A DNA stretch of 64,000 nucleotides, from the IMG/VR virus record IMGVR_UViG_3300009130_000002. One strand, 5' to 3'. Source of the DNA: a virus. How positions within the stretch are numbered: position 1 is the stretch's first letter; each line of letters opens with the position of its first letter. This document shows positions 1 through 64,000 of this stretch, one piece after another. Position numbers and translations under genes: made by a program. The notes below the pieces were generated by a model, which saw only the letters and a list, made by a program, of their open reading frames with translations, did no database searches and had not been told where the DNA came from.

Positions 1-2
1 AG

Positions 3-1730
3 TTTTATACAGAGGATGCAGCAGACGGCGTACACACCAAGGCAGTTATCAGAAATAACCTAACAGGAACTGGAGATTATTTGGTTCTTGAAGGCACTAA
101 GAGTGGCGGAGGAGCTATCAAGCCAGAGCTGGTAAAAATTGGCCAAGGAGCGTTGGAAATTTTTGGTAATCTAAGGGTTGAAGACACAGTAACAGGTACT
201 GGACCTTCTGGATATCTAGAGTTGGGTTCAGATATAGATATGAATCTAAACAGTATTCATAATGTTTCAATTGCACAAATCGCAATAATCAATGGCTTGA
301 ATACAGTTAATTCCCTTGATGGAGATATCCACTTTATAGATACAGATGTAGTTATCCAAGGTGGCAGTAATCAAAATGGAGATCTCACTGTTGCAGGAAA
401 CCTGGATGTAGGTGGCACGGCAGAACTAGACGGTTTAGATGTGGATGGTAATGCAGAGTTCGGATTTTATGATGGTAATTATAATCCTGTAGGAACTGAT
501 ACAACCTTTCTTGTGTATGGTGGCCCACATACTGAACCTAACTTAAGTTCAAGAATTCATGGACCACGAGTGAGAGGTTCAAATTATTCTCGTTTAACGA
601 TTGAATGCAGGGATCCTATTAACGAAAAATTATGGCACGAAAGCAATCCTCATCCAGATATGACAGATTATACTGGGGGTGAATGGATAAGTACCAGTGG
701 CAGCACTGCTCTTCCTTGGGGAGATGGTGGTACTGGAGAAATGAGTCCAGTAAGTGGTCCTGTCTTGTCTTTCGATAGTTGGCAATATGGTCCTGGCGGT
801 GATGCCGGTATGCCTTATCCAGTAGAACGTTACTTTATAAGAGATACTGTTGCGAACTTCCCCTGGTATACATTCCACGCTGGAACAGCAGATCAGTATG
901 ATGTTCCAGGTCAAGCTACCTTACGGTGGTCAACCAATAATACAGGACTGCGTATATGGCCAGACTGGATACAGGTGGGAGATGAGATTCGTGTAGCTCC
1001 TGGTGGTGAAGGGTTCTTAGATACCAATGGCACAACTTATGAATGGGCAACTGTTCTTGACGTTGATAATGTCAATAAGCTAATTAAACTGGATAGGGAT
1101 ACTGTATATGCTAGTCCAGCAACACAAGAGTTAAAAGTCAGTCCAAAAAGAAAAGATATCACTAGCTGGGAGATCTATAAACAAAGTAGCCCCGTAAATA
1201 TGCATAGTGGAGCTGGTAAAGCTTACACTGCTGATATCTGCAATCTTGATGAGTTTGAAACCCTCAATTTCAGACCCATTATGAGAGTGTATACTAACGA
1301 ACAAATTGATGAGCCAGATGGTAACTTACCACCTGCAGGAATTTACACTAGCGTACCGGTTCCTACGGATGTCGCTTTTCGTATTCGATCTGATGGGAAA
1401 GTAGAAGCTAAAACAACTTATTTAACAGGTTCCTCCAGGAATATAAAACAAAATATTGAAAACCTATCAGAAGAAAAATCTAGTTTAATATTAGAGGGAT
1501 TACAACCAGTAACATTTGAATATAAAACAAGTCCTGGTGAATCTCGTATAGGTTTTATTGCAGAAGATGTTCCAGAATATGTTGCTGAAAAAAATAGAAA
1601 ATCAATTTCAACATTAGACATTGTTGCAGCAATAACTGGAGCCCTTAAATCACAAAGTGAAAAGGTAAAAACCCTTGAAAAAGAAATTGAAGATATGAAA
1701 CAACTATTACAAAACTCAGGAGTAATTTAG
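3..1730 (+). CDS. Tail fibre/spike protein with C-terminal intramolecular chaperone (peptidase S74); 5' end truncated by the window
   Basis: Frame is open from base 3 (FYTEDAADG...), so the true start lies upstream. C-terminus SSRNIKQNIENL...LQPVTFEYK...RIGFIAEDV...coiled coil matches the S74 autocleaving chaperone (S-x4-K dyad). Confidence 0.85.
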   Translation, partial: FYTEDAADGVHTKAVIRNNLTGTGDYLVLEGTKSGGGAIKPELVKIGQGALEIFGNLRVEDTVTGTGPSGYLELGSDIDMNLNSIHNVSIAQIAIINGLNTVNSLDGDIHFIDTDVVIQGGSNQNGDLTVAGNLDVGGTAELDGLDVDGNAEFGFYDGNYNPVGTDTTFLVYGGPHTEPNLSSRIHGPRVRGSNYSRLTIECRDPINEKLWHESNPHPDMTDYTGGEWISTSGSTALPWGDGGTGEMSPVSGPVLSFDSWQYGPGGDAGMPYPVERYFIRDTVANFPWYTFHAGTADQYDVPGQATLRWSTNNTGLRIWPDWIQVGDEIRVAPGGEGFLDTNGTTYEWATVLDVDNVNKLIKLDRDTVYASPATQELKVSPKRKDITSWEIYKQSSPVNMHSGAGKAYTADICNLDEFETLNFRPIMRVYTNEQIDEPDGNLPPAGIYTSVPVPTDVAFRIRSDGKVEAKTTYLTGSSRNIKQNIENLSEEKSSLILEGLQPVTFEYKTSPGESRIGFIAEDVPEYVAEKNRKSISTLDIVAAITGALKSQSEKVKTLEKEIEDMKQLLQNSGVI

Positions 1731-1734
1731 TGAA

Positions 1735-2139
1735 ATGGCAAACATAGTTAAAAAGGTAGATCGAGGAGTCGCAACGGCTCAACGCACACAAAACTTCACT
1801 CAAGCAGATATAACTGGAGATGGAGATATACTCAAGATTCAAGAATCCTTAGGGAAAATGGCAACACATATTGTAATTGAAGTTCCAGGTGGTGGAGGCA
1901 GCATGACTGTTAGGTTTAATGTTATCAGAACAATCTACCCGAACAGAACAAAAGAAGAATATGATTGCCTATATCCAGAAATGTATAAGAATCTTGCCTT
2001 GGGGCAAGAAGTAGAAGATACTACTGGAGCATTGGTTACAATTGGTGCTGGTGAAACATTCGAGCTTGACAATGATCTACCTGTCAAAGATATTAAGATC
2101 GTATCTGCATCTACCAATTTCGATATTTTCGTATGTTAA
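1735..2139 (+). CDS. Hypothetical protein, possibly virion-associated (134 aa)
   Basis: ORF tightly coupled to the upstream fibre gene; beta-rich composition; no recognisable motif. Confidence 0.6.
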   Translation: MANIVKKVDRGVATAQRTQNFTQADITGDGDILKIQESLGKMATHIVIEVPGGGGSMTVRFNVIRTIYPNRTKEEYDCLYPEMYKNLALGQEVEDTTGALVTIGAGETFELDNDLPVKDIKIVSASTNFDIFVC

Positions 2140-2149
2140 GGAGTGTCTT

Positions 2150-2488
2150 ATGGCTAGAAAAAATAAACAAGCCAGTATTTCATTAGAAATAGATGGTGAA
2201 CAACTAGAAAAAATTGCAGAAAAAATGGCAATTACTATAGGTAAAGAACTAGCCAAGGCCCTATCTGGAGGAGTTTCAGTAAGTACAAAAAGTACTGGAT
2301 TTAAGTCTTCTGGTCAGATACAAGATATTGGTGGGGTAAGTATTGATGAATCAATCATCCCAATGAAAGTAGAAGCAACCCTAAGCTCAACAAGCAAAGA
2401 GCTGGGCAAAGAAGAGAAATCAGAAGACAAAGGTTTATCTGATTCTAAGAAAAAATTAGCAAACCTATTTAAGAAAAAAGGAGAGTAA
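2150..2488 (+). CDS. Hypothetical protein (112 aa), candidate partner of the actin-like ATPase
   Basis: ATG at 2150 follows AAGGAG (2138-2143), a better start than the track's 2042. Low-complexity middle and basic C-terminal helix (KKKLANLFKKKGE). Stop is 3 nt before the actin-like gene. Confidence 0.65.
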   Translation: MARKNKQASISLEIDGEQLEKIAEKMAITIGKELAKALSGGVSVSTKSTGFKSSGQIQDIGGVSIDESIIPMKVEATLSSTSKELGKEEKSEDKGLSDSKKKLANLFKKKGE

Positions 2489-2491
2489 GAA

Positions 2492-3490
2492 ATGCCCAAA
2501 GGCCTTGATGTGGGAACTTCTTTTCTAATCACTGCAGAGGAAACTCTAGAAGGAGTATCCTACAAAGAGATGCGTGATGCATTTTACAGAATGAAACCAG
2601 CAACAAAAATTGCTGCCAAGATGATGGAAAGAGGATTACAGAACCTTACCTACCTAAAAGACGTTGACGGGTCCTATGTTGTCGTAGGAGCTGATGCAAT
2701 TGCCAAAGCAATAGAAAGACACCAATCCGCACAGCGGCCCCTATACAGGGGTGTTATTAGCCCCAGAGAGCCTGATGCTCGAAGGGTGCTTAAGTTTATT
2801 TTAGCCGAGCTTGTCGGTAAACCACAAACCCAAGGAGATACCCTTGTTTACTCAATTCCTGCTGAACCTGTTGATCAATCTGACGAAGACTTTAATACCG
2901 GATACCACGAAGATGTACTTAGAAAGGATCTTGGTGAACTTGGTTGGGATGCTAGAGCACTCAATGAAGCGGAGGCTATCTGCTATTCTGAGTTAGAAAA
3001 TGAAGACTATACTGGAATCTGTATGTCCTTTGGAGCGGGTATGGTTAATGTATGTGTTATGTCTTCTGGAGAACCAGTAATCAAGTTCTCTACTACAAAA
3101 TCAGGAGACTGGGTAGACAGAATGGCAGCCCAATCCACTGGACAGCCAGATAGTATTGTTCAAGTTGAAAAAGAAGAAGGTGATTTCACTGTAGGAGAAG
3201 AGTCAGAGAATCCAATCTTGTCTGCAGTAAGTTCTTATTATGTAAGACTTATTGATTACACTACACAACACCTGGCATTACGGCTTTCAAATAGCAATGA
3301 CCTTCCTAAATTCCAGGGACCTATCCCTGTGGTGGTAAGTGGAGGAACTAGTAGAGCAGGCGGATTCGTAGAAGCATTCCGCAAGAGGATGTCTCAAGCT
3401 GATTTTCCTTTAGAAATCAGTGAAGTACGTCATGCAACAGACCCCTTAAGAGCTGTTGCTAGGGGCTGCCTACTCGCAAGTATCTTGTAG
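2492..3490 (+). CDS. Actin-like ATPase (MreB/MamK/Mad28-like actin fold)
   Basis: Phosphate-1 GLDVGTS, connect-1 LNEAEAICY, phosphate-2 MSFGAGMVNV, adenosine motif VVSGGTS and connect-2 AVARGCL appear in canonical actin-superfamily order in 332 aa. Confidence 0.85.
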   Translation: MPKGLDVGTSFLITAEETLEGVSYKEMRDAFYRMKPATKIAAKMMERGLQNLTYLKDVDGSYVVVGADAIAKAIERHQSAQRPLYRGVISPREPDARRVLKFILAELVGKPQTQGDTLVYSIPAEPVDQSDEDFNTGYHEDVLRKDLGELGWDARALNEAEAICYSELENEDYTGICMSFGAGMVNVCVMSSGEPVIKFSTTKSGDWVDRMAAQSTGQPDSIVQVEKEEGDFTVGEESENPILSAVSSYYVRLIDYTTQHLALRLSNSNDLPKFQGPIPVVVSGGTSRAGGFVEAFRKRMSQADFPLEISEVRHATDPLRAVARGCLLASIL

Positions 3491-3492
3491 TA

Positions 3493-3501
3493 TGCTATAC
3501 T
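3493..3501 (+). promoter_or_regulatory. Extended -10 promoter (TGcTATACT), probably leaderless for the 3508 gene
   Basis: TGCTATACT followed by 6 nt and then the ATG at 3508; no SD sequence. Confidence 0.45.
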
Positions 3502-3507
3502 ATTCGA

Positions 3508-3735
3508 ATGGGGAATTCGAATAACACTTCAATAGATAGATTGGACGGGCTCAAGCTCGTTTATGACCTTCAAAAAAATGAGGAAGAAGTCTCATCCGTT
3601 AAGCTGATGAAGATAAAGTCCTATATACTTGATTGGTTAGAAAAGCAGGAATATATTTCTTGGAATGAGAATAAAACAAAAGCTTCTATAACTGATAAGG
3701 GGATAGGGTATCTTGCTGAACGAAAATGGATTTAA
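3508..3735 (+). CDS. Small winged-helix-like protein (75 aa)
   Basis: C-terminal LDWLEKQEYISW...ASITDKGIGYL resembles a wHTH recognition helix plus wing (xxTxKG). Confidence 0.45.
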   Translation: MGNSNNTSIDRLDGLKLVYDLQKNEEEVSSVKLMKIKSYILDWLEKQEYISWNENKTKASITDKGIGYLAERKWI

Positions 3736-4088
3736 TATGGCTTAGCTAAACCTTCGTTGATCATTAAGCTATTTACACAGATCCAATCTGGGCTTGTAGT
3801 ATAGATCTCTCCAAGGTAGCGTCCGTATTTTCCTTTCTTATCTTTGACTGTCTCAAGAGCAATCTCTTTTCCAAGGACTAGTTCCTCTAGCCTATTTTTT
3901 GCCTTCATACCTGCCTTGTATTCCTCTGAGTCTTTTTTAACTCCATAGGTTTCAGGAGTATTTATCCTGGCGAGACGTATTCTTTCTTTCACAAAGACAT
4001 TCATCCCTAGATCAATCTCTAGGTCTACTGTGTCTCCATCTACTACTCTAACTACAGTAGCTTTATATAGGTAATAGTTCCTCTGCAT
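3732..4088 (-). CDS. Staphylococcal-nuclease (SNase/thermonuclease)-like protein
   Basis: VVRVVDGDT, IRLARINTPE, KYGRYLG and NSLMINEGLA motifs. Start moved to MQRNYY (4088), downstream of the previous gene's stop. Confidence 0.9.
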   Translation of the reverse strand: MQRNYYLYKATVVRVVDGDTVDLEIDLGMNVFVKERIRLARINTPETYGVKKDSEEYKAGMKAKNRLEELVLGKEIALETVKDKKGKYGRYLGEIYTTSPDWICVNSLMINEGLAKPY

Positions 4089-4101
4089 TTGCTTTCTCTT
4101 T

Positions 4102-5961
4102 CTACCTGCAAATATCAGTGAACATATCTTTGAGCATATCGACATAGGAACTCACATCATTTACAAGAATATTTTTTATTTTATTTGGATCAGACTCCAC
4201 TACAGGCAACCACATTTGTGTAAAGATAGGCTTTGTAATGACAAAGAATTCATATATATCACCGGCAGTGCAGTCACCAACTGTACAATGATTTGAATAT
4301 AGTGCAACATCTGATGGGCTTACGTTGGTCATTGTTTGTCCAACCTCATCTGTCATTAATATAATGTATGGATGAGCATCTTCTCTCCAATTGATCCCTA
4401 TTGGATCTTCAGGCATACAAGCCATATATGAAATATCATATGTGTACTCATAAGATCCTCCATTTGCTTGCAATCCACCAAGAATACCAGTTAGTTGATT
4501 TACATCTACTAGCATATTCCCAGGGACTCCAGTTCTTATCTCATAGGTATTACTGCCAGCGTATCCTACACTTGTTGTAATTAAACCAAACTTATGTTCA
4601 GTGCCTTGAAAATCAGAGACATACAGCCCCAATGCATGCGATAAAGCATCAATATAACTCTGCATAGAGCCAGAGATATCAACAACAAATATTATATCAA
4701 CCTTGTCATGTGGATCTAGTTCCTCATCAACTAAGCCGTCACAGTCATTATCGAGACCATCACAGAATTCCTGTTCAGGATGGACCTCACCAATACATTC
4801 AGAGTAGATACCCATTTCACATTCAGTTTGCCCAGCCCTGCATTCTCCAATACCAACTAGCTCTGGATTATCTGAACAGGGAAGAACGATTCCATCTATC
4901 TCTCCATCGCAATCATCATCCCATGCATTGCAAACTTCTGGTAAGGTTCTAACAAAAAAACAATCTCCATACTCTCCATATATATCGCAGTATTGTATCC
5001 CTTCCCCACAGGGATAGGGAGCACCCAGTTGTTCTCCTGTATTGATATCGAACATAGGACTTTCCACACAGATTTGCGTATCTCCAAAAGCGCATGGACA
5101 GCCTTCGTCTACTTCCCCATTGCAGTTATTGTCTACACCATCGCATAGTTCTTGACTTGGCTCTGGAGCTGTACAGTTATACCAATCTCCACTGTAGCAA
5201 ATCTCTATTCCCTGACCACATGCTGTCTCACATAATTGATATATGTTGTTATCCTTGATTCCATCACAATCATTATCAATATTGTCACATGTTTCTGCCT
5301 GAGGATATTCTGCTCCCACACAAGTCAGCTCACCATTAACACAATGGTTTTGTCCATAAGAACAAGCACCCCAATTGGTTTCTGGTCCACAAATGGTTGG
5401 AATAATATCTTCATCAATTAATTCGTTACAGTTATCGTCTATGCTATTGCATAGTTCGTCAGCTCCTGGATTGATATGTGGGTTGTTATCATCACAGTCT
5501 CCATCACAAACTGGATATTGATCATTATCAATATCAGCTTCATCTTGAGAAACATGACCGTCACAATCATTGTCTAGATTATCACATAGCTCTGGGGCTC
5601 CTGGATAAATGGTATTATTTCCATCATCACAATCCCCATTACAGGTAGTGAAGGTATCTTCGTCTAGATCATAACCATCATCAATTATCTCGTTACAGTC
5701 ATTGTCTATCCCGTCACAAATGTCTTCTGACGGACGTACAAATCCCTCACAAATAATTGAATTTTCTCCTGTACATTGTACTGTTCCGGTTTGACATGCC
5801 CCAATGTTGAGTGTAGTGTACTCGGGACTTTCAGGCTCAAGTAATTGAACTTGATCGTCAACAATTATGCAGGCCTTTGTAGATGGACAGTAATTTAGAA
5901 TGTCTTGATTGCTGCAGCTGATAAGAGAAATAGCAACAGCCAGGGAGAGCAATACCCTCAT
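4102..5961 (-). CDS. Predicted lipoprotein with seven Cys/Asp-rich MopE-related repeats and a C-terminal vWA domain
   Basis: Signal peptide with lipobox-like LISC. Seven E-x-C-[DN]-x-x-D-[ND]-[DN]-C motifs. MIDAS DISGS in VDIIFVVDISGSM; later ILMTDE. Strong SD AGGAGG. Confidence 0.85.
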   Translation of the reverse strand: MRVLLSLAVAISLISCSNQDILNYCPSTKACIIVDDQVQLLEPESPEYTTLNIGACQTGTVQCTGENSIICEGFVRPSEDICDGIDNDCNEIIDDGYDLDEDTFTTCNGDCDDGNNTIYPGAPELCDNLDNDCDGHVSQDEADIDNDQYPVCDGDCDDNNPHINPGADELCNSIDDNCNELIDEDIIPTICGPETNWGACSYGQNHCVNGELTCVGAEYPQAETCDNIDNDCDGIKDNNIYQLCETACGQGIEICYSGDWYNCTAPEPSQELCDGVDNNCNGEVDEGCPCAFGDTQICVESPMFDINTGEQLGAPYPCGEGIQYCDIYGEYGDCFFVRTLPEVCNAWDDDCDGEIDGIVLPCSDNPELVGIGECRAGQTECEMGIYSECIGEVHPEQEFCDGLDNDCDGLVDEELDPHDKVDIIFVVDISGSMQSYIDALSHALGLYVSDFQGTEHKFGLITTSVGYAGSNTYEIRTGVPGNMLVDVNQLTGILGGLQANGGSYEYTYDISYMACMPEDPIGINWREDAHPYIILMTDEVGQTMTNVSPSDVALYSNHCTVGDCTAGDIYEFFVITKPIFTQMWLPVVESDPNKIKNILVNDVSSYVDMLKDMFTDICR

Positions 5962-5991
5962 ACCCTTTTCCTCCTGGTTGTGAAGAACTAA

Positions 5992-6702
5992 CTATTTGGC
6001 GATAGTCTTTTTAATAAATTCTCTTATCTCATCTACAGGGACTGCTAATGCAGTTTCATGAATGCCGAGGGGTTGTACAACAACCATCCCTACGACCTCA
6101 CCGTTTCTCAATACGGGAGAACCACTGTTTCCTGCTTCGATATTAACGGCTATAAAAATCATATCACTAAATTGCTGAAAACGATAGGCAAGAGAGGAAA
6201 TAATTCTCCCTTCTCTTCTTACTGGAAAGAATCCACGAGGTGCTCCAATGATTGTGACCTCATCTTCAGTAGATAATTCAGCTACTGACTCTGCAAGAGA
6301 CAATGGTTCCATTCCATGATCAATAGATTCTATAATACAAATATCGTTAGGTCTGTCATACCCAACAATTCTTGCAAGGATAGGGGTTCTGGGCATACCT
6401 CTTTTATCTGAACGAACAAGAAGAACCTTTTCACCAACTAATCCCTGAGCAAATAAAATAGAACTAGATTCGCAAAAATGACCAGCAGTTAATAAATGCC
6501 TTTCATCAATTGCAAAGCCTGTGGCAGTTCCACCACCATGACCTTTTTTCCCAGGAGTAGACTGAAGCAAAGCAACAGAGTTGTAAAACTTAGTCTTTAA
6601 TAAGCTATTGATTTTATTTGGAAACCTGCTACAAGAAATACAAGACACAGTTAGAGTTAGACCTAGTGAAACTAGTGCCAACAAGTTCTTCATTTTTATC
6701 AT
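5992..6702 (-). CDS. Trypsin-like serine protease (S1), probably secreted or lipid-anchored
   Basis: Catalytic triad contexts LTAGHF (His), PNDICI (Asp), GNSGSP (Ser). Hydrophobic N-terminus ending VSCISC. GGAGG SD. Confidence 0.88.
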   Translation of the reverse strand: MIKMKNLLALVSLGLTLTVSCISCSRFPNKINSLLKTKFYNSVALLQSTPGKKGHGGGTATGFAIDERHLLTAGHFCESSSILFAQGLVGEKVLLVRSDKRGMPRTPILARIVGYDRPNDICIIESIDHGMEPLSLAESVAELSTEDEVTIIGAPRGFFPVRREGRIISSLAYRFQQFSDMIFIAVNIEAGNSGSPVLRNGEVVGMVVVQPLGIHETALAVPVDEIREFIKKTIAK

Positions 6703-6768
6703 TGGTTGTTACCCTCCATACCCTATAGTTATGATAACAGCTTAAATAGGTTTTTCAAATGAAGTGAA

Positions 6769-6796
6769 TTGAAGTATAAACTCCTCATGGTATACT
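6769..6796 (+). promoter_or_regulatory. Sigma70-type promoter driving the holin/virion genes
   Basis: TTGAAG-16 nt-TATACT with an extended TG, in the divergent intergenic gap 6703-6821. Confidence 0.5.
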
Positions 6797-6821
6797 GCTA
6801 ATAGTTGGGGGAGTTGTACAC

Positions 6822-7103
6822 ATGAAAGAACCGGGGTATAAGTGGATGATAGGGCCGATGATTACGGTCACTATGTTAGTATGTGGATTAGCTACTAGTT
6901 GGGGAGTCACTAAGACTTCTTTAGATCAATTAAATACACAATTAGTAAAAGTAGAATTGAAAATAAATGAACATGAGGATAAGATTAGAGATATACAGAT
7001 ACAGCAAGCTGGGACAAACCAAGTCCTAAAGAGTATCCAAAATAGCTTAGAAGAAATAAAGGAAGATTTAAGAGTCTTACGTTCTCACACAAAGAGAAAG
7101 TGA
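6822..7103 (+). CDS. Single-TM coiled-coil protein (holin/antiholin-like)
   Basis: N-terminal hydrophobic helix followed by a heptad coiled coil (93 aa). Confidence 0.5.
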   Translation: MKEPGYKWMIGPMITVTMLVCGLATSWGVTKTSLDQLNTQLVKVELKINEHEDKIRDIQIQQAGTNQVLKSIQNSLEEIKEDLRVLRSHTKRK

Positions 7104-7104
7104 G

Positions 7105-7356
7105 ATGGAAGAACAGAAAATAAGAAACGGAAGAAAGTTCAAACTAACTATCCTTCTTAGTGTTTTATGTTTGCTTGGATTCTTTGTTACTGTAACTCAC
7201 ACAGAGTTATCAAAAAATTATGAAGAACTGTGTGATACTTTAGTAACAATATTGCTTGTATACTGTGGAGGCAACGTTGGTAATAAGTGGCTAAGCGCGG
7301 CACCACCGCCTGAGACACCAAAGCCAAAAGGAGCTTCAAGAAAAAAAACAACTTAG
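7105..7356 (+). CDS. Two-TM small membrane protein, class II holin-like
   Basis: Two hydrophobic segments and a basic C-terminal tail (PKPKGASRKKTT). Confidence 0.5.
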   Translation: MEEQKIRNGRKFKLTILLSVLCLLGFFVTVTHTELSKNYEELCDTLVTILLVYCGGNVGNKWLSAAPPPETPKPKGASRKKTT

Positions 7357-7365
7357 AGGTTGTTA

Positions 7366-9546
7366 ATGTCTCTTACAAATACTGAAGAGTTGAGACTGAA
7401 GGCTATAGAAAGCAAGCTCAATACTTTTCAGAAAGCAATTAGAAATCTTGCTTCTAAAGAAGAATTAAAACAGTTACTGCTGGTGAAAGACACAGTGGAA
7501 GTAGTGTTGCGTCAAATTGTTGACGAAACTGTTAACTTGGAAGTACTAACAGATACTAACTTACAACTACCTGTACAGAATAATCAAATTCTGAGATTTG
7601 ATTCAACTGAACAAAGATGGAAGAATGTAAGCCTAAGTGATAGTGGCGGTGATGGTGGTGGTGGAAGTAGCGATGTCACTGTGTTGGGAGACCTGGCCAA
7701 TGTGACTTTACCTCAGAGCAGCAACATGGATAACCAAAGTATCCTTTGGTATAACAGTGCGCTTGACGAGTGGAGACATGCAAACGTAATTAATTCTACT
7801 GATCTTAACGATGGAACCTCAAATAATATAACTCTAGTTCCTCAAGATCAGGGCACCGTAAAGGTAGCAGCAGACTATAAAGATCGAACAGAGTTTGATG
7901 AAAACGCATTGACACCAAAAGGATATGTCGATGCTGAGTTAGCAAAGTTTTCCCCAATATCCCCCCCTGACTTTCCTAACTCTCAAACTCTATTTCTTGT
8001 TACAAGTGCAGGTGGAACTACACCAAGAACTGCGATAGGAAATAATCCAAAACTAAGTAGCGGAGCAGTTACAGATAACAGTGCTGGACAAAATCCACCA
8101 GCTACTGCAGGGCAAGCAGTTCTAAGAATTCCAAGTGGAACACTTATACATACAAATACTATTGCAGAATGTGGTCCAGGGAATAAAGGGAATCTAAATC
8201 TTTTACTAAATGGAGTATCTGCTGGGTTAATTAACTTTACGGATTCTGATGATAGTCAGATATTAGCCTCTTTAAGAATCAGCAATAATATTGATTTCCC
8301 AGATATATTTCCAGGGTTTCATATGAAATTTGATGCCAGAGGAGATAATATCAATGCTACCCAACCAGGATGGTCTAGCTTGGTTATGCAGCACAGTGAA
8401 ATAGCAGAAACTCTTGAAGTTTATTTTCTTCTGGATGATATGACAGCAAATCCTGGTTTAGTAAATCCCAATGCAGTAACAATAACAGAGTCAGCAGAAG
8501 GCACCTTAAGTTATATTACAGGCATTCCACACTATAGTTCAGATAGTAAATTGCTAATTTCTAATTTGGAAATGACAGGAGTTACAGGGGAATGTTATTT
8601 TGATGGTTCTCCGGTGGTTGCACATACAAATGAAACATCTTCTGGGGTTAACTCAAATAATAAAACCTACGAATCTATTGGAGCTGCAGGAGCAACTATA
8701 GATGGTAGCTTTATTCCAGAAGTAGATATAGGGGTTCTTGCTTTAAATCCCGTAGAATATACAGTAAATACTTCTGATGCTCCCGGTGAAATTCACCTTG
8801 CTGTTACATTTAAGAATTGTAATGGGTCGGAAACATTTGAGTTTCCTAGTCAGAAAATATTAATCAATCCCTCAAATGCTCCTGGTGGTAGTGTGAATGA
8901 AATAGCTGGCTTGCAGGTGTCAGGGCTTGGGTCACAGCCTAATAATAATAATGCTTTTAGGGGAGTTACTGGTTCTGGAGATACGCCAGACATTGATCCA
9001 GATTCTATATTCGATCATACTGCATCTTTGGTTGGCGATTTGGAAACAGCAATTACTGTAGGTGGTGTTTTAAAACATAGCGTAGAAGATTTTTCAAATA
9101 GATTGCCTGCTGGACCTGACTTATCCCAAACACCAGGAAGATCGGGAAGACAATATGCAACTTATAAATTTCAAAGAACAGGTCAAAAGAAATTCGACTT
9201 AAGAGTTGTTGGAAAAGTTTCTGGTTTGTGGATCAAACAACCACAAGCAACAGAAGCATACACAACAGCAGAACAAAACGGATGGTTTGATACAACAAAA
9301 CCATATGCAGGATCTGGTATTCCTGGAAACGGTCCTGGAGGAAATGGAGACAATAATTATGGTTGTGCTGTTTGGAATGTCAACACAGAACCACTTGTGA
9401 CTGGACAACAAACAGATCAAACAATTACTTGTACATTTGGCACTTTAAGCACGACAGGATCTTATAATAATTTTATTCTTTTAAGGATTGCTCTTGAGTC
9501 TGGAGACTCAATAACAAATCTCCAAATAAATCAAGCAACTAATTAA
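7366..9546 (+). CDS. Virion structural / fibre-associated protein (about 726 aa)
   Basis: ATG at 7366 after AGAGG. Fibre motifs QILRFDSTEQRWKN and LTPKGYVDAE. C-terminal two-thirds is paralogous to 9557-11866. Confidence 0.7.
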   Translation: MSLTNTEELRLKAIESKLNTFQKAIRNLASKEELKQLLLVKDTVEVVLRQIVDETVNLEVLTDTNLQLPVQNNQILRFDSTEQRWKNVSLSDSGGDGGGGSSDVTVLGDLANVTLPQSSNMDNQSILWYNSALDEWRHANVINSTDLNDGTSNNITLVPQDQGTVKVAADYKDRTEFDENALTPKGYVDAELAKFSPISPPDFPNSQTLFLVTSAGGTTPRTAIGNNPKLSSGAVTDNSAGQNPPATAGQAVLRIPSGTLIHTNTIAECGPGNKGNLNLLLNGVSAGLINFTDSDDSQILASLRISNNIDFPDIFPGFHMKFDARGDNINATQPGWSSLVMQHSEIAETLEVYFLLDDMTANPGLVNPNAVTITESAEGTLSYITGIPHYSSDSKLLISNLEMTGVTGECYFDGSPVVAHTNETSSGVNSNNKTYESIGAAGATIDGSFIPEVDIGVLALNPVEYTVNTSDAPGEIHLAVTFKNCNGSETFEFPSQKILINPSNAPGGSVNEIAGLQVSGLGSQPNNNNAFRGVTGSGDTPDIDPDSIFDHTASLVGDLETAITVGGVLKHSVEDFSNRLPAGPDLSQTPGRSGRQYATYKFQRTGQKKFDLRVVGKVSGLWIKQPQATEAYTTAEQNGWFDTTKPYAGSGIPGNGPGGNGDNNYGCAVWNVNTEPLVTGQQTDQTITCTFGTLSTTGSYNNFILLRIALESGDSITNLQINQATN

Positions 9547-9556
9547 GGCAAATATA

Positions 9557-11866
9557 ATGGCAGTTAATGATTCAGAAAAAATTGATTTATTGATAAAGAA
9601 GCTGATCTATTCTGTATCAAAAACACAGAATGCTTCTGACTTAGCCCCTTATGAAGAGGGGGTCGCTAGCCCTCTGTGGTGTGCAGGAAATGAAATCTGG
9701 ATTAATGCAAAAGAAATTCCGGCAATTCCTCCTACTGAAAACAATGAAAATATCAAATTAGAAACAGTAAATCTAACAAGAGATGAAAGTGCAACAGGAA
9801 TTAGATCTTGGTTGGCTATAGATGGAACTGGAACTAGGTTTCAAAATTGGATTCCCAGTTCCTTTGGTCCACAGTATAGCGTAAAGCTCTACAAGGGTGA
9901 TCCTTCTTCAGGAGGAACTTTGTTATTTCAAAGCTTGGTTGATTATCTTTTTGATTATAGAAGTGGAGTCTTAAGTTTCATAGGTCAGAATGCTCCGTCT
10001 TTCACAGGTATAACTGAATCAAGCACAGATCTTTTTCTTGTTGGATATAGATATATTGGGCCAACAGATATCTCTGATTATCTAAGTGGGGGAGGAGGCG
10101 GTGGCTCAGGCGGTGGTGGCCTTGGCAACGAGATAGAGCTAGGTTCTCCTACCGACACTGACTTAACAGATGGTCGCTTAGCAAAACCACCAGCAATTAC
10201 TCTTACAGAACAAACAACAGTAACAGACGCGATAGATTCTCTAAACGAAACAATTGGATTGTTATTGCCAACAGCTCCACCTGTATTTCCGGGGGATCAA
10301 TCTTTAACATTTTCTAGTGTTGGAAACACGCCCTTTCTATGTGCAGGTGTTACTGATTATTCAGATGAGCCAACTGGTTCTGCGAACAAAGTTCTACCAG
10401 GAGATGCTGTAGTAAGAGTCATTACAGGAACAAATGTTCTTTCAAATACGATAACCTCTTGTGGACCAGGAGATGCCGGAACCCTAACTGCCACATTAAA
10501 TAAGACAACTGCTGATGAGGCAGCCATAGGAACCCCTGTTGTACTTGATAGTCAAGATAACTCAACAGACCCTAACGACAACTCGATTGAGTTAATAATC
10601 ACAAACAACACATGGTATCCAATAGAGACTCCTGGTTTTTGGCAGTCATTTGATAGCTCTCTATCTATAAACTATAACAATATTTTACCAGGAATACACA
10701 AGGCAACAATAGAGCATACTTCAGGAACGGAGTTGCACGGGTTCTTTGTTTTCGATGATTTTATCAGCAATCCCAACATCGATGCCTCCGAAATGACAAT
10801 TTCTGATGTGAACAGAAACACTGTCTACTCTTCTGGTGTTGGTCACTTTGGACAAGGGGCTAAGGTTATTCTTTCTGGTATTAAACTATCTAATATAGTC
10901 GGAAAAACTTACTATGGCGGTGACTTTATTACAGTTAGTATCTCTAACTCGCTTGATATGGGGAGTGACGTAACTCCCCTTGCAGGTGGTCCGATTTCCT
11001 ACAATCACACAGACTTTGGAAAGCCCCCAGAACTAAGCGAAACAGACTGGCAATCACCAGAAGAATTATCAAATGGAGTCGATATTTTATTAAACAATAC
11101 AGACTCTATAAAGGTTTTTCGTTTACAAATGTCAGTTACCAATGTGAATGCAACAGAAAGCATACAGCTATCTCCTACATTTCTATATGCAAACGGGAAT
11201 CCTGTTGATGCTATTGTTGAGGATGCGATCCCTGTTGTAGGCTTCTCAGGAGCAACAAATGCAGAAAGAATTAAATTTCCTGCAAGCGTTGGTTCAGCAA
11301 CAGACCAACCTATAAATGCATACACTCCCACTGATTCTGATTTTTTCTGGAATGGTGGAACATCATTTGCAAATTTATTATACGCTACTGTTGTTGGTGG
11401 GCAGATATCCCATGATACTACAAACTATCAAAGCTACTATCCTGCTGGACCAAATTATAGCGGCTCAGATCGTCAAACAAACGTGCAGTATATTACATTT
11501 AGATTTACAGGTGCAGGTATTAGCAATTTTGATATAGATATAAAAGGACAGATAAGAAAATGTTTTGTAAAACTAGAAGGAATTACAGATCAGTACAGTA
11601 GTACAAAATGGTGGTCGATGAATACGGCTGCTGAATCTGGAATACCTGGAGATATTCCAGGCCTTCCAGATGTTAGTGGTAGTCTTGGTTGCGCTTCTTC
11701 AAATACTGTGATGCCTTCTGGATCCACAATTGATGGTAGATTTAATTGTACATTCGGATTGGCTAACAGCACCAATGCTGCAAATAACGGAATACTTATT
11801 CGTTTTGTTTTGGATTCGGGAGACTACATTAAAAAACTTAGATTCGTAAATCCTTCTTCTACTTAG
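9557..11866 (+). CDS. Virion structural protein (769 aa), mosaic paralogue of both neighbours
   Basis: N-terminus (KIDLLIKKL...IPAIPP...FDYRSGVLSF...GYRYIG) matches 11875-20007; C-terminal part matches 7366-9546. Confidence 0.7.
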   Translation: MAVNDSEKIDLLIKKLIYSVSKTQNASDLAPYEEGVASPLWCAGNEIWINAKEIPAIPPTENNENIKLETVNLTRDESATGIRSWLAIDGTGTRFQNWIPSSFGPQYSVKLYKGDPSSGGTLLFQSLVDYLFDYRSGVLSFIGQNAPSFTGITESSTDLFLVGYRYIGPTDISDYLSGGGGGGSGGGGLGNEIELGSPTDTDLTDGRLAKPPAITLTEQTTVTDAIDSLNETIGLLLPTAPPVFPGDQSLTFSSVGNTPFLCAGVTDYSDEPTGSANKVLPGDAVVRVITGTNVLSNTITSCGPGDAGTLTATLNKTTADEAAIGTPVVLDSQDNSTDPNDNSIELIITNNTWYPIETPGFWQSFDSSLSINYNNILPGIHKATIEHTSGTELHGFFVFDDFISNPNIDASEMTISDVNRNTVYSSGVGHFGQGAKVILSGIKLSNIVGKTYYGGDFITVSISNSLDMGSDVTPLAGGPISYNHTDFGKPPELSETDWQSPEELSNGVDILLNNTDSIKVFRLQMSVTNVNATESIQLSPTFLYANGNPVDAIVEDAIPVVGFSGATNAERIKFPASVGSATDQPINAYTPTDSDFFWNGGTSFANLLYATVVGGQISHDTTNYQSYYPAGPNYSGSDRQTNVQYITFRFTGAGISNFDIDIKGQIRKCFVKLEGITDQYSSTKWWSMNTAAESGIPGDIPGLPDVSGSLGCASSNTVMPSGSTIDGRFNCTFGLANSTNAANNGILIRFVLDSGDYIKKLRFVNPSST

Positions 11867-11874
11867 GAATAAAC

Positions 11875-14800
11875 ATGGCAATTAATCAAAATGAAATCGT
11901 AGATTTACTTTACAAAAAACTCGCATATGGCGTTGCAAAAACGAATACAGAATTAGAAAGATCTCCAACTGAAGAGAATATTCCTTCACCTGTAAGTAGT
12001 TTCGGAAACTATATTTGGATATCTGCAAGTAGCATTCCTGCGACTCCTCCAGCTTCTTCTAATGTGATCGTAGAAAGATATCAAAGAGTAGACGATCCAA
12101 CAACGCACATTGAACTTACAAGAAATACGGAAGTTTCAAATAATAGATCCTGGATGGCTAAAGATGGAAACAATGACGCATTAAGAAATTGGATTCCTCC
12201 TGTATTTGGCAGCGGTTATTCAATCAAAGTCTGGGCAGGCAATCCGCTTACTGGAGGAACTAGACTCTATCCAAAAGGAAGTGGAAATAATGATGAATTT
12301 TATTTTGATTATGATTCTGGAACATTAAATTTTATTGGAAATACTGTTCCGGTGGACGCCTTTACTAAAATCTATATAGAAGGTTACAGGTACACTGGAT
12401 CCACTGACATCGGAAGTTTTGTTGCAGATAGTCTTGGAGACTTACTTGATGTTAATTTAAGTGGAACAATAGATATAGGGCAAACAATTGTATGGGATGG
12501 AAATGAGTGGATTAACTCAATGCCTCCTGGAGGATCTGATAGCAATTTTTTGATTGTTGGTCCGCAAGCAGGAGAAGCCCTACTTTATGATCACACAGAT
12601 TCTAAATTCAAAAATCAATACTTGAATATTGAAAACCTTGGGAATGTTGGAGATCTTTCTTTACATGCAGGTGAATTTCTAAAGGTAAATGATACTGCTG
12701 ATGGTGTTGATTTTGCTTTATTCTCTTCTCTCTTTACTGCTGGAAATAAAATTGATTTAAGTGGTTCTCAAATCGGACATGAACCAGCCATGAGTCCTGT
12801 TGATTTTGCTCCAGGAGCAACAATCACAGCACAAGATTGGGTTGGAACAGAGACCCTGCATGGACAAAGATATGCAGCTTCTTTGCAATTAAAGCTATTA
12901 AAAGATATCGAGATGGATGCAGAAGGTCATGTTCTTGCTCGTGTTTGGACAGATATTACTGGAGAGCTTTATAATTATGTAGATAAAGATGAATGGCAAG
13001 AAAGATGGGACCGACACGTAAATGTAACCACCATGAGTCACAGTATATGGGACGTTGAAGAAATTACAGGTATAGATCCACAACTAAGAAATGGACTAAC
13101 AAATCAACAACTACTAATTAGAAACAGGATAACTGGAGATTCTGGAGCTACAGAGGATGTTCTTCAAGCCATTGATCATAATGGTCTTCTGGTTATAGCA
13201 GATCATATTCCAGATCCTTTGGACCCTCCTGCACATCCTACACAAAAAATTACAGAAGTTCATGCAACGCATTTGTTAGATATTGACTTAGAAGTATCAA
13301 ATCCTCCTGTTGCTGGAGATGTTCTTGCTCTGCAAGATGTGGATGGACAAGGTCAACTCAGGTGGGGCTATGCTGCACTTGGGGAGGATCAAGGCGAGAG
13401 CAACAGTGGTATTTCTTTAACTGGAAATTTTGCAAATAGTTTCGATATTTTTGTAGACAAACCGGATGGTTCAACAGACCTTAGATTTAGAGGTATCAAA
13501 TTTGTTGATGGAGGTGGAGCAGCAATTACCACCGACAATCATACATGGGATGACGGAACAGATCCCAATGCTCCTTTTCCGTTAACAGTTGGGCTGATCA
13601 AAGAAGATACTGATTTGCCAAACGTAGATACTACGTTAGAGATTGGGTTTGATCCTAGTAAAATTCGAATTTATAACCTATCAGATCAAATGAGTCCGGG
13701 TGATATCGGATACCCAACAGAGGTATTGCAGAGCTGGCGAGATGATGATCCTCAAGGATCAAGACCAGGGTCAGGAGGAGGAGTGCCAAGCACCTTTGCA
13801 ATGCAGTATGCAGATGGATGGTATTCTTGGGATGATACAACGGGAACGAATATAACTGACAAACCCAATACGTTGTCTCCTGATATGTGGGGTGCAATCC
13901 AAGGTGGAGGTGGCCAGGATAACACAACTCACAGAAGCCGAAGACTAAGGACATCTGCTAGCCCGTCTTGGCAGCAATTCTCTACTCCACCACAGAGCTT
14001 ACAGCAGCAAATAGATGACAAGTTGCAACTGAAATACTTTATTGACCATATGACCCTTGGTGGAAAAGTTGATCTATATCAAGACCCAAGTTTCGGTGGT
14101 TACTTCAGTAATACAGGTCATTACGGAACCCCAACAGATGTAACAACATCAGAGGGTTTAACAAATCCAATTTTTGCAGGTAATGGCTGGGCACATGAAG
14201 CTAAAGGTATCATATTTGATGCAAGTGACTTAAAGCACTTTGAAGAAACTGGCACATGGGGAGCATCATTTCGAGCGGATACTTCAGAGGCAGCACACCT
14301 AGCTGGAGGATATGGAAATGTAGATAATGACTGGTATAACGATGGGATAGCAGAATGGTCAATGGCACCATTCCCTGATCATTTTCATACAACAAGATCA
14401 GTAATAAAACGACACATATTAACACACGATGATAACCCGCATGGAGTAACTCATGTACATGTAAAATCAGATGAGGCTCACTGGAATGCAAATGCTTTGT
14501 CAGATGCACCACTAAATATTTCGAATCCTGAACTAGGACAAATTTTAAAATTTAATCCAAATGCTAATAATGGTGCAGGCGAATGGTATAATGCTGGTGG
14601 AGAAGCCTATGCTGGAGAATCCAACATTGGTGAAAACCATATCCCATTAGATGGGAATGGAGATCCAATCACAACTGGAGTTGGATACTTCTACAAAGAA
14701 AAAAATCACTCTGCTTTTGCATTGGTATTTAAGGGGATAAATTCTTCAAGTAACTTATTAACTGTTACTGATTCTGCAGAAGTAGTTACCTTAGGTTTTG

Positions 14801-17800
14801 ATGAAACTGCTATTAGGTTTTTAGATCTAGATTTAACAGATGCAAACGGAGCTACAGTTTGGCCTCCAAGTTTGAATACCAATACAGATGTCAATACCGA
14901 TACAAAAGCTACTGGCCAAGTTTTGGGATGGGACGGAGCAGTATGGTCAGCGGTTGATGCAATATCTAATATAGATTTAGCAAATATTCAAGATAACCAG
15001 TATCTAACTTCTAGTATTACCGGAGGAGTTATAAGCTGGGTAGGCTCTGATTATACAAAAGCCAACTACCTAGCAGGAAGTGATGGGGCTGGAGGAGCAG
15101 AATCAAAAGAAGTTACTGTTGATTATTCCACAATTCAAGATAACGAAGTTCTGGCTTATAACGCAGCAAGCAGCAGTTGGAAAGCCATTGGCCTTGGTAG
15201 CGTTGGACAAGCAAACGAACTGGACAGCTATGCTGGAACAGCCCCCGATCCACAAAATGGAATCGCAGGAGATCCGGCAGTACCCCTGGCAGCAGAAGGT
15301 ACACACAATAAAGATGGAGTTACATTATATGTAAAAGGGGTTAAAGACACAGATACAATAGTCGTTGATACTGCTCGTAGTGGTAGTCAATATATTGCCT
15401 TTAAAGTTAATCCAGTAGAAGTTAAGTTGGAAGATCTTGGAGGTTCATTAGCACCTGCTCAAATTGATACAGGTGGACAACCAGCAATTACAGCAGGTGA
15501 TCTTGGAGCTTTATCTGGAGCCGCAGGTGGAACTGGAACGCTTGGTAGCAAAATCGGAAATCTAGAAACAGAGACCGCAAGAATCGATCAAGAAAAAGCT
15601 GGGCAAGACGAACTTGATACTCTTTCTAATGCAGAAGATCCTGTCACTGGAGAAAAAACAGCTCAAGCTGCCTACGATAAGGCAGCACCAGAGTATACAA
15701 CTGGGAGTGCAGAGAATGGAAATTTAGAAACAGTTGAAGTTGATGAAGACTTAAAAATGCAACCATATGAAGTAGGGAATACAATTCCCATATGGAATGC
15801 GAACAAGCTCTTAAATGCCCCAATAGATCCATCACTAGCAGGAACAACAGATATAGTTAATGCAGATGGGGATGTTATTGGTAAAGAATATACATCAAAC
15901 TTAACTCTGCTTCAGGAAGGCAAATATCTTAAGTGGGATGGAACAAAGTGGGGACTTGGTGGCGGTGGAGAAATTGTTGAAGGTGAACATGGCCAATTTG
16001 GTTTCTTCTGGGCAAGCAATCCACTTCAGAGTACAGCAACAAATATAATTAAACCAACGGGTGGTGCATTTAATTTCTACGAAGGGAATGCATCAATTGG
16101 AGAAGAATCCAAAATTGGTATTCATACAAGTGCCCCCCCAGAAGCGCTCAGTATTGCTGGATTTTCTCCTTGCCTTGCTGTCCAACAAATTAGTAGCACA
16201 AATTACGAACCAGAAGAGCTTATCGGATGGGGCAAGCTTTATGCACGTACAGCTATTGGTGGAATCTCTGCAGAATCTAAAATTGTCTTACATTTTGATG
16301 GTCCGCATAATGCAAATTCATTTATTAATGATGGCATTGGAGAAGTATATTTTCTACCAATGCATGACGCAGATGGAAATGGAACTCTTGAATACAACAA
16401 TGTAAAAACAGTTTCAGATAAATATGTTTATGGGGATAGTTCAGGATTTTTTCCTGGAGGCTTTGGAGACTATATAGCTGGAAACAATAGCACAGATATC
16501 ACCATTGCAATGAAGCCATTTGACTTGGATTTTTGGATGATGCCTTTAGGGGATTACCCTTTAGATGCAGATGGAAATCCCGATACAAGTCAACCAAGAA
16601 ATGATCCTTCAGGCAAAAGATATCTTGTTGGTCAATATGCAATGTCAGAAAGTCGTTGGCATCTGAGTGTAGACTTTGATTCCGCTACTCATGATTTTGA
16701 ATTTTTCTATAGAGATTATGATTCTTATAACGCAACCTTTACAGACTATACGATAACTCTACAAAACCCACTATCACATCAGTTACAAGATGGGACATGG
16801 TATCATGTTGTTTTTCAAAGATATCAAGTAGATCATAATGGCGTTCAAAAAGATATGTGGGAACTCCATATTGCAGATGGAGCAGGAGGAACAGGACAAG
16901 GAGCCCCTGCAGTATCAGCAACAGGAGAGGGAATCCCTCATCAGATGGTATGGGAAAGAACAGAGCCGCCACTCTTAATCCAGTCTGTAGATGGTGAATT
17001 AATCATTGGACATGCAAACAGAAAAGGTGATGAAGGAGGAACAGGATTAAATCTTGGATTCAGAGGTTATATGGATGAATTCAGATTTCAAATTGGATCT
17101 TTTATAAACTGGACAAGTCTTTCGGTATTTAGAACATTTCTCTTGCCCTATGATACTGGTCAATCTTCTTTAATCTTTAAAGACTCTGGAGGCTCTTACG
17201 ACCTATTGAATGCAGCAGGTGTTGTTAGAAAATTATTGGATCAAGATGGAGACACAAGGGTTGAGGTTGATTTCAATGATGTCAATGACAATACAATACG
17301 TTTCAGAGCTAACGGAAATGAAGTTGCGACAATCACCAAAGATGGCTTAAATTTTGTTGGCGGGGGGACAATTGCAAGACTAGATGATCACTTAAATACA
17401 AACAATGTCAATGCAGTGGTTAGTCAAAGAGCAATCAAACAAGCTATAGATAATATATCTACTAGCAGTATTGTTGATAGTGGTGGACAAACTTATGTTC
17501 ACACAGAGCAAACCTTAAATGATTACACCATCAGAATGGTTGCTCAAGGGAACGAACAACTCGCTATTGATGCAAATGGGATTGATATAAAATCTCAGCT
17601 TAAACTTAGTGGAGTGTCTCCAGCTGAAGGAGACGCAATAATAGTTGATGCTAATGGCGACTTAACTTGGGGAACTGTTGCTGTTGATGGAATTGCTGCT
17701 GGAGGAGAAGGCAGCTTAACAACATACACAACAAGTGGAACGGAATTGGGACCAGCAACAGGACTTAGTTGGAACCTCAATCTTGTTAATCCAGAACAAA

Positions 17801-20007
17801 CAAATTTACAAATAAAAGGGAAGCAAAGACTTCATTACGTAAATATAGATCAAGATGATCTTATGGATGATACAGCAGATGTTTATATACAACATTATGC
17901 AGATGGAAACGATGCAGATACTACCTGTTTATTGCAGTTTGATTCTCCAGATTCAAACGGAAGAGTAGATTCAATAGCTGTAGGTGGAGATGCGAATGGA
18001 GGAATGAGCCCTTCTAGTGCTGGTGATTCTGGAGCAGATACAAACTTTAAAATGTTTGGTGCTAGTTCCTGGAGAAGTGGGCCACATGACTCAAATGGAG
18101 ACCCAGAAGTTGGAACCACTGATTGGGGAAATTCAAATCATTCCCCAGGAGGAACAAGCTACAGTCCGGGTAATGACTTAAGAATACACTGGGATGCATG
18201 GACTACTGACTTTTGGATTATGCCGACAACTAGTTATGCTCATGGAAGCAATGGTGTTTGGTCAGGAAATGCTCCGCAAGCAGGAGATTATTTTGGGCCA
18301 CACTCACAGGTATTCAAGGCTGGAACAGTCGGTGATAGTGGAAGATCTTGGGGATTTTATGTTGATCAACGCAATGGTAATAATCCAAATTTATCAGAAA
18401 TAAACATGTATGTGGTAGTTGAAGATTGGGCTACAGTAACAAATTCTTATAGATATGCTGGAAAACTGTCAGTAAAAGAGTGGACGCATATAGCGATCAT
18501 GAAGAAAAATAGCAACCTGTATGTTTTTAAAAATGGGTTTCCTATTTATTTTTCAGACAGCGTTAATTGGTGGACTACCAGTAATTATCATTTTGCAAAA
18601 TTTGCAGCAGCTGATGTGGTTCAAGATTTTTGTGGTTATCTTGATGAATTCAGACACTCTAAAGTAGCAAGATATGATGAGACTGCTGGATTCGTTCCAA
18701 GAGATAGTCGTTATGGAGCAAGAGATACACAATTAATAGTAGAAGATAAAAGTGGATATAAAACAGATGTTATGCAATCAGATCCACATTCAATTTACAC
18801 TACAGATATAATCCATGGGAACTACCTCATTAAAGGACAGGGGGAGTCCTCAAAAAGGATGGTAGAGTCTGCAATTTATGAGACAGGCGATTCCTTGTAT
18901 ATTCCTTCAGGCAGTCTTGTTACTGGAAACTGGAATGCATATACCAATGGCTGGACTCCTCAACGTTCATTTATTTCTACAACGACAGGGGTAAGCAGCC
19001 ATACTCATTCCTTAGTATATGGGGACCAGTCTTACGATGCTGGAGGATATGATAGGCAAGATAGTCTTGCCCCAAATAAACATAACTCCTGGAAACTCCA
19101 TAATAAAAACACAAGTATAAGGTCTAAGTTTGGAACCATGGGAGTGGTTACAGCATTTAGCGGAGTATACGGAAGCTATTCCCCTCCTGGGTTTTCAATT
19201 TACGATGGATGTATAGAATTCTGGATCAGATCGAATAATACAGATACTGGTACTGGTGAGTTTATGAGGTTTAGCGGAGACTCGTCACCTTATCTAAGCT
19301 GTTCTCTCAGTTTTTCCAATGGAGAAGGTAGTTTTTCTTTTTCTGGAAACAATAGTGGTCATGGACATAGCCATGAAGCATATCCAGCAGATCAAAGTAA
19401 TTTAAAATATGCAGCTGATGGAGAATGGCATCATTTTGCATGGGTAAGAAACGGAACCTTTAGTGGATTCTTTATAGATGGGGCTCTTAAGGCCTCAACA
19501 ACAATGAGTAATAACTATGATATTAAAGATGGCTACTATTGGAACAGGTGGAATGAAGACACTGCAGGGAGACAAAAGATTGGCTGGACTGATCCTTTGG
19601 TTTCGCAGACATACCTTTGTGACCTAGAGATAACAATTGGTCATTCAAAATATGGGACTACAAATTTCACACCTCCGTTAGAAAGAAATCAGGAAACTTT
19701 GATTTATACAAGTAGTTTAGGTTCAATAACAAACGTTTCAACAGTAAGCAGAGCTTTTGAATCTGGAGATATTCCAACTGTTTCAAGTATCAATAATGGG
19801 GCCAATATGCCTACAGGAAGTTTGGTGGCTTGGGCTGGAAGTTCAGCACCTACTGGTTGGCTTTCTACAGATGGATCTGACATCAGCAGAACAACTTATG
19901 CTGGTTTATTTTCAGTAATTGGAACAACCTATGGAGCAGGGGATGGTTCCACAACATTTGGGCTTCCAAACTTCAATAGCCCCGCTCCTTGGATAATTAA
20001 AACATAG
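11875..20007 (+). CDS. Giant tail fibre/adhesin (2710 aa) with LamG/ConA-like domains and a C-terminal tail-collar domain
   Basis: LamG signatures (FDLDFW...WYHVVFQR...GYMDEFR; WTHIAIMK...GYLDEFRHSKVARY). Collar MPTGSLVAWAGSSAPTGWL...TTYAGLFSVIGTTYGAGDGSTTFGLPN. HDDNPHGVTH fibre motif. Confidence 0.85.
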   Translation: MAINQNEIVDLLYKKLAYGVAKTNTELERSPTEENIPSPVSSFGNYIWISASSIPATPPASSNVIVERYQRVDDPTTHIELTRNTEVSNNRSWMAKDGNNDALRNWIPPVFGSGYSIKVWAGNPLTGGTRLYPKGSGNNDEFYFDYDSGTLNFIGNTVPVDAFTKIYIEGYRYTGSTDIGSFVADSLGDLLDVNLSGTIDIGQTIVWDGNEWINSMPPGGSDSNFLIVGPQAGEALLYDHTDSKFKNQYLNIENLGNVGDLSLHAGEFLKVNDTADGVDFALFSSLFTAGNKIDLSGSQIGHEPAMSPVDFAPGATITAQDWVGTETLHGQRYAASLQLKLLKDIEMDAEGHVLARVWTDITGELYNYVDKDEWQERWDRHVNVTTMSHSIWDVEEITGIDPQLRNGLTNQQLLIRNRITGDSGATEDVLQAIDHNGLLVIADHIPDPLDPPAHPTQKITEVHATHLLDIDLEVSNPPVAGDVLALQDVDGQGQLRWGYAALGEDQGESNSGISLTGNFANSFDIFVDKPDGSTDLRFRGIKFVDGGGAAITTDNHTWDDGTDPNAPFPLTVGLIKEDTDLPNVDTTLEIGFDPSKIRIYNLSDQMSPGDIGYPTEVLQSWRDDDPQGSRPGSGGGVPSTFAMQYADGWYSWDDTTGTNITDKPNTLSPDMWGAIQGGGGQDNTTHRSRRLRTSASPSWQQFSTPPQSLQQQIDDKLQLKYFIDHMTLGGKVDLYQDPSFGGYFSNTGHYGTPTDVTTSEGLTNPIFAGNGWAHEAKGIIFDASDLKHFEETGTWGASFRADTSEAAHLAGGYGNVDNDWYNDGIAEWSMAPFPDHFHTTRSVIKRHILTHDDNPHGVTHVHVKSDEAHWNANALSDAPLNISNPELGQILKFNPNANNGAGEWYNAGGEAYAGESNIGENHIPLDGNGDPITTGVGYFYKEKNHSAFALVFKGINSSSNLLTVTDSAEVVTLGFDETAIRFLDLDLTDANGATVWPPSLNTNTDVNTDTKATGQVLGWDGAVWSAVDAISNIDLANIQDNQYLTSSITGGVISWVGSDYTKANYLAGSDGAGGAESKEVTVDYSTIQDNEVLAYNAASSSWKAIGLGSVGQANELDSYAGTAPDPQNGIAGDPAVPLAAEGTHNKDGVTLYVKGVKDTDTIVVDTARSGSQYIAFKVNPVEVKLEDLGGSLAPAQIDTGGQPAITAGDLGALSGAAGGTGTLGSKIGNLETETARIDQEKAGQDELDTLSNAEDPVTGEKTAQAAYDKAAPEYTTGSAENGNLETVEVDEDLKMQPYEVGNTIPIWNANKLLNAPIDPSLAGTTDIVNADGDVIGKEYTSNLTLLQEGKYLKWDGTKWGLGGGGEIVEGEHGQFGFFWASNPLQSTATNIIKPTGGAFNFYEGNASIGEESKIGIHTSAPPEALSIAGFSPCLAVQQISSTNYEPEELIGWGKLYARTAIGGISAESKIVLHFDGPHNANSFINDGIGEVYFLPMHDADGNGTLEYNNVKTVSDKYVYGDSSGFFPGGFGDYIAGNNSTDITIAMKPFDLDFWMMPLGDYPLDADGNPDTSQPRNDPSGKRYLVGQYAMSESRWHLSVDFDSATHDFEFFYRDYDSYNATFTDYTITLQNPLSHQLQDGTWYHVVFQRYQVDHNGVQKDMWELHIADGAGGTGQGAPAVSATGEGIPHQMVWERTEPPLLIQSVDGELIIGHANRKGDEGGTGLNLGFRGYMDEFRFQIGSFINWTSLSVFRTFLLPYDTGQSSLIFKDSGGSYDLLNAAGVVRKLLDQDGDTRVEVDFNDVNDNTIRFRANGNEVATITKDGLNFVGGGTIARLDDHLNTNNVNAVVSQRAIKQAIDNISTSSIVDSGGQTYVHTEQTLNDYTIRMVAQGNEQLAIDANGIDIKSQLKLSGVSPAEGDAIIVDANGDLTWGTVAVDGIAAGGEGSLTTYTTSGTELGPATGLSWNLNLVNPEQTNLQIKGKQRLHYVNIDQDDLMDDTADVYIQHYADGNDADTTCLLQFDSPDSNGRVDSIAVGGDANGGMSPSSAGDSGADTNFKMFGASSWRSGPHDSNGDPEVGTTDWGNSNHSPGGTSYSPGNDLRIHWDAWTTDFWIMPTTSYAHGSNGVWSGNAPQAGDYFGPHSQVFKAGTVGDSGRSWGFYVDQRNGNNPNLSEINMYVVVEDWATVTNSYRYAGKLSVKEWTHIAIMKKNSNLYVFKNGFPIYFSDSVNWWTTSNYHFAKFAAADVVQDFCGYLDEFRHSKVARYDETAGFVPRDSRYGARDTQLIVEDKSGYKTDVMQSDPHSIYTTDIIHGNYLIKGQGESSKRMVESAIYETGDSLYIPSGSLVTGNWNAYTNGWTPQRSFISTTTGVSSHTHSLVYGDQSYDAGGYDRQDSLAPNKHNSWKLHNKNTSIRSKFGTMGVVTAFSGVYGSYSPPGFSIYDGCIEFWIRSNNTDTGTGEFMRFSGDSSPYLSCSLSFSNGEGSFSFSGNNSGHGHSHEAYPADQSNLKYAADGEWHHFAWVRNGTFSGFFIDGALKASTTMSNNYDIKDGYYWNRWNEDTAGRQKIGWTDPLVSQTYLCDLEITIGHSKYGTTNFTPPLERNQETLIYTSSLGSITNVSTVSRAFESGDIPTVSSINNGANMPTGSLVAWAGSSAPTGWLSTDGSDISRTTYAGLFSVIGTTYGAGDGSTTFGLPNFNSPAPWIIKT

Positions 20008-20140
20008 CAGCAACTTTAAATTTACATTTTCTGTTATAAAATAAAATTAAGTATCTAAATGGGGGATAAATTCAACACAAGACTCTTGATTTTGTAGGTT
20101 TCTATGACAAAAAGCACTCAAGAGTTCTAAGGAAATTTCT

Positions 20141-21145
20141 ATGGCACTTACAGATGAAGAGCTTGCAAGAATTACAAGTATAGAGACAGCAGTAAATACG
20201 ATTCAGTCCTATGTGACTAATTTGGCAAGCAAAACAATCGTTAAACAGTTAAATTTACTCAGAGAAAAAAGCATTGAAGAATTAAATACACGTATAGACA
20301 ATTTAAATGGAGAATCTTCTGATGGTTTAACCATTGAAGACCTTAGCTTGTTTGCAACAAAAGAGCAGATGAAGCAACTTCTGCTTTTGAATCAAGAAAG
20401 CTTAACAAGAATTGAAAATCAAGCGAATGCAAGTTCTTATTTGAGAACTATGGAAGATGTTACAATCGAGGGAGACCCAGAAGAAGGACAAGTACTCTTA
20501 TTCGATAATGTTGACGGATGGACAAACCAGGATTTAGCCAACGCAGGATTCGCATTAGCAAATCATGGACACAGCCTAGAAAGCTTAAGCAATGTTAGTT
20601 CTGCAGGGGCACAGGCAGGATATATATTACAATATAATGCCACCAATAATACCTGGGTAGCTAGCGAAGCAAATATGGCAATGATTTTGGATGGTCCAGC
20701 AGGATCATTCGGTATCTATAACGATGACACTTCGACAATCATCCCCCTTACAGCATTAAATTGGGATGAATTAACTTCTGCACTTACAGTTGATGGAGAT
20801 TTATCTCTCAGTGGAAGCACAGAAATCAAGGGAAAAGTTATTGACAATATAGGGGTGGCTCCAACCACTCTAGATATTTTTAATATTTCTCAATATAGGA
20901 CGATCAAGTATCTAGTTGAAATTAAAGATAAAGACAACAGTAGTTATTTATCGCAAGAAATTCTCCTAGTTCATGACGATCAAAATGTTTACATAAGCGA
21001 ATATGGTGTTATATTTACATCAGAGGACAATTTTACCACGTTTACAGCGGAACTGGATACTAATGCGGGCACGATTGCGTTGCGTTGCCAGTGTACCGGT
21101 CCGAATAATGTGGCTAAAATAACTAGAATAGTTATGACTGCTTAA
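20141..21145 (+). CDS. Virion fibre-associated protein (334 aa)
   Basis: N-terminus resembles that of 7366. GQVLLFDNVDGWTN fibre repeats. C-terminal RTIKYLVEI...EILLVHD...YISEYG domain shared with the next two genes. Confidence 0.75.
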   Translation: MALTDEELARITSIETAVNTIQSYVTNLASKTIVKQLNLLREKSIEELNTRIDNLNGESSDGLTIEDLSLFATKEQMKQLLLLNQESLTRIENQANASSYLRTMEDVTIEGDPEEGQVLLFDNVDGWTNQDLANAGFALANHGHSLESLSNVSSAGAQAGYILQYNATNNTWVASEANMAMILDGPAGSFGIYNDDTSTIIPLTALNWDELTSALTVDGDLSLSGSTEIKGKVIDNIGVAPTTLDIFNISQYRTIKYLVEIKDKDNSSYLSQEILLVHDDQNVYISEYGVIFTSEDNFTTFTAELDTNAGTIALRCQCTGPNNVAKITRIVMTA

Positions 21146-21168
21146 TTTTTTGGAGGTATATATACAAA

Positions 21169-24100
21169 ATGGCAAACAAACAATTTATTGTAAAACACGG
21201 TATGGATGTCAAAAGAACCGATGGGACTTCGTCACTTAGTATCGCAGCTGATACTGGTGCGTTGACTATGGGTCAGGCATTAAATACAACAAGCACAATA
21301 GAATCGGGAGCAAAACTTACAGTTGCTGCTGGTGGTGCAGACATCAACGGAATGTTAGATGCAAAAGGTGGCTTAAATGTCACTGGTGGTGACGTAGTCG
21401 TTACCGGAAACTTAACTGTAAATGGAACAACCACTACAGTTAATTCAAACACGGTTACTATTGACGATCCGGTTTTCACCCTTGGTGGAGACGCGGCTCC
21501 GAACTCAGTATCCACAAAAGATCGTGGAATTGAATTCCGCTGGCATGATGGTTCAAACCCTAAAATGGGTTTCATGGGTCGTAGTAATGCAAGTGGAAAA
21601 TTTCTCTTCATTTCGGATGCTTCTATTAGCAATGATACCTACAGTGGTACTGCAGCAACTCTTGTTGGTGCATTAGAAGGTAATGCTGATACAGCAACCA
21701 ACTTTAACAGTGATCGTACTTTAACGATTACTGCTGATGATATCAATGGAACTAGCAGCACAAGTGCTACTGGCAATCACAGTGTTTCACTAACAATTGG
21801 TGCAAACAAGGTAACTTTCGCTAAGTTCCAAACTCTTTCCGACTTAAAAGTAGTTGGTAATGTTTCAGGTGCTACTGCTAATGCAGCAGAAATTAGCATT
21901 GATACAGACATGGCTGGCGGCGTTTCTGGAAGTCACGATTCTTTAGCTTCTGCTAAAACAATCAAAGAGTATGTTGATGCGCAACTTTCATCTGCTAACT
22001 CTATTGCAGAGATGACTGATACTGACATTTCAGGTATCGATCAGGCTCATGTTTTAGTTTATGACAAAGATGATGATGAGTGGCAGAACCAAGTTTTAAC
22101 TGGCGACGTTACTATGACCAAAGACGGTGTAACCGCAATCGGTGCACAAAAAGTTACTGATGCAATGATTCAGAACGGTGGTCTTGCTAACGCAAGTCTT
22201 ACTAATTCAACTGTTGCTTTTGGTGGCGTTTCTCTTGCACTTGGTGCAGCGGATACAACCCCAGCATTCAACTTAGAAGATGCAACTGGTTATCCTACTA
22301 GCTCTCTCGTTGGTACTATTACTAACGCACAGTTAGCAGGCTCAATTGCAAATGATAAATTAGCTGGCTCTATCGCTAACGATAAGCTTGCTAATTCAAC
22401 CGTTGCTTTCGGTGGTGTTTCATTGGCCCTCGGTGGGACTGATGCAACACCTGCATTCAATCTTTCAGATGCGACAGCATATCCAACAAGCTCACTTGTC
22501 GGTACAATTACCAATAATCAGCTTGCTGGTTCAATCGCTTCAACTAAGATTGCAGAACTTAACAACTTTTCTACTGATGACTTAGCAGAAATAGCTGGAA
22601 CAGAGGCTGAGAAACTTGCTTCTGGCAAAGCCTATTTCAGTGTAGCTCGTGGAAGAGCAGCTATCCCTGCTCCTACAGTAACTAACCCAGATTCAATGGG
22701 TAACTTTGAATATAATAGCACATCAGGTGTAATGACTTACACTGCCCCAACCAATGCAGAAACTGTAGCGCAATTTGACGCTTCAGCAGATGATGGTTTC
22801 AACCTTAGCAATGCTGGTGTAATCACTCTTGATCAAAGTATCAAGACTGGTGCTACTCCTACTTTTGCTGGCTTAACTATTACTGGTAATTTAGTTACTA
22901 ACGGAACTACCACTACTGTTAATGCCACTCAAATGGATATCCAAGATCCAGTTATGCGTCTTGCATCTAACAACGGTGCAGATAGTCGTGACATTGGTCT
23001 TGTTGGTAAGTACAATGATGGAGCTGACAAGCATACCGCTCTTTTCCGTGACGCAAGTGATGGAAAGTGGAAGCTTATCACCGAATCTACCCAAGCAGAT
23101 ATTTCTACAGCGAATGAAATCGTTGCTGCAAATGGAACTAAGGGTACACTTGTTGCTAACCTCGAAGGTAATGTCGTTGGTGACGTTACTGGTGATGTTA
23201 CCGGTAATGCAGATACTGCAACCGCTCTTGCAGCTACTAGAACTTTTGCTATCACTGGCGGCGGCATTACTGCTGCAGCTCAGGACTTCAATGGTTCACA
23301 AAACGTAAGCCTCAGTGCTTCAATTGACGCAAATGCAGTTACTCTTGCTAAGATGGCTCAGCTTGCTGACATGAAAGTTATCGGTAACGTTTCTGGCGGT
23401 ACCGCTGATCCAGCTGCTGTAAGCATTCTTGATGAAGATGATCTATCTTCTGATTCTGCTACTGCTCTTGCTACACAGCAAAGCATTAAAGCATATGTTG
23501 ACAGTGAAATCACTGCTGCTGGTTCTATGGCAGCTCTTTCTGACACAACTGTTGCAGCTGCAGCTGATGCACACATCATGGTTTATGACAATGCCACTAG
23601 CAAGTGGGAAAATCAGGTCATGGCTGGCGATGTAACCATGAGCAAAGATGGTGCAACTACTATTGGTGCTACTAAAGTAACCAATGCAATGTTAGCTGGT
23701 TCAATTGAGAATGGAAAACTCCAGAACTCAACTGTAGCTTTTGGTGGAGTAAGTCTTTCCCTCGGTGGAACTGATACAACTCCAGCATTTGATCTTCAGG
23801 ATGCAACCAATCTTCCAACTACTTCTCTTACTGGTACTATTACCAATGCGCAGTTAGCTGGAAGCATTTCAAATGACAAACTAGCAGGAAGCATCGCAAA
23901 CGATAAGTTAGCGAACAGCACTGTTGCCTTTGGTGGCGTATCTCTTTCCTTAGGTGGTAGCGATACTTCTCCAGCATTTGATCTTTCTGATGCAACTGAT
24001 TACCCAACAAGTTCTCTTGTAGGAACAATCACAAATGCACAATTAGCGGGTTCAATTGCTAATGACAAGCTAGCTAATAGCACTGTTTCTGGTAAGGCTC

Positions 24101-24627
24101 TTGGTACTAACCTTGACGCACTTACTTCAGCAAGTAATGCATTAACTATGTCTGGCGACTACAACGGTAGTGCAGCTAGAACAGTAACTCTGTCTCTTCA
24201 TGACAATGATGCTCTTGAAGTTGGCGCAAGCGGTCTTGATCTTAAGGACACTATCGCAGGTGCTCGTACTTTCAGTGAACAAGTTACTGCTAGTGCAGGT
24301 GTTGACATGGGTCAAGCTGCAATGGCAACTGCTACATATACAGCTTCAGATGCAAATGCAGGAACTGCAGATTCATTTGCAAAAGGAACTTTCCGTTCAG
24401 CCAAGTATGTTGTTCAGGTAACCAGTGGAACTGATTACCAGTGCAGTGAATTACTTGTAATTCATGACGGTGTAACTGCAAGCGTTGCAGAATACGGTCT
24501 TATGCATACAAGTGCAAGCGCACTTATGACTTTCGATGTAGACATCGATGGTGCTGATGTAAGACTAAGAGCAACTGGTTCTGCTAACGATGTCGTTAAG
24601 CTAACTAGAAGCTGCATTAAGCTTTAA
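21169..24627 (+). CDS. Long repetitive tail fibre (1152 aa)
   Basis: GNLTVNGTTTTVN motifs and NAQLAGSIANDKL repeats. C-terminal RSAKYVVQV...SELLVIHDG...EYG domain. SD GGAGG. Confidence 0.85.
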   Translation: MANKQFIVKHGMDVKRTDGTSSLSIAADTGALTMGQALNTTSTIESGAKLTVAAGGADINGMLDAKGGLNVTGGDVVVTGNLTVNGTTTTVNSNTVTIDDPVFTLGGDAAPNSVSTKDRGIEFRWHDGSNPKMGFMGRSNASGKFLFISDASISNDTYSGTAATLVGALEGNADTATNFNSDRTLTITADDINGTSSTSATGNHSVSLTIGANKVTFAKFQTLSDLKVVGNVSGATANAAEISIDTDMAGGVSGSHDSLASAKTIKEYVDAQLSSANSIAEMTDTDISGIDQAHVLVYDKDDDEWQNQVLTGDVTMTKDGVTAIGAQKVTDAMIQNGGLANASLTNSTVAFGGVSLALGAADTTPAFNLEDATGYPTSSLVGTITNAQLAGSIANDKLAGSIANDKLANSTVAFGGVSLALGGTDATPAFNLSDATAYPTSSLVGTITNNQLAGSIASTKIAELNNFSTDDLAEIAGTEAEKLASGKAYFSVARGRAAIPAPTVTNPDSMGNFEYNSTSGVMTYTAPTNAETVAQFDASADDGFNLSNAGVITLDQSIKTGATPTFAGLTITGNLVTNGTTTTVNATQMDIQDPVMRLASNNGADSRDIGLVGKYNDGADKHTALFRDASDGKWKLITESTQADISTANEIVAANGTKGTLVANLEGNVVGDVTGDVTGNADTATALAATRTFAITGGGITAAAQDFNGSQNVSLSASIDANAVTLAKMAQLADMKVIGNVSGGTADPAAVSILDEDDLSSDSATALATQQSIKAYVDSEITAAGSMAALSDTTVAAAADAHIMVYDNATSKWENQVMAGDVTMSKDGATTIGATKVTNAMLAGSIENGKLQNSTVAFGGVSLSLGGTDTTPAFDLQDATNLPTTSLTGTITNAQLAGSISNDKLAGSIANDKLANSTVAFGGVSLSLGGSDTSPAFDLSDATDYPTSSLVGTITNAQLAGSIANDKLANSTVSGKALGTNLDALTSASNALTMSGDYNGSAARTVTLSLHDNDALEVGASGLDLKDTIAGARTFSEQVTASAGVDMGQAAMATATYTASDANAGTADSFAKGTFRSAKYVVQVTSGTDYQCSELLVIHDGVTASVAEYGLMHTSASALMTFDVDIDGADVRLRATGSANDVVKLTRSCIKL
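21406..24090 (+). repeat. Internal tandem super-repeat (period about 493 codons) containing four NSTVAFGGVSL...TPAF.L.DAT..PTSSL.GTITN.QLAGSI sub-repeats
   Basis: GNLTVNGTTTTVN at 21406 and GNLVTNGTTTTVN at 22885 (1479 nt apart); the downstream motif order is the same in both copies. Confidence 0.85.
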
Positions 24628-24645
24628 TAATACTATAGGTTTAGC

Positions 24646-24685
24646 CTCCCTCCGGTTTAATCCGGGGGGAGCCTTTTCCTTTTTT
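24646..24685 (+). terminator. Rho-independent terminator
   Basis: CTCCCTCCGG / CCGGGGGGAG 10-bp stem (one G-U pair), 6-nt loop, then a T-rich tract, just after the 24627 stop. Confidence 0.8.
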
Positions 24686-24736
24686 AATTTTTGGAATTTG
24701 GTTAATATAAAAAAATCAGTGGAGGATATTTAAAAC

Positions 24737-27700
24737 ATGGCAACTGTACCATTTAAACTAAGACAAGGATTGCGAGCACATGGCGATAATTTAGTCGTCA
24801 CCGATGTGGGTGTCGCAATCAACAAAGACAATCCAACCGTAGCACTCGACGTGGATGGATCAATTAAGAGTAATGAATTACAATTACAATCGAACTTTTT
24901 AATAGCATCGGCTTCAACACAAGTGGGAACAAGCCTTGAAACTGTGGATAGCTTCCCTAAAGATGATTTCCATGCTGTTAAGTATGTTATCGGGGTTGAC
25001 ACAAATGATGGGACTGAAAGACAAATCGCTGAAGTTCTTCTTGTTGTAGATTCTGATAACGATGATGCATACATCTCAACTTATGGTGTACTTTATAGTG
25101 GCGCGAGTGCAATTGCCACTTTCACCAGTGATGTAAATGCAGGAAACGCAAGATTACTAGCGACGTGCACAAGTGCAAACTGCACAGTCAAAGTACAGAA
25201 AATAGCCACATACACTGGGACAGGCAGCGCAGCCTCTCCAAGTGAAATAACCTTTAATCTTACTGATTTAAATGGGGTTACAGTTAGTAACGCTCAAGCT
25301 AACCAGGTTCTTCAATACGTTGGCGGGGAATGGACAAACCAGACCTTAAACGTTTCAAGTACTTTTGCAGGCTTAACTGATGGTCCTGGTGCTTTGAATG
25401 CAAATCAATGGATTAAGGTAAATACGGCAGGAAATGCTCTAGAATATACAGCAGCTCCAGCGGCAGCAGGTCACAATCACGATGCTGATTACGTATCTGC
25501 TACAGCTTCAGTTCTTGCTCATACTTCAAATATTGATTTCAATGTTAACTCAACAAAGTTGGGTGCATTTAAGAGTCATCAATATACAGGGGCAGATATT
25601 GTAAGTGGTGGCGTAACAGTTATCCAACAAAATCAAACATTTACAGGCTTAATGCCTGGTGCACACCACACTCATAGTCTGGGTGCAGTTGATAACTCTT
25701 GGGATTATGTATTCGCTAGAGAAATGTACATTACTTCTGGAAACTCTCTCTATATTGATGGAAAGAAGTTTCTCCAGAGTGATGCAGAAACAATCAACAT
25801 CTCTGCAGATACAGATCAGAACATTACAATCCAAACTTCTGGAGATGGAAATGTTGAACTAGATCCTGTTGGAGCTGGTTCTATTAACATGAAGGGCAAC
25901 ATTGTTATGACTGCCGCGAAGACTATTTCTTCGGCTTCTGGAAATATAACCTTCAACTCTCCTATTGATATGGATAGTCGTAAGATTGTTAACGTAACAA
26001 CTCCAACTGCTGCAGGTGATGCAGCTAACAAGGGATACGTAGATGGCGAAATCACTGCCTTAATTGGTGGTGCTCCTGGTGCTCTTGACACTCTTAATGA
26101 GTTAGCAGCAGCGCTTGATGATGATGCAAGCTATGCAACAACTATTACTAACGCATTAGCAGGGAAATCAGATACAAATCACACACACACTTTAGCTAGC
26201 TTAAGTGACACTTCTATTGGAACCCCAAATAATGGACAAGTTCTAACTTATGACACTACTTCAGGTAGTTGGGAACCAGCAGAACCACAAACTGGAACCA
26301 TGGGTGGAGCAATGACTGCTCACATCATTCCAGATACAAATGCAGCCTACGATTTAGGTAATGCAGAATACAAAATTAGACACTTATTCTTATCTGACAA
26401 CTCTCTCTGGGTAGGTGATCAACATAAGATCTCTATTTCTAGTGGGAATATGAAGTTCAGAAAGAGAAAAATGACTACTCCTGAAGCAGTAATTTCTGCA
26501 GGTGGTAACGAAGCAGCAGCTCTCGCACATGGTGGAGTAGCTTCTGTAAATGATATGACAATTGCTAAGTGGTTTGCTTATTATAAAACACTTGATGGTC
26601 AGTCTGGAGCAAGAATCAACGATATCTTTAGAGATAACGCAGCTGACTGGGACAAGGATGATGAAGCAGGTAGCGTAGCAAGTTCTAACTTAACTGATCT
26701 TAAAGACGTAGCTTCTGCAGGAGCAGAAGACGGACAAGTTCTTAAGTGGAGCGGATCTTCTAGTGCATGGGTTGCAGGCAACTCTGGTGGAACAGCTAAA
26801 GTAGATTCAGATACTGAACTATATGTTTCACCATTAAGCACAGATAGTGTTATTGCAGATAAATCTGGCAATGGAATGACTGTAGGGTCATCCGGTAGCC
26901 CAGCAATTAGCTCTGCACAGACACACTTTCCGAATACGAATCCGGTATATTTTGACGGAACGGATGATAACTTAACCTTCACAACAGAGGCATCACTACA
27001 TAGTTCAAACTTTACATTTGAATGTTGGATTTATACAGACTTAAGTCAAGGTGGCCGCCTTTATAGTGTAGGTAATGATCACAGTCCTGGTTATCGTACT
27101 TGGATTTCATTTGATACAGCTGGGGTAGTATACGCAGCTGGTTACACGCACCCAAATGGTGGTGGTATCAAAACTTCAGCTGGAGCATTAACCGCTAATA
27201 CTTGGACTCATGTCGCAGTAGTAAGAAACAGCGGTAGCGACTACATTTACATAAATGGTACTGGACATAACACAGCATATGATTTTGGTTATGGTGCTGG
27301 TGGTTCAATCATGACTCAGCCTAGTGATACAGGCTATAGATTGATTGGTTGTGGACAATCTGGACACACTGGAGCGAAAAACAGCTTCTTCAAAGGCTAT
27401 ATGGATGAATTACAAATCTCCAAGATAGTAAGATATACTGCAAACTTTACAGCCCCTACTTATAGAGGTGATGCAACAAGCACATTTGTTCCTTCTACTC
27501 TTAATGATCTTTCAGGTGTAAGCACTACTGGTGTTACTTCTGGACAAGTTCTTAAGTACAATGGATCTAGTTGGGCCGCAGCAGATGATGCTGCAGGCAG
27601 TGCAGCTGTATTCAGTACAAATGGAACAAATGCATATTATAATGCAGGAACAGTATCCTTTGGAAGCACTACTGCTGACCACAGTTCAAACTTTTATTCA

Positions 27701-30382
27701 AAGAACACAGCGGCTGCAGATAGCGATCACCTCACTATTTTTGAAGGTAGCAGAAGATCAAATATCCAACTAAGAGGTAACAGAACTGATGATAACGATT
27801 TAGGTTATATCGCTTGGTTCAATGGAGCTAATGGTGTTGCAAGTATGACCGCTCAAAGAGACGGTGCAGATGATGCTGGTGAGTTACACTTCTATACAAA
27901 GCCTACTGGAGGAAGCAATACCCAAAGAATGACTATTGCCTCAGACGGCAATGTAGGTATTGGAACAGATACCCCATCTCAAGCACTTGAGGTGGTAGGA
28001 ACAGTAACAGCAACAGCATTTGTTGGAGACGGCTCAGCCTTAACGGGAATCAATGCTTCCTTCAATGGAGGAACTATTACTAACGGATTAACAATTGACG
28101 ATAATTCATCTGATGGTTCAAAAGGCCTTACTGTTACAGGTGGTGGTCAAGGCAATGCAATTGCAACATTTACTAGAGATGTTGGAGCAACTGGAACAAT
28201 TGCTATTCACTCAAGTGGTGAAGATCCTGCAATTTACTTCCAAAGTTCTAACAATACTTTTGTTCTTGGAACTAATGGAAGCTCATTTGAGATTGCAGAT
28301 AATGGATCTTTAGGAACCAATACAAGATTTACCATAGACAGCTCAGGCAACATTGATGTTGGCGGATCTATAACTGCAGGTAGCTTTGTTGGTGACGGCT
28401 CAAATCTAACTAATCTTCCAGCATCCTCATGGGATGGCGGGACAATTGCTACTCCATTAACAGTTGCAAACAATAGCGAGTCTGCCCCTTATGCAAAAAT
28501 AATTCTCAAAGATACTAATACGGCAATGAACAACAATGCCTATAACGCATGGACCTCATATACTGATTCAAGTAATAATGAGGCTGGCTGGACAGGCTTT
28601 GGAGCAAGTGCAAATAAGGAATACTATATTCACAATAACCAAGGTGGAGTTCGTGTTGACGTAAAAGCAGGAAATGAATTTGCTGTTTACAGCGTAGCAA
28701 ATGCGAGTAGCTCAGTATTCACAGTAAGTGATGCTGGTGCAGTTGTTGGAGCTAGTTTTACTGGAGATGGTTCAGGACTTACTAATTTACCTTCTTCTGA
28801 ATGGGACGGAAGTCTTACTGGAAATGCAGATATTGGCGGAACTCTTGAAGTTCTTACAGGATCTGGAGCAGGTGCTCGTAAGATTAAGGTTTATGACTCT
28901 GATGGTGGTGGTTACATCACTATTGATGCTCTTAGAAATGACAACGATGCCTCAAGAGATCTGTCTTTACAGATGGCTGGAAGCAATGTTGGTATTGGAA
29001 CTTTATCTCCTTCAGAAAAATTAGAAGTTAACGGGACTGTTAAGGCAACTGCATTCTCAGGTGATGGTTCAGCTCTAACAGGAGTTAGTGCTTCATGGAA
29101 TGGTGGACAAGTAAGTAATCCGGTCATGATCAACACTTCTAGCAACCTAAATGCTCAACTTTATGTAGAGCAAACTGCAAATACGACAAATGGTGGTATT
29201 GCAATTGGACGCAATGGTGGAGTGCAGGCATTCTACATGTCTAATGTTTCAAGCCAATTAAAAATTGGAGCAGACAATGACGGTAATGGAACTATTGATG
29301 TTGATGCATTGACTATTAACTATGATGGAGAAATTACTGCAAGCAATCATCTCTTTGTGGAAGGTGATGGAAAATTCCTAAGAGTTAAGAGCAGTGACTT
29401 TGACAATGTTGCAATAGGTTCTGCAGGTGGCGGAACTCCTGATTCTGGTTGGGTTGGAGTTAAGAAAGCTGGCTCTACAATTATCAGCTTAAATGCAGAT
29501 AGTGGACTTGTTACAGCAACCACATTCGCAGGAAGTGGGGCTTCTTTAACAAATCTCCCAGCTGCTCAGTTGACAGGAACTTTACCTGCAATAGATGGTT
29601 CAAATTTAACCAATCTTCCTGCTGGTAGTAATCTTACCACTAAAGGTGACTTAGAAGTATACACTACTTCAGCAACTAGATTGGCTGTTGGAACTAATGG
29701 CCAAGTACTTACCGCAGATTCTTCTGAAGCTTCAGGAATGAAGTGGGCAGACGCAGCTGCTGGTGGTGGAGCAACTTTTACTGCTGCTACTACTGCACCA
29801 GCTGGTCCAAGCAATGGAGATACCTGGTATGACACTGATGACAATATACTTTATCAAAGAATTACTGACGGTGGTGGCACCGGAGTATGGTTAGATATCT
29901 CAAGCACCAGCGGTGGTGCAAACACATGGAGTAGAAGTGGTGACAACATCAACTATGCAGATGGCAACGTTGGTATTGGAACAGCTTCACCTTCACAAAA
30001 ATTAGAGGTAGCTGGTTCTGTCACAATAAGTGAGGATTTACACCAAAACGGTGTTTCTAGGATAACAAAAGGTGGCACAACGAATTGTAATGAAACGGTA
30101 TCATTCACCATAAGTAATACCAATGGAGGCACATTCAAAATCCGTGCTGGTTTTTTCCATTACGGAAATAGTAACTTTGGCTGTGCATATGAAGCAATTC
30201 ATTGCAACGGCGGTGGGGGAATGACTAATCTGACTCCTACAATTGACCATTCTACAGCCAATGGAGGGGCCTGGTCAGTAACAAGGGTTGATGCTAATGA
30301 TATAACAATATCTAAGAGTGCTGGTTCTTATAACGGTACTGGGAAGTATTACATTGTTGTAGAGGGAGCAGATTTAACATAA
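24737..30382 (+). CDS. Tail fibre (1881 aa) with one LamG domain and beta-helix/GNVGIG repeats
   Basis: APGALDTLNELAAAL, AANKGYVDG, repeated GNVGIGT..PS..LEV.G and FVGDGS.LT.L motifs; LamG NFTFECWI...WTHVAVVR...GYMDELQIS. Confidence 0.85.
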   Translation: MATVPFKLRQGLRAHGDNLVVTDVGVAINKDNPTVALDVDGSIKSNELQLQSNFLIASASTQVGTSLETVDSFPKDDFHAVKYVIGVDTNDGTERQIAEVLLVVDSDNDDAYISTYGVLYSGASAIATFTSDVNAGNARLLATCTSANCTVKVQKIATYTGTGSAASPSEITFNLTDLNGVTVSNAQANQVLQYVGGEWTNQTLNVSSTFAGLTDGPGALNANQWIKVNTAGNALEYTAAPAAAGHNHDADYVSATASVLAHTSNIDFNVNSTKLGAFKSHQYTGADIVSGGVTVIQQNQTFTGLMPGAHHTHSLGAVDNSWDYVFAREMYITSGNSLYIDGKKFLQSDAETINISADTDQNITIQTSGDGNVELDPVGAGSINMKGNIVMTAAKTISSASGNITFNSPIDMDSRKIVNVTTPTAAGDAANKGYVDGEITALIGGAPGALDTLNELAAALDDDASYATTITNALAGKSDTNHTHTLASLSDTSIGTPNNGQVLTYDTTSGSWEPAEPQTGTMGGAMTAHIIPDTNAAYDLGNAEYKIRHLFLSDNSLWVGDQHKISISSGNMKFRKRKMTTPEAVISAGGNEAAALAHGGVASVNDMTIAKWFAYYKTLDGQSGARINDIFRDNAADWDKDDEAGSVASSNLTDLKDVASAGAEDGQVLKWSGSSSAWVAGNSGGTAKVDSDTELYVSPLSTDSVIADKSGNGMTVGSSGSPAISSAQTHFPNTNPVYFDGTDDNLTFTTEASLHSSNFTFECWIYTDLSQGGRLYSVGNDHSPGYRTWISFDTAGVVYAAGYTHPNGGGIKTSAGALTANTWTHVAVVRNSGSDYIYINGTGHNTAYDFGYGAGGSIMTQPSDTGYRLIGCGQSGHTGAKNSFFKGYMDELQISKIVRYTANFTAPTYRGDATSTFVPSTLNDLSGVSTTGVTSGQVLKYNGSSWAAADDAAGSAAVFSTNGTNAYYNAGTVSFGSTTADHSSNFYSKNTAAADSDHLTIFEGSRRSNIQLRGNRTDDNDLGYIAWFNGANGVASMTAQRDGADDAGELHFYTKPTGGSNTQRMTIASDGNVGIGTDTPSQALEVVGTVTATAFVGDGSALTGINASFNGGTITNGLTIDDNSSDGSKGLTVTGGGQGNAIATFTRDVGATGTIAIHSSGEDPAIYFQSSNNTFVLGTNGSSFEIADNGSLGTNTRFTIDSSGNIDVGGSITAGSFVGDGSNLTNLPASSWDGGTIATPLTVANNSESAPYAKIILKDTNTAMNNNAYNAWTSYTDSSNNEAGWTGFGASANKEYYIHNNQGGVRVDVKAGNEFAVYSVANASSSVFTVSDAGAVVGASFTGDGSGLTNLPSSEWDGSLTGNADIGGTLEVLTGSGAGARKIKVYDSDGGGYITIDALRNDNDASRDLSLQMAGSNVGIGTLSPSEKLEVNGTVKATAFSGDGSALTGVSASWNGGQVSNPVMINTSSNLNAQLYVEQTANTTNGGIAIGRNGGVQAFYMSNVSSQLKIGADNDGNGTIDVDALTINYDGEITASNHLFVEGDGKFLRVKSSDFDNVAIGSAGGGTPDSGWVGVKKAGSTIISLNADSGLVTATTFAGSGASLTNLPAAQLTGTLPAIDGSNLTNLPAGSNLTTKGDLEVYTTSATRLAVGTNGQVLTADSSEASGMKWADAAAGGGATFTAATTAPAGPSNGDTWYDTDDNILYQRITDGGGTGVWLDISSTSGGANTWSRSGDNINYADGNVGIGTASPSQKLEVAGSVTISEDLHQNGVSRITKGGTTNCNETVSFTISNTNGGTFKIRAGFFHYGNSNFGCAYEAIHCNGGGGMTNLTPTIDHSTANGGAWSVTRVDANDITISKSAGSYNGTGKYYIVVEGADLT

Positions 30383-30454
30383 TTGCTAAATTAGAAAAAG
30401 CTTTAAAAAATAAATAGGAATAACTTGAGACATTAACCGGAGGTACTTGATAAA

Positions 30455-33400
30455 ATGGCAAATTTTCCAACCAATCCTAGTATTGGAGACTTATTTGAAA
30501 CAAAACATGACACTTTTAAGTGGAACGGGAGCGGATGGGAAGCTCTCGGGAGAATTCTTACCCATAGACAAAAATCAGGAACTCCGTATTCCTCGCTCTC
30601 CATTAAGGAGAGCGGGGGTGTCTTGGACACTGACGATACAAGTACTGTTCTTCTTATAGGAGAGCAGATAACAGAAGGACAAGTTAGGGCAGCTCATTTA
30701 AGTGATGCAAACACAGTCTTTTTATCTGGAGAAACAGCAGCAACTGGAATCTCTGAATTTTCAAATGATGGAAATACTCTTTTTCTTTCAGGAGAAGGTG
30801 CTACTGCAGGACTAGAAGCACACACAGCAGATGTGGCAACAACAGCACTTGTAACCGGAGAAAGAGACGCATCTAATTATAAAATGAGATGTAGTCTTAG
30901 CAATGATATGGTAATGAGGGAAGGCTATCGCTTTGAGCATGAAGATTGGATCAGCACTCCATCGAGCAGTGATTTTGCATTTGGAACTGGAGATTTTACA
31001 GTTGAGTTTTGGGCTTACAATGAAGACGTAAGTAATAGCACCCAAAAAGGATTAATGCAGATTTCAGATACCGCAGGAGGCATTAAAACTTCCTATGATA
31101 CAGGGTTTATTTTAAATCTTGGAGGTGGCATAGGGGACGGTGTGCTTAGGTTGCATGATGGAACTCAAACAGTTGCAACAGGTATTGGCATTATGAAAGA
31201 AAATACCTGGCAACATGTTGCAGTAAGTAGAACTAGTGGAACAGCAAAAATATTTATTGACGGGAAAGAAGAAGCTTCAGGCTCTTTCACAGCAGACGTG
31301 GTTGGAACAAATCTTGGTATAGGCATGTATTATGGGTATAACCAAGGAGGTTATGACTACGGGATAATTGGCTATATGAAAGATATTAGAATATCTAAAG
31401 GCATAGGAAGATACACTGCAGATTTCACAACAGAGATTACGACAAAAGATAGCAACCATAAGTTAATTCTTGAGGGCAAGGATGATATTTCTGATTCAGG
31501 GCACACGGTAACCTTTCATAACAGTGCCCATCAAGTATCTAAAACAGGAAACAAATCTTGGCACAAATTCGGATCACCTTTAGGCTACATAAGATCATAT
31601 GATAGTATCTCTCTTGATGGAGACTTTACAATCGAATGGTGGTACCTATCGAAAGAAACTGGAACACAGCACATGTTTACTATCGGAGATAGTCAGCAAA
31701 GCTCTGGACTAGAATTCTATCAGGGTGGTGACGGCCAAAAACTATACACAAACAGTGGATATATATGGACCAATGGTGGATATGTATCTACGAATACCTG
31801 GTATCATTTTGCTGTAGTAAGAAGCAGTGGAGTAGTAAAAGTCTACAGAGACGGAACTCAAATTGGTTCTGACTGGAGTACTAATACTACATTTTCAGGT
31901 CGAATCGGAGTAGGTGTGGAATGGTACGGAAACCAAGCCTATACAAATGCGAAAGAAGCCTATTATGATGACTTCACTATACATAGAAGCGCAAAATACA
32001 CTAGTGCTTTTACCCCTTCAACCACAGCAGCTCCAATAGATGGACTCAATACACTATTTAAAGCGACAACTGATTATGACACATCAGATAGAATGCAAGA
32101 TATCATTGGGTTTCACGGAAACGCAACAACTATTGAAAAGGGCTACTATTATACAGGAAACAATAGTTCAAATAATATATTGGTTGGCAATGCAGGAACT
32201 GATTTTAATTTTGGCTCAGATAAGTTTACTATAGAATTTTCTGTTAAATTTGATGATGTAAGTCAATACATGGGAATTCTAAAAATTAAGCACCCTTCAG
32301 AGAGTAGAAAATATCTAATTATAGATGCACCAGGACCAAACGCTAATGAAGGTTTAAGACTCTATGTAAATGATGGCAGTGGAAGTAACAATAGTTGGAA
32401 AACCTATTGGGTTGCAGAACCAAATTTTGAAAACGACAAGTGGTATCATATCGCTATAGTAAGAGATGGAACTGGTTCAGGTGATTGGTATTTCTTTATC
32501 AATGGAAAAGAGGAATCAAAATGGAAGCATCCAACTGTTGCTCCAGGGGATCACTATGCGCTAGCTATCCCAGATCTCACTGATGGGATCGAAATTGGGG
32601 GCAATTCAGACAACTACATGATGGTCGGCAACATTACAGACATCAGAGTTTCTAAAGGTGTAGCTAGATACACTAGCAACTATAGTGCACCAGTAACAGC
32701 AATTGATTCAGATCATAAACTCGTATTAAGTGGTGGAGCAGAAGACGAATCGGATTCCGCTCACACAATAACTTTTAATGGAACTTCAGATGTAGCAACA
32801 AAGCGTGGAGATCGTTCTCTATATTTTGATGGGACCGGAGACTACGTTACTATCCCAAGTAGTTCAGATTTTGCACTAGGAACCGGAGATTTTACAATAG
32901 AATGCTGGCTGAAATATGAAACTGCAGATACTTTCCCATATGTATTTGATTTTAGAGATGCAGGAGCACAAGGAGTATTCCCTACTTGCTATCTAAGAAG
33001 CGACGATGGTTACAAACCAGTATATTATGTTGATAGCGCACAAAGAATCACATCTTCTGTGAGTTTAACCATCGATACTTGGTATCATCTTGCAATTTCA
33101 AGAGTTAGCGGAACAACAACCATGTATTTGGATGGAGTAGATGTGGGTTCTTTTTCTGATTCTTATGATTATCAAGCAAGCCCTATAAGATTAGGGGCAT
33201 ATAGCAATGGTGATTATGAGTTAACAGGCTACATTAATGATTTTAGAGTTTCTAAAGGCACAGCTAGATATACTAGTGCTTTTGATCTTGAATCTGGAAC
33301 TGGTCTTTTGGATAAAAGTTCAAATTCTCACAGCATAACTCTGTCAGGGAATGCAGCATTAAGTACAGCAGAAAAGAAATTTGGAACACATTCCTTATAT

Positions 33401-36400
33401 TTTGCAGCAGACAATGATTACGTAGCCATCACAGATCATTCTGATCTCCAATTTGGAGCAGATGGAGACTTTACAGTTGAATGCTGGTTTAAAGTTCCTA
33501 ATATCACAGCCTATGCGCAGTATCTATGGATTAAACATGATAGTGGAGCATTCGCCAAATTTGGTATGCAAATACAAATTGATGGAACCTTAAGACTCCT
33601 TGCAGCTAACTCTAGCGACAATGCTTACTTAGCGCTTGCTGCAACTTCTGGTCATGCAGCTCTTGATGACAATGAATGGCATCACTGTGCTTTAACTAGA
33701 TCTAGCGGAACAACTAAAATCTGGGTAGACGGCACAGAAAGAATGTCAACTACAGATGCGTATAATCCTAGTTTTGCAGGGCACAACTTCAATATTGGAG
33801 GAACTCCTCTTAATGTATACACAGGCTTAATCAATGGTTATGTTGATGATTTTAGAATTTCAGATACGGCAAGATACACTAGTAACTTCTATCTTGATGC
33901 AGTAACTTATCCTAGTGATCAAAGTTCAAATTCCCATAGTGTAACTCTGTCAGGAAATGCAGCTTTAAGTACAGCTCAAAAGAAATTTGGAACATATTCT
34001 TTATCATTTGATGGCAATGGAGACTATGTCTCTATTGCTGATTCAGATGACTTCCAATTAACAGGTGATTTTACAATTGAAACTTGGGTACGCTTTAATG
34101 CAATTCAAGATTCCTGGTTTGCATGTCAAGCTGTAAACGACAACAATGCATGGGCCTTTGGTTATATGAATTCTGGAAATGGTTTAACATTTAAACATGC
34201 AGAAGGAAGCTGGGGAAGCCCAACAATCCTGGTAGAAGGAGCATGGACCCCATCTACAGGACAATGGTATCATGTTGCAGTTACAAGAAGCGGAAATGAT
34301 TTCAAGTTATTTGTCGATGGCACGCAGGTAGGTAGCACAGTTACAGACACCACTGCTTTTGCAAACTTTGGAGCCCCTGTAGTCTTAGGAGTCTGGGGGA
34401 CAGGTAGTTATTCAGGAAGTCCACTTAATGGATACCTTGATGACTTCCGTATTTCTAGCAGTGCAAGATATACTTCTGCATTTCTAATAGAGGATACAAA
34501 GACACCTCTAGATAAGAAAGGGAATCACACCTTAACTCTTAATGGAGATGCATTGATTACTTCTTCAGGTTCTACAGGTTCTAATGAAAATACCAAGTTT
34601 GGTACAGGAGCTATATATTTTGATGGAAGTGGAGATTATATTTCTACAAGCTCCATGACACTTGATGGGGATTTTACAGTTGAAGCATGGATTAAACCAA
34701 CAACAGCGAACCTGTGTAAGCTAATGACTATTGGAGATATTAAGCAAACTAGTGGTTTTGAACTTTTTAGAGGCGGTGGAACTCCAAGTCTTCGAGTCGA
34801 TACCGGTAACGGGACTGTAAATTCACTGCTCATTCAGGGCTCTGAAGATGTGACTGTAAACTCATGGCAACATGTTGCAGTTGTAAGAAGTGGCTCAACT
34901 TTGACTTTATATAAAGATGGGGTTTCAATTGGATCTACAACTAATTCTGCTACCTTCAGTGGAACACTAATTATTGGAGGAGAATGGTTTGATGGAGCAC
35001 TCAACGGATCAATGACTGGTTATATGGATGAATTCCGTATCTCAACAAGTGCTCGTTATACAGCAAACTTTACTCCTCAATCAGTAGAACATGATTTGAT
35101 TGATGTTAAAGGTTGGGGTAGCCCAGTTCTTGGAAGCGGAGAAAGAGCACTCTTTGTAAATAAGAATGGTCTTGTAATGAAATCTTCTGATGGAACACTT
35201 ACCAAATTAGATACAACCTCTATAGCTGGAAGGAAACTAAAAGAAGGTGACGAACCTGCTGCAACCGCAGATACAAGTACATTATTATTGCTACACTTTG
35301 AAGGAGATAATAACTCTCAAACGTTTGTAGATTCTTCTAACTATGGACATACTGTAGAAGCAAGAATTGAAAATGGAACCGCAACTGATGTTAAGATGGT
35401 AACCAGCAATAAGAAAATTGGTACCTCTTCTGCATATTTTGATGGAAACTCAGAAGTCTTAAGAGTTGCAGGAAATTCTGCCTTTCAATTAGGAACTGGA
35501 GATTTCACAATAGAAACATGGTATAAGCAGCCAAATGATGGCGGTGAAGATTATGTGTTCGTACTTGGAAGCACGGGAGACTGGGTTATCTTAGCCTCAT
35601 ATATTTCCGGAGGAAATGTATTTTGGGGATATCTCAATGGTTCATCATGGGTTGATACGGTGACCACCTCTGGACAAACTGTCACAGACAATGAATGGCA
35701 TCATATTGCATATGTTAGAGCGTCAGGAACAATGACAATCTATATCGATGGAATTGCTCGTGGAAGTGTGGCTTCTACACATAACTTAACAACAATAATG
35801 GGTTCTGAACCTTTATGGATTGGTGGTTATTATGGAGGAGGAAATCAAGGTCCAAATGTTTACATGGATGAATTTAGATTTTCAGATACTGCTAGATATA
35901 CTGGAGCTTTTACACCCTCAACAACTGCCTTCAAAGTGGCAGGGAAGCCAGCATTATATGTAGCTGCAGGAGAGGACAGTAATACAAAAGCAGCCCTGAT
36001 AGGAGACTCTTTAACTTGTCTTACTGGAAAAACTCTTGCAGATACAGATGCTACGGTTGATACATCAGAAAAGCATTTTGGAGACAGCAGCTTAAAGTGG
36101 CAAAGTTCACAGACCAACTTCTTAAAGTATGATGATCATGATGATTTTCATATTGGAACTGGCGACTTTACAATCGAGGCTTGGATCAAGCCTACATTTG
36201 GAGTTGTTGAACCAATTTCATTCATGTTTGATGGAACCACTAACAATAGATTCGCATTCTATGGGCAGGGAGGAAAGCTAATCTTCTTCTACGTTGAAGG
36301 GGGTTCTTCACAAATTGAATTTAATGCAGGAGCAAGCAGCTTTACCAATAACACTTGGCAGCATGTAGCTATTGTTAGAAGTTCAGGAGACTGGTCAATT

Positions 36401-36661
36401 TATGTTGATGGAGTAGCTAAATCACTAACCTTTTCAAACGGAAGTCAAGGTGATGCTCCAAACATTCAGAACTTTGATCGAGGAATGTACATTGGCTATC
36501 AATATTCAGGAAGTCACTGGTATCTTGATGCAAATATTCAGAACTGGAGATTTAGTAAAACCGCTAGGTATACTTCAAACTTTACACCTTCCACAGAGTC
36601 CTTTGACTCAGGTGGATTAATTTATAGAGACCCCAGTGGTGTCAAAACAAAAATTAGCTAA
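30455..36661 (+). CDS. Multi-LamG adhesin/fibre (2068 aa, nine LamG/ConA-like modules)
   Basis: Nine copies of (G)DFT[IV]E.W...W.H.A..R.SG....Y.DG...GY..D.R.S...ARYT..F. Confidence 0.88.
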   Translation: MANFPTNPSIGDLFETKHDTFKWNGSGWEALGRILTHRQKSGTPYSSLSIKESGGVLDTDDTSTVLLIGEQITEGQVRAAHLSDANTVFLSGETAATGISEFSNDGNTLFLSGEGATAGLEAHTADVATTALVTGERDASNYKMRCSLSNDMVMREGYRFEHEDWISTPSSSDFAFGTGDFTVEFWAYNEDVSNSTQKGLMQISDTAGGIKTSYDTGFILNLGGGIGDGVLRLHDGTQTVATGIGIMKENTWQHVAVSRTSGTAKIFIDGKEEASGSFTADVVGTNLGIGMYYGYNQGGYDYGIIGYMKDIRISKGIGRYTADFTTEITTKDSNHKLILEGKDDISDSGHTVTFHNSAHQVSKTGNKSWHKFGSPLGYIRSYDSISLDGDFTIEWWYLSKETGTQHMFTIGDSQQSSGLEFYQGGDGQKLYTNSGYIWTNGGYVSTNTWYHFAVVRSSGVVKVYRDGTQIGSDWSTNTTFSGRIGVGVEWYGNQAYTNAKEAYYDDFTIHRSAKYTSAFTPSTTAAPIDGLNTLFKATTDYDTSDRMQDIIGFHGNATTIEKGYYYTGNNSSNNILVGNAGTDFNFGSDKFTIEFSVKFDDVSQYMGILKIKHPSESRKYLIIDAPGPNANEGLRLYVNDGSGSNNSWKTYWVAEPNFENDKWYHIAIVRDGTGSGDWYFFINGKEESKWKHPTVAPGDHYALAIPDLTDGIEIGGNSDNYMMVGNITDIRVSKGVARYTSNYSAPVTAIDSDHKLVLSGGAEDESDSAHTITFNGTSDVATKRGDRSLYFDGTGDYVTIPSSSDFALGTGDFTIECWLKYETADTFPYVFDFRDAGAQGVFPTCYLRSDDGYKPVYYVDSAQRITSSVSLTIDTWYHLAISRVSGTTTMYLDGVDVGSFSDSYDYQASPIRLGAYSNGDYELTGYINDFRVSKGTARYTSAFDLESGTGLLDKSSNSHSITLSGNAALSTAEKKFGTHSLYFAADNDYVAITDHSDLQFGADGDFTVECWFKVPNITAYAQYLWIKHDSGAFAKFGMQIQIDGTLRLLAANSSDNAYLALAATSGHAALDDNEWHHCALTRSSGTTKIWVDGTERMSTTDAYNPSFAGHNFNIGGTPLNVYTGLINGYVDDFRISDTARYTSNFYLDAVTYPSDQSSNSHSVTLSGNAALSTAQKKFGTYSLSFDGNGDYVSIADSDDFQLTGDFTIETWVRFNAIQDSWFACQAVNDNNAWAFGYMNSGNGLTFKHAEGSWGSPTILVEGAWTPSTGQWYHVAVTRSGNDFKLFVDGTQVGSTVTDTTAFANFGAPVVLGVWGTGSYSGSPLNGYLDDFRISSSARYTSAFLIEDTKTPLDKKGNHTLTLNGDALITSSGSTGSNENTKFGTGAIYFDGSGDYISTSSMTLDGDFTVEAWIKPTTANLCKLMTIGDIKQTSGFELFRGGGTPSLRVDTGNGTVNSLLIQGSEDVTVNSWQHVAVVRSGSTLTLYKDGVSIGSTTNSATFSGTLIIGGEWFDGALNGSMTGYMDEFRISTSARYTANFTPQSVEHDLIDVKGWGSPVLGSGERALFVNKNGLVMKSSDGTLTKLDTTSIAGRKLKEGDEPAATADTSTLLLLHFEGDNNSQTFVDSSNYGHTVEARIENGTATDVKMVTSNKKIGTSSAYFDGNSEVLRVAGNSAFQLGTGDFTIETWYKQPNDGGEDYVFVLGSTGDWVILASYISGGNVFWGYLNGSSWVDTVTTSGQTVTDNEWHHIAYVRASGTMTIYIDGIARGSVASTHNLTTIMGSEPLWIGGYYGGGNQGPNVYMDEFRFSDTARYTGAFTPSTTAFKVAGKPALYVAAGEDSNTKAALIGDSLTCLTGKTLADTDATVDTSEKHFGDSSLKWQSSQTNFLKYDDHDDFHIGTGDFTIEAWIKPTFGVVEPISFMFDGTTNNRFAFYGQGGKLIFFYVEGGSSQIEFNAGASSFTNNTWQHVAIVRSSGDWSIYVDGVAKSLTFSNGSQGDAPNIQNFDRGMYIGYQYSGSHWYLDANIQNWRFSKTARYTSNFTPSTESFDSGGLIYRDPSGVKTKIS
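33311..33999 (+). repeat. 83-nt direct repeat pair (33311-33393 and 33917-33999), 10 mismatches
   Basis: gataaaagttcaaattctcacagc... versus gatcaaagttcaaattcccatagt..., encoding SSNSHS[IV]TLSGNAALSTA[EQ]KKFGT. Confidence 0.85.
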
Positions 36662-36679
36662 TTAGGAGGACAAATTAGA

Positions 36680-37750
36680 ATGGCAAATTTTCCAACATCA
36701 CCCGCAGTAGGTGAACAATTTTCAACAAGCAAGGTAACCTACAGATGGAATGGGTCTGCTTGGGACATCGTAGAGGGTGTCAAACAAGGGACAATACAAG
36801 ATAACGGCAGCCCAGTAGGAAGCTTGCAGTTTACAGAAGGTAACGAGCCTGATACTGTAGCAAATTCTTCAAGCATTTATGCCACCTCTAGTGGTATGTT
36901 TGTTAAGAATTCTTCAGGAACAGTGTCCCCACTAATAGCTGGTGCAAGTGCAACTACTACGAGTGTAGAGCTTCCAACTATAACTTCAGCTCCAAGTGGA
37001 ATTGATTCAACAGGACAAATGGTTCACTGGGATAGAAGTGGAGAAAGTACACCCGATGGAAACGTAAAACTATTGCTCACAGGAGATACATCTACTGACG
37101 GCTCTCAGTCTAGTCACAGTATTAGCTATAATGGCAGCACAACAACAAGTACTGAACAAGCTAAATATGGCTCTAAATCTATAAAATTTAGTGGAAGCAC
37201 AGTTTCAATAGCAGATTCCGAAGATTGGAATTTTGGTTCAGGAGACTGGACAGCTGAATGTTGGGTTTATCTGAACGGTACTGGAGGACAAGGGATAATT
37301 AACCAATCTAATCCAGGTGCTAGCTCTAATTCCTCTATGATTATTTGGCTTGATGGAACTGTTGGTATCTATGTTAGCTCTGGAGCTGGTTGGACATACA
37401 ACAATATAAATTCAAATAGTCTTAGTAGTGGTCAATGGATTCATCTTGCAGCTGTTAGATATGGCACATCACTAAAGATGTATGTCAATGGAACGGCAAC
37501 TTCAGATACGACTCTTCCAAGCAACTGGTCTTTAGGTAATTCTTCTTTAGCATTTGAATTAGGAGCACAGGCTGGAGGATCACCTCTCAGCGGATACATG
37601 GATGATGTCCGTATCACAAAAGCAGCACAATATACAGGAAACTTCACCCCTCCAACAGCGCAGCTAACTGCAAGCACAGCTGGAGGAACAAGTGGACTTT
37701 ATTACGTAGCTCCTGACGGAACAGCAACCTTAATTAAGGAAGATTCATAA
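36680..37750 (+). CDS. Single-LamG fibre/adhesin (356 aa), paralogue of 30455-36661
   Basis: Shared N-terminus MANFPT.P..G..F....T..WNGS.W; LamG GDWTAECWVY...WIHLAAVR...GYMDDVRIT. Confidence 0.85.
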   Translation: MANFPTSPAVGEQFSTSKVTYRWNGSAWDIVEGVKQGTIQDNGSPVGSLQFTEGNEPDTVANSSSIYATSSGMFVKNSSGTVSPLIAGASATTTSVELPTITSAPSGIDSTGQMVHWDRSGESTPDGNVKLLLTGDTSTDGSQSSHSISYNGSTTTSTEQAKYGSKSIKFSGSTVSIADSEDWNFGSGDWTAECWVYLNGTGGQGIINQSNPGASSNSSMIIWLDGTVGIYVSSGAGWTYNNINSNSLSSGQWIHLAAVRYGTSLKMYVNGTATSDTTLPSNWSLGNSSLAFELGAQAGGSPLSGYMDDVRITKAAQYTGNFTPPTAQLTASTAGGTSGLYYVAPDGTATLIKEDS

Positions 37751-37908
37751 TGTTTGAGGGTCTACCACTAACTATCTTTCATGCTACAGTGGTATTGCTT
37801 GGGGGAGTTGTGTTACTCGGCTTTAAATTTCTTGTCGATGTAACACGCTCTCCCAGACCCAGACCTATTAAAGTAAGGAGGAACCCTAATGAGCGCAAAA
37901 GAATGTGA
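37750..37908 (+). CDS. Small single-TM protein (52 aa; not in the ORF track)
   Basis: The ATG shares its A with the upstream TAA. MFEGLPLTIFHATVVLLGGVVLLGFKFLVDVTRSPRPRPIKVRRNPNERKRM has a hydrophobic helix and a basic tail. Confidence 0.55.
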   Translation: MFEGLPLTIFHATVVLLGGVVLLGFKFLVDVTRSPRPRPIKVRRNPNERKRM

Positions 37909-37984
37909 ATGTAGTTGCGTTACTACTGAATGTTGCAAGGCAGGAACTTGCGAATGTTGTTCAGAAGTATGCTGCTGCGAATAG
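37889..37984 (+). CDS. Metallothionein-like Cys-rich peptide (31 aa, 11 Cys; not in the ORF track)
   Basis: MSAKECECSCVTTECCKAGTCECCSEVCCCE*. SD AAGGAGG at 37875-37881, 7 nt before the ATG. No aromatic residues. Stop is 3 nt before the next ATG. Confidence 0.75.
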   Translation: MSAKECECSCVTTECCKAGTCECCSEVCCCE

Positions 37985-37987
37985 GGA

Positions 37988-38578
37988 ATGGCAAAGAAAC
38001 CATTCGTCGCCCATAGACTAAAAATAAATACTACAGAGATTTCTTCCGATAGAGATCTTTCCCCTAGTATCAATTTCTCAAACAAAATTACAGGAACTTA
38101 CCCGGATGATGGCTTTAAAGTTGGTTACGATAGTGACGACTGCAAGGCCTTTATTCATATAGATGAGTGCGCAGGATTTAAGATCCACATACATCATAAG
38201 GATAGATTTGTAATATCTGATAAAGGTAATATAGGTATAGGGAGACAGCCGACAAACTGTCTACTTCATATAGGAGGTAGCTTAGGCTTGCAATACAAAG
38301 GAATAGATGACAGCCTATATACAATAGAAGGAAAAGACTGTATCATAGGTATAGAGAAGGTTAAGCATAATAACGTAGAGATTACGATACCTAACTCAGA
38401 GAATATAAAAGGTCGAGTTCTTATAATAAAAGACGAAGAAGGACAGGCCAGTCAATATCCAATAACAATAAGAGCAGAAACTCCAAGCTCAATCAATAAT
38501 AAGTTTGAAGTTCATATACAAGAAGACTATGGTAGTCTAACTGTATATTGCAATGGGAGTGACTGGTTCAAAATATAA
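37988..38578 (+). CDS. Short fibre-like virion protein (196 aa)
   Basis: GNIGIGRQPTNCLLHIGGS motif and a C-terminal ITIP...GRVLIIKDE.G.A...ITI...YGSLTVY.NG..WF fibre-tip-like domain. Confidence 0.6.
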   Translation: MAKKPFVAHRLKINTTEISSDRDLSPSINFSNKITGTYPDDGFKVGYDSDDCKAFIHIDECAGFKIHIHHKDRFVISDKGNIGIGRQPTNCLLHIGGSLGLQYKGIDDSLYTIEGKDCIIGIEKVKHNNVEITIPNSENIKGRVLIIKDEEGQASQYPITIRAETPSSINNKFEVHIQEDYGSLTVYCNGSDWFKI

Positions 38579-38604
38579 AGGAATTACAATGAAGGAATTG
38601 GGTC

Positions 38605-38913
38605 ATGGATATCCTAGAGATGGCATTTGGACTGCTAGGTATGATCATATTTTTTTCCTTTATTGTTGTAATGAGGGTCCTTGGCATACTATCAAGGACA
38701 CACATCAGGCACACAAAGGATGTGACACAGTTGAAAACTCATGAAAAGATAAACGATTTAAACTTTAAGACTCAGGTAGTGGTACATGTCACTGGGTCTG
38801 TAAAGAATAGTGAAAGCGCAGCCCAGATCACACATGATATAGAGGCGGCCTTAAAAGATATCATAAAAGATATAGATGTTAGTGTGAAAGTAAGAGTAGA
38901 AAAGATTGATTAA
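38605..38913 (+). CDS. Hypothetical single-TM protein (102 aa)
   Basis: N-terminal hydrophobic helix; AAGGA upstream. Confidence 0.55.
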   Translation: MDILEMAFGLLGMIIFFSFIVVMRVLGILSRTHIRHTKDVTQLKTHEKINDLNFKTQVVVHVTGSVKNSESAAQITHDIEAALKDIIKDIDVSVKVRVEKID

Positions 38914-38916
38914 CCC

Positions 38917-38945
38917 TTGCATCCCGCAAGTAGATCAACTAGATT
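38917..38945 (+). promoter_or_regulatory. Sigma70-type promoter at the start of the replication block
   Basis: TTGCAT-17 nt-TAGATT in the gap before the Cas4-like gene. Confidence 0.55.
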
Positions 38946-38986
38946 AGAAACACAAGCTGCCAATGCTTTTTAAAGAAAGGAATTGC

Positions 38987-39865
38987 ATGGCCTACGATAA
39001 TTATGATTTGTTCGGACACGTTGACGAACATTTAACCCGCCCTAAATTCAAAGCTCCCCGAGCTAAAAACTTTTACCCCTCAGAAGCCTCAGTCGTTACT
39101 TATGATCAACATGGAGATAGAGTTGTTCATGGTGGATGTATGCGTGCTGCATACTTTAGGTGCAGTAGCCATGAGTTTGAAAGAATTCCAAATAGTGCCA
39201 GATCTGAGTACATTTTCAAACAAGGAATTGGTGTTGAAAAGATTCTAATTGATCTCTGGAAAGAGATGGGAATCTGGGTAGACAATAATGTAAAGTTTGT
39301 TGATGCTGAAGCTGGAATCTCAGGAGAGCTAGATGCTCTACTGATGGAACCAGATGGAACTGTATATGGTGCAGAGGTAAAGTCTTTCTATGGATACTTT
39401 GCAGAGAAAGAACTCTTTGGGAATAGAAGCACTAAGGCATTTCCAAAAATGCCTCATTTATTACAGACACTTATTTATCTGAACTTCTTTAAGGACAGGC
39501 TTCCCTACTTCAGAATCGTTTACTTTGCTAGAGACTCTGTAAAAAGACGTACCTTCAAGGTTGAACTTCATGAAGAAGGAGATATTATCTATCCGAAGGT
39601 TGAAGGGGAAGTCGTTCGATCATTTACAGTTAATGATATTTATAACAGATATCAAGAGTTACAAACCTTTTTAGATAATGACTTAGTTCCACCAAATGAT
39701 TTTGAATTATTTTATTCAAATGAAAAGATAGAGGACTTCTATAAAAAAGGTAAAGTTGCAAAAACTAAATATGCAAAGTGGAAAGCTGGAAAGCTAGGAC
39801 CACATGAGCAAATTGGTGATTGGAATTGCAGCTACTGTGCTTTTAAAAATGTTTGCTGGTCTTAA
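38987..39865 (+). CDS. Cas4/AddB-like PD-(D/E)XK exonuclease with Fe-S cysteine staple
   Basis: GGCMR (N-terminal Cys), ISGELDAL, AEVKS, QTLIY and C-terminal CSYCAFKNVC. Start at MAYDN after AAGGA. Confidence 0.8.
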   Translation: MAYDNYDLFGHVDEHLTRPKFKAPRAKNFYPSEASVVTYDQHGDRVVHGGCMRAAYFRCSSHEFERIPNSARSEYIFKQGIGVEKILIDLWKEMGIWVDNNVKFVDAEAGISGELDALLMEPDGTVYGAEVKSFYGYFAEKELFGNRSTKAFPKMPHLLQTLIYLNFFKDRLPYFRIVYFARDSVKRRTFKVELHEEGDIIYPKVEGEVVRSFTVNDIYNRYQELQTFLDNDLVPPNDFELFYSNEKIEDFYKKGKVAKTKYAKWKAGKLGPHEQIGDWNCSYCAFKNVCWS

Positions 39866-39880
39866 CCAGGGGAGTATTCC

Positions 39881-42343
39881 ATGAAAATTGAAAACTATGA
39901 GGAAGTGATTGAAAAAATCCTTCCACACCTACCAGAGTATCTAGATGAGCAGGGAATAGATCCCTCTAAATTATTTTGCTGCATAAATCCAGCACATGAT
40001 GACAAGAACCCTTCTTCGGGAGTGGTTCCTGGAGAAGATGTATTCCATTGCTTCTCTTGTGGTGCCTCAGGAAACATCTTTCATGCTGCACATTACCTAG
40101 AGAATAAGCCTCTAGTGGGTGTTGGTTTCATAACTGAGAACCTAGCATATCTTGCTGAGAAATACGGCTTAGAATTAAAGCATAAGCCTCTCACAGAGGA
40201 AGAGATCTATGAACTAGATACGTATCGAGCATATCAGAATGCATGCGACTACCTCACCATGGGCAACAAACCAGAGTTATTCGATCAAGCAATCGTAGAG
40301 CGTGGTTGGTCAGAGGATATCTGCAAAGAATATGGTGTAGGGAGTATTGGAAGCTACAGAGACTTCAGAGAACACATGAAGGATCTAGGCTTCACAGCAA
40401 GGTTCCAAGATGATGTAGACTTGGGCAGAAAAGAAATCTTTGGACCAGACAGGCTTGTCTTTACCATCAAAGATCCTGGTGGAAGAGCTGTCGGCTTTGC
40501 CTCTAGAAATCTAGAATACAAAGAAGATAGATCTAACGGTGCCAAGTATGTGAATCAAAAACATACAGGTGTTAAGTGTAATATCTACAAAAAGAGTACT
40601 CGTTTATACGGATTGGATTGTCTCCTTAAGAAGCGCAAGAAGGGTAAGCAATCAGTATATATATTTGAAGGTTATTCTGATGTAATTACTGCAGCTCAAC
40701 ATGGGCTTAAGAATACAGTAGGCCTTGGGGGTACAGCATTTAGTCTGGATCAATTGTTTTTACTTAAACAATACAATCTTTATGACATTATCTTGTGCTT
40801 AGATGGAGATGAGGCTGGACAGAATCGTATTGAATCTATTCTAGATACAACACTAGCAGGTCACAAAGACTTGAGAGTTCACATCATAATGATCCCTGAC
40901 GGTAAGGATCCTGATGAATTCATTAGAGAACAAGGTGTTGAAGAGTTTAAAAAGCTCAGAAAATGGACAGCTTTCGAGTGGAGATTGTCCAGGTTTGCAG
41001 AGGATGAAGACGAAGAGATCATCTGCAAGAATATGATCCCCCTTATTGTTAATGAGACCTCTTATATTGCACAAGAAAAAATGTGCGAGATCTTAGCGAA
41101 AGCCACAGGCATTAGCATCAAGGCAATTCAGTCAGAGCTGGAACGTCTACAAAACATTAGAGAAGCTGAGAAAGCTAGAGAACGTCAGAATATTACTGAC
41201 AAGATGGTCAACTTAATCCAGAGAGACCCATCACAAATTGAATTTGTATTACAGGATGCACTTAATGATTTATACAACTTGGCAAATAAATATGATGAAG
41301 ATAATTTCTCCGAACAATCCTGTCTTTCACTTGTCAGAGGAAGAAGAGAATACGAAGAAGCTAAAGATGGAAGCTTTAGTGGCTTTGTTTTGGGCCAGGA
41401 TTTAAAAAGACTAGAAAATGCACTAGCTGGAGACTGGAAAAAAGATGTTTGGTTTTGTCTGGGAGGGAATCCCAACGCAGGAAAGACAAGTTTTCTATGT
41501 AAAATGGCATTTGAAATTGCAAGACATAAAAAACAAAACGATGCATTGGTTATCTATCATAGCATTGACGATACAGCTGAGCAGCTTATACCTAAGTTTG
41601 TTTCTATTGCAGAAGGAAGCAGAGAGTTAACACTGAATCAGGTTATGGATCCTAATTACTATCTTAGAACTGGATATGGAGATGAGCTTTTAGAGAAAAG
41701 AGATATGGGATATAATGTATTTGAATCACTTATCGATGATGGAAGAATCATTCTTAGGGATGCAAACAATGGGAATAGTTTGTCCTATGCGGATGCACAG
41801 ATCCGACACTTTAAAAATAAGTATCCCAACAGAAACATTGTTTATATCTTAGATAACTTTCACAAGCTTCACGACTTTGGTGGTGGAGGAGATGAACGTG
41901 TTCGTTTCAAAAAGGTAAGTAACATGATGAAGAACTTGGCAACCAAGCATCACATCGCAGTTATCACTACTATTGAATACAGAAAGACACAGGGTGGTCG
42001 TAAGGCTACCAATGAAGATATCTCTGAGACAAAACAAATAGAATATGATGCCAACATCATTGCCCACTTGCACAATGAGGTGCATGAAAAGGGAGATGAT
42101 GCAGCAAAATTTCACACAGCTTTAGTTGAAGGTAATCCAGTACGAATGCCAATTATTGAATTAAATATTGGTAAAAATAAAGTAAGTGGATTTAAAAACA
42201 AACTATGGTTTGAATTCTACCCGGACTATTCAGACTTTAAGAATATAGACGAGAGCATTATTCTCGCTAAAGAAGCAGAGGCCGAAGAGAATGCAGCCAC
42301 TAGTTATGAGAAAGCAGGAGAAAGGAATAGTTTATTCGGATGA
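39881..42343 (+). CDS. Fused DnaG-type primase / DnaB-type helicase
   Basis: CHC2 zinc finger (CCINPAHDDKNPS...HCFSCG); TOPRIM (IFEGYSD, LCLDGDEAG, PDGKDPDE); Walker A GNPNAGKT; Walker B YILDNF; IEYDANII. Confidence 0.9.
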   Translation: MKIENYEEVIEKILPHLPEYLDEQGIDPSKLFCCINPAHDDKNPSSGVVPGEDVFHCFSCGASGNIFHAAHYLENKPLVGVGFITENLAYLAEKYGLELKHKPLTEEEIYELDTYRAYQNACDYLTMGNKPELFDQAIVERGWSEDICKEYGVGSIGSYRDFREHMKDLGFTARFQDDVDLGRKEIFGPDRLVFTIKDPGGRAVGFASRNLEYKEDRSNGAKYVNQKHTGVKCNIYKKSTRLYGLDCLLKKRKKGKQSVYIFEGYSDVITAAQHGLKNTVGLGGTAFSLDQLFLLKQYNLYDIILCLDGDEAGQNRIESILDTTLAGHKDLRVHIIMIPDGKDPDEFIREQGVEEFKKLRKWTAFEWRLSRFAEDEDEEIICKNMIPLIVNETSYIAQEKMCEILAKATGISIKAIQSELERLQNIREAEKARERQNITDKMVNLIQRDPSQIEFVLQDALNDLYNLANKYDEDNFSEQSCLSLVRGRREYEEAKDGSFSGFVLGQDLKRLENALAGDWKKDVWFCLGGNPNAGKTSFLCKMAFEIARHKKQNDALVIYHSIDDTAEQLIPKFVSIAEGSRELTLNQVMDPNYYLRTGYGDELLEKRDMGYNVFESLIDDGRIILRDANNGNSLSYADAQIRHFKNKYPNRNIVYILDNFHKLHDFGGGGDERVRFKKVSNMMKNLATKHHIAVITTIEYRKTQGGRKATNEDISETKQIEYDANIIAHLHNEVHEKGDDAAKFHTALVEGNPVRMPIIELNIGKNKVSGFKNKLWFEFYPDYSDFKNIDESIILAKEAEAEENAATSYEKAGERNSLFG

Positions 42344-42585
42344 AAGATTTTAGAGTCAAACTAATGTTCATTGGCCTATTGGCAGCCATTGCACTAGCAT
42401 GGGGTGTAGCCAACTATGTACCCTCTATTATAGAGGCACAACAGCAATGCGTATCACCTAGAGTCATAGACGATATGTCAAAAGAACTTATGATCTGTTA
42501 TGAAAATATAGATAGATGCAATAAGTATTTTGAAGCATGTGTTAATACTTATTTGGGCTTAGATCCAAAAGAGGTAGTTCCATGA
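42340..42585 (+). CDS. Hypothetical membrane-anchored protein (81 aa)
   Basis: N-terminal TM helix and Cys-containing helical tail; 4-nt overlaps with both neighbours. Confidence 0.55.
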   Translation: MKDFRVKLMFIGLLAAIALAWGVANYVPSIIEAQQQCVSPRVIDDMSKELMICYENIDRCNKYFEACVNTYLGLDPKEVVP

Positions 42586-43103
42586 ACATTTTTATTCTTG
42601 ATAAAGATCCAAAAACATGCGCCCAATATCATTGTGACAAGCATGTTTTGAAACAAATTCCAGATATAGCAAAAATATTATGCACAGTAATGAGAGAAAG
42701 TGGAATTCCCTACGGTTATACTTCAAGTACCCCGAATCACCCATGTGTAAAATGGGCAGCTGAGGCTGATGGAAATTTCATGTGGTTAAGAGAACTAGGA
42801 ATAGAGCTATGCAAAGAATATTCTTACAGGTATTCTAAAGGAGCTAACGGTGGTCATGCTTCCGAGCATATAATTTTAGACTCTTATCCTAAAAACCTAG
42901 GAGACAGAAACCAAAGAGCTAAAGTAAGAGAACCCGTGGGAATGACACCCCCAGTTCAGTGTGTCCCAGATCATTTCAAATGTAATGATCCAGTAAAGGC
43001 ATATAGAGATTACTATCTCGGAGAGAAATCAGACATTCTTTCTTACACAAAAAGAAATGTTCCCGAATGGATTGAAAAGATGGGAATGGGTGAACACAAA
43101 TAA
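42582..43103 (+). CDS. Pyrimidine-dimer DNA glycosylase (DenV/Pyr_excise-like)
   Basis: MNIF.LD.DP..CAQYHCDKHV.K...NHPC.KW...N..WL...LC.EY.YRY...H and C-terminal AYR.YY...K pattern. Confidence 0.75.
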   Translation: MNIFILDKDPKTCAQYHCDKHVLKQIPDIAKILCTVMRESGIPYGYTSSTPNHPCVKWAAEADGNFMWLRELGIELCKEYSYRYSKGANGGHASEHIILDSYPKNLGDRNQRAKVREPVGMTPPVQCVPDHFKCNDPVKAYRDYYLGEKSDILSYTKRNVPEWIEKMGMGEHK

Positions 43104-43129
43104 TTCAAAGCCACCACAGGAGATTTAAA

Positions 43130-44131
43130 ATGAAAGAATACCTAATAATAGGAGTATTAACACTAGGTTTAGTTTTGTGTGGTGGCCTTGTAGTTAAAAT
43201 GAAATTAGATAAATTGCATGCAGAAGAAGTAAGCTCTGAATTAAATAAAAAATTAATGGAAGCAAATCTAGAAATAGGTAGGGCAGAAAGTGAATTTGGA
43301 GACGCCTCACAACATATCAAACACCTAGAGAAGCATCTCAAGAAAGAAATAAAGGAGAGGAATGCCCTCTTAACCAGATATGGAGAGCTTAAGGCAAGAT
43401 ATGATGTAGAAGTGTCTCGTAAAATAGAAACAAGAGTAGAAATAATCAATACAGTAAGTGTGGCAGAATGTCCGTCACTAGGCTTGCTTGAAGAAGGAAG
43501 ATTATATGTTGCAAAAGGTGAAGAATTGGGTGCATTGGATCCTTTCTCGATTAGATACAAAGACCATCGTATTATTATTGGTTGCTCAGTTACTCCAAGA
43601 GTTACTGATGCCGGAATTATCCCCGTGGATATCTCTTATAATTTAAAGCTAAAATTAAAAGCTAATATTATAGAGAGTATTACTCCAAGTGGAGCAATAA
43701 ATAACTATGTAAAGTTATATGAAGTAGATGACAATGGAATTGCAATTGGAGAATTTGAAGTTCAAGATTTCAAAATGATTATTGATGATCAAAGAACTCC
43801 AAGATTTTCTTGGTGGGATCCACATATGGATATAGGTGTCGGGCTAGGACTTAGAGGAAATAGTACAATTGGGAATTTAAACTGGGAAGGCTTAGCTTCC
43901 GTAGGTATCAGCGCAATGAGCTATGGCTTATCAAGCAAAGATCTTGCATGGAAATTCTTAAGATTGTCCCTAGATCTAGGACAAGAAGTATCAGTGGGCT
44001 TAACACCTGTATTGTATAATATAGGTAATGACATTCCACTGTTTACAAACTTATGGATCGGTCCTTTTGGACACTATGGTTTAGCAGATAATGAGTGGGG
44101 GTTTGGTTTGATATTAGGAGCTAATTTGTGA
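43130..44131 (+). CDS. Membrane-anchored coiled-coil protein with beta-rich C-terminus (possible spanin-like envelope protein)
   Basis: N-terminal TM, about 75-aa coiled coil, amphipathic beta strands ending EWGFGLILGANL. Confidence 0.55.
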   Translation: MKEYLIIGVLTLGLVLCGGLVVKMKLDKLHAEEVSSELNKKLMEANLEIGRAESEFGDASQHIKHLEKHLKKEIKERNALLTRYGELKARYDVEVSRKIETRVEIINTVSVAECPSLGLLEEGRLYVAKGEELGALDPFSIRYKDHRIIIGCSVTPRVTDAGIIPVDISYNLKLKLKANIIESITPSGAINNYVKLYEVDDNGIAIGEFEVQDFKMIIDDQRTPRFSWWDPHMDIGVGLGLRGNSTIGNLNWEGLASVGISAMSYGLSSKDLAWKFLRLSLDLGQEVSVGLTPVLYNIGNDIPLFTNLWIGPFGHYGLADNEWGFGLILGANL

Positions 44132-44616
44132 CAATACTTGAATGGATTTTTATTACGAGTTTCTCCCTGAGTACTTTTATTTATATAATTTATAAGTATA
44201 AACAAAGAATAGAAGACTCTGTACGGGAGAAATTGAAAGATGAAATTAATACGCAAGCCAATAACGTTATTAATTATAACATGCGTGAGCTTGAAAAAAT
44301 TGTTTCGGAAGTTCCTGAAAAAGTCCTAAAGAGTATTACCTCTTCTTCTAATGTTAAGAAGGGGGCTCTTGGAGAACTCATAGGCTACGTAGAATTAAAA
44401 GCTAACTATGACAGGATTATTCCGCTTGGTAATATTGTAGATTTTATTGGAATTAAATTCGATAAAGAAACCGAGGAAGGTTATATCGATTTTATAGATG
44501 TGAAGACAGGTAAATCAGCGAGACTATCTAAGGATCAGAAAGCCCTACAACAGCTGGTAACAGATAAGAAAATCAACTTTGTGAAAGTGAAGGTTGAAAG
44601 TGAAAATCGACCTTAA
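44128..44616 (+). CDS. Holliday-junction-resolvase-like PD-(D/E)XK endonuclease with N-terminal TM helix
   Basis: KGALGE...LGNIVDFIGI...FIDVKTGKSARLSKDQ, an archaeal-type Endonuc_Holl-like pattern. Confidence 0.7.
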   Translation: MTILEWIFITSFSLSTFIYIIYKYKQRIEDSVREKLKDEINTQANNVINYNMRELEKIVSEVPEKVLKSITSSSNVKKGALGELIGYVELKANYDRIIPLGNIVDFIGIKFDKETEEGYIDFIDVKTGKSARLSKDQKALQQLVTDKKINFVKVKVESENRP

Positions 44617-45313
44617 ACAATTAAAAACTTTTTCCAGGTGTCCTTTAGCTTTTTGTTTAGATCAAAAAAACAAAGAGGACTTAACTACAGAACAAGAAAG
44701 AATAGTTTCTAACGTAATCTCTAAAGGAATATTACAAGTTATGGAAACTTCTTATCGTGCTGACTGGAGAAAGATTGTTAGTTGGGTTGATAGAGAGGTA
44801 TTTAAAAATTGTAATATATATTGTTCAGAACAATACAGTGCTGCAAAGAAAACCTCTGAGTATATTCTAATGGCAATAGGGGCTTGGTATGATCAGATTT
44901 ACTTGCAATGGTCAACAGAAGCCTTTACAAATGTTCCACTAGGCGTGGAAACTTCAGGTATTTTTGTTGAAGGTAAAGCTGCGGTGATAAATTTAAGAAA
45001 CCCTATAGTATGTACTCAAATAAATACAAATGTCTATGCTACAAAAAAAGAACACTTCAATGATATAGAAACTAGAGGTTTAGCATGGCTAGTAAGTGAA
45101 CATTTGAAGTGTGAAGAGGTAACAATGCAGTGCTTATCTCTTGGAAAAAGAGGCAAGTTAGATATCAATATAGTAAAATATGATAGAAGTTCTTTAAATA
45201 AGACAAGCAGATATATAGACAATATGTGCAGGATCATAAAGAGAAAGCTATACTATCCCTCAATCACAGAGAATTGTACTAGCTGTAAGTTTTATGAAAA
45301 ATGTAATCCATAA
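44594..45313 (+). CDS. Degenerate Cas4/AddB-like PD-(D/E)XK protein
   Basis: Retains FSRCP...CTSCKFYEKC cysteines; no clear D...[DE]xK catalytic motif. Confidence 0.6.
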   Translation: MKVKIDLKQLKTFSRCPLAFCLDQKNKEDLTTEQERIVSNVISKGILQVMETSYRADWRKIVSWVDREVFKNCNIYCSEQYSAAKKTSEYILMAIGAWYDQIYLQWSTEAFTNVPLGVETSGIFVEGKAAVINLRNPIVCTQINTNVYATKKEHFNDIETRGLAWLVSEHLKCEEVTMQCLSLGKRGKLDINIVKYDRSSLNKTSRYIDNMCRIIKRKLYYPSITENCTSCKFYEKCNP

Positions 45314-45322
45314 GGAACTACA

Positions 45323-45505
45323 ATGTTGAAAATTAAAGATAAGAACGGCAAAGTTATCGGTACTTTAAAAGATGAAGATACTGAGCCAACGATTGAATGT
45401 ATTAAATGTGAAGGAACTGGATGGAATTTCAAGGACGGAGGTCCACCTTTTCCTGAATGCAATTGCAGAAAAAGAAAGGAAGAAGACAATGCAAACATAT
45501 ACTGA
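45323..45505 (+). CDS. Small zinc-finger protein (60 aa)
   Basis: CIKCEGTG...ECNC; AAGGA SD. Confidence 0.6.
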   Translation: MLKIKDKNGKVIGTLKDEDTEPTIECIKCEGTGWNFKDGGPPFPECNCRKRKEEDNANIY

Positions 45506-45827
45506 TTTTGAAAGAATGAATAATGCGACAATGAGAGCGCAAGAGGCCAAGAAAAAAGAATGCGTAGCTTGTCCAAAGTGTAGCTCACAATGGTTTCAGC
45601 AATTTAGAGTGGGGCGTTTTGTTTCTGATCACAATGTGATTTTAGGACAAGAAGTCCCAGGAGTTGCTGGAGAGATGAGCTATGTAGTGTTAAAATGTAT
45701 ACGTTGTGAAGAGCTATTAGAGCCGCGTATTTTACATTCAACAAGGGATCTAGGAGGAGATGCTTATGATCAATTGTTGGATACACTGGAGGGAGAAGGA
45801 GACATAAGATCGAAACCTGAAGAATAA
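45489..45827 (+). CDS. Zinc-ribbon protein (112 aa)
   Basis: CPKC...CIRC pairs; ATG at 45489 is preferred over the track start. Confidence 0.6.
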   Translation: MQTYTDFERMNNATMRAQEAKKKECVACPKCSSQWFQQFRVGRFVSDHNVILGQEVPGVAGEMSYVVLKCIRCEELLEPRILHSTRDLGGDAYDQLLDTLEGEGDIRSKPEE

Positions 45828-45830
45828 AAT

Positions 45831-46148
45831 ATGCGATTCTATATTAAAAATAAAAATATCTTTCCTATGCCTGGAAATCAACACCTAATCCATTTAGCAA
45901 CAATTGGATATGGCTTAAGAGAATTCGTTGTGATGGTTGGAGTAAGGGGAGAGATTAAAGGAAAAGCATATATTGAAGAAGCTGTTTTAAATACAGTAAA
46001 TTACAAAGAAGATGTATTTGCAAATTTAAAATTTATTGATGATGATAATCTTGCAAATGATCTAGCTCAATGGGTTATGGACAAAAACCTATTAGATATG
46101 AAAGAGAGGGGACATGAAGCCTTTGAGCAAGGAATAAGACTATGGTAG
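45831..46148 (+). CDS. Hypothetical protein (105 aa)
   Basis: ORF packed within the operon. Confidence 0.55.
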   Translation: MRFYIKNKNIFPMPGNQHLIHLATIGYGLREFVVMVGVRGEIKGKAYIEEAVLNTVNYKEDVFANLKFIDDDNLANDLAQWVMDKNLLDMKERGHEAFEQGIRLW

Positions 46149-46372
46149 ATAATCAATGGAAGAGTCGTTTTGAAGAAGTTGTTCATGAAAAAAACGACCT
46201 AGAATCTCCTGACTTGCTCAGGAAACGAGAATTAACTTTAATTGTTCTAAAGCATCTTGAGGAAGGTCTAGAAGAACATGAGTATCCAGATTGGGATTCA
46301 AATGATTTTGAGGTGAGCAAGGATGTTGTTACTGCAATATTTGAAGACCCTGAATACTATAAATTTTACTGA
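46142..46372 (+). CDS. Hypothetical acidic protein (76 aa)
   Basis: ORF packed within the operon. Confidence 0.55.
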   Translation: MVDNQWKSRFEEVVHEKNDLESPDLLRKRELTLIVLKHLEEGLEEHEYPDWDSNDFEVSKDVVTAIFEDPEYYKFY

Positions 46373-46379
46373 GGATTAA

Positions 46380-47066
46380 ATGTCAAAGAGATGGACAGAA
46401 GAAGAGAAAGAAATATTAACAAAACTATTAGAGAGACAAGATACTTACACTTATCAAGAACTAGCAGAGGTTTTGTCTCGACCAGTTAGTGGTGTCAGAG
46501 CTATCTGCGCACAATTAAACCTGCAATCCAGCGTAAAGAGAATTAATTCCAGAGGAGAAGAGATACTTTTTACGCTGTTGCGGGAGATTTATCCTTCATT
46601 ATCACTACAAAAACAATACCCTGTAGGAGATAAGCTTCATCTTGATCTCTACATCCCTGATTTAAATTTAGGCTTCGAGTATGATGGGGTACAACATACA
46701 GAAGAGAACTCCTTTTTCCATAAAAATAAAGATGCCTTTTTACGAGGCAAGATATTAGATGAAAAGAAAGAAGATCTCTGTGCTTCTCAAGGAATCCATT
46801 TAATTAGAATAAGTTACGAGGAAAAGCTGACTAAAGATCTGGTGGAATCTAAAATAGAAGCTATTGGTCCTGGTCCTGGAGCTGGGAATTACTCTAGAGA
46901 ATTAAGTGCCAAAGAGAAAAAACAAGTGTATAATAAAAAGTGTTATGAGATGGCAAAAACTAATAGAGATAATTCTGAATATCATAAAGAACTTAAGGAG
47001 CGCCAAAGAAATTACAGGAGGGAAAGATACCTCTACCTCAAGAGTATCAAAAAACAAAATGAATAA
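46380..47066 (+). CDS. Myb-like HTH fused to a Vsr/DUF559-like endonuclease (possible free-standing homing endonuclease)
   Basis: RWTEEEKEIL N-terminus; LHLDLYIPDLNLGFEYDGVQH...D..K...C...GI.LIRISY. Confidence 0.7.
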   Translation: MSKRWTEEEKEILTKLLERQDTYTYQELAEVLSRPVSGVRAICAQLNLQSSVKRINSRGEEILFTLLREIYPSLSLQKQYPVGDKLHLDLYIPDLNLGFEYDGVQHTEENSFFHKNKDAFLRGKILDEKKEDLCASQGIHLIRISYEEKLTKDLVESKIEAIGPGPGAGNYSRELSAKEKKQVYNKKCYEMAKTNRDNSEYHKELKERQRNYRRERYLYLKSIKKQNE

Positions 47067-47745
47067 ATATCAAGAAGCTTTAGACTTAATACATATGACA
47101 GATGAGATAGATTTAAGTGAAGAACTTCCTAGACATCCCACAAAAACTTATAAACAAAGAGACCTTTCAAAAATCAAAAGGATAGTTGTCCATACAACTG
47201 ATTGGACAACCACTCCCCAACGAATTGCAGAGTATGATATAGAACCAAATCATATCTCAGATACAGGTTGCGCTGCCATTACCTATCACGATATGATAGG
47301 AACTGACGGTGAAAGATATCACACACTCCCTTATGAAGAAGTCTCTTGGCATGCTGGCATGTGGAACGGAGGTTCCCTTGCTGTGGCCCTTATTTATCGC
47401 TGTAGCAACAAGAAGGGGCAAGATGTCTATGGCCCTAAGCGTAAACTTTTACACTCATTAGAAGTCCATTGTGGACAAATTTGTTTGAAGTTGGGCTTAA
47501 CTCCTGATAAGGTCGTTGGGCATAGAGAATTAAAAGGTACTGGCTGGACAATGTTTAAAGGCAGTAAGCGTTTAAGAAAGACATGTCCAGGACTTAAAGT
47601 TGACTTAGACAGATTGAGAGGAAACATTGCTAGATTTATGCAAATTGTACTTGGAGCTAATGGTTTTTATACAGGTAAAGTCGATGGATTGTTTGGCCCA
47701 CAATCTAAAAAAGCCCTTCAACGTTATCTCTCGCAGGAGTTCTGA
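47059..47745 (+). CDS. N-acetylmuramoyl-L-alanine amidase endolysin (Amidase_2) with C-terminal peptidoglycan-binding motif
   Basis: IVVHTT, YHDMI, SWHAG, VVGHREL, KTCPG zinc-amidase motifs; YTGKVDGLFGPQSKKALQ PG-binding motif. Confidence 0.9.
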   Translation: MNKYQEALDLIHMTDEIDLSEELPRHPTKTYKQRDLSKIKRIVVHTTDWTTTPQRIAEYDIEPNHISDTGCAAITYHDMIGTDGERYHTLPYEEVSWHAGMWNGGSLAVALIYRCSNKKGQDVYGPKRKLLHSLEVHCGQICLKLGLTPDKVVGHRELKGTGWTMFKGSKRLRKTCPGLKVDLDRLRGNIARFMQIVLGANGFYTGKVDGLFGPQSKKALQRYLSQEF

Positions 47746-48317
47746 TGTTTAGAGGCAAGGTCAAATGGAGTCCAGTTGAGATAGATTATCTTAAGAAGAA
47801 TAGAAGTGAGATGTCTATTAATCAACTGACTATAGCATTGGCTAAGTCTAGAAATGCTATTAATAAAAAATTAGATGAAATAGATGGTAAAATTACTACC
47901 ATTAAAAGAAATAAAAAATCTTACATTGGTAAGAGAAAAGACTTAGACGGGCAGTTCATGCGTTCCAGATGGGAAGCAAACGTAGCTCGTTGGTTAAACT
48001 ATAAAAACAGGAGATGGGAATATGAACCCGAAGTTTTCTTTTTTGATGGCATTAAGCATGGAACTGTTTCTTACTTGCCTGATTTCAAGGTTGGAACCTT
48101 ATGGCTTGAAGTTAAGGGACAGCTTGATCCAAAGGGTAAGACTGCTGTACGCAGATTTAAGAAGTTTTATCCTAAGGAATTTAAGAAACTACGGGCAGTC
48201 GTTGGTCGGCGCGGAACTAAAGCGGATCAATTCTTTATAGATATAGGTGTACCTATTATGGCATACTACAATGAACTCGATAAAAAATATAAAGACACTA
48301 TCCCTAATTGGGAATAA
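47745..48317 (+). CDS. HTH plus PD-(D/E)XK endonuclease (T7 endonuclease I-like)
   Basis: KWSPVEIDYL N-terminus; RSRWEANVARWL...WEYEP...YLPDF...LEVKG. Confidence 0.75.
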   Translation: MFRGKVKWSPVEIDYLKKNRSEMSINQLTIALAKSRNAINKKLDEIDGKITTIKRNKKSYIGKRKDLDGQFMRSRWEANVARWLNYKNRRWEYEPEVFFFDGIKHGTVSYLPDFKVGTLWLEVKGQLDPKGKTAVRRFKKFYPKEFKKLRAVVGRRGTKADQFFIDIGVPIMAYYNELDKKYKDTIPNWE

Positions 48318-48907
48318 TGAATGTTTTAGAAAATTTTAAAGATCTCTTTGAAGATCTAGTCAATATTACTTATGATACCTACTGGGATCAAGAGCTGTAT
48401 CCAAAAGCTAAGTGCCTAGTTGCCCTCCAAGAAAATCTTCACGAACTATTTAAAACCAGAAAACGCAGCCTTGTTCTAACAAGGGAAGAGATTGAGCAGC
48501 AACTATCCTTGTTGTGGCTTGGTTATGAAGATCAATATTATTCTAATAAGTCAAAGCCAACCTCAAGTATACGTGGCTATCTTACCTATAGATCTATCTG
48601 GGGTATCAGGGATTGGTTAAAATACGAATTAAATATCATAAGAGAATGTCAATTTGTATATCCTGAAGAAGAGCTAGAATATGACTTTAAAATAGATTTG
48701 AATTTTCTAATCAAGGGTGTTAATTATAATTTGTTAGCAGATCTCTCTCCTTATGAGAGATACTTAATTTTCTTAAGATTTAATGAAGATAAGAATTTAA
48801 AAGAAATTGCTCGCATCGTACAAAAAGATTCCCGAATGATTAAAAAACATTTAGGTTCAATACTAACAAAGCTAAAGGATAGTAGTCATAATGGATTACA
48901 AAATTAA
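48317..48907 (+). CDS. Phage RNA polymerase sigma-factor-like protein
   Basis: Region-4 HTH LSPYERYLIFLRFNEDKNLKEIARIV...IKKHLGSILTKLK; region-2-like SIRGYLTYRSIWGIRDWL. Confidence 0.7.
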   Translation: MNVLENFKDLFEDLVNITYDTYWDQELYPKAKCLVALQENLHELFKTRKRSLVLTREEIEQQLSLLWLGYEDQYYSNKSKPTSSIRGYLTYRSIWGIRDWLKYELNIIRECQFVYPEEELEYDFKIDLNFLIKGVNYNLLADLSPYERYLIFLRFNEDKNLKEIARIVQKDSRMIKKHLGSILTKLKDSSHNGLQN

Positions 48908-49118
48908 AAAAACTCAAGAAGATTTAATGAAAGATAGTTTATCTTATCCTCCAGAACAAACCACTGTTAAAGTGGCTGTTCCGGGGATAAAAAATTTACA
49001 TATGAAATCAGTAGAAGAGATTGCGGATACATTATCTAATGTAATTAGATCTCAAAATAATGTTACTGAAATTCGTTATGTTTTAGGTGAATATATAGAA
49101 CTTACTGTGGGCTCTTAG
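48891..49118 (+). CDS. Hypothetical protein (75 aa), last gene of the + strand block
   Basis: AAGGA SD; 3' end overlaps the converging gene by 17 nt. Confidence 0.55.
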   Translation: MDYKIKKTQEDLMKDSLSYPPEQTTVKVAVPGIKNLHMKSVEEIADTLSNVIRSQNNVTEIRYVLGEYIELTVGS

Positions 49119-49557
49119 CCTGCATATCCTGCATTAAGGAAGGGATAAGCTTGTTCCAAGTTTGTTCTAGCTCCTCATCGGTTACTACAGCATTTGCTTT
49201 CAGTGTTTCAATGAGTGTTTGTAGATGTGCTTGCGTGGTCCACTGACCAGCAATAGATGACTCCATACTCTTGATGACACCAACGGTATCATGCTGAAGC
49301 ATGTCAATAAACTCATCCATATTCTTTAAAGTTTTCTGGATAGAGTTCATCATATTACACATCTCAGGATAGCCTGAATCTGCATCATATGTTTCGATTG
49401 CTTTATCAAGCATAGATAATCCACCCTTGATTCCTCGCTTAATCATCTCAACATTAATGCCGTCTTTGCCTTCAGGCATTGGCTCTTCATTAAATGAATC
49501 CACAATCGAATCCATTTGTTCTTTTTCTTTATTTGGTAAATCAATTACATTAGACAT
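49102..49557 (-). CDS. Hypothetical helical protein (151 aa)
   Basis: AGAGGA SD; coiled-coil-like composition. Confidence 0.6.
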   Translation of the reverse strand: MSNVIDLPNKEKEQMDSIVDSFNEEPMPEGKDGINVEMIKRGIKGGLSMLDKAIETYDADSGYPEMCNMMNSIQKTLKNMDEFIDMLQHDTVGVIKSMESSIAGQWTTQAHLQTLIETLKANAVVTDEELEQTWNKLIPSLMQDMQAKSPQ

Positions 49558-49820
49558 TAATTGTCCTCTTTCTTTGTTGTCTGTTCTTCAAGGAGAACAA
49601 GGTACTCTTCCCATGATGAAACCCCCTCTTTATAGAGTTGAATTCCATCCATATGAGAATTTAAATCCAAATCAATAGACATGGCTTCTTTGTCTTCTGG
49701 TGTGTGTCCAGAGAACCCACACTTCCAACACTCAGGCCAAGCCCAGTTGGTTGATTCATTTATCATAACGACTATAAAATTACCATCACAAATCGGACAT
49801 TTACGAGATACCTTGCTCAT
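49557..49820 (-). CDS. Zinc-ribbon protein (87 aa)
   Basis: CPIC...CWKC. Confidence 0.6.
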   Translation of the reverse strand: MSKVSRKCPICDGNFIVVMINESTNWAWPECWKCGFSGHTPEDKEAMSIDLDLNSHMDGIQLYKEGVSSWEEYLVLLEEQTTKKEDN

Positions 49821-49840
49821 ATTACACCTTGAACTTTAAA

Positions 49841-50347
49841 TTATTTTTTTGCTAAACTAGAAATATGCTTTCCAATTAAACTCCATAAACCACCTGCTGA
49901 TGTAGAGATGGCTAAGGCATCTGCTAAAATTCTTTCCCATGGCCAACCAGAAGTCATTCCAACTGCTGCTGAGCCCAAGACTGCAATTCCTGCTGTAATC
50001 CAGGGGACTGCATCAGGAGGGAAAGATGACCAGAAGCTTCTGAGCGTCCAGATAAGAATCATAAGCAACAAGCCCATGACTAACTGGATTTTTCCTGCTT
50101 GAATTGCTTCTAGCATTTGCACACCTAGTACTACTACCTCATTCATATCATTTCCTTCTGGAATTTCTACTACTAAAGGCTCATTAATAATTGGTAAATT
50201 TGTTTGCTTAGTTTCTGAATCAGAAATTTCAACAGTAGGTGCTTCTACTTGTGATTGCCAGTCTTCGCTACTGGGAACCTCAGCAATAGCAAATGCTGCT
50301 GCAGAAATACCTGCTGTAAATAAGCAAATAGTTAATAAATTTTTCAT
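49841..50347 (-). CDS. Membrane protein with signal peptide and about 3 TM helices (holin-like)
   Basis: N-terminal signal, acidic linker, C-terminal hydrophobic helices ending GLWSLIGKH. Confidence 0.55.
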   Translation of the reverse strand: MKNLLTICLFTAGISAAAFAIAEVPSSEDWQSQVEAPTVEISDSETKQTNLPIINEPLVVEIPEGNDMNEVVVLGVQMLEAIQAGKIQLVMGLLLMILIWTLRSFWSSFPPDAVPWITAGIAVLGSAAVGMTSGWPWERILADALAISTSAGGLWSLIGKHISSLAKK

Positions 50348-50348
50348 T

Positions 50349-50801
50349 TTAACTCCTAACCTTGGGCTTCTTAGTTTTTCCTTTGGGAATAAAGCCTGGT
50401 TTTTTATAGTTTCCTTTGTGAGGAATCACGAATCTGACTCCTCCCGTGGGATCTTCTATATCTTTTTCATATCGTGGAATGATATGTATATGAAGATGGT
50501 CTATAGTCTGTCCAGCAGCTTTACCCAAGTTCATTCCAATATTATATCCATCAGGATTGTGAAGCTTATCCAGTATAGTCTTTATCGAATGCAAGGCAAG
50601 GAAGGTAGAGATGAATGTTCTTAATGGTAGGTCAAAGAGAGAAGCCATGTGCTCCTTAGGAATAAGCAACACATGGCCTTTATTTACAGGATATTTATCA
50701 TAAATGGCAAAGAAATATTTATCTTCCCAGAGAATTTTTCTATCAGGTTTACAAAATATGCAATCAGATCGTGCACTTATCTGAGTCGCAGTATTTGCCA
50801 C
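50349..50801 (-). CDS. HIT-family nucleotide hydrolase (start uncertain)
   Basis: CIFC, YPVNKGHVLLIPKEH, GYNIGMN.G.AAGQT, HLHIHIIPR triad. GTG at 50801 is a plausible start; the track's longer N-terminus lies inside the RNR gene. Confidence 0.9.
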   Translation of the reverse strand: MANTATQISARSDCIFCKPDRKILWEDKYFFAIYDKYPVNKGHVLLIPKEHMASLFDLPLRTFISTFLALHSIKTILDKLHNPDGYNIGMNLGKAAGQTIDHLHIHIIPRYEKDIEDPTGGVRFVIPHKGNYKKPGFIPKGKTKKPKVRS

Positions 50802-52752
50802 CTGCTTCAGTGTTTGTATCGCCTTCTTGCTGTAAGAAGACTGGTTTAATCTTCTTTGCAGCAGCTTCATACTCTTCTCTAGTAATCGGTTGAATAGGGG
50901 CATGTTTATATCCGTGTTCTATAAACGGAAGAAAGCTAATTGATTTCAATTTATGATCATAAAGTTCTAAGATCTTTTTGATATCTTTAGCTTCTTCTGG
51001 TTTAAAGTTTATCGTAACAGATACTTGATTGTCTGCCCAGTAGTGTTGCATCTGTGCAGCAATTTCAACTTGTTCCCAGATGGTTAAGTTCTGTACAGAT
51101 CTAGAAAAGTTTTCTTCCTTAACTGGGAAGTAAACAATTGCTGTTGTCTCTGTTTCCCCTTGTTCTATTCTGTATCCAGCATTTCGAAGCGCCGCAGTGA
51201 TAGCTGAGCCCTTGTCAAATCTAATTGTTCTCCAGTAGTACTCCGAATATGGGAAATGAATTCCATGAGTAGAACCGGGGAGAAGTGATACAGTTCCAGA
51301 TGGTTTAACAGATGTGACTTTAATCGACTCAGGTACACACAACCATCTACTGTAAATCCTGTCCAGATTTCTGATATATTGGTATCCTTCATCGCACCAT
51401 CGAAAATGTTCGCGTATGCCGTGTCTCGTAAATGATTGGGCAACTCCAGACTGAGAAGTCCCAATTCGTCTGTTTCGTAACATAACAGCATTTGTACGTT
51501 CGTTGTGTGTCTTAACGAGAGTAACAGTTTTCGCGTATAGATAGGCAAATTTAAGAGTTCTTTGATACTCGTCAAATGATCCATGTCTTGCGGGGAAAGT
51601 TTCTACTAAGCAGCATAACTCATACGACTCCAGAGATTGTTCGGAACATGGGTTAGCTCCTTCGACTAGCATGTCTTTGTAGTCTGGTGGATCACACATC
51701 CGACCATACTCTCTTGCTGTCTTAAGCCAGAAGTATCCAGGCTCACCATTCTTTGCTGTAATATTAGCAAGATTAGAATAGTTTGAGCCCACGTCAACGA
51801 ATACACTATTGTTGCTTGTCCAACGCCATTTATCAAGCATTTCTTGATTAACTTCTGGATCTTTTAATCTTAAAAATTCCTCATCATTTGCTTCACCAAA
51901 CATAATTTCAGCTGAACGTCTTACATTTCCACTGACTACACACCGACCAATAGCATTAAAGATATCTACAATAGCTGTGCTGTTGATCTGCTCTCCAATG
52001 ATGGGATTAAGAATATCTTGTAAATCCTGGACAAGTCTTTCTAATGGAGCCGGTCCAGAGGAAGTTCCTCCGAATCCCTTGATGGGCTGTCCATAGGGTC
52101 TAATTTGATCGTAGCTGATGTTTGAGGGCAACATACCCTTTCCTACGTAGCTATTAAGAACGTCTCTTATAAGCTCAACCCAGCCCTCTCTGGTGTCTGT
52201 TACGGTGTATAGTTCTTTACCTGGTTTAGGTTTTCGAATTTTTACCTTGCCTACTCCTTTGGTATCACCACCTACACCCACTCCTAGCATGCTCATGTCC
52301 ATGAGAAAGCAGAATGGGTCAGCAAAGTCAGTTGAAAGCGCCTTTGTGCTGACAAAGGAGCAGTTATTTAGACAGGCTCCACCTTTTTTCCATAGGAATT
52401 CCGTTCCCATCATCCATAAGCCCCTTCCGGGGGGTAGAAATTTAAAGTCCCAGATTAATTTAAACATTTCCTGGGCAGATTTCTGTGCTTTATTAGCATT
52501 CCATGGGAGACCTAGCTTCTTACAGTGGTAGCGTTGAATAGTATAGGTTCCTTCTACTACTCTCTTAACTGTTTCCCACCACTCTTCTGATCGATTCTCT
52601 TCTAGGATTGGTCTGGCATATGTTCTTTTGTAAGTAACATATCCAATAGGACCCCAGTCTGGCTGTTGTCCTTCGTATTCTTTCATAAAATTTTCATTTA
52701 AATTAAACTTAGAAGCTGAAAGCTCCTTGGGGGCGAATGCTTGATCTGACAT
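50764..52752 (-). CDS. nrdJ: Class II (adenosylcobalamin-dependent) monomeric ribonucleotide reductase
   Basis: PPGRGLW, LNNC, GVGVG, GNVRRSAE, GANPCSEQSLESYELCCL (NPCxE radical motif), VKPSGTVS, C-terminal CDSDKC redox pair. Confidence 0.92.
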   Translation of the reverse strand: MSDQAFAPKELSASKFNLNENFMKEYEGQQPDWGPIGYVTYKRTYARPILEENRSEEWWETVKRVVEGTYTIQRYHCKKLGLPWNANKAQKSAQEMFKLIWDFKFLPPGRGLWMMGTEFLWKKGGACLNNCSFVSTKALSTDFADPFCFLMDMSMLGVGVGGDTKGVGKVKIRKPKPGKELYTVTDTREGWVELIRDVLNSYVGKGMLPSNISYDQIRPYGQPIKGFGGTSSGPAPLERLVQDLQDILNPIIGEQINSTAIVDIFNAIGRCVVSGNVRRSAEIMFGEANDEEFLRLKDPEVNQEMLDKWRWTSNNSVFVDVGSNYSNLANITAKNGEPGYFWLKTAREYGRMCDPPDYKDMLVEGANPCSEQSLESYELCCLVETFPARHGSFDEYQRTLKFAYLYAKTVTLVKTHNERTNAVMLRNRRIGTSQSGVAQSFTRHGIREHFRWCDEGYQYIRNLDRIYSRWLCVPESIKVTSVKPSGTVSLLPGSTHGIHFPYSEYYWRTIRFDKGSAITAALRNAGYRIEQGETETTAIVYFPVKEENFSRSVQNLTIWEQVEIAAQMQHYWADNQVSVTINFKPEEAKDIKKILELYDHKLKSISFLPFIEHGYKHAPIQPITREEYEAAAKKIKPVFLQQEGDTNTEAGGKYCDSDKCTI

Positions 52753-52753
52753 G

Positions 52754-52975
52754 TTATTCCTCTAGGTCTAAAATTATTTGTTTGAATCTATCAATTCTGG
52801 AGGTATCTGACTTTGAAGATGTTCCTCTGATTCTTGCAGTTGTTCCATCAGAAGTTCTATAAATATAAATAACGTCTTCATTGGGTAGCGTGGAGGAAGT
52901 TACGGATAAAACTTTTGTTCCTAGACTGCTAATGTCTATGTACGAAAAATTATCGTAATCATAATCTCCTGCCAT
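52754..52975 (-). CDS. Hypothetical protein (73 aa)
   Basis: ORF packed between phoH and nrdJ. Confidence 0.5.
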   Translation of the reverse strand: MAGDYDYDNFSYIDISSLGTKVLSVTSSTLPNEDVIYIYRTSDGTTARIRGTSSKSDTSRIDRFKQIILDLEE

Positions 52976-53829
52976 TATACCTCAAAAACATCTGCAAACA
53001 GTTGGCTCACTGGGCTACGTTCACTTTTTATCAGCTCAAGTGAAGCAACAAAGGGGCTCTTTTGGGCACCTTTTGAATTCACAAATTTATAGATGCCTGT
53101 TTTTTCTATTTCAATTTTCTCATCTCTTTGTCCTAGGTCGCCCATGATAACAAGTTTACTGCCCTCTGCAACCCTGGTTCCTAAAGTAACCATCTCATGA
53201 TAGTCAAGAGTTTGTACTTCATCAGCAATAATAAAGGCGTCATGCCATGAAGCTCCTCTAATTAACTGTATAGGAATAAACTCAATTCTATATTGGTGCA
53301 CTAGGTCAACAACTGCATTTGGGTTTCCCCCGAGCATGAACTCTAGGTTACATAAATAGTTCTGTAGATATGGTCTAAACTTTTCATCCACATCTCCAGG
53401 TAATGCACCTAAGCCATGCTTTCCAACCCAGCTCATTGGTCTGGTAAGAATAATTCTTTGATATTTTTCTCTGTCCATTGCCTCTATTGCAGCAGCTAGA
53501 GTCAATAATGTTTTTCCTGTTCCCGCACGTCCTGTCAATGTGACGACTTTAATTTCATCATCAAGGAGCGCATCCATTGCCATACGTTGTTCTTTATTTC
53601 TTGGATAAAGATTTTGACATGAGATATTTACATCAAGAAGAATAAGCTCTCCCTTTTCTACCTTAGCTAAGGCGGAAGAGCTTTGTCCCGTAATATCTTT
53701 ACATACAACGTATAGATTTTCGGGACAGTCTCGGACTTCCTCCCAAAGAGGAATAACTTTATTCTCATATAAAGAATTAATAACAGATTGTTCTACTTCT
53801 AGAACTTTAACACCAGTGTAAGCTTCCAC
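52975..53829 (-). CDS. phoH: PhoH-family ATPase
   Basis: GRAGTGKT Walker A, LPGDVDEK, IRGASW, IIADEVQ, GDLGQRD. Confidence 0.9.
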   Translation of the reverse strand: MEAYTGVKVLEVEQSVINSLYENKVIPLWEEVRDCPENLYVVCKDITGQSSSALAKVEKGELILLDVNISCQNLYPRNKEQRMAMDALLDDEIKVVTLTGRAGTGKTLLTLAAAIEAMDREKYQRIILTRPMSWVGKHGLGALPGDVDEKFRPYLQNYLCNLEFMLGGNPNAVVDLVHQYRIEFIPIQLIRGASWHDAFIIADEVQTLDYHEMVTLGTRVAEGSKLVIMGDLGQRDEKIEIEKTGIYKFVNSKGAQKSPFVASLELIKSERSPVSQLFADVFEV

Positions 53830-53832
53830 TAG

Positions 53833-54213
53833 TTATTCTTTCCAGCCCTGCTCTTTCAGTAGGGTTTTTATGTCTGGGGGTTGCCAGCCTTCTGGCTTAA
53901 GTAGTTTGCCATCAGCTCTGTTATTTCCAGGGGATTTTGCCATGTTGGTTTTTTGAACTTCCTGCCAGATAGGTTCAATGTCCACCCCTGTTGCAATTGC
54001 GGTACCTAGGAGTACGTAAATAGAATCTGTTATTGCGTCCACGAATGAAGGGAAATCATTCTCTTCACAAGCTTCCTTAAGCTCTAGTACTTCTTCTTCT
54101 ACTAGAGCGATTCGTAATTTCATAGTATCTTCATCAGAAAAACCAGGGTCATCCCCGATTTTTTGTTCAAACTTTTTGTGGAACTGTTCCACGTCCTGTT
54201 GCCAGTTATTCAT
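53833..54213 (-). CDS. MazG-like (PRA-PH/dUTPase-type) nucleotide pyrophosphohydrolase
   Basis: LVEEEVLEL...DAITDSIYV...EVQKTNMAK...DGKLLKP.GW.PPD. Confidence 0.85.
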   Translation of the reverse strand: MNNWQQDVEQFHKKFEQKIGDDPGFSDEDTMKLRIALVEEEVLELKEACEENDFPSFVDAITDSIYVLLGTAIATGVDIEPIWQEVQKTNMAKSPGNNRADGKLLKPEGWQPPDIKTLLKEQGWKE

Positions 54214-54222
54214 TATCTATCC

Positions 54223-54450
54223 TTAGAGATCTAATAAGTTTTTTTCAATTGCCTCTTCAAGCCAAGCTTGAAATCTTTTATTGGACCATCTCTTTAGTCC
54301 TTGTTCTTTTTTAAACCAGATTTGAAATTCATCAGGAATATCTAAAACCATTTCTGATGTTCCGTCGTCTAGTTCTTTTACTTCAACAATTTTCAAAGTA
54401 AACATTGGTGAATCTTTAGATTTTGTCATCACAGCCGTCCTCGATGTCAT
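54223..54450 (-). CDS. Hypothetical protein (75 aa)
   Basis: ORF packed within the operon. Confidence 0.5.
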   Translation of the reverse strand: MTSRTAVMTKSKDSPMFTLKIVEVKELDDGTSEMVLDIPDEFQIWFKKEQGLKRWSNKRFQAWLEEAIEKNLLDL

Positions 54451-54814
54451 TAATAATTGCCTCCCATCTCTTTAAAGATTTATTAGTATTATCTTCGCTA
54501 AAATAGGATAGGTAAATAGAAACTTCTCCTATTTTACCTGGCAAATAAATCTCTAACATTCCAGTTGCTTTTAGCTCTGTAATTTTTTGAATAGGGCTGT
54601 AAGCACATGTTTTATGTTCTATGTCTAGAGATTTCATCTCCCAGAAAGCGATTTGATTTTCTATTACCTTTAAATAGTCTAAGTAGCCTTGAAATTCAAG
54701 CATTAATAAGGGTCGCATAGAACCTGTATAGCTAAGTAAGCCATTACATATCTCTGCCCACTTACCTTTAATTCTTTGAACAATCTTAAGTTCTTCTTGA
54801 TTCAAGTGTCTCAT
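54416..54814 (-). CDS. Hypothetical protein (132 aa)
   Basis: ORF overlapping both neighbours by short stretches. Confidence 0.5.
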   Translation of the reverse strand: MRHLNQEELKIVQRIKGKWAEICNGLLSYTGSMRPLLMLEFQGYLDYLKVIENQIAFWEMKSLDIEHKTCAYSPIQKITELKATGMLEIYLPGKIGEVSIYLSYFSEDNTNKSLKRWEAIINDIEDGCDDKI

Positions 54815-55946
54815 CGTTTGAGTGAGGCCATTCTACGAAGCTAAAGCCCCAGATAGGCTCCTCAGGTGTTACAAAGAAGTAACCCTGTCTAGCTGTATCC
54901 TCCTTGCCCATTTGTTCTGCGAGATCGTCAGGACCACACATGCAGCCATTACACATCACAAAACGTCCGAGCCAGTTTCCTACATGCCACTCATGCCAAT
55001 GACCATGAACCATAAAATCAAATTGCTTGCCAGCTATCCATCCAGCAACCTTTTCTCTCATATTGGAGGTTCCTGTATGTTTTACTCCATGGTGATTAGC
55101 CATTCCAATTCTATCTTTAACTAAGAAGGTTCGGAATGTATCAAAGTTGCAATTCATAATGATTTTATCATCATTATATTTTTTTGCTATCATGCTGACA
55201 ATCATATAGACAACATTATCCCAGTTTGTTTTTTCATTGGCAGTCTTACTAACTCTACCATGATTTCCAGGAACTGTTTCTATTCTAACTACAGTATCAG
55301 GGAATAAAGCTCTAAACTTTAATATCATTTCCCAAGTAGATTCTGCACAAACCTGAGTTTGTTCAATTGCAGAGCATTCAATATGATTGTTTTGTGTAGG
55401 GTAAATGTCTTCACCTTCAACCAGATCTCCTGCTAAAATAACTACGATTTCATCTAAGTCATTAAGTTTACTTGTTTTTAGCTTTAAATTATCTGGAATA
55501 CTAAGTAATCTTTTCTTAGCCTCTTCCATATTAAACCACTTAGTATGTTTACCAAAATGAAGGTCAGAAAGTACCAAACATAGAGAAGTCCCATTAGTTT
55601 GGGGAGGAATTTTGTGAGTTAAAGTAGTGTATTCTGTTTGAGCTAAATCAACTAAGCCTTCCAGCCATAGCCTTGCTTTCTCTTTATTTTCTTTTTTCTT
55701 TTGAGCTAAGTCTGTCTGTCCTAATAAAGAACCTGGATTTAGTAATGTTTCAATATTATTTTCAAAGTCATCCTCATCAGGTTCGTTTGAGTAAGCATCT
55801 CTTAGTTTTTTAATTTTCTTTTGTAAAGAGTCGTAGGTTCTTTGTGAAGAACCAAAGTAATTACAAAATTCTAAGTAAGCTTCTTTAGTGCTAAGCTCTA
55901 AGCATTGAGATAAAATTTCTATCTCTTGATCTGTCCAATGTTTCAT
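54786..55946 (-). CDS. Myb-like HTH fused to a calcineurin-like metallophosphoesterase
   Basis: HWTDQEIEIL N-terminus; SDLHFG, GDLVEG, PGNHG, HHG and GHWH motifs. Confidence 0.85.
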   Translation of the reverse strand: MKHWTDQEIEILSQCLELSTKEAYLEFCNYFGSSQRTYDSLQKKIKKLRDAYSNEPDEDDFENNIETLLNPGSLLGQTDLAQKKKENKEKARLWLEGLVDLAQTEYTTLTHKIPPQTNGTSLCLVLSDLHFGKHTKWFNMEEAKKRLLSIPDNLKLKTSKLNDLDEIVVILAGDLVEGEDIYPTQNNHIECSAIEQTQVCAESTWEMILKFRALFPDTVVRIETVPGNHGRVSKTANEKTNWDNVVYMIVSMIAKKYNDDKIIMNCNFDTFRTFLVKDRIGMANHHGVKHTGTSNMREKVAGWIAGKQFDFMVHGHWHEWHVGNWLGRFVMCNGCMCGPDDLAEQMGKEDTARQGYFFVTPEEPIWGFSFVEWPHSNDETLESRRT

Positions 55947-56131
55947 GAGGATTCCTTTGCCTTTTCATCATCATTAGAAGGTTCAGGAAGTCCTTTGTGG
56001 ATACAGTATCCAGCACCTGCAAGAATAAATAATGGCCAAGCATGTATAAATAAATATAAAATGCCTACCCCAATTGAAATTCCAATTCCTAATGAGATTA
56101 AGTTAAAATTAAAGTTATTGTCTTTGTCCAT
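55943..56131 (-). CDS. Small membrane protein (62 aa)
   Basis: Central hydrophobic segment; overlaps both neighbours. Confidence 0.5.
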   Translation of the reverse strand: MDKDNNFNFNLISLGIGISIGVGILYLFIHAWPLFILAGAGYCIHKGLPEPSNDDEKAKESS

Positions 56132-58754
56132 TTTTTATATGGTCCAGTTTAGTTATAAAGTTTTCAATATTATCAATTGCAAAAGAATACAAGGGGTTGA
56201 ATTTTGTTTTGTCTTTAGCAATAAACGTTAAACAAACTTCACTTGTTGAGCCTTTATATTCCTTTACTAAATTGATAATTTTTTCCATATGTTCAATTGG
56301 GCATTCAATAACTGTTTTGCTTGCAGTGTCTAATGATTCTAACTCTAATGGTTGTATTTTTTCAATGATAAATTTAGTTATTTTTTCATTTTCTGTACTA
56401 GTAACCTCTGTTGAGCCAATAAAGACCAAGGGTACACCTTCTTGTAAGTGCTCCTTGCATCTTGTATAGTTCCGAGGAAAACAGACTGCTTCAATACTTC
56501 CCGTAAGATCTTCTAAAACAAAAAAGGCCATTTGTTTTTTAGATTTAGTTGTAATCTCTTTTATATTTGTAATTACTGCACCAAGATTAACTTTAATTTT
56601 GCCGGTAAATTCTTTTAAAGAATCTATACTAAAGAAATTTTTAGAATAATTTTTTGGATCAAAATTTCCAAGAGGATGATTTGTTATATAAAACCCAAGT
56701 AACTCATATTCAGCTTGATATAATTCTTTTTCACTTAGCTCTGGAAGACAATTAATTTCTGGAAACTCAGGTTCTTCTGGCATAACTGGAAGCTTAAAGG
56801 GCTTTAATGTTTTGCCTTTATCAGATAGTATTCCATTCTCAATATCATTTAGACGTTTATTAAATGCCTCTAATTTACGATGATAGGTCTCCATTTTTCT
56901 TTCATAGGATTTTTGATTTTTTCTGTAATCCCAGACAAGAGTAATGGCCTCTAACAAAGAGGCTCTACTTCTACCTAAAGAGTCGAAACAACCTGACTTA
57001 ACTAATGATTCAATTTTTAGCTTGTTGATAACAGAAAGGTCTACTCGCTGAGAGAAATCTTCAAAGTTTTTAAAAGGATTCCCTTCTCTCTCCTGCATGA
57101 TTGTGGCAACGGGAGTTTCTCCGAGGTTCTTAATGGGGCTTAATCCAAAGCGAATGTTATCATCACCATCAACATAAAATAAATTTTTACTTTTATTGAT
57201 ATCTGGAGGCAGAACATTAATCCCTATGCGACGACACTCTGCCAAGCACTTAATCATCTCATCTCTGTTGCCAGATTCAGAGATCATTACTGCACACATA
57301 AATTCTCTTGGATAATGAGTCTTTAACCATGCAGTTTGATATGTAATGTAAGCATAAGCTGCAGCGTGACTCTTATTAAATGCATAGTCACTAAAGGCAA
57401 CGATATCATCCCAGATTTTATTAGCCTTATCTAGTGGATAACCGTTAGCTTCCCAGCCTTTTTTAAAGGCTTCTTCTTGTTCTTTAAGGGTGTCGGTTTC
57501 TTTTTTTCCGATGGCACGTCTGAGAAGATCAGCATCGGCCATACTAAAACCAGCAAGCTGTTTAACAATTTCAAGGACTTGCTCCTGATAAATAATCCAT
57601 CCAGCTGTAGGTTGTAGAATGGGTTCTAGTTCTGGAATTAAATATTTTGGCTCACTATTGCCTGCTCTAATATCAAGATAGGTTTCTTTATAATCAGATC
57701 CTAAAGGACCAGGACGATAAATAGCAACCAAGGCAATAAGATCTTCAAGACAATCCGGTCTAATCTGAACAAGAAGGTCTCTCATACCAGAGCTTGCTTC
57801 TAATTGGAAGACTCCAGTTGCATTACCTTGCCTTAGGTTCTTGTAAGTTTCAGGATCGTTGAGATCAATAGAATCAATAGTAAAATCTCCCACGTTGTCA
57901 TGTCGTTCCTTAATTAAATCAACACATCTGTGGATTTTACTTAGAGCATCTAGTCCTAGGAAATCAAACTTGATCAGACCATACTGTTCAATGTTTTTCA
58001 TTTCCCACTGAGTGGTTACTTCTCCACTCCTACCTAAGAATAGAGGTACAGTATTGTGCAAGGAATCATTTGAGATAACAATTCCAGATGCATGTACCCC
58101 GGAACTGGAGATAATATCTTCCAGCTTACAAGCCCAGCGTAATGTTTCACCTTCAGGTCCATTTGATTTACTATATTGTCCTAATTTTTTAACTTTTTCA
58201 ATTGAAGTTTCTAATTTTTGTGGCTTACCATGAATAGGTTCTAGCAATAATCTAGAAAGCTCATCACCTACAGAGTAAGGATGTCCTAATGTTCTTGCAA
58301 CATTTCTTACCGCAGCCTTGGCTCTTTGTAAATTAAATGTTCCAATGTGGGCAACACGGTCGTCACCATATTTTTGAGTAACATAATCTATAACCCTATC
58401 TCGATATCGTTTCTCGAAATCAACATCAATATCAGGCATAGATAAACGAGCAGGATTTAGAAAACGTTCGAAAATTAACCCGAGTTTTATAGGGTCTAAG
58501 TTTGTAATCCCCAAACAATAACAACAGAGACTACCAGCTCCTGATCCTCGACCAGGACCAACATAGATATCGTTTTCTTTTGCCCAGTTAATAAAGTCTT
58601 GAACAATTAGGAAGTATCCAGAGTACCCCATCTTATGAATGACAGAGATCTCATAATTCAACCTATCTATATACTCTTGATCTGTATGTAAATTTTTATT
58701 TTTTAATCCGCTTAAGCATTTGAATTTAAAATAGTTATCAAGAGTTCTCCCCAT
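56115..58754 (-). CDS. dnaE: DNA polymerase III alpha, C-terminal polymerase part (palm/fingers/HhH/OB) of a split gene
   Basis: GPGRGSGAGSL, RLSMPDIDVDF, HASG, KFDFLGL, YAFNKSHAAAY and a C-terminal OB fold; lacks the PHP domain. Confidence 0.95.
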   Translation of the reverse strand: MGRTLDNYFKFKCLSGLKNKNLHTDQEYIDRLNYEISVIHKMGYSGYFLIVQDFINWAKENDIYVGPGRGSGAGSLCCYCLGITNLDPIKLGLIFERFLNPARLSMPDIDVDFEKRYRDRVIDYVTQKYGDDRVAHIGTFNLQRAKAAVRNVARTLGHPYSVGDELSRLLLEPIHGKPQKLETSIEKVKKLGQYSKSNGPEGETLRWACKLEDIISSSGVHASGIVISNDSLHNTVPLFLGRSGEVTTQWEMKNIEQYGLIKFDFLGLDALSKIHRCVDLIKERHDNVGDFTIDSIDLNDPETYKNLRQGNATGVFQLEASSGMRDLLVQIRPDCLEDLIALVAIYRPGPLGSDYKETYLDIRAGNSEPKYLIPELEPILQPTAGWIIYQEQVLEIVKQLAGFSMADADLLRRAIGKKETDTLKEQEEAFKKGWEANGYPLDKANKIWDDIVAFSDYAFNKSHAAAYAYITYQTAWLKTHYPREFMCAVMISESGNRDEMIKCLAECRRIGINVLPPDINKSKNLFYVDGDDNIRFGLSPIKNLGETPVATIMQEREGNPFKNFEDFSQRVDLSVINKLKIESLVKSGCFDSLGRSRASLLEAITLVWDYRKNQKSYERKMETYHRKLEAFNKRLNDIENGILSDKGKTLKPFKLPVMPEEPEFPEINCLPELSEKELYQAEYELLGFYITNHPLGNFDPKNYSKNFFSIDSLKEFTGKIKVNLGAVITNIKEITTKSKKQMAFFVLEDLTGSIEAVCFPRNYTRCKEHLQEGVPLVFIGSTEVTSTENEKITKFIIEKIQPLELESLDTASKTVIECPIEHMEKIINLVKEYKGSTSEVCLTFIAKDKTKFNPLYSFAIDNIENFITKLDHIKNGQRQ

Positions 58755-59226
58755 GTCTTTTTCTTTCTAGCTCCTCTAGGAACCAGTTACGCATCCAGGT
58801 TTTGGGCCAAGGATATAAATAATGTTTTGATAGTAATTTTACAACCCAATCAACATCTGTTTCGTTTTCAATGTTGGCTTCAAGATAAGCTTCTCGTTCA
58901 AATTTCCACCGAAAATAAGAGAACAAGAACGGCAAGGGACATAATAAGTATAAAAATAAGTATAGCGGAACTCCATATTGATTATATTGTTTTACATGTA
59001 CCATCTCATGCTTAACTATCTTGTAGTGTCTAATAGATAGTGGAGACTTAACTCCTGTTGGATAGTAAATCTTATTACCAATTGTAGTCCAAAGATTTGT
59101 CATAAATGCAGGATAAATCAAGCCGATAATTCGCATTAACAAAGAATTCTTCTTATTGATAAACTCTACATCTTCATCAATATATCCACCAAATCCCTTT
59201 TTAACTCGTAAGGTCACTCTGCGCAT
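58738..59226 (-). CDS. HExxH zincin-like protein (DUF4157/eCIS-core-like) between the two dnaE halves
   Basis: WTTIGNKIYY...KHEMVHVKQY...FEREAY. Start MRRVTL at 59226 after GGAG...AGGGA. Confidence 0.65.
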   Translation of the reverse strand: MRRVTLRVKKGFGGYIDEDVEFINKKNSLLMRIIGLIYPAFMTNLWTTIGNKIYYPTGVKSPLSIRHYKIVKHEMVHVKQYNQYGVPLYLFLYLLCPLPFLFSYFRWKFEREAYLEANIENETDVDWVVKLLSKHYLYPWPKTWMRNWFLEELERKRHGENS

Positions 59227-60313
59227 TCCCTTTACTCCATTCTCTAAATTGTTCATAGTCTGGTTCTTTAGTGATATCAAAATAAGGCATCTGATATTCT
59301 CCTAAAGTAATATTCAGGTTGCACATCTTAGGAATCTCTAAGGTATTATAAAAAGATTCCTCTGAACCTATTTTTTGAGCGGCTTCAAGCATTTCTTCAG
59401 GAGATCTGAGGTAAACACCGTCACCATATACATCAGTTTTATTACACCCATCTTCGTCACCTTCATACTCATCAAGAGTCTTTTTAAACTGCTGTGCCAT
59501 GATTAAATTGTGTGCTCGCTTGTCTTCCTTTGTTAAGAAGTGAGCATCAGCAGTAATAACAAGAGGAATATTTTCTGTTTTAGATGTTTTAATTGCCCAG
59601 TTATTAAATTTTTGCTGAGCTGGCATAATATTATCTTGTATTTCTAGGTACAATCTCCCATCAAAGATATCATAAAGCTTATTTAGTCTTTTTAAGGCAA
59701 ATTCTTGATAATCATAAGGTTTTAGTTTTTCATTAACATAATTTTGCATTGCTAAATCGTATTCTTCTTGAGATAACCCTTTTCTTGTGGGTTTTTTAGG
59801 GAATCCCTTCTTTGCAATGACTCCTCCGAGACAAGCAGTCGTAGCAACAATGCCTTCAGCTCTTGTTTCGAAATGCTTTTCCCAAATTCGTGGTTTATAA
59901 TAAAAATTATGTAAATTTGCTTGGTTTGTCATCCAAATAAGATTCTCAAAACCTTTTTCATTCATGGCTATGAGAATCATATGGTTGTTGTCTTTAGTTT
60001 TGACTTCAGAGTCGTCAGGATCTTCTGTGACGTAAGCTTCGACACCAACTAAGGGGTTGATTCCATATTTCTTTGCATGTTTGTAGAACTCAATAGAGCC
60101 GTGCATAACACCATGATCAGTAAGAGCACAAGAACTCATGCCTAATTCGACTACTCTTTGACAGAGCTTGTCAATTTTATTTAAACCATCAAGGATACTG
60201 TATTCTGAATGAACATGTAGGTGACAAAAGTCTTGAGACATTACTTCTTTTTTTCTTTCTTTTCTATTGCTGCATAGTGAACCTGTATAGTTACTTCGCA
60301 AGCAAGTTTCCAT
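59201..60313 (-). CDS. dnaE: DNA polymerase III alpha, N-terminal PHP domain as a separate ORF
   Basis: HLHVHSEYSILDG, LTDHG, GVEAY, NNH, TACLGG, TADAH; ends at the PHP/palm linker (LGEYQMPYF). The likely start is MSQDF, a little inside the track ORF. Confidence 0.92.
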   Translation of the reverse strand: METCLRSNYTGSLCSNRKERKKEVMSQDFCHLHVHSEYSILDGLNKIDKLCQRVVELGMSSCALTDHGVMHGSIEFYKHAKKYGINPLVGVEAYVTEDPDDSEVKTKDNNHMILIAMNEKGFENLIWMTNQANLHNFYYKPRIWEKHFETRAEGIVATTACLGGVIAKKGFPKKPTRKGLSQEEYDLAMQNYVNEKLKPYDYQEFALKRLNKLYDIFDGRLYLEIQDNIMPAQQKFNNWAIKTSKTENIPLVITADAHFLTKEDKRAHNLIMAQQFKKTLDEYEGDEDGCNKTDVYGDGVYLRSPEEMLEAAQKIGSEESFYNTLEIPKMCNLNITLGEYQMPYFDITKEPDYEQFREWSKGNAQSDLTS

Positions 60314-60477
60314 AGATCCTCATAAGAGGAAACAGCATAGCCTAAAGGAATGTAGGTGGTTTCACTTGTAAATTGTACAAGTAGTAAAGTTCCATCCTCT
60401 TTTCTCACTATACTTATGTTGTATTTAGATAATAAACTAGCCATGCCTAGCTGGCTATAAAGCGCATCATCCCCCAT
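60241..60477 (-). CDS. Hypothetical protein (78 aa)
   Basis: Preceded by TGaTACAAT, 6 nt and the ATG; no SD. Confidence 0.5.
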   Translation of the reverse strand: MGDDALYSQLGMASLLSKYNISIVRKEDGTLLLVQFTSETTYIPLGYAVSSYEDLWKLACEVTIQVHYAAIEKKEKKK

Positions 60478-60483
60478 GATGTC

Positions 60484-60492
60484 ATTGTATCA
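60484..60492 (-). promoter_or_regulatory. Extended -10 promoter (TGaTACAAT), probably leaderless for the 60477 gene
   Basis: Motif ends 6 nt before the ATG. Confidence 0.4.
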
Positions 60493-60504
60493 TGGTTTAT
60501 TTAA

Positions 60505-60855
60505 TTAACTATCTTCTAGTAGATCACAGTATCTATTTTTCCAGACTTCCCTATCTTTCTTTGGTTCATCTGTTATTAACTTTAAAGTTTTTCCTAAATT
60601 CATTTCTTGGGAAAGATGGAGGAAGGTGCTTTCAGCTAGCTCCACCTTATCTCCCCAATTATATTCTTCATCAAGATGTTTTATCCATTTTTTAATGTGT
60701 GCTGTTGTTGTTCTGGAATATTTTTTCTGCGTAACATATATGGTTCCAACTTCTTCATCGTATGCAGCTACTGGAGTATCATATGAATAGAATAAATGAA
60801 AATCCTTAGAGATTATCTCTGTTTCATTGTTGCCATGTTTCTTAATCATGTCCAC
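60505..60855 (-). CDS. Phage hypothetical protein (116 aa)
   Basis: LFYSYDTPVAA...KKYSRTT..HI.KW pattern, recalled from small phage proteins. Confidence 0.6.
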   Translation of the reverse strand: MDMIKKHGNNETEIISKDFHLFYSYDTPVAAYDEEVGTIYVTQKKYSRTTTAHIKKWIKHLDEEYNWGDKVELAESTFLHLSQEMNLGKTLKLITDEPKKDREVWKNRYCDLLEDS

Positions 60856-60867
60856 TTTCTTTCTTTA

Positions 60868-61089
60868 TCAGGTCTCAAACACACTGTCCAATTCATTAAT
60901 TAATACTAAGTACACTTCAGTCTTTGAATAGCCATTATCAGATAGCTCCTTAAGATATTTTCTAAATTCATAAGGCAGACTGGAATGAATAAATAACCTG
61001 CGTGAGAATCGTGTTCCTACTTCGCCAGCTTTAGCATTATAATCATCGATATTGCCACGATAATCTCGGATAGGTTCGCAATTGTCCAT
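60868..61089 (-). CDS. Hypothetical protein (73 aa)
   Basis: ORF packed within the operon. Confidence 0.5.
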   Translation of the reverse strand: MDNCEPIRDYRGNIDDYNAKAGEVGTRFSRRLFIHSSLPYEFRKYLKELSDNGYSKTEVYLVLINELDSVFET

Positions 61090-61091
61090 GA

Positions 61092-61262
61092 CTATTCTTT
61101 ATCAAGTTCTATTAGCATGTCTTCTGTGACTACTTCGTCTTCTTCCCTATCAATAAGATTGGTAAGCCTACGTTGTGCTTCTGCTAATACCTCATCGTTA
61201 ATGTCTCCGTAGTGACCCATATCTTCACTAACTTCCATGATGAAGTCTTTCATTCTTCCCAT
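61092..61262 (-). CDS. Small acidic protein (56 aa; not in the ORF track)
   Basis: MGRMKDFIMEVSED...MLIELDKE*; GAGGAG SD; fills the gap exactly. Confidence 0.6.
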   Translation of the reverse strand: MGRMKDFIMEVSEDMGHYGDINDEVLAEAQRRLTNLIDREEDEVVTEDMLIELDKE

Positions 61263-61440
61263 CTTCTTGCTCCTCGTCTAAGTAATATCTATATGCATCT
61301 GCATAAACGGTATTGATTTTAGGATATGCACCACCGCTTACAGCAATTGCTCCACAAGTACACATCTCATAATGATCTTCATTTTTTCCCCTAGGGGTCG
61401 CTAAACATTCTTTACATTGAAATAGATAGTCATTTAACAT
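61228..61440 (-). CDS. Small zinc-ribbon protein (70 aa)
   Basis: CKEC...CTCGAIAVSGG.YP; paralogue of 61430-61630. Confidence 0.6.
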   Translation of the reverse strand: MLNDYLFQCKECLATPRGKNEDHYEMCTCGAIAVSGGAYPKINTVYADAYRYYLDEEQEDGKNERLHHGS

Positions 61441-61630
61441 TTGTGTTATCCTCCACGTATTCATAACGAGCTTCATCGTGGTAGGATATCTTTGTGTAGT
61501 CACCACCGCCATCAATTGCAATCATTTTGCATTTGCACCATTTGAAATCATGTCTATACATGCTTTGGATAATATCCTCGCATGTCATACATTTAATTTT
61601 AGGTCCGGGATTGTGGTTGTAACCGTACAA
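61430..61630 (-). CDS. Small zinc-ribbon protein (66 aa)
   Basis: IKCMTCEDIIQS.YRHDFKWCKC..IAIDGG.DY; TTG start after GGAG. Confidence 0.65.
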   Translation of the reverse strand: MYGYNHNPGPKIKCMTCEDIIQSMYRHDFKWCKCKMIAIDGGGDYTKISYHDEARYEYVEDNTNVK

Positions 61631-61633
61631 AAT

Positions 61634-61945
61634 TTACTCCATGTCATCAATGATAGCTTCAAATCTAGTCTTTGGAACCGGATTGAATTCAAACATTTGT
61701 TTGGTTGCTTTGTCAATAGGAACGGTTACTTTTGCATATAATCTGTAGAGAATTGTATCTTGATCTAAGATTTCTTTGATAAGACTACTAAATTTATATG
61801 CGGCGGGGTATGCAAGGAGCACTCTTCTTCTTAAAAGAGTTTCAATTTCTTCTAGATCTACTTCTTGTTCTAATTCGCAATGCTCTTCTGCCAATACTTG
61901 TATATCTATAGTACTAGAACGTAATTTCTTTACGTGAGAAGTCAT
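61634..61945 (-). CDS. Hypothetical protein (103 aa)
   Basis: Preceded by a consensus-like promoter ending 6 nt before the ATG. Confidence 0.55.
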   Translation of the reverse strand: MTSHVKKLRSSTIDIQVLAEEHCELEQEVDLEEIETLLRRRVLLAYPAAYKFSSLIKEILDQDTILYRLYAKVTVPIDKATKQMFEFNPVPKTRFEAIIDDME

Positions 61946-61951
61946 ACAAAA

Positions 61952-61980
61952 AGTATAGCTTTAAATATGTGAATTGTCTA
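61952..61980 (-). promoter_or_regulatory. Sigma70 promoter TAGACA-17-TATACT, probably leaderless
   Basis: -35 at 61980-61975, -10 at 61957-61952, ATG at 61945. Confidence 0.6.
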
Positions 61981-62236
61981 AGTCATATCCAAGCTTTGCT
62001 TTTAATTCATCAATTTTTTCAGCAAGTTCAACTCCACGACCGCCTGCATGCTTAAAAGCTATCTCGGCTTCTTTCAATTCATTTTCAAGAAGTTCCCTTG
62101 ACATCTGACGTTGAATTTTTCTTAACACTTGTTTTGCATGCTTTTCACTCATCTTTGTGGAGATCTCTCCGTAATTTCTAAGGGCTTCTCTTGAAGTAAG
62201 AACGCCCTTAGCCATATCTATACAAACCATACACAT
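61961..62236 (-). CDS. Hypothetical protein (91 aa)
   Basis: Start MCMVCID directly after the upstream stop; helical composition. Confidence 0.5.
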   Translation of the reverse strand: MCMVCIDMAKGVLTSREALRNYGEISTKMSEKHAKQVLRKIQRQMSRELLENELKEAEIAFKHAGGRGVELAEKIDELKAKLGYDLDNSHI

Positions 62237-62237
62237 A

Positions 62238-62714
62238 TTAAAACCCAAAGAACTTAGCCACCTTACGTCCAAAGGTAACTTTTTGTTTCTTTCCAACAGG
62301 TTTCTCTTCTACTGCGGCCTGGATTGTGATCTGTTCTGTAAGATTCATGTCTTTTGGAGTCACTTCTTCTTCTACAATAGGATTTAGAATTGGAAGAGCT
62401 TCTTTTTTTACTGGCTTGGCTTTAACAGGAAGCGTTCCATTTTCTTTCATCATCCAGTAGCGAAATCCTTCTGCGATTTCATCTTCTTTTTCTGATGGTT
62501 GAGTAGTTAATACAGAGCGATAAACACTAAGCTCTGGGTTTGTTTTCATTAACTCTCTTGCTTTAATTTTCCTAGTCTTTTGATCATGTCCTTCAGAAGA
62601 TCCCCAAATATCTAAGATAGATTCGTACTCTTCGTTTAGTTTTTTTAATTGAAGGTACCGATCCTTTTTAATTTTTCTTCTAGGAATATAAACTTGTTCT
62701 TCATTGTTTGACAT
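62238..62714 (-). CDS. Hypothetical protein (158 aa)
   Basis: GAGGA SD; basic C-terminal amphipathic tail. Confidence 0.55.
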   Translation of the reverse strand: MSNNEEQVYIPRRKIKKDRYLQLKKLNEEYESILDIWGSSEGHDQKTRKIKARELMKTNPELSVYRSVLTTQPSEKEDEIAEGFRYWMMKENGTLPVKAKPVKKEALPILNPIVEEEVTPKDMNLTEQITIQAAVEEKPVGKKQKVTFGRKVAKFFGF

Positions 62715-62782
62715 TTATATAGTTTTCCTCGTTTTTAATTTTGATTTTTCGCCTGAAAAAATAATTTCCAATTTTGCCCCTA

Positions 62783-63013
62783 TTAAGGAACTTCTTTCAT
62801 CATCTCAACAGACAGCATAACCGTTGCTCCTACCTTGATAGCTTTTCTTGAATCAGAATTGTTTTTATTGTCATCAAGTTCTAGCCATTTTTGTGCATTG
62901 ATAGTTCCCAGATTTATATTTGCACTTGGGTCATTCCTAAGAATGACCGCTTTAACTGCCTCTAGTAACTCCTCATAGGTAATTTCATATGTATGGGTGG
63001 TGTACTTATTCAT
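62783..63013 (-). CDS. Hypothetical protein (76 aa)
   Basis: ORF packed within the operon. Confidence 0.5.
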   Translation of the reverse strand: MNKYTTHTYEITYEELLEAVKAVILRNDPSANINLGTINAQKWLELDDNKNNSDSRKAIKVGATVMLSVEMMKEVP

Positions 63014-63233
63014 TTGATTCTCTTGGTTCGAAATTAGATTCTAGTGAGAACAGGATGTCCTCTGCATGTGCGAGTTGTTCTGCAAAGCCTGCAACGGTTT
63101 CTAGCATATCAGGGTGATCTGCTACACCTACAGGAGCCTTCATAAACACCTGCATATTTGCAATTGCTTCTAATTTCTTTGCTTCATAGCGAGCTTTCAA
63201 TGCTTGATACATCGGATTGTTCAATAAATTCAT
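63006..63233 (-). CDS. Conserved phage hypothetical protein (75 aa)
   Basis: AL.ARYEA...EAIAN..VF...PVGVADHPD..ET pattern, recalled from large myophages. Confidence 0.6.
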   Translation of the reverse strand: MNLLNNPMYQALKARYEAKKLEAIANMQVFMKAPVGVADHPDMLETVAGFAEQLAHAEDILFSLESNFEPRESNE

Positions 63234-63999
63234 CAGTTTCTCCTTCTAAAGGGAGTGGAACCCCTTGTAAGATTTGTTCAATCTCTTTATACACATTAGG
63301 GTTTTCTTGTAAATAGGTAGAGGTTTTTCCTTTACCTTGACCAATATTGTCCCCTTTATATGAAAACCAAGCACCTGCTTTTTTGATAATGCCTTCGCTT
63401 GCAGCAGAATCAATAAGATCTGCACATTTATCAATCCCTATACCATATTGAATAGTAAACATGGCATCTCTAAATGGCGCAGCTACCTTATTCTTTACAA
63501 TTCTAGCTCTAGTTACATTGCCAACAAACTCAACGTCTTTGCCTGTACCTTCTTTGAGCTTTTCTACTCTTCGGACATCAACACGTTGACTAGCATAGTA
63601 TTTAAGAGATTCTCCTCCAGATGTGGTCTCTGGATTGCCAAACATAACACCAATCTTCATTCTCAATTGATTAATAAAGATAACTGTGGTCTCATTTGCA
63701 TGACTGGTTGGAGCAAGCAAACGCATTGCTTGACTCATTAGGCGAGACTGTCTTCCGACATGATTGTCTCCAATATCGCCATCTACTTCTGCCTTGGGAG
63801 TTAAAGCCGCTACAGAATCTATAACAACTAAGTCTAAAGACCCTGTCTTAATTAATTCTTGTGCTACCTGAAGTGCTTCTTCTCCATGGTTTGGTTGAGA
63901 AAAGATTAGGGCATCTATATCAATTCCAATTGCTTCTGCATAAATAGGATCAAAAGCATGTTCCATATCGATAAAGGCTGCAAAGCCTCCTTCTTTTTG
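63184..63999 (-). CDS. recA: RecA recombinase, C-terminal part (5' end beyond the window)
   Basis: AAFIDMEHAFDP, SQP..GEEAL, VIDSVAALTPKAE, RLMSQAMR, IFINQLRMKIGVMFGNPETTSGG, KNKVAAPF. Confidence 0.95.
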   Translation of the reverse strand, partial: QKEGGFAAFIDMEHAFDPIYAEAIGIDIDALIFSQPNHGEEALQVAQELIKTGSLDLVVIDSVAALTPKAEVDGDIGDNHVGRQSRLMSQAMRLLAPTSHANETTVIFINQLRMKIGVMFGNPETTSGGESLKYYASQRVDVRRVEKLKEGTGKDVEFVGNVTRARIVKNKVAAPFRDAMFTIQYGIGIDKCADLIDSAASEGIIKKAGAWFSYKGDNIGQGKGKTSTYLQENPNVYKEIEQILQGVPLPLEGETDEFIEQSDVSSIESSL

Positions 64000-64000
64000 T

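Follow-up and report, generated by a model that had tools for sequence, protein, structure and literature searches.

Gene layout of the locus

The window, i.e., the whole 64,000-nt stretch analysed, comes from a large uncultured marine phage, whose genome looks like that of a tailed phage of the lytic type that encodes replication machinery of its own. The earlier note had drawn a comparison with jumbo-phage cytoskeletons; with 192 kb as the longest contig carrying the identical actin protein, the label jumbo is borderline. The locus holds a gene for an actin-fold ATPase and, upstream of it, a gene for a small protein that we call the adaptor (Table 1). The coordinates, the gene layout and the 3-nt gap between both genes proved to be as first described. 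The adaptor ATG at 2150 is preceded by an AAGGAG site, and the Shine-Dalgarno site of the actin gene falls inside the last adaptor codons, which indicates translational coupling. The pair is packed on a single strand with intergenic gaps of 3–17 nt; upstream of it stands a tail-fibre gene with an S74 chaperone domain, and more large genes of fibre-like type follow downstream. Counts for a promoter or terminator of its own were no higher than in shuffled sequences, and no iteron, centromere-like or parC-like repeat array was found within positions 1500–3900.

Table 1. Features of the actin–adaptor locus and its two neighbouring genes (positions in the window).
Feature	Position	Strand	Remarks
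134-aa gene	1735..2139	+	Directly 5' of the adaptor throughout the window sub-clade
Adaptor gene, 112 aa	2150..2488	+	Stop 3 nt before the actin ATG
Adaptor N-terminal helix, aa 16–40	2195..2269	+	AF2 helix, pLDDT 81–93; basic stretch before the helix
Central adaptor motif V-S-I-D-E-S-I-I-P	2336..2374	+	Family consensus [VI]xID[ED]xx[FY]V[TP]
Adaptor C-terminal helix, ...KKKLANLFKKKG	2429..2482	+	Presumed actin-binding; consensus S..KLAxLKKxKG
Actin Shine-Dalgarno site, AAAGGAGAG	2477..2485	+	Inside the last adaptor codons (K-G-E)
Volactin-family actin-fold ATPase, 332 aa	2492..3490	+	PF25216 match, AF2 model, omega
Phosphate-2 loop I-C-M-S-F-G-A-G-M-V-N-V	3017..3052	+	Ser179 where MreB, MamK and ParM have Asp
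75-aa gene	3508..3735	+	Outside the module

The 134-aa gene was found by tblastn in loci L003, L004, L006, L177, L178, L181, L182 and L185–L187, and was missing from the other phage clades among the loci compared. Its omega was 0.05–0.07, and it had zero family matches in Pfam, PHROG and NCBIfam. A similarly placed ORF of the huge phage LR756511 was rejected as a counterpart, as it showed no similarity. The 75-aa gene, which the earlier note had suggested modelling together with the ATPase, does not belong to the module: the gene is syntenic only in the 2–3 closest relatives (L177 and L178, 66–69% identity), and none occurred downstream of the actin in any other locus compared. It gave a sub-threshold winged-helix match (E 0.023).

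Family and fold of the actin

The actin matched the Pfam family Volactin (PF25216) with an E-value of 1e-64 and 219.5 bits (cut-off 35), over residues 1–329 and profile positions 1–320 of 321. The MreB_Mbl score (14.2 bits, cut-off 27) and the NCBIfam MamK score (22.6 bits, cut-off 400) both stayed below threshold. By profile comparison, Volactin, and not MamK, is the nearest named family. There were 1803 homologous protein clusters at E ≤ 1e-3, and omega (dN/dS against 93–99% identical relatives) was 0.03–0.04. The AF2 model reached a pLDDT of 95.9 and a pTM of 0.92, and its best Foldseek matches were MamK (5ljv), BeeR (8r2n) and MreB (4czj), with E about 1e-14 and TM 0.66–0.72. Among the BFVD viral structures no near match was found, the best TM being about 0.6 (Bacillus phage G gp506, Hsp70s).

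All five actin-fold motifs are present, as claimed before: phosphate-1 (D6-x-G8-T9), connect-1 (N158-E159), phosphate-2 (S179-F-G-A-G183), adenosine (G284-G285-T286) and connect-2 (G325). Residues D6, G8, E159, G181, G183, G205-D206, D209 and G284-G285 were invariant over members of 32–75% identity. Some homologues contain inteins inserted exactly at the phosphate-2 loop and the SGDW motif; such positions are typical of essential active sites, and we counted them in favour of the actin reading. The earlier note had singled out SFGAG as odd. The replacement of Asp by Ser is real, but it is not peculiar to the window protein: S-x-G-x-G-M is common to the haloarchaeal, planctomycete, Omnitrophota, MTB-MAG, acidobacterial and phage members, whereas MreB and MamK-like proteins carry D-I-G-x-G-T, and SFGAG is a family-wide phosphate-2 signature. 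Four signatures were used in all, S-x-G-x-G-M for phosphate-2, GGT[SA] for adenosine, NE[AG]xA for connect-1, and [SG]GD[WY]xD. They are common to Halobacteriales, Planctomycetota, Omnitrophota, MTB-MAG and Acidobacteriota members and differ from MreB/MamK-like proteins; the window actin carries every one of them (S-F-G-A-G-M, G-G-T-S, N-E-A-E-A and S-G-D-W-V-D).

The phylogeny agreed with the HMM search. In a quick ML tree of 85 rows, in which the MreB outgroup L167 is a misextracted ORF with a very long branch and is to be disregarded, the family stood apart from MreB and MamK-like proteins (SH-aLRT 99). The window actin fell inside a phage clade (support 95), which grouped with the Halobacteriales and Planctomycetota members (SH-aLRT 98). 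Cellular members were collected by a genome scan with an 11-sequence alignment. MAGs of magnetotactic Nitrospirota, Desulfobacterota and Omnitrophota contained PF25216 members, in some cases arranged in tandem. These MTB-MAG members showed 32–34% identity to the window actin and formed a separate, more distant subclade, and no recognisable magnetosome clusters were present in their neighbourhoods. The earlier note had pointed to a Mad28/MamK-like pattern; the Mad28 part is consistent with the sequence, while the MamK part did not stand.

A non-polymerising ASKHA ATPase (a chaperone-like or EutJ-like accessory) beside a fortuitous neighbour would fit the Ser in place of the canonical phosphate-2 Asp, and EutJ and Hsp70 folds do appear lower down the structural match lists. 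The best structural matches, however, are filament-forming actins rather than kinases or Hsp70, in line with the actin that the earlier note had proposed. Moreover, the Ser-type loop is also found in Mad28, a polymerising protein; the Volactin match is full-length, and the founding member of that family forms filaments. Nor is the neighbour fortuitous, since it is kept together with the actin in about 70 of 83 phage loci. We regard an ASKHA enzyme of this kind as very improbable. From its family and modelled fold, the window protein most likely polymerises into dynamic filaments.

Architecture of the adaptor

The adaptor has no transmembrane helix. A long N-terminal helix is followed by a disordered linker, in which a short motif is conserved, and by a C-terminal helix of basic character; its omega against 93–99% identical relatives (0.10–0.21) shows purifying selection. 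No Pfam, PHROG or NCBIfam family matched it, a search of the ESM Atlas gave no usable match, and no cargo-binding domain was recognisable. An HMM built from the phage partners with a transmembrane helix nevertheless matched adaptor residues ~52–110 with 18–19.6 bits (maximum of 7.8 in 500 shuffles), and the adaptor was its sole match among all ORFs of the window.

The C-terminus is Lys-rich and predicted by AF2 to be helical over residues 94–111, in line with the basic helix reported in the earlier note. Leu103 was invariant in 35 diverse partners, and Ile65 and Asp66 of the central motif were conserved in at least 90% of them. In close relatives the C-terminal helix is near-unchanged and the linker, which is variable and disordered, drifts. 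The overlap with the actin Shine-Dalgarno site may account for the conservation of the terminal K-G, but not for that of the helix 5' of it. The N-terminal helix is kept in close relatives and corresponds to the juxtamembrane segment of the relatives that bear a transmembrane helix; in L181, L182, L185 and L003 this segment comes right after that helix. We also considered a membrane-binding amphipathic helix in the transmembrane-less adaptor, and dropped it as the hydrophobic moment (0.49) was not significant and lay within the shuffle range (95th percentile 0.57).

The start of the protein is basic (MARKNKQ...), and the layout resembles ParR/ParM and AlpA/AlpC in having a small adaptor, a C-terminal helix presumed to bind actin and co-transcription. 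The adaptor could accordingly be pictured as binding phage DNA through its N-terminus while the actin pushes copies apart in a ParMRC-like manner, e.g., in a plasmid-prophage state. Against this, a ParR-like ribbon-helix-helix N-terminus was discarded on three grounds: neither this nor any other DNA-binding family matched, the AF2 model shows one long helix and no beta-alpha-alpha fold, and the equivalent segment of relatives directly follows a transmembrane helix. The absence of a repeat array from the interval searched, the lytic-type appearance of this large tailed phage genome with its own replication genes, and the absence of the actin family from plasmids, haloarchaeal megaplasmids excepted, also speak against segregation, which we hold to be very improbable.

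Distribution of the pair and loss of the membrane anchor

In the roughly 70 of 83 phage loci mentioned above, a homologous small gene lies immediately 5' of the actin gene, so the synteny that the earlier note had supposed for the 112-aa partner was borne out. The flanks of the pair differ among loci, with at least five distinct gene neighbourhoods. Judged by this conservation, the 112-aa gene is a genuinely co-conserved actin partner. In IMG/VR the actin family was present at no fewer than 428 loci, i.e., at least that number; among 50,697 GenBank phage records no cultured phage carried the module, and no paper describing it was found in the literature.

In most phage relatives the partner begins with a transmembrane helix, continues with a disordered linker and has the conserved KLAxLKK helix at its C-terminus. 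Of 49 distinct partners, about 40 showed a hydrophobic helix near the N-terminus (19-residue Kyte-Doolittle mean ≥1.5) with basic residues after it. The maximum 19-residue hydropathy of the window adaptor was 0.92, compared with 1.5–3.1 for most members. The transmembrane helix is present in the sister lineages L181, L182 and L185 (ATG start) and L003 (GTG start), and absent from the window, L177, L178, L186 and L187. In L178 an in-frame stop lies 9 nt 5' of the ATG, and in the window there is no space for a start codon further upstream. By this evidence, the sub-lineage of the window is one that has lost the helix.

The gene neighbourhood also differs. The neighbours of the pair in relatives include RecA/UvsX, DnaB, a 5'-3' exonuclease, PolA and RuvB, while the sub-lineage of the window has the pair among tail-fibre genes and not replication genes. 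For this reason, and because its adaptor has no membrane anchor, the window module may not share the role to which the relatives point. A filament that scaffolds or transports tails, fibres or capsids in this lineage would account both for the relocation of the pair to the tail-fibre block and for an adaptor that has lost its membrane anchor. Such a role in virion assembly would suit the tight packing of the pair between the S74-domain gene and the fibre-like genes, its position after virion structural genes in L003 and L004, and the co-conserved 134-aa gene, which is specific to the window clade. Gene position is, however, weak evidence in a mosaic phage genome, and the pair sits among replication genes in most other clades. 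The adaptor motif is found in no other ORF of the window, and in L003 and L004 the genes downstream of the pair are RNR-like and glycosyltransferase genes. We consider virion assembly improbable.

Among cellular members, a gene for a DUF7139 protein lies 5' of volactin in all four haloarchaeal loci (4/4). The phage-partner HMM was not significant on cellular upstream proteins. Of 57 cellular upstream ORFs, 4, all from Planctomycetota, carried the pattern [KR]L..[LMF][KR] within their final 30 residues, as did 1.6% of control ORFs; a C-terminal motif common to cellular upstream proteins is at this stage only a lead.

Predicted contact between actin and adaptor

A complex prediction of the actin with partner residues 55–112 scored 0.33, against 0.02 for the best of three controls, and was rated 'weak support'; among 80 solved complexes the mark was attained by 58, and among 110 mismatched pairs by 2, but at scores of 0.60 or lower by just 7 of the 80 solved complexes, yet by both passing mismatches. 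Contact agreement between the runs was at least 44%, and the partner pLDDT was at least 46. The prediction lends weak support to binding of the adaptor tail to the actin; a model of this pair had been suggested in the earlier note.

Proposed mechanism and significance

Taken as a whole, the locus is best explained as a two-gene phage cytoskeletal module of a polymerising Volactin-type actin and a coupled adaptor, a reading that we hold to be probable. We infer every functional step of it: that the actin polymerises, that the adaptor tail binds it, and what the module does in the cell. The ATP-binding actin would polymerise into dynamic filaments, the basic C-terminal helix of the adaptor would bind the actin, perhaps aided by the central IDE..IIP motif, and the N-terminal part would fix the site at which the filament is attached. 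In most relatives, a single transmembrane helix with a cytoplasmic tail would tether the filaments to the inner membrane, where they would most plausibly organise or position replicating phage DNA. In the sub-lineage of the window, the transmembrane helix has gone, only the juxtamembrane helix is left, and the pair has moved to the tail-fibre (late) block; the adaptor would here be soluble or peripheral. The most likely cellular role would be the organisation of phage DNA or replication. The overall interpretation of the earlier note is in this sense partly supported, with transport or positioning as a putative function.

The module could instead serve host take-over, with actin and adaptor remodelling the infected cell (shape, size, division block) rather than acting on phage DNA. 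The two studied family members do act on cell architecture (volactin, PMC10869688; Mad28, PMC12713370), the protein encoded next to volactin in haloarchaea is paralogous to CdpA, which anchors the division ring, and most phage adaptors are membrane anchors. The module of relatives, however, clusters with replication and recombination genes and not with known take-over genes, the window adaptor is without an anchor, and no mimicry of host proteins was detectable. Host take-over appears rather unlikely to us.

If the cytoskeletal module is real, it might be an actin counterpart of the PhuZ tubulin system, with a membrane anchor in most lineages and a loss of that anchor here that would retarget the filament off the membrane. 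To our knowledge, the one phage-built cytoskeleton studied in depth is that of PhuZ tubulin, and AlpC, from a corynebacterial prophage, is the only phage actin to have been characterised. With its hundreds of phage members, the actin family points to a common but undescribed means by which large aquatic phages would organise the cells that they infect. Haloarchaeal volactin, probably magnetosome Mad28, and phages would be joined in a single actin family whose ATP site is of the Ser type; the family probably comprises Volactin and Mad28 together. A general tethering rule is suggested, in which actin is held by the C-terminal peptide of a protein encoded upstream, and the transmembrane-less adaptor of the window offers a natural contrast between unanchored and anchored forms. 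The broadest claim is that large aquatic phages build a volactin/Mad28-type actin cytoskeleton with a dedicated adaptor tail and an exchangeable targeting end, on an ancient anchor-linker-peptide layout shared by archaea, bacteria and phages. We put this forward as a tentative possibility.

Comparison with known systems

VolA (HVO_2015) of Haloferax volcanii, encoded with HVO_2016 (PF25216 plus DUF7139, PF23600), has the Pfam family and signature motifs of the phage actin. Volactin forms dynamic filaments whose tips touch the membrane, and is required for timely rod-to-disk transitions (PMC10869688). HVO_2016, to which the haloarchaeal DUF7139 upstream protein corresponds, is CdpA-like, with a transmembrane domain, a linker and a C-terminal domain (PMC12126565). 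In both systems the gene immediately upstream encodes a protein in which a disordered linker joins an N-terminal anchor to a short element at the C-terminus. The two actins share just about 36% identity, however, and one is archaeal, the other borne by phages. The phage partner has about 100 residues and a single transmembrane helix (none in the window), and unlike HVO_2016 it is not a DUF7139 protein. No adjacent CdpA-like (DUF7139) multi-pass membrane protein occurs in the window, so the architecture is analogous only. The known role of volactin is in cell shape, with no known link to DNA replication.

In Mad28, phosphate-2 carries Ser in place of Asp, and the Pro of connect-1 is missing (PMC10653835). 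Mad28 assembles into polymers in vitro and into filaments in E. coli, and it attaches to liposomes (PMC10653835, PMC12713370); it binds membranes and senses their curvature (PMC12713370). The window actin shows the same hallmark, S179 and N-E-A-E-A, as compared with the published description. Mad28 bears an N-terminal extension of its own, about 48 residues long, that includes an amphipathic helix. The phage actin, by contrast, begins three residues before the first strand; in the window it starts M-P-K-G-L-D, straight at that strand, and the Mad28-type extension is absent. Mad28 comes from magnetosome gene clusters, the window actin from a phage genome.

In ParM/ParR, the C-terminal helix of the adaptor inserts into the actin and the genes are tightly coupled. 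The window pair likewise combines an actin and a small adaptor in tightly coupled genes, but neither a ParM-family match nor a ribbon-helix-helix domain nor centromere repeats were found, and the adaptor gene comes first. The PhuZ tubulin spindle of nucleus-forming jumbo phages is a phage-encoded polymer that positions phage replication. Both are phage-encoded cytoskeletal polymers; PhuZ, however, is a member of the tubulin superfamily without a membrane-anchor partner, and the phages that carry it are of another group, whereas the window protein is of the actin superfamily.

The best functional precedent is AlpC/AlpA, in which a phage-encoded actin is likewise co-transcribed with an upstream adaptor. 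AlpA binds DNA, while the adaptors here carry a membrane anchor or, in the window, no recognisable cargo domain. The bearer of AlpC is a temperate actinobacterial prophage and here a large aquatic tailed phage, and the likeness seen is one of layout. In prophage CGP3 of Corynebacterium glutamicum, the upstream adaptor binds the actin, and the system is needed for efficient phage DNA replication (PMC4446434).

Gene layout and phage genome

The genes around the window actin are listed in the table below, together with two other regions of the phage genome.

Positions of the actin gene, its neighbours, and the DNA polymerase region
Feature	Position	Strand	Remark
Tail-fibre gene, C-terminal S74 chaperone domain	3-1730	+	Precedes the run of four packed genes
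134-aa ORF	1735-2139	+	First of four tightly packed genes
112-aa partner ORF	2150-2488	+	ATG start behind AAGGAG
332-aa actin ORF	2492-3490	+	Match to Volactin (PF25216)
75-aa ORF	3508-3735	+	Last of four packed genes
SNase nuclease (PF00565, phrog_452)	3732-4145	-	Convergent with the actin run, past the 75-aa gene
Minus-strand cassette	3732-6702	-	Breaks into the plus-strand late block
DNA polymerase ORF	56115-58754	-	phrog_405 profile positions 335-1138
180-aa ORF	58738-59280		Between the polymerase halves
DNA polymerase ORF	59201-60313	-	phrog_405 profile positions 29-345

Besides the SNase nuclease, the cassette has genes for a trypsin-like protease and a MopE-repeat/vWA protein of 619 aa; it is kept in the related loci L177 and L178. 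SNase-type nuclease was a repeated neighbour of phage actins; in another phage clade (L011, L016, L017, L043, L044, L049, and L052) a homologue with 32-40% identity lies directly 3' of the actin on the same strand.

Elsewhere in the window are genes for giant fibre-like proteins, primase-helicase, DNA polymerase, RNR, PhoH, and endolysin; by this gene content its source is a large tailed phage that brings its own machinery for replication. The DNA polymerase is apparently split, and the 180-aa ORF may be an inserted mobile gene. The longest contig bearing a protein identical to the window actin measured 192 kb. CheckV gave the 200-211 kb records of two relatives (G001 and G002, loci L012 and L042) a completeness of just 61-65%; the genomes of some actin-bearing phages may therefore be well over 300 kb.

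Family, fold, and nucleotide site of the actin

The window actin is a Volactin-family protein with an actin fold and an intact nucleotide site, and it is under strong selection. The PF25216 match runs over the full length (219.5 bits, cut-off 35, E 1e-64). The MreB, salactin, and MamK models all remained under their thresholds, and a sequence search of PDB chains gave zero matches. The AlphaFold model, built on a 36-row alignment, reached a pLDDT of 95.9 and a pTM of 0.92. Its closest solved structures were MamK (5ljv), BeeR (8r2n), and MreB (4czj), with E ~1e-14 and TM-scores of 0.66-0.72; no close match was observed among predicted viral structures.

The SFGAG phosphate-2 loop, singled out in the earlier note, is present but not peculiar to this protein, as it is the signature of the whole family. 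S-x-G-x-G-M was common to haloarchaeal, planctomycete, Omnitrophota, acidobacterial, magnetotactic-MAG, and phage members, whose adenosine motif reads GGT[SA] and whose connect-1 reads NE[AG]; MreB/MamK-like proteins of the same genomes showed D-I-G-x-G-T, GGG, and EP, respectively. Nucleotide-site residues were invariant among members as distant as 32% identity, and dN/dS against close relatives was 0.03-0.04. In some homologues, inteins have their insertion point precisely within the phosphate-2 loop or at SGDW.

The ~700-aa phage forms P0133 and P0121 carry inteins with Cys ... His-Asn/Cys junctions; one splits the phosphate-2 loop to give S-[intein]-C-G-A-G, and a second lies between T-K and [S>C]-G-D-W. 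The split-match intein pattern was seen in at least 12 of the 150 representatives listed. Among P0126, P0145, and P0125, one 729-aa protein joins two volactin-type actins in tandem; other forms have long acidic or basic N-terminal extensions and are possibly adaptor-actin fusions.

Mad28, the second actin-like protein of deep-branching magnetotactic bacteria, has Ser for Asp in phosphate-2 and has lost the connect-1 Pro, and it polymerises all the same (PMC10653835). By this published description the phage family shows the identical substitution and the same missing Pro, which is consistent with the Mad28 likeness put forward in the earlier note. A rival reading is a non-polymerising ATPase; by analogy with volactin, Mad28, and the three nearest folds, all filament-forming actins, we infer that the window actin forms filaments.

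Distribution and phylogeny

Homologues of the actin comprised 1803 protein clusters (E<=1e-3); clustering at 50% identity left 998 representatives. The gene was carried by at least 428 IMG/VR loci and by 2 of 50,697 GenBank phage records, both uncultured huge phages (485 and 595 kb). Plasmid matches were haloarchaeal megaplasmids only. Cellular members (30-37% identity) came from Planctomycetota, Acidobacteriota, Halobacteriales, Omnitrophota, Nitrospirota, and Desulfobacterota MAGs. A quick ML tree set the family apart from MreB and MamK-like proteins (SH-aLRT 99). Phage sequences formed one clade (support 95), which grouped with Halobacteriales and Planctomycetota members (98), away from the clade of magnetotactic MAGs.

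Some volactin paralogues of haloarchaea are encoded on megaplasmids (L188, Halogeometricum borinquense pHBOR01, and H3-H7). One of them, labelled 'cell division protein FtsA', lies 3' of a DUF7139 gene and close to an SMC-related gene specific to archaea. Omnitrophota MAGs from magnetotactic-bacteria studies contain two tandem PF25216 genes, preceded by a ~100-aa gene whose product has a hydrophobic C-terminus and followed by response-regulator and CheX genes. In Nitrospirota magnetotactic MAGs, a ParA/MinD-like ATPase lies near the PF25216 gene. The loci concerned are L125 (3986-5098 and 4993-6186) and L131.

The partner gene

The partner is a homologous, co-inherited gene. Synteny held in related phages: in 70 of 83 phage loci the position immediately 5' of the actin is taken by a small homologue of the partner gene (85-126 aa), despite at least five unrelated gene neighbourhoods around the pair; intervening genes split the pair in two lineages (L025/L031 and L080/L081). 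As read from the sequence, the two genes are translationally coupled, with 3 nt between partner stop and actin ATG and the actin Shine-Dalgarno site inside the partner's final codons K-G-E. Promoter or terminator signals at the pair did not exceed chance. The 75-aa gene is conserved in L177 and L178 only and falls outside the module.

Partner dN/dS was 0.10-0.21. Partners share a central motif, [VI]xID[ED]xx[FY]V[TP], and a C-terminal helix, S..KLAxLKKxKG, with Leu103 invariant in 35 diverse sequences; the ribosome-binding site, not the protein, may be the cause of terminal K-G conservation. An HMM of the common partner type matched the C-terminal half of the window partner with 18-19.6 bits (shuffles <=7.8, n=500) and no other ORF of the window. 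Since the AlphaFold model consists of two helices (16-40 and 94-111) and a disordered middle (41-93) with a pTM of 0.26, the partner is predicted to have no globular fold. An RHH domain at its N-terminus was ruled out by the model and by the lack of a family match.

Complex prediction for the actin and partner residues 55-112, the pairing suggested earlier, gave a verdict of 'weak support' (0.33 against 0.02 for the best control), with at least 44% of contacts shared between runs and a partner pLDDT of at least 46. Of 80 solved complexes, 58 passed the benchmark mark, as did 2 of 110 mismatched pairs, and passing scores <=0.60 belonged to just 7 of the 80 plus both mismatches. Conservation and this weak predicted pass suggest that the partner tail binds the actin.

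Large proteins (247-556 aa) 5' of the actin in four Planctomycetota loci (L098, L106, L111, and L121) end in KL..[LM][KR]-type helices that recall the phage adaptor tail (4 of 57 upstream ORFs, 1.6% of control ORFs). Homology of cellular upstream proteins to the phage-partner HMM was not significant.

Membrane anchor and probable role

About 40 of 49 distinct partners have an N-terminal hydrophobic helix followed by basic residues, and because of this order they are predicted single-pass anchors with a cytoplasmic tail. By comparison of start sites, the window and its closest relatives have lost the TM helix: deeper members of the clade retain it (L181, L182, and L185, all with 77% actin identity, as well as L003 and L006), and in the window, L177, L178, L186, and L187 the partner starts at a Met just after the TM segment, with an in-frame stop just 5' of the start in L178. 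The N-terminal helix that is retained is conserved among relatives; its amphipathicity in the window partner was not significant. In L004, the in-frame stretch 5' of the adaptor ATG (5587-5649) is still hydrophobic-helix-like and has no ATG, only a GTG 12 codons before, reflecting either recent TM-helix loss or a non-canonical start.

In the window's clade the pair follows the clade-specific 134-aa gene amid virion and tail-fibre genes; a virion-assembly role in the window's lineage is one of the less likely readings. In clades with TM partners the pair lies among RecA/UvsX, DnaB, 5'-3' exonuclease, PolA, RuvB, and IMPDH/GMP-reductase genes. Because of this neighbourhood and the AlpA/AlpC precedent for a replication role (PMC4446434), the most likely role is that tethered filaments would organise phage DNA or replication, and we favour it over host take-over, in which shape or division would be the target. 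ParMRC-like segregation is a further rival; centromere-like repeats were absent from the locus.

Comparison with known systems

We found no publication on phage actins of the volactin or Mad28 type, nor on the adaptor. The window adds a natural TM-less adaptor variant and a module moved into the late, tail-fibre region. In haloarchaea, the gene 5' of volactin encodes a DUF7139 protein in 4/4 loci. It is described as the CdpA-like HVO_2016, with a transmembrane domain, linker, and C-terminal domain, a paralogue of the FtsZ-ring anchor (PMC12126565). Volactin filament tips contact the membrane (PMC10869688), and Mad28 binds liposomes (PMC12713370). With most phage partners predicted to be anchored as well, membrane tethering is a recurring theme of this actin family.

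Follow-up and report, generated by a model that had tools for sequence, protein, structure and literature searches.

Is a 31-codon open reading frame (ORF) with eleven cysteines, lying among the structural genes of an uncultured marine phage, a real gene, and what would a peptide of this kind do in an infected cell? The ORF, hereafter the micro-gene, is located in a 64-kb window (the whole stretch of DNA that was analysed), which is part of the phage. The plus-strand block of the window encodes giant LamG-type fibre proteins and baseplate-like proteins, together with a Cas4-like nuclease (38963-39865), a DnaG-DnaB primase-helicase, a lysin amidase and a sigma-factor-like protein, and the minus-strand block encodes a class II RNR, PhoH, a MazG-like protein, a split DnaE (PHP domain and polymerase core) and RecA. 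No close phage was found in GenBank, and host assignment failed; contigs related to the window phage came from IMG/VR, Tara and other seawater metagenomes.

The micro-gene and its surroundings

The initial annotation, made from the DNA letters, had proposed an unannotated ORF of 31 residues with eleven Cys arranged as CxCxC, CC, CxCC and CCC, free of aromatic residues and His, preceded 7 nt upstream by AAGGAGG and ending 3 nt before the next ATG. Reading of the window sequence confirmed each of these points. The ORF consists of 31 codons followed by TAG (Table 1). The encoded peptide has the skeleton CxCxC-x4-CC-x4-CxCC-x3-CCC, contains no His, Phe, Tyr or Trp and has no signal peptide. A 7-nt spacer separates the Shine-Dalgarno sequence from the ATG at 37889, and the stop codon, which ends at 37984, is followed after a gap of 3 nt by the ATG of the downstream gene at 37988.

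Table 1. Positions of the micro-gene and adjacent features in the window
Feature	Position	Strand	Remark
356-aa LamG/concanavalin-like fibre or baseplate protein, upstream	36680..37750	+	PF13385, 7.9e-19
52-codon ORF, one predicted transmembrane helix	37750..37908	+	N-terminal 35 residues conserved in all relatives
Shine-Dalgarno sequence AAGGAGG	37875..37881	+	inside the 3' end of the upstream transmembrane ORF
Presence/absence cassette (approximate)	37882..37987	+	spacer, micro-gene and 3-nt gap
Micro-gene	37889..37984	+	assigned to the eleven-cysteine, micro-metallothionein-like family
196-aa gene, downstream	37988..38578	+	weak baseplate-protein match, phrog_20556, E = 3.3e-6

The genes around the micro-gene are tightly packed. 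The 52-codon ORF begins within the stop codon of the 356-aa LamG gene (TAATG), and the LamG protein also has PHROG matches to baseplate-wedge and virion-structural families. At its other end, the 52-codon ORF overlaps the first 20 nt of the micro-gene, a point absent from the earlier description of the locus. A scan for promoters and terminators around the micro-gene returned nothing specific. A 90-codon antisense ORF at 37813-38085 was rejected, as three conserved plus-strand genes overlap it and nothing independent supports it.

Among the 853 ORFs of the window, the micro-gene is the most Cys-rich, with 35% Cys; the next has 23%. When the window was shuffled 100 times with its dinucleotides preserved, no open 31-residue stretch contained nine or more Cys (the maxima were 5-8), compared with eleven in the micro-gene. 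A chance origin of the eleven-cysteine ORF is excluded.

Conservation and loss among related phages

The downstream 196-aa gene was used as a synteny anchor for relatives, and ten distinct related variants were collected, whose anchor proteins are 76-93% identical. The micro-gene was present in five of them (the window, L006, L340, L341 and L344), in each case with exactly 96 nt including the stop codon, eleven Cys, and AAGGAGG 7 nt upstream. The conservation check that had been proposed for this locus thus found Cys positions, ORF length and Shine-Dalgarno sequence strictly kept in the five phage variants. Column by column, 10 of the 11 Cys were invariant, versus 0 of the 20 other positions (Fisher p = 2.5e-7); the eleventh Cys was displaced by one position in two of the five. 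At the DNA level, Cys codons alternated between TGT and TGC among the five variants, and a comparison of the window with L006 revealed nine non-synonymous codon changes; all nine lie among the 18 non-Cys codons, and the 11 Cys codons have none. Spacer residues diverge far more rapidly than the neighbouring proteins, whose identity is 76-93%. The micro-gene is a real, coding gene, and its Cys positions are under strong purifying selection. Cys columns that are kept while the other columns vary are the mark of a translated peptide whose cysteines matter.

The other five variants (L001/L008, L005, L007, L342 and L343) do not have the micro-gene. In a pairwise DNA alignment, the window and L001 differed by a single clean gap of about 100 nt, bounded by the Shine-Dalgarno-like region on one side and by the ATG of the 196-aa gene on the other. 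Spacer, ORF and 3-nt gap are all missing from these cassette-minus variants, with no frameshifted remnant left. Loss or frameshift of the ORF in relatives had been named in advance as an observation that would speak against a gene. No frameshift was seen; absence did occur, cleanly and in about half of the variants, so that the gene is accessory rather than core. The clean indel of about 100 nt in five variants indicates that the micro-gene is an accessory cassette.

The micro-gene occurs together with one allele type of the upstream membrane-protein ORF, but the downstream gene shows a different grouping, indicating a recombination boundary at the cassette. The micro-gene has the same GC3 (0.29) as the phage genes on either side and is therefore a long-term resident rather than a recent import. 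Its presence or absence at the strain level suggests a niche-dependent benefit to the phage.

A bacterial peptide family and its gene context

Searches with the 31-residue peptide itself yielded no match by tblastn against 50,697 GenBank phage records, in Pfam (E up to 1), NCBIfam or PHROGs, or by phmmer against 1.84 billion representative proteins, and an exact look-up of contigs encoding it returned none. In IMG/VR, neither DNA patterns built from the window's own spacer residues nor a pattern for the N-terminal eight Cys gave a match. A pattern of the Cys skeleton without spacer constraint was discarded, as it recovered mostly (TGY)n simple repeats and antisense junk. The working DNA pattern was the C-terminal skeleton CC-x4-CxCC-x3-CCC with spacer codons not starting with T; the non-T first base in the spacer codons removed the (TGY)n repeats and thereby made the search specific.

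With this pattern, 109 loci were detected among bacterial and archaeal genomes, each species being represented by one; fewer than one locus would be expected by chance. At 83 of these loci, the match lies in a genuine ORF of 30-39 residues, and a GGAG-type ribosome-binding site precedes nearly all of the bacterial members. About 76 of the 83 ORFs have eleven Cys with the spacing of the window peptide, six have ten and one has twelve. Nearly all also carry the N-terminal CxCxC-x4 found in the window peptide, which was not part of the search pattern. The 83 loci were found in marine genomes (MAGs, SAGs and isolates) that represent at least eight phyla, and include members from Pseudomonadales, Halieaceae, Alteromonas, Woeseiaceae, Nitrosomonadales, Planctomycetota, Myxococcota, Bradymonadia, Nitrospinota and Chloroflexota, as well as from the cyanobacteria Leptolyngbya, Phormidesmis and a Synechococcus MAG.

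A profile hidden Markov model (HMM) built from the bacterial peptides only scored the window peptide at 28.1 bits, after a composition correction of 36 bits. The best of 2000 shuffles of the same composition reached 7.6 bits, and the other window ORFs reached at most 7.1, indicating that the window peptide is a family member by the arrangement of its residues and not by composition alone. In a 59-member alignment of the family, nine Cys columns are invariant and two nearly invariant. None of the 59 members matched any family in Pfam or NCBIfam, and the family profile had no match among PDB sequences; similarity to LSR was set aside as chance hits to a Cys-rich stretch (E = 0.05). All nine bacterial peptides that were looked up were absent from a collection of 15 billion proteins, indicating that gene callers miss them, and literature searches found no paper describing an eleven-cysteine, ArsR-linked peptide family. 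Judged by its sequence, the window peptide belongs to an unannotated bacterial family of 30-residue eleven-cysteine peptides.

We clustered the neighbours of the 83 bacterial loci and counted a cluster as recurrent when it occurred in at least three loci. The dominant partner is an ArsR-family regulator of about 100 residues (HTH_5), encoded directly upstream on the same strand. A dedicated HMM found an ArsR-family gene upstream in 74 of the 83 loci, and three of the nine loci without an ArsR call have too little upstream sequence to judge. The gap between regulator and peptide gene is 9-49 nt, indicating that the two form an operon. This regulator subfamily is highly conserved, with six invariant Cys: a CxC pair, followed by CxCxCC at the classical ArsR metal site. 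Several bacterial lineages keep the peptide without any ArsR. Genes farther from the peptide vary, and those downstream are heterogeneous and often convergent. Recurrent neighbours include COG0523/CobW zinc-chaperone-type GTPases (10 loci), MerC-like membrane proteins (6) and ZnuA (3), and the zinc enzymes M19 dipeptidase and ThrRS also recur. No RiPP maturase, ars or isc/suf genes were present among the recurrent neighbours of the 83 loci, and no phage genes were found near these homologs.

The genetic link to metal sensing and homeostasis is thus seen at the bacterial loci, not at the phage copy. A search with the ArsR HMM against the six-frame translation of the window returned nothing (best E = 3.3), and neither an ArsR gene nor a metal gene is adjacent to the micro-gene, whose upstream neighbour is the 52-codon membrane-protein ORF. 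Because arsenite, persulfide or redox state can also be the signal for an ArsR-family regulator, ArsR linkage alone does not fix the ligand.

A search of IMG/VR with the C-terminal skeleton pattern yielded 12 loci, five of which encode a 30-residue sister peptide with ten Cys in T4-like contigs. In four of these (L129, L133, L134 and L139), the sister gene starts 19-140 nt after a phage iscU (NifU_N, 2.6e-52) on the same strand; it also lies among baseplate genes (T4_baseplate, gp53). A general link with IscU was rejected, since only two of 80 iscU-bearing viral loci carry the peptide. An apparent IscU-peptide fusion, P0006, proved to be a gene-call artefact of reading TAG as Q; under translation table 11, a stop codon separates the two genes.

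Likeness to metallothioneins and probable function

With 31 residues, 35% Cys and no His or aromatic residues, the window peptide has the composition of a metallothionein, and its CxC, CC and CCC motifs are conserved among homologs while the spacers vary. AlphaFold2 predicted a coil with one helical turn (pLDDT 72.7), a model that would fit a peptide folding only around metal; a Foldseek search of the model against the PDB gave no match. Neither the window peptide nor any of the 59 family members matched PF02069, the SmtA/BmtA family with Cys and His ligands. Similarity to a described metallothionein was detected neither in sequence nor in fold.

In cyanobacteria, SmtB-SmtA and BxmR-BmtA each consist of an ArsR/SmtB-family repressor and the metallothionein (PF02069) that it controls. 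AzuR-NmtA is likewise an ArsR/SmtB-family repressor that controls a metallothionein (PMC8790569). As in these three systems, a small Cys-rich gene is paired here with an ArsR/SmtB-family regulator (74 of 83 loci); zinc-homeostasis genes lie nearby, and a role in cytosolic metal buffering would be shared as well. The family differs from SmtB-SmtA-type modules in its six-Cys regulator subfamily and in the existence of a phage copy without regulator. Its two genes are co-directional and 9-49 nt apart, whereas smtB and smtA are divergent. In comparison with SmtA-type metallothioneins, the peptides are about half the size (30 versus about 55 residues), contain CC/CCC runs and have no His ligands and no aromatic or hydrophobic core. 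The bacterial metallothioneins described so far have about twice the length of these peptides and rely on His and hydrophobic residues (PMC10612145).

The initial annotation had compared the CC/CCC clustering with that of eukaryotic metallothioneins, and this comparison held at the level of motifs. Cd-metallothioneins of the ciliate Tetrahymena, which are long and modular, contain CCC and CxCC motifs, and the phage peptide shares this clustering. The Cu(I) metallothioneins of the Neurospora type in fungi have 25-26 residues and seven Cys in a single domain, and resemble the phage peptide in being very small and single-domain. Unlike our family, both groups are eukaryotic, and neither has a sequence match to it. 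The alpha-domain of vertebrate metallothioneins has about 31 residues and eleven Cys, which hold an M(II)4Cys11 cluster. The phage peptide equals it in length and Cys count, has CxC and CC motifs and likewise contains no aromatic residues or His. It differs in Cys spacing, with no homology detectable in the PDB profile search, and in being a free-standing gene product, whereas the alpha-domain is part of a two-domain protein.

On the evidence as a whole, we consider it probable (roughly 60%) that the micro-gene encodes a metallothionein-like thiolate metal binder that is unregulated in the phage. The proposal of a translated, unannotated metallothionein-like gene has gained strength, on sequence grounds, from the conservation in five phage variants and from the ArsR-linked bacterial family. 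We infer metal binding, the identity and number of the metal ions and a benefit to the phage as follows. The peptide would remain in the cytoplasm and wrap its eleven Cys thiolates around a small cluster of soft metal ions. Because its size and Cys count match the M(II)4Cys11 alpha-domain of vertebrates, about four Zn(II) or Cd(II) ions per peptide, or more Cu(I) ions, would be predicted by analogy with eleven-cysteine domains. The phage gene would descend from a marine bacterial two-gene cassette, in which an ArsR-family sensor is followed by the 30-residue peptide. The phage appears to carry the peptide gene alone, between the small membrane-protein gene and the baseplate-like gene of the late structural operon, and translation would start from its own strong Shine-Dalgarno site. 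Given this operon, this site and the lack of ArsR, the peptide would be produced late and constitutively during infection, regardless of the metal status of the host, where it would buffer metal or sequester it. The phage may thereby gain a supply of zinc, protection from copper or cadmium, or a means of interfering with metal sensing by the host; the initial annotation had suggested that the peptide could feed the Zn and Fe-S proteins of the window or sequester toxic host metal.

Some observations sit less easily with a metallothionein. The phage context is structural rather than metal-related, and half of the related phage variants do without the micro-gene. The ten-cysteine sister that follows IscU in a narrow T4-like clade could point to Fe-S chemistry instead of Zn, Cd or Cu buffering.

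Might the peptide act on the regulator rather than on the metal pool? It could be a partner of the ArsR-type sensor, for example a detachable metal-sensing or anti-repressor module, and the phage copy would then act on the host's regulator and so switch the host metal regulon. That regulator and peptide form a conserved unit (74 of 83 loci, 9-49 nt apart) while the genes beyond them vary is what such a partnership would predict. However, autoregulated ArsR/SmtB operons normally place the effector downstream, as is established for SmtB-SmtA. Moreover, the peptide persists without ArsR in all phage copies and in several bacterial lineages, and eleven invariant Cys in 30 residues far exceed what a sensory site needs. 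We regard a sensor partner as unlikely, and give about the same weight to a role in Fe-S or sulfur trafficking, in which the peptide would hold an Fe-S cluster, iron or sulfane sulfur, or would shield IscU from mis-metallation. The sister genes behind iscU in four T4-like contigs argue for such a role, as do the several Cys-cluster proteins of the window phage, for example the Cas4-like nuclease; yet the association is confined to one narrow clade (the two of 80 iscU-bearing viral loci), the P0006 fusion that would have reinforced it is an artefact, bacterial members do not lie beside isc or suf, and the 64-kb window has no iscU.

The surroundings of the phage gene raise the question of whether its product is instead a metal-stabilised structural peptide, associated with the virion or baseplate, or a factor in tail-fibre assembly. 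The late structural operon that contains the micro-gene has LamG fibre genes on one side of it and a baseplate-like gene on the other, the T4-like sister is also among baseplate genes, and the micro-gene co-occurs with one allele of the small membrane-protein gene next to it. A structural part would not be expected to be missing from half of the close relatives, whose baseplate-like proteins are 76-93% identical, and the 83 bacterial homologs lie near regulator and metal-homeostasis genes and not near phage genes; a structural role is accordingly quite improbable in our estimate. Very improbable is that the ORF is a RiPP precursor, or merely a leader whose translation is coupled to that of the downstream gene, although its small size, its high Cys content and its stop codon 3 nt ahead of the following start codon speak for such readings. 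The initial annotation had held that a maturase elsewhere in the genome would make the ORF a modified-peptide precursor. Pfam scans of window ORFs of at least 90 aa, except three giant structural ORFs, found no radical SAM, YcaO, lanthipeptide or other RiPP maturase, none occurs among the recurrent bacterial neighbours, and the peptide has no leader/core architecture. Against a coupling leader, the genes downstream of the bacterial peptides are heterogeneous and often convergent, and phage relatives without the micro-gene have the 196-aa gene directly behind the transmembrane ORF. Since the eleven Cys are strictly conserved and the other positions vary freely, the peptide itself, and not just its translation, would be what counts.

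Taking the metallothionein-like metal binder as the preferred reading, we tentatively propose, at slightly less than even odds, a wider scenario: an undescribed two-gene metal module of marine bacteria may have been captured by phages at least twice, in both cases as the peptide only (once with eleven Cys and once with ten, next to iscU), and may be expressed without regulation, re-setting the trace-metal economy of the host. If so, it would be the first family of phage metallothioneins that can be traced to bacteria. The initial annotation knew of no characterised phage metallothionein, and our literature searches agree with this, having found just passing mentions of metallothionein among candidate viral auxiliary genes (PMC13317609, PMC12917443). 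The family described here would be new in sequence and of an already known functional kind; its regulation in bacteria also follows a known style, and the phage copy is accessory and apparently unregulated. Bacterial metallothioneins are regarded as rare, with few families (SmtA/BmtA, PflQ2 MT and MymT). The eleven-cysteine family spans many marine phyla, nearly always with its own ArsR-type sensor, yet is invisible to annotation.

If the peptides do bind metal, estimates of zinc, cadmium and copper buffering by ocean microbes would need revising, and the bacterial gene pair would supply a small natural sensor-plus-chelator module. Phages would then carry metal-buffering genes as strain-variable accessories, the distribution of which could be compared with trace-metal gradients (Tara, GEOTRACES). 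The micro-gene also illustrates that ORFs of fewer than about 35 codons can hold conserved, mobile functions. An identical genotype, over 241 nt around the micro-gene, occurred in eight further contigs from other samples, in all of which the annotation pipeline had left the micro-gene uncalled.

Regulators and an apparent fusion among peptide-encoding loci

In the bacterial loci from the Cys-skeleton search (L141-L249), the ArsR-family regulators encoded immediately 5' of the micro-gene make up a subfamily that is very conserved across phyla. Six invariant Cys residues are common to these peptide-paired regulators, arranged as CxC followed by CxCxCC, and the CxCxCC motif sits in the helix that bears the classical ArsR metal site.

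An apparent IscU-peptide fusion of 162 aa (protein-collection entry P0006), from the ENA seawater contig L330, was rejected as an artefact. The entry results solely from a gene call that reads TAG as Gln; translation with the standard bacterial code gives separate IscU and peptide genes. Gene calls recoded at TAG in this way could mislead fusion-based inference elsewhere.

Accessory genes and domains near the micro-gene

The upstream neighbour of the micro-gene encodes a 356-aa protein with a LamG domain. Its counterpart in L001, the closest IMG/VR relative, has only 145 aa; this version keeps the N- and C-terminal ends of the longer protein and lacks LamG. The difference is a domain-sized indel in a predicted fibre or baseplate protein, adjoining the micro-gene indel. 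In L343 and L344, contigs of more distant relatives of this phage, an inserted dCMP/cytidine deaminase-like gene separates the 102-aa gene from the nuclease gene. Unlike these relatives, the window has no such gene, and the insertion marks a further slot for accessory genes in this region. The window encodes a 300-aa PD-(D/E)XK nuclease that is conserved in distant relatives, at 62% identity, and has a Cas4/AddB-type Cys cluster at its C terminus; it is probably an Fe-S nuclease.

Coordinates of the features described (window unless another contig is named)
Feature	Coordinates	Strand	Evidence
LamG protein	36680-37750	+	LamG domain
Shorter version, L001	3432-3869
Deaminase-like gene, L343	981-1421		PF00383, PF14437
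Deaminase-like gene, L344	2041-2475		PF00383, PF14437
PD-(D/E)XK nuclease	38963-39865	+
Polymerase core + fingers + HhH + OB domains, 879-aa ORF	56115-58754	-	Domain matches
PHP domain, separate 370-aa ORF	59201-60313	-	Domain match
MopE-repeat protein	4102-5961	-	PF11617, E = 5e-38
Volactin-type protein	2492-3490	+	PF25216, E = 1e-64, 219 bits
P0006 gene, L330	167-655

Other proteins of the phage

The DNA polymerase III alpha of the phage is split into two ORFs, and the 180-aa ORF between them matched no known family.

In another protein, of 619 aa, the Cys-rich 'Cu-binding_MopE' repeat, a putative metal-binding unit, occurs five times. A gene for a trypsin-like protease precedes that of the repeat protein, and the gene that follows on the same strand encodes a staphylococcal-nuclease homolog. 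We regard the repeat protein as a predicted second metal-related feature of the phage, in addition to the micro-gene.

Finally, a 332-aa protein matched Volactin, an archaeal actin family, in a Pfam profile alignment spanning its entire length. This match indicates a predicted full-length actin-fold protein of the Volactin type in a marine phage.
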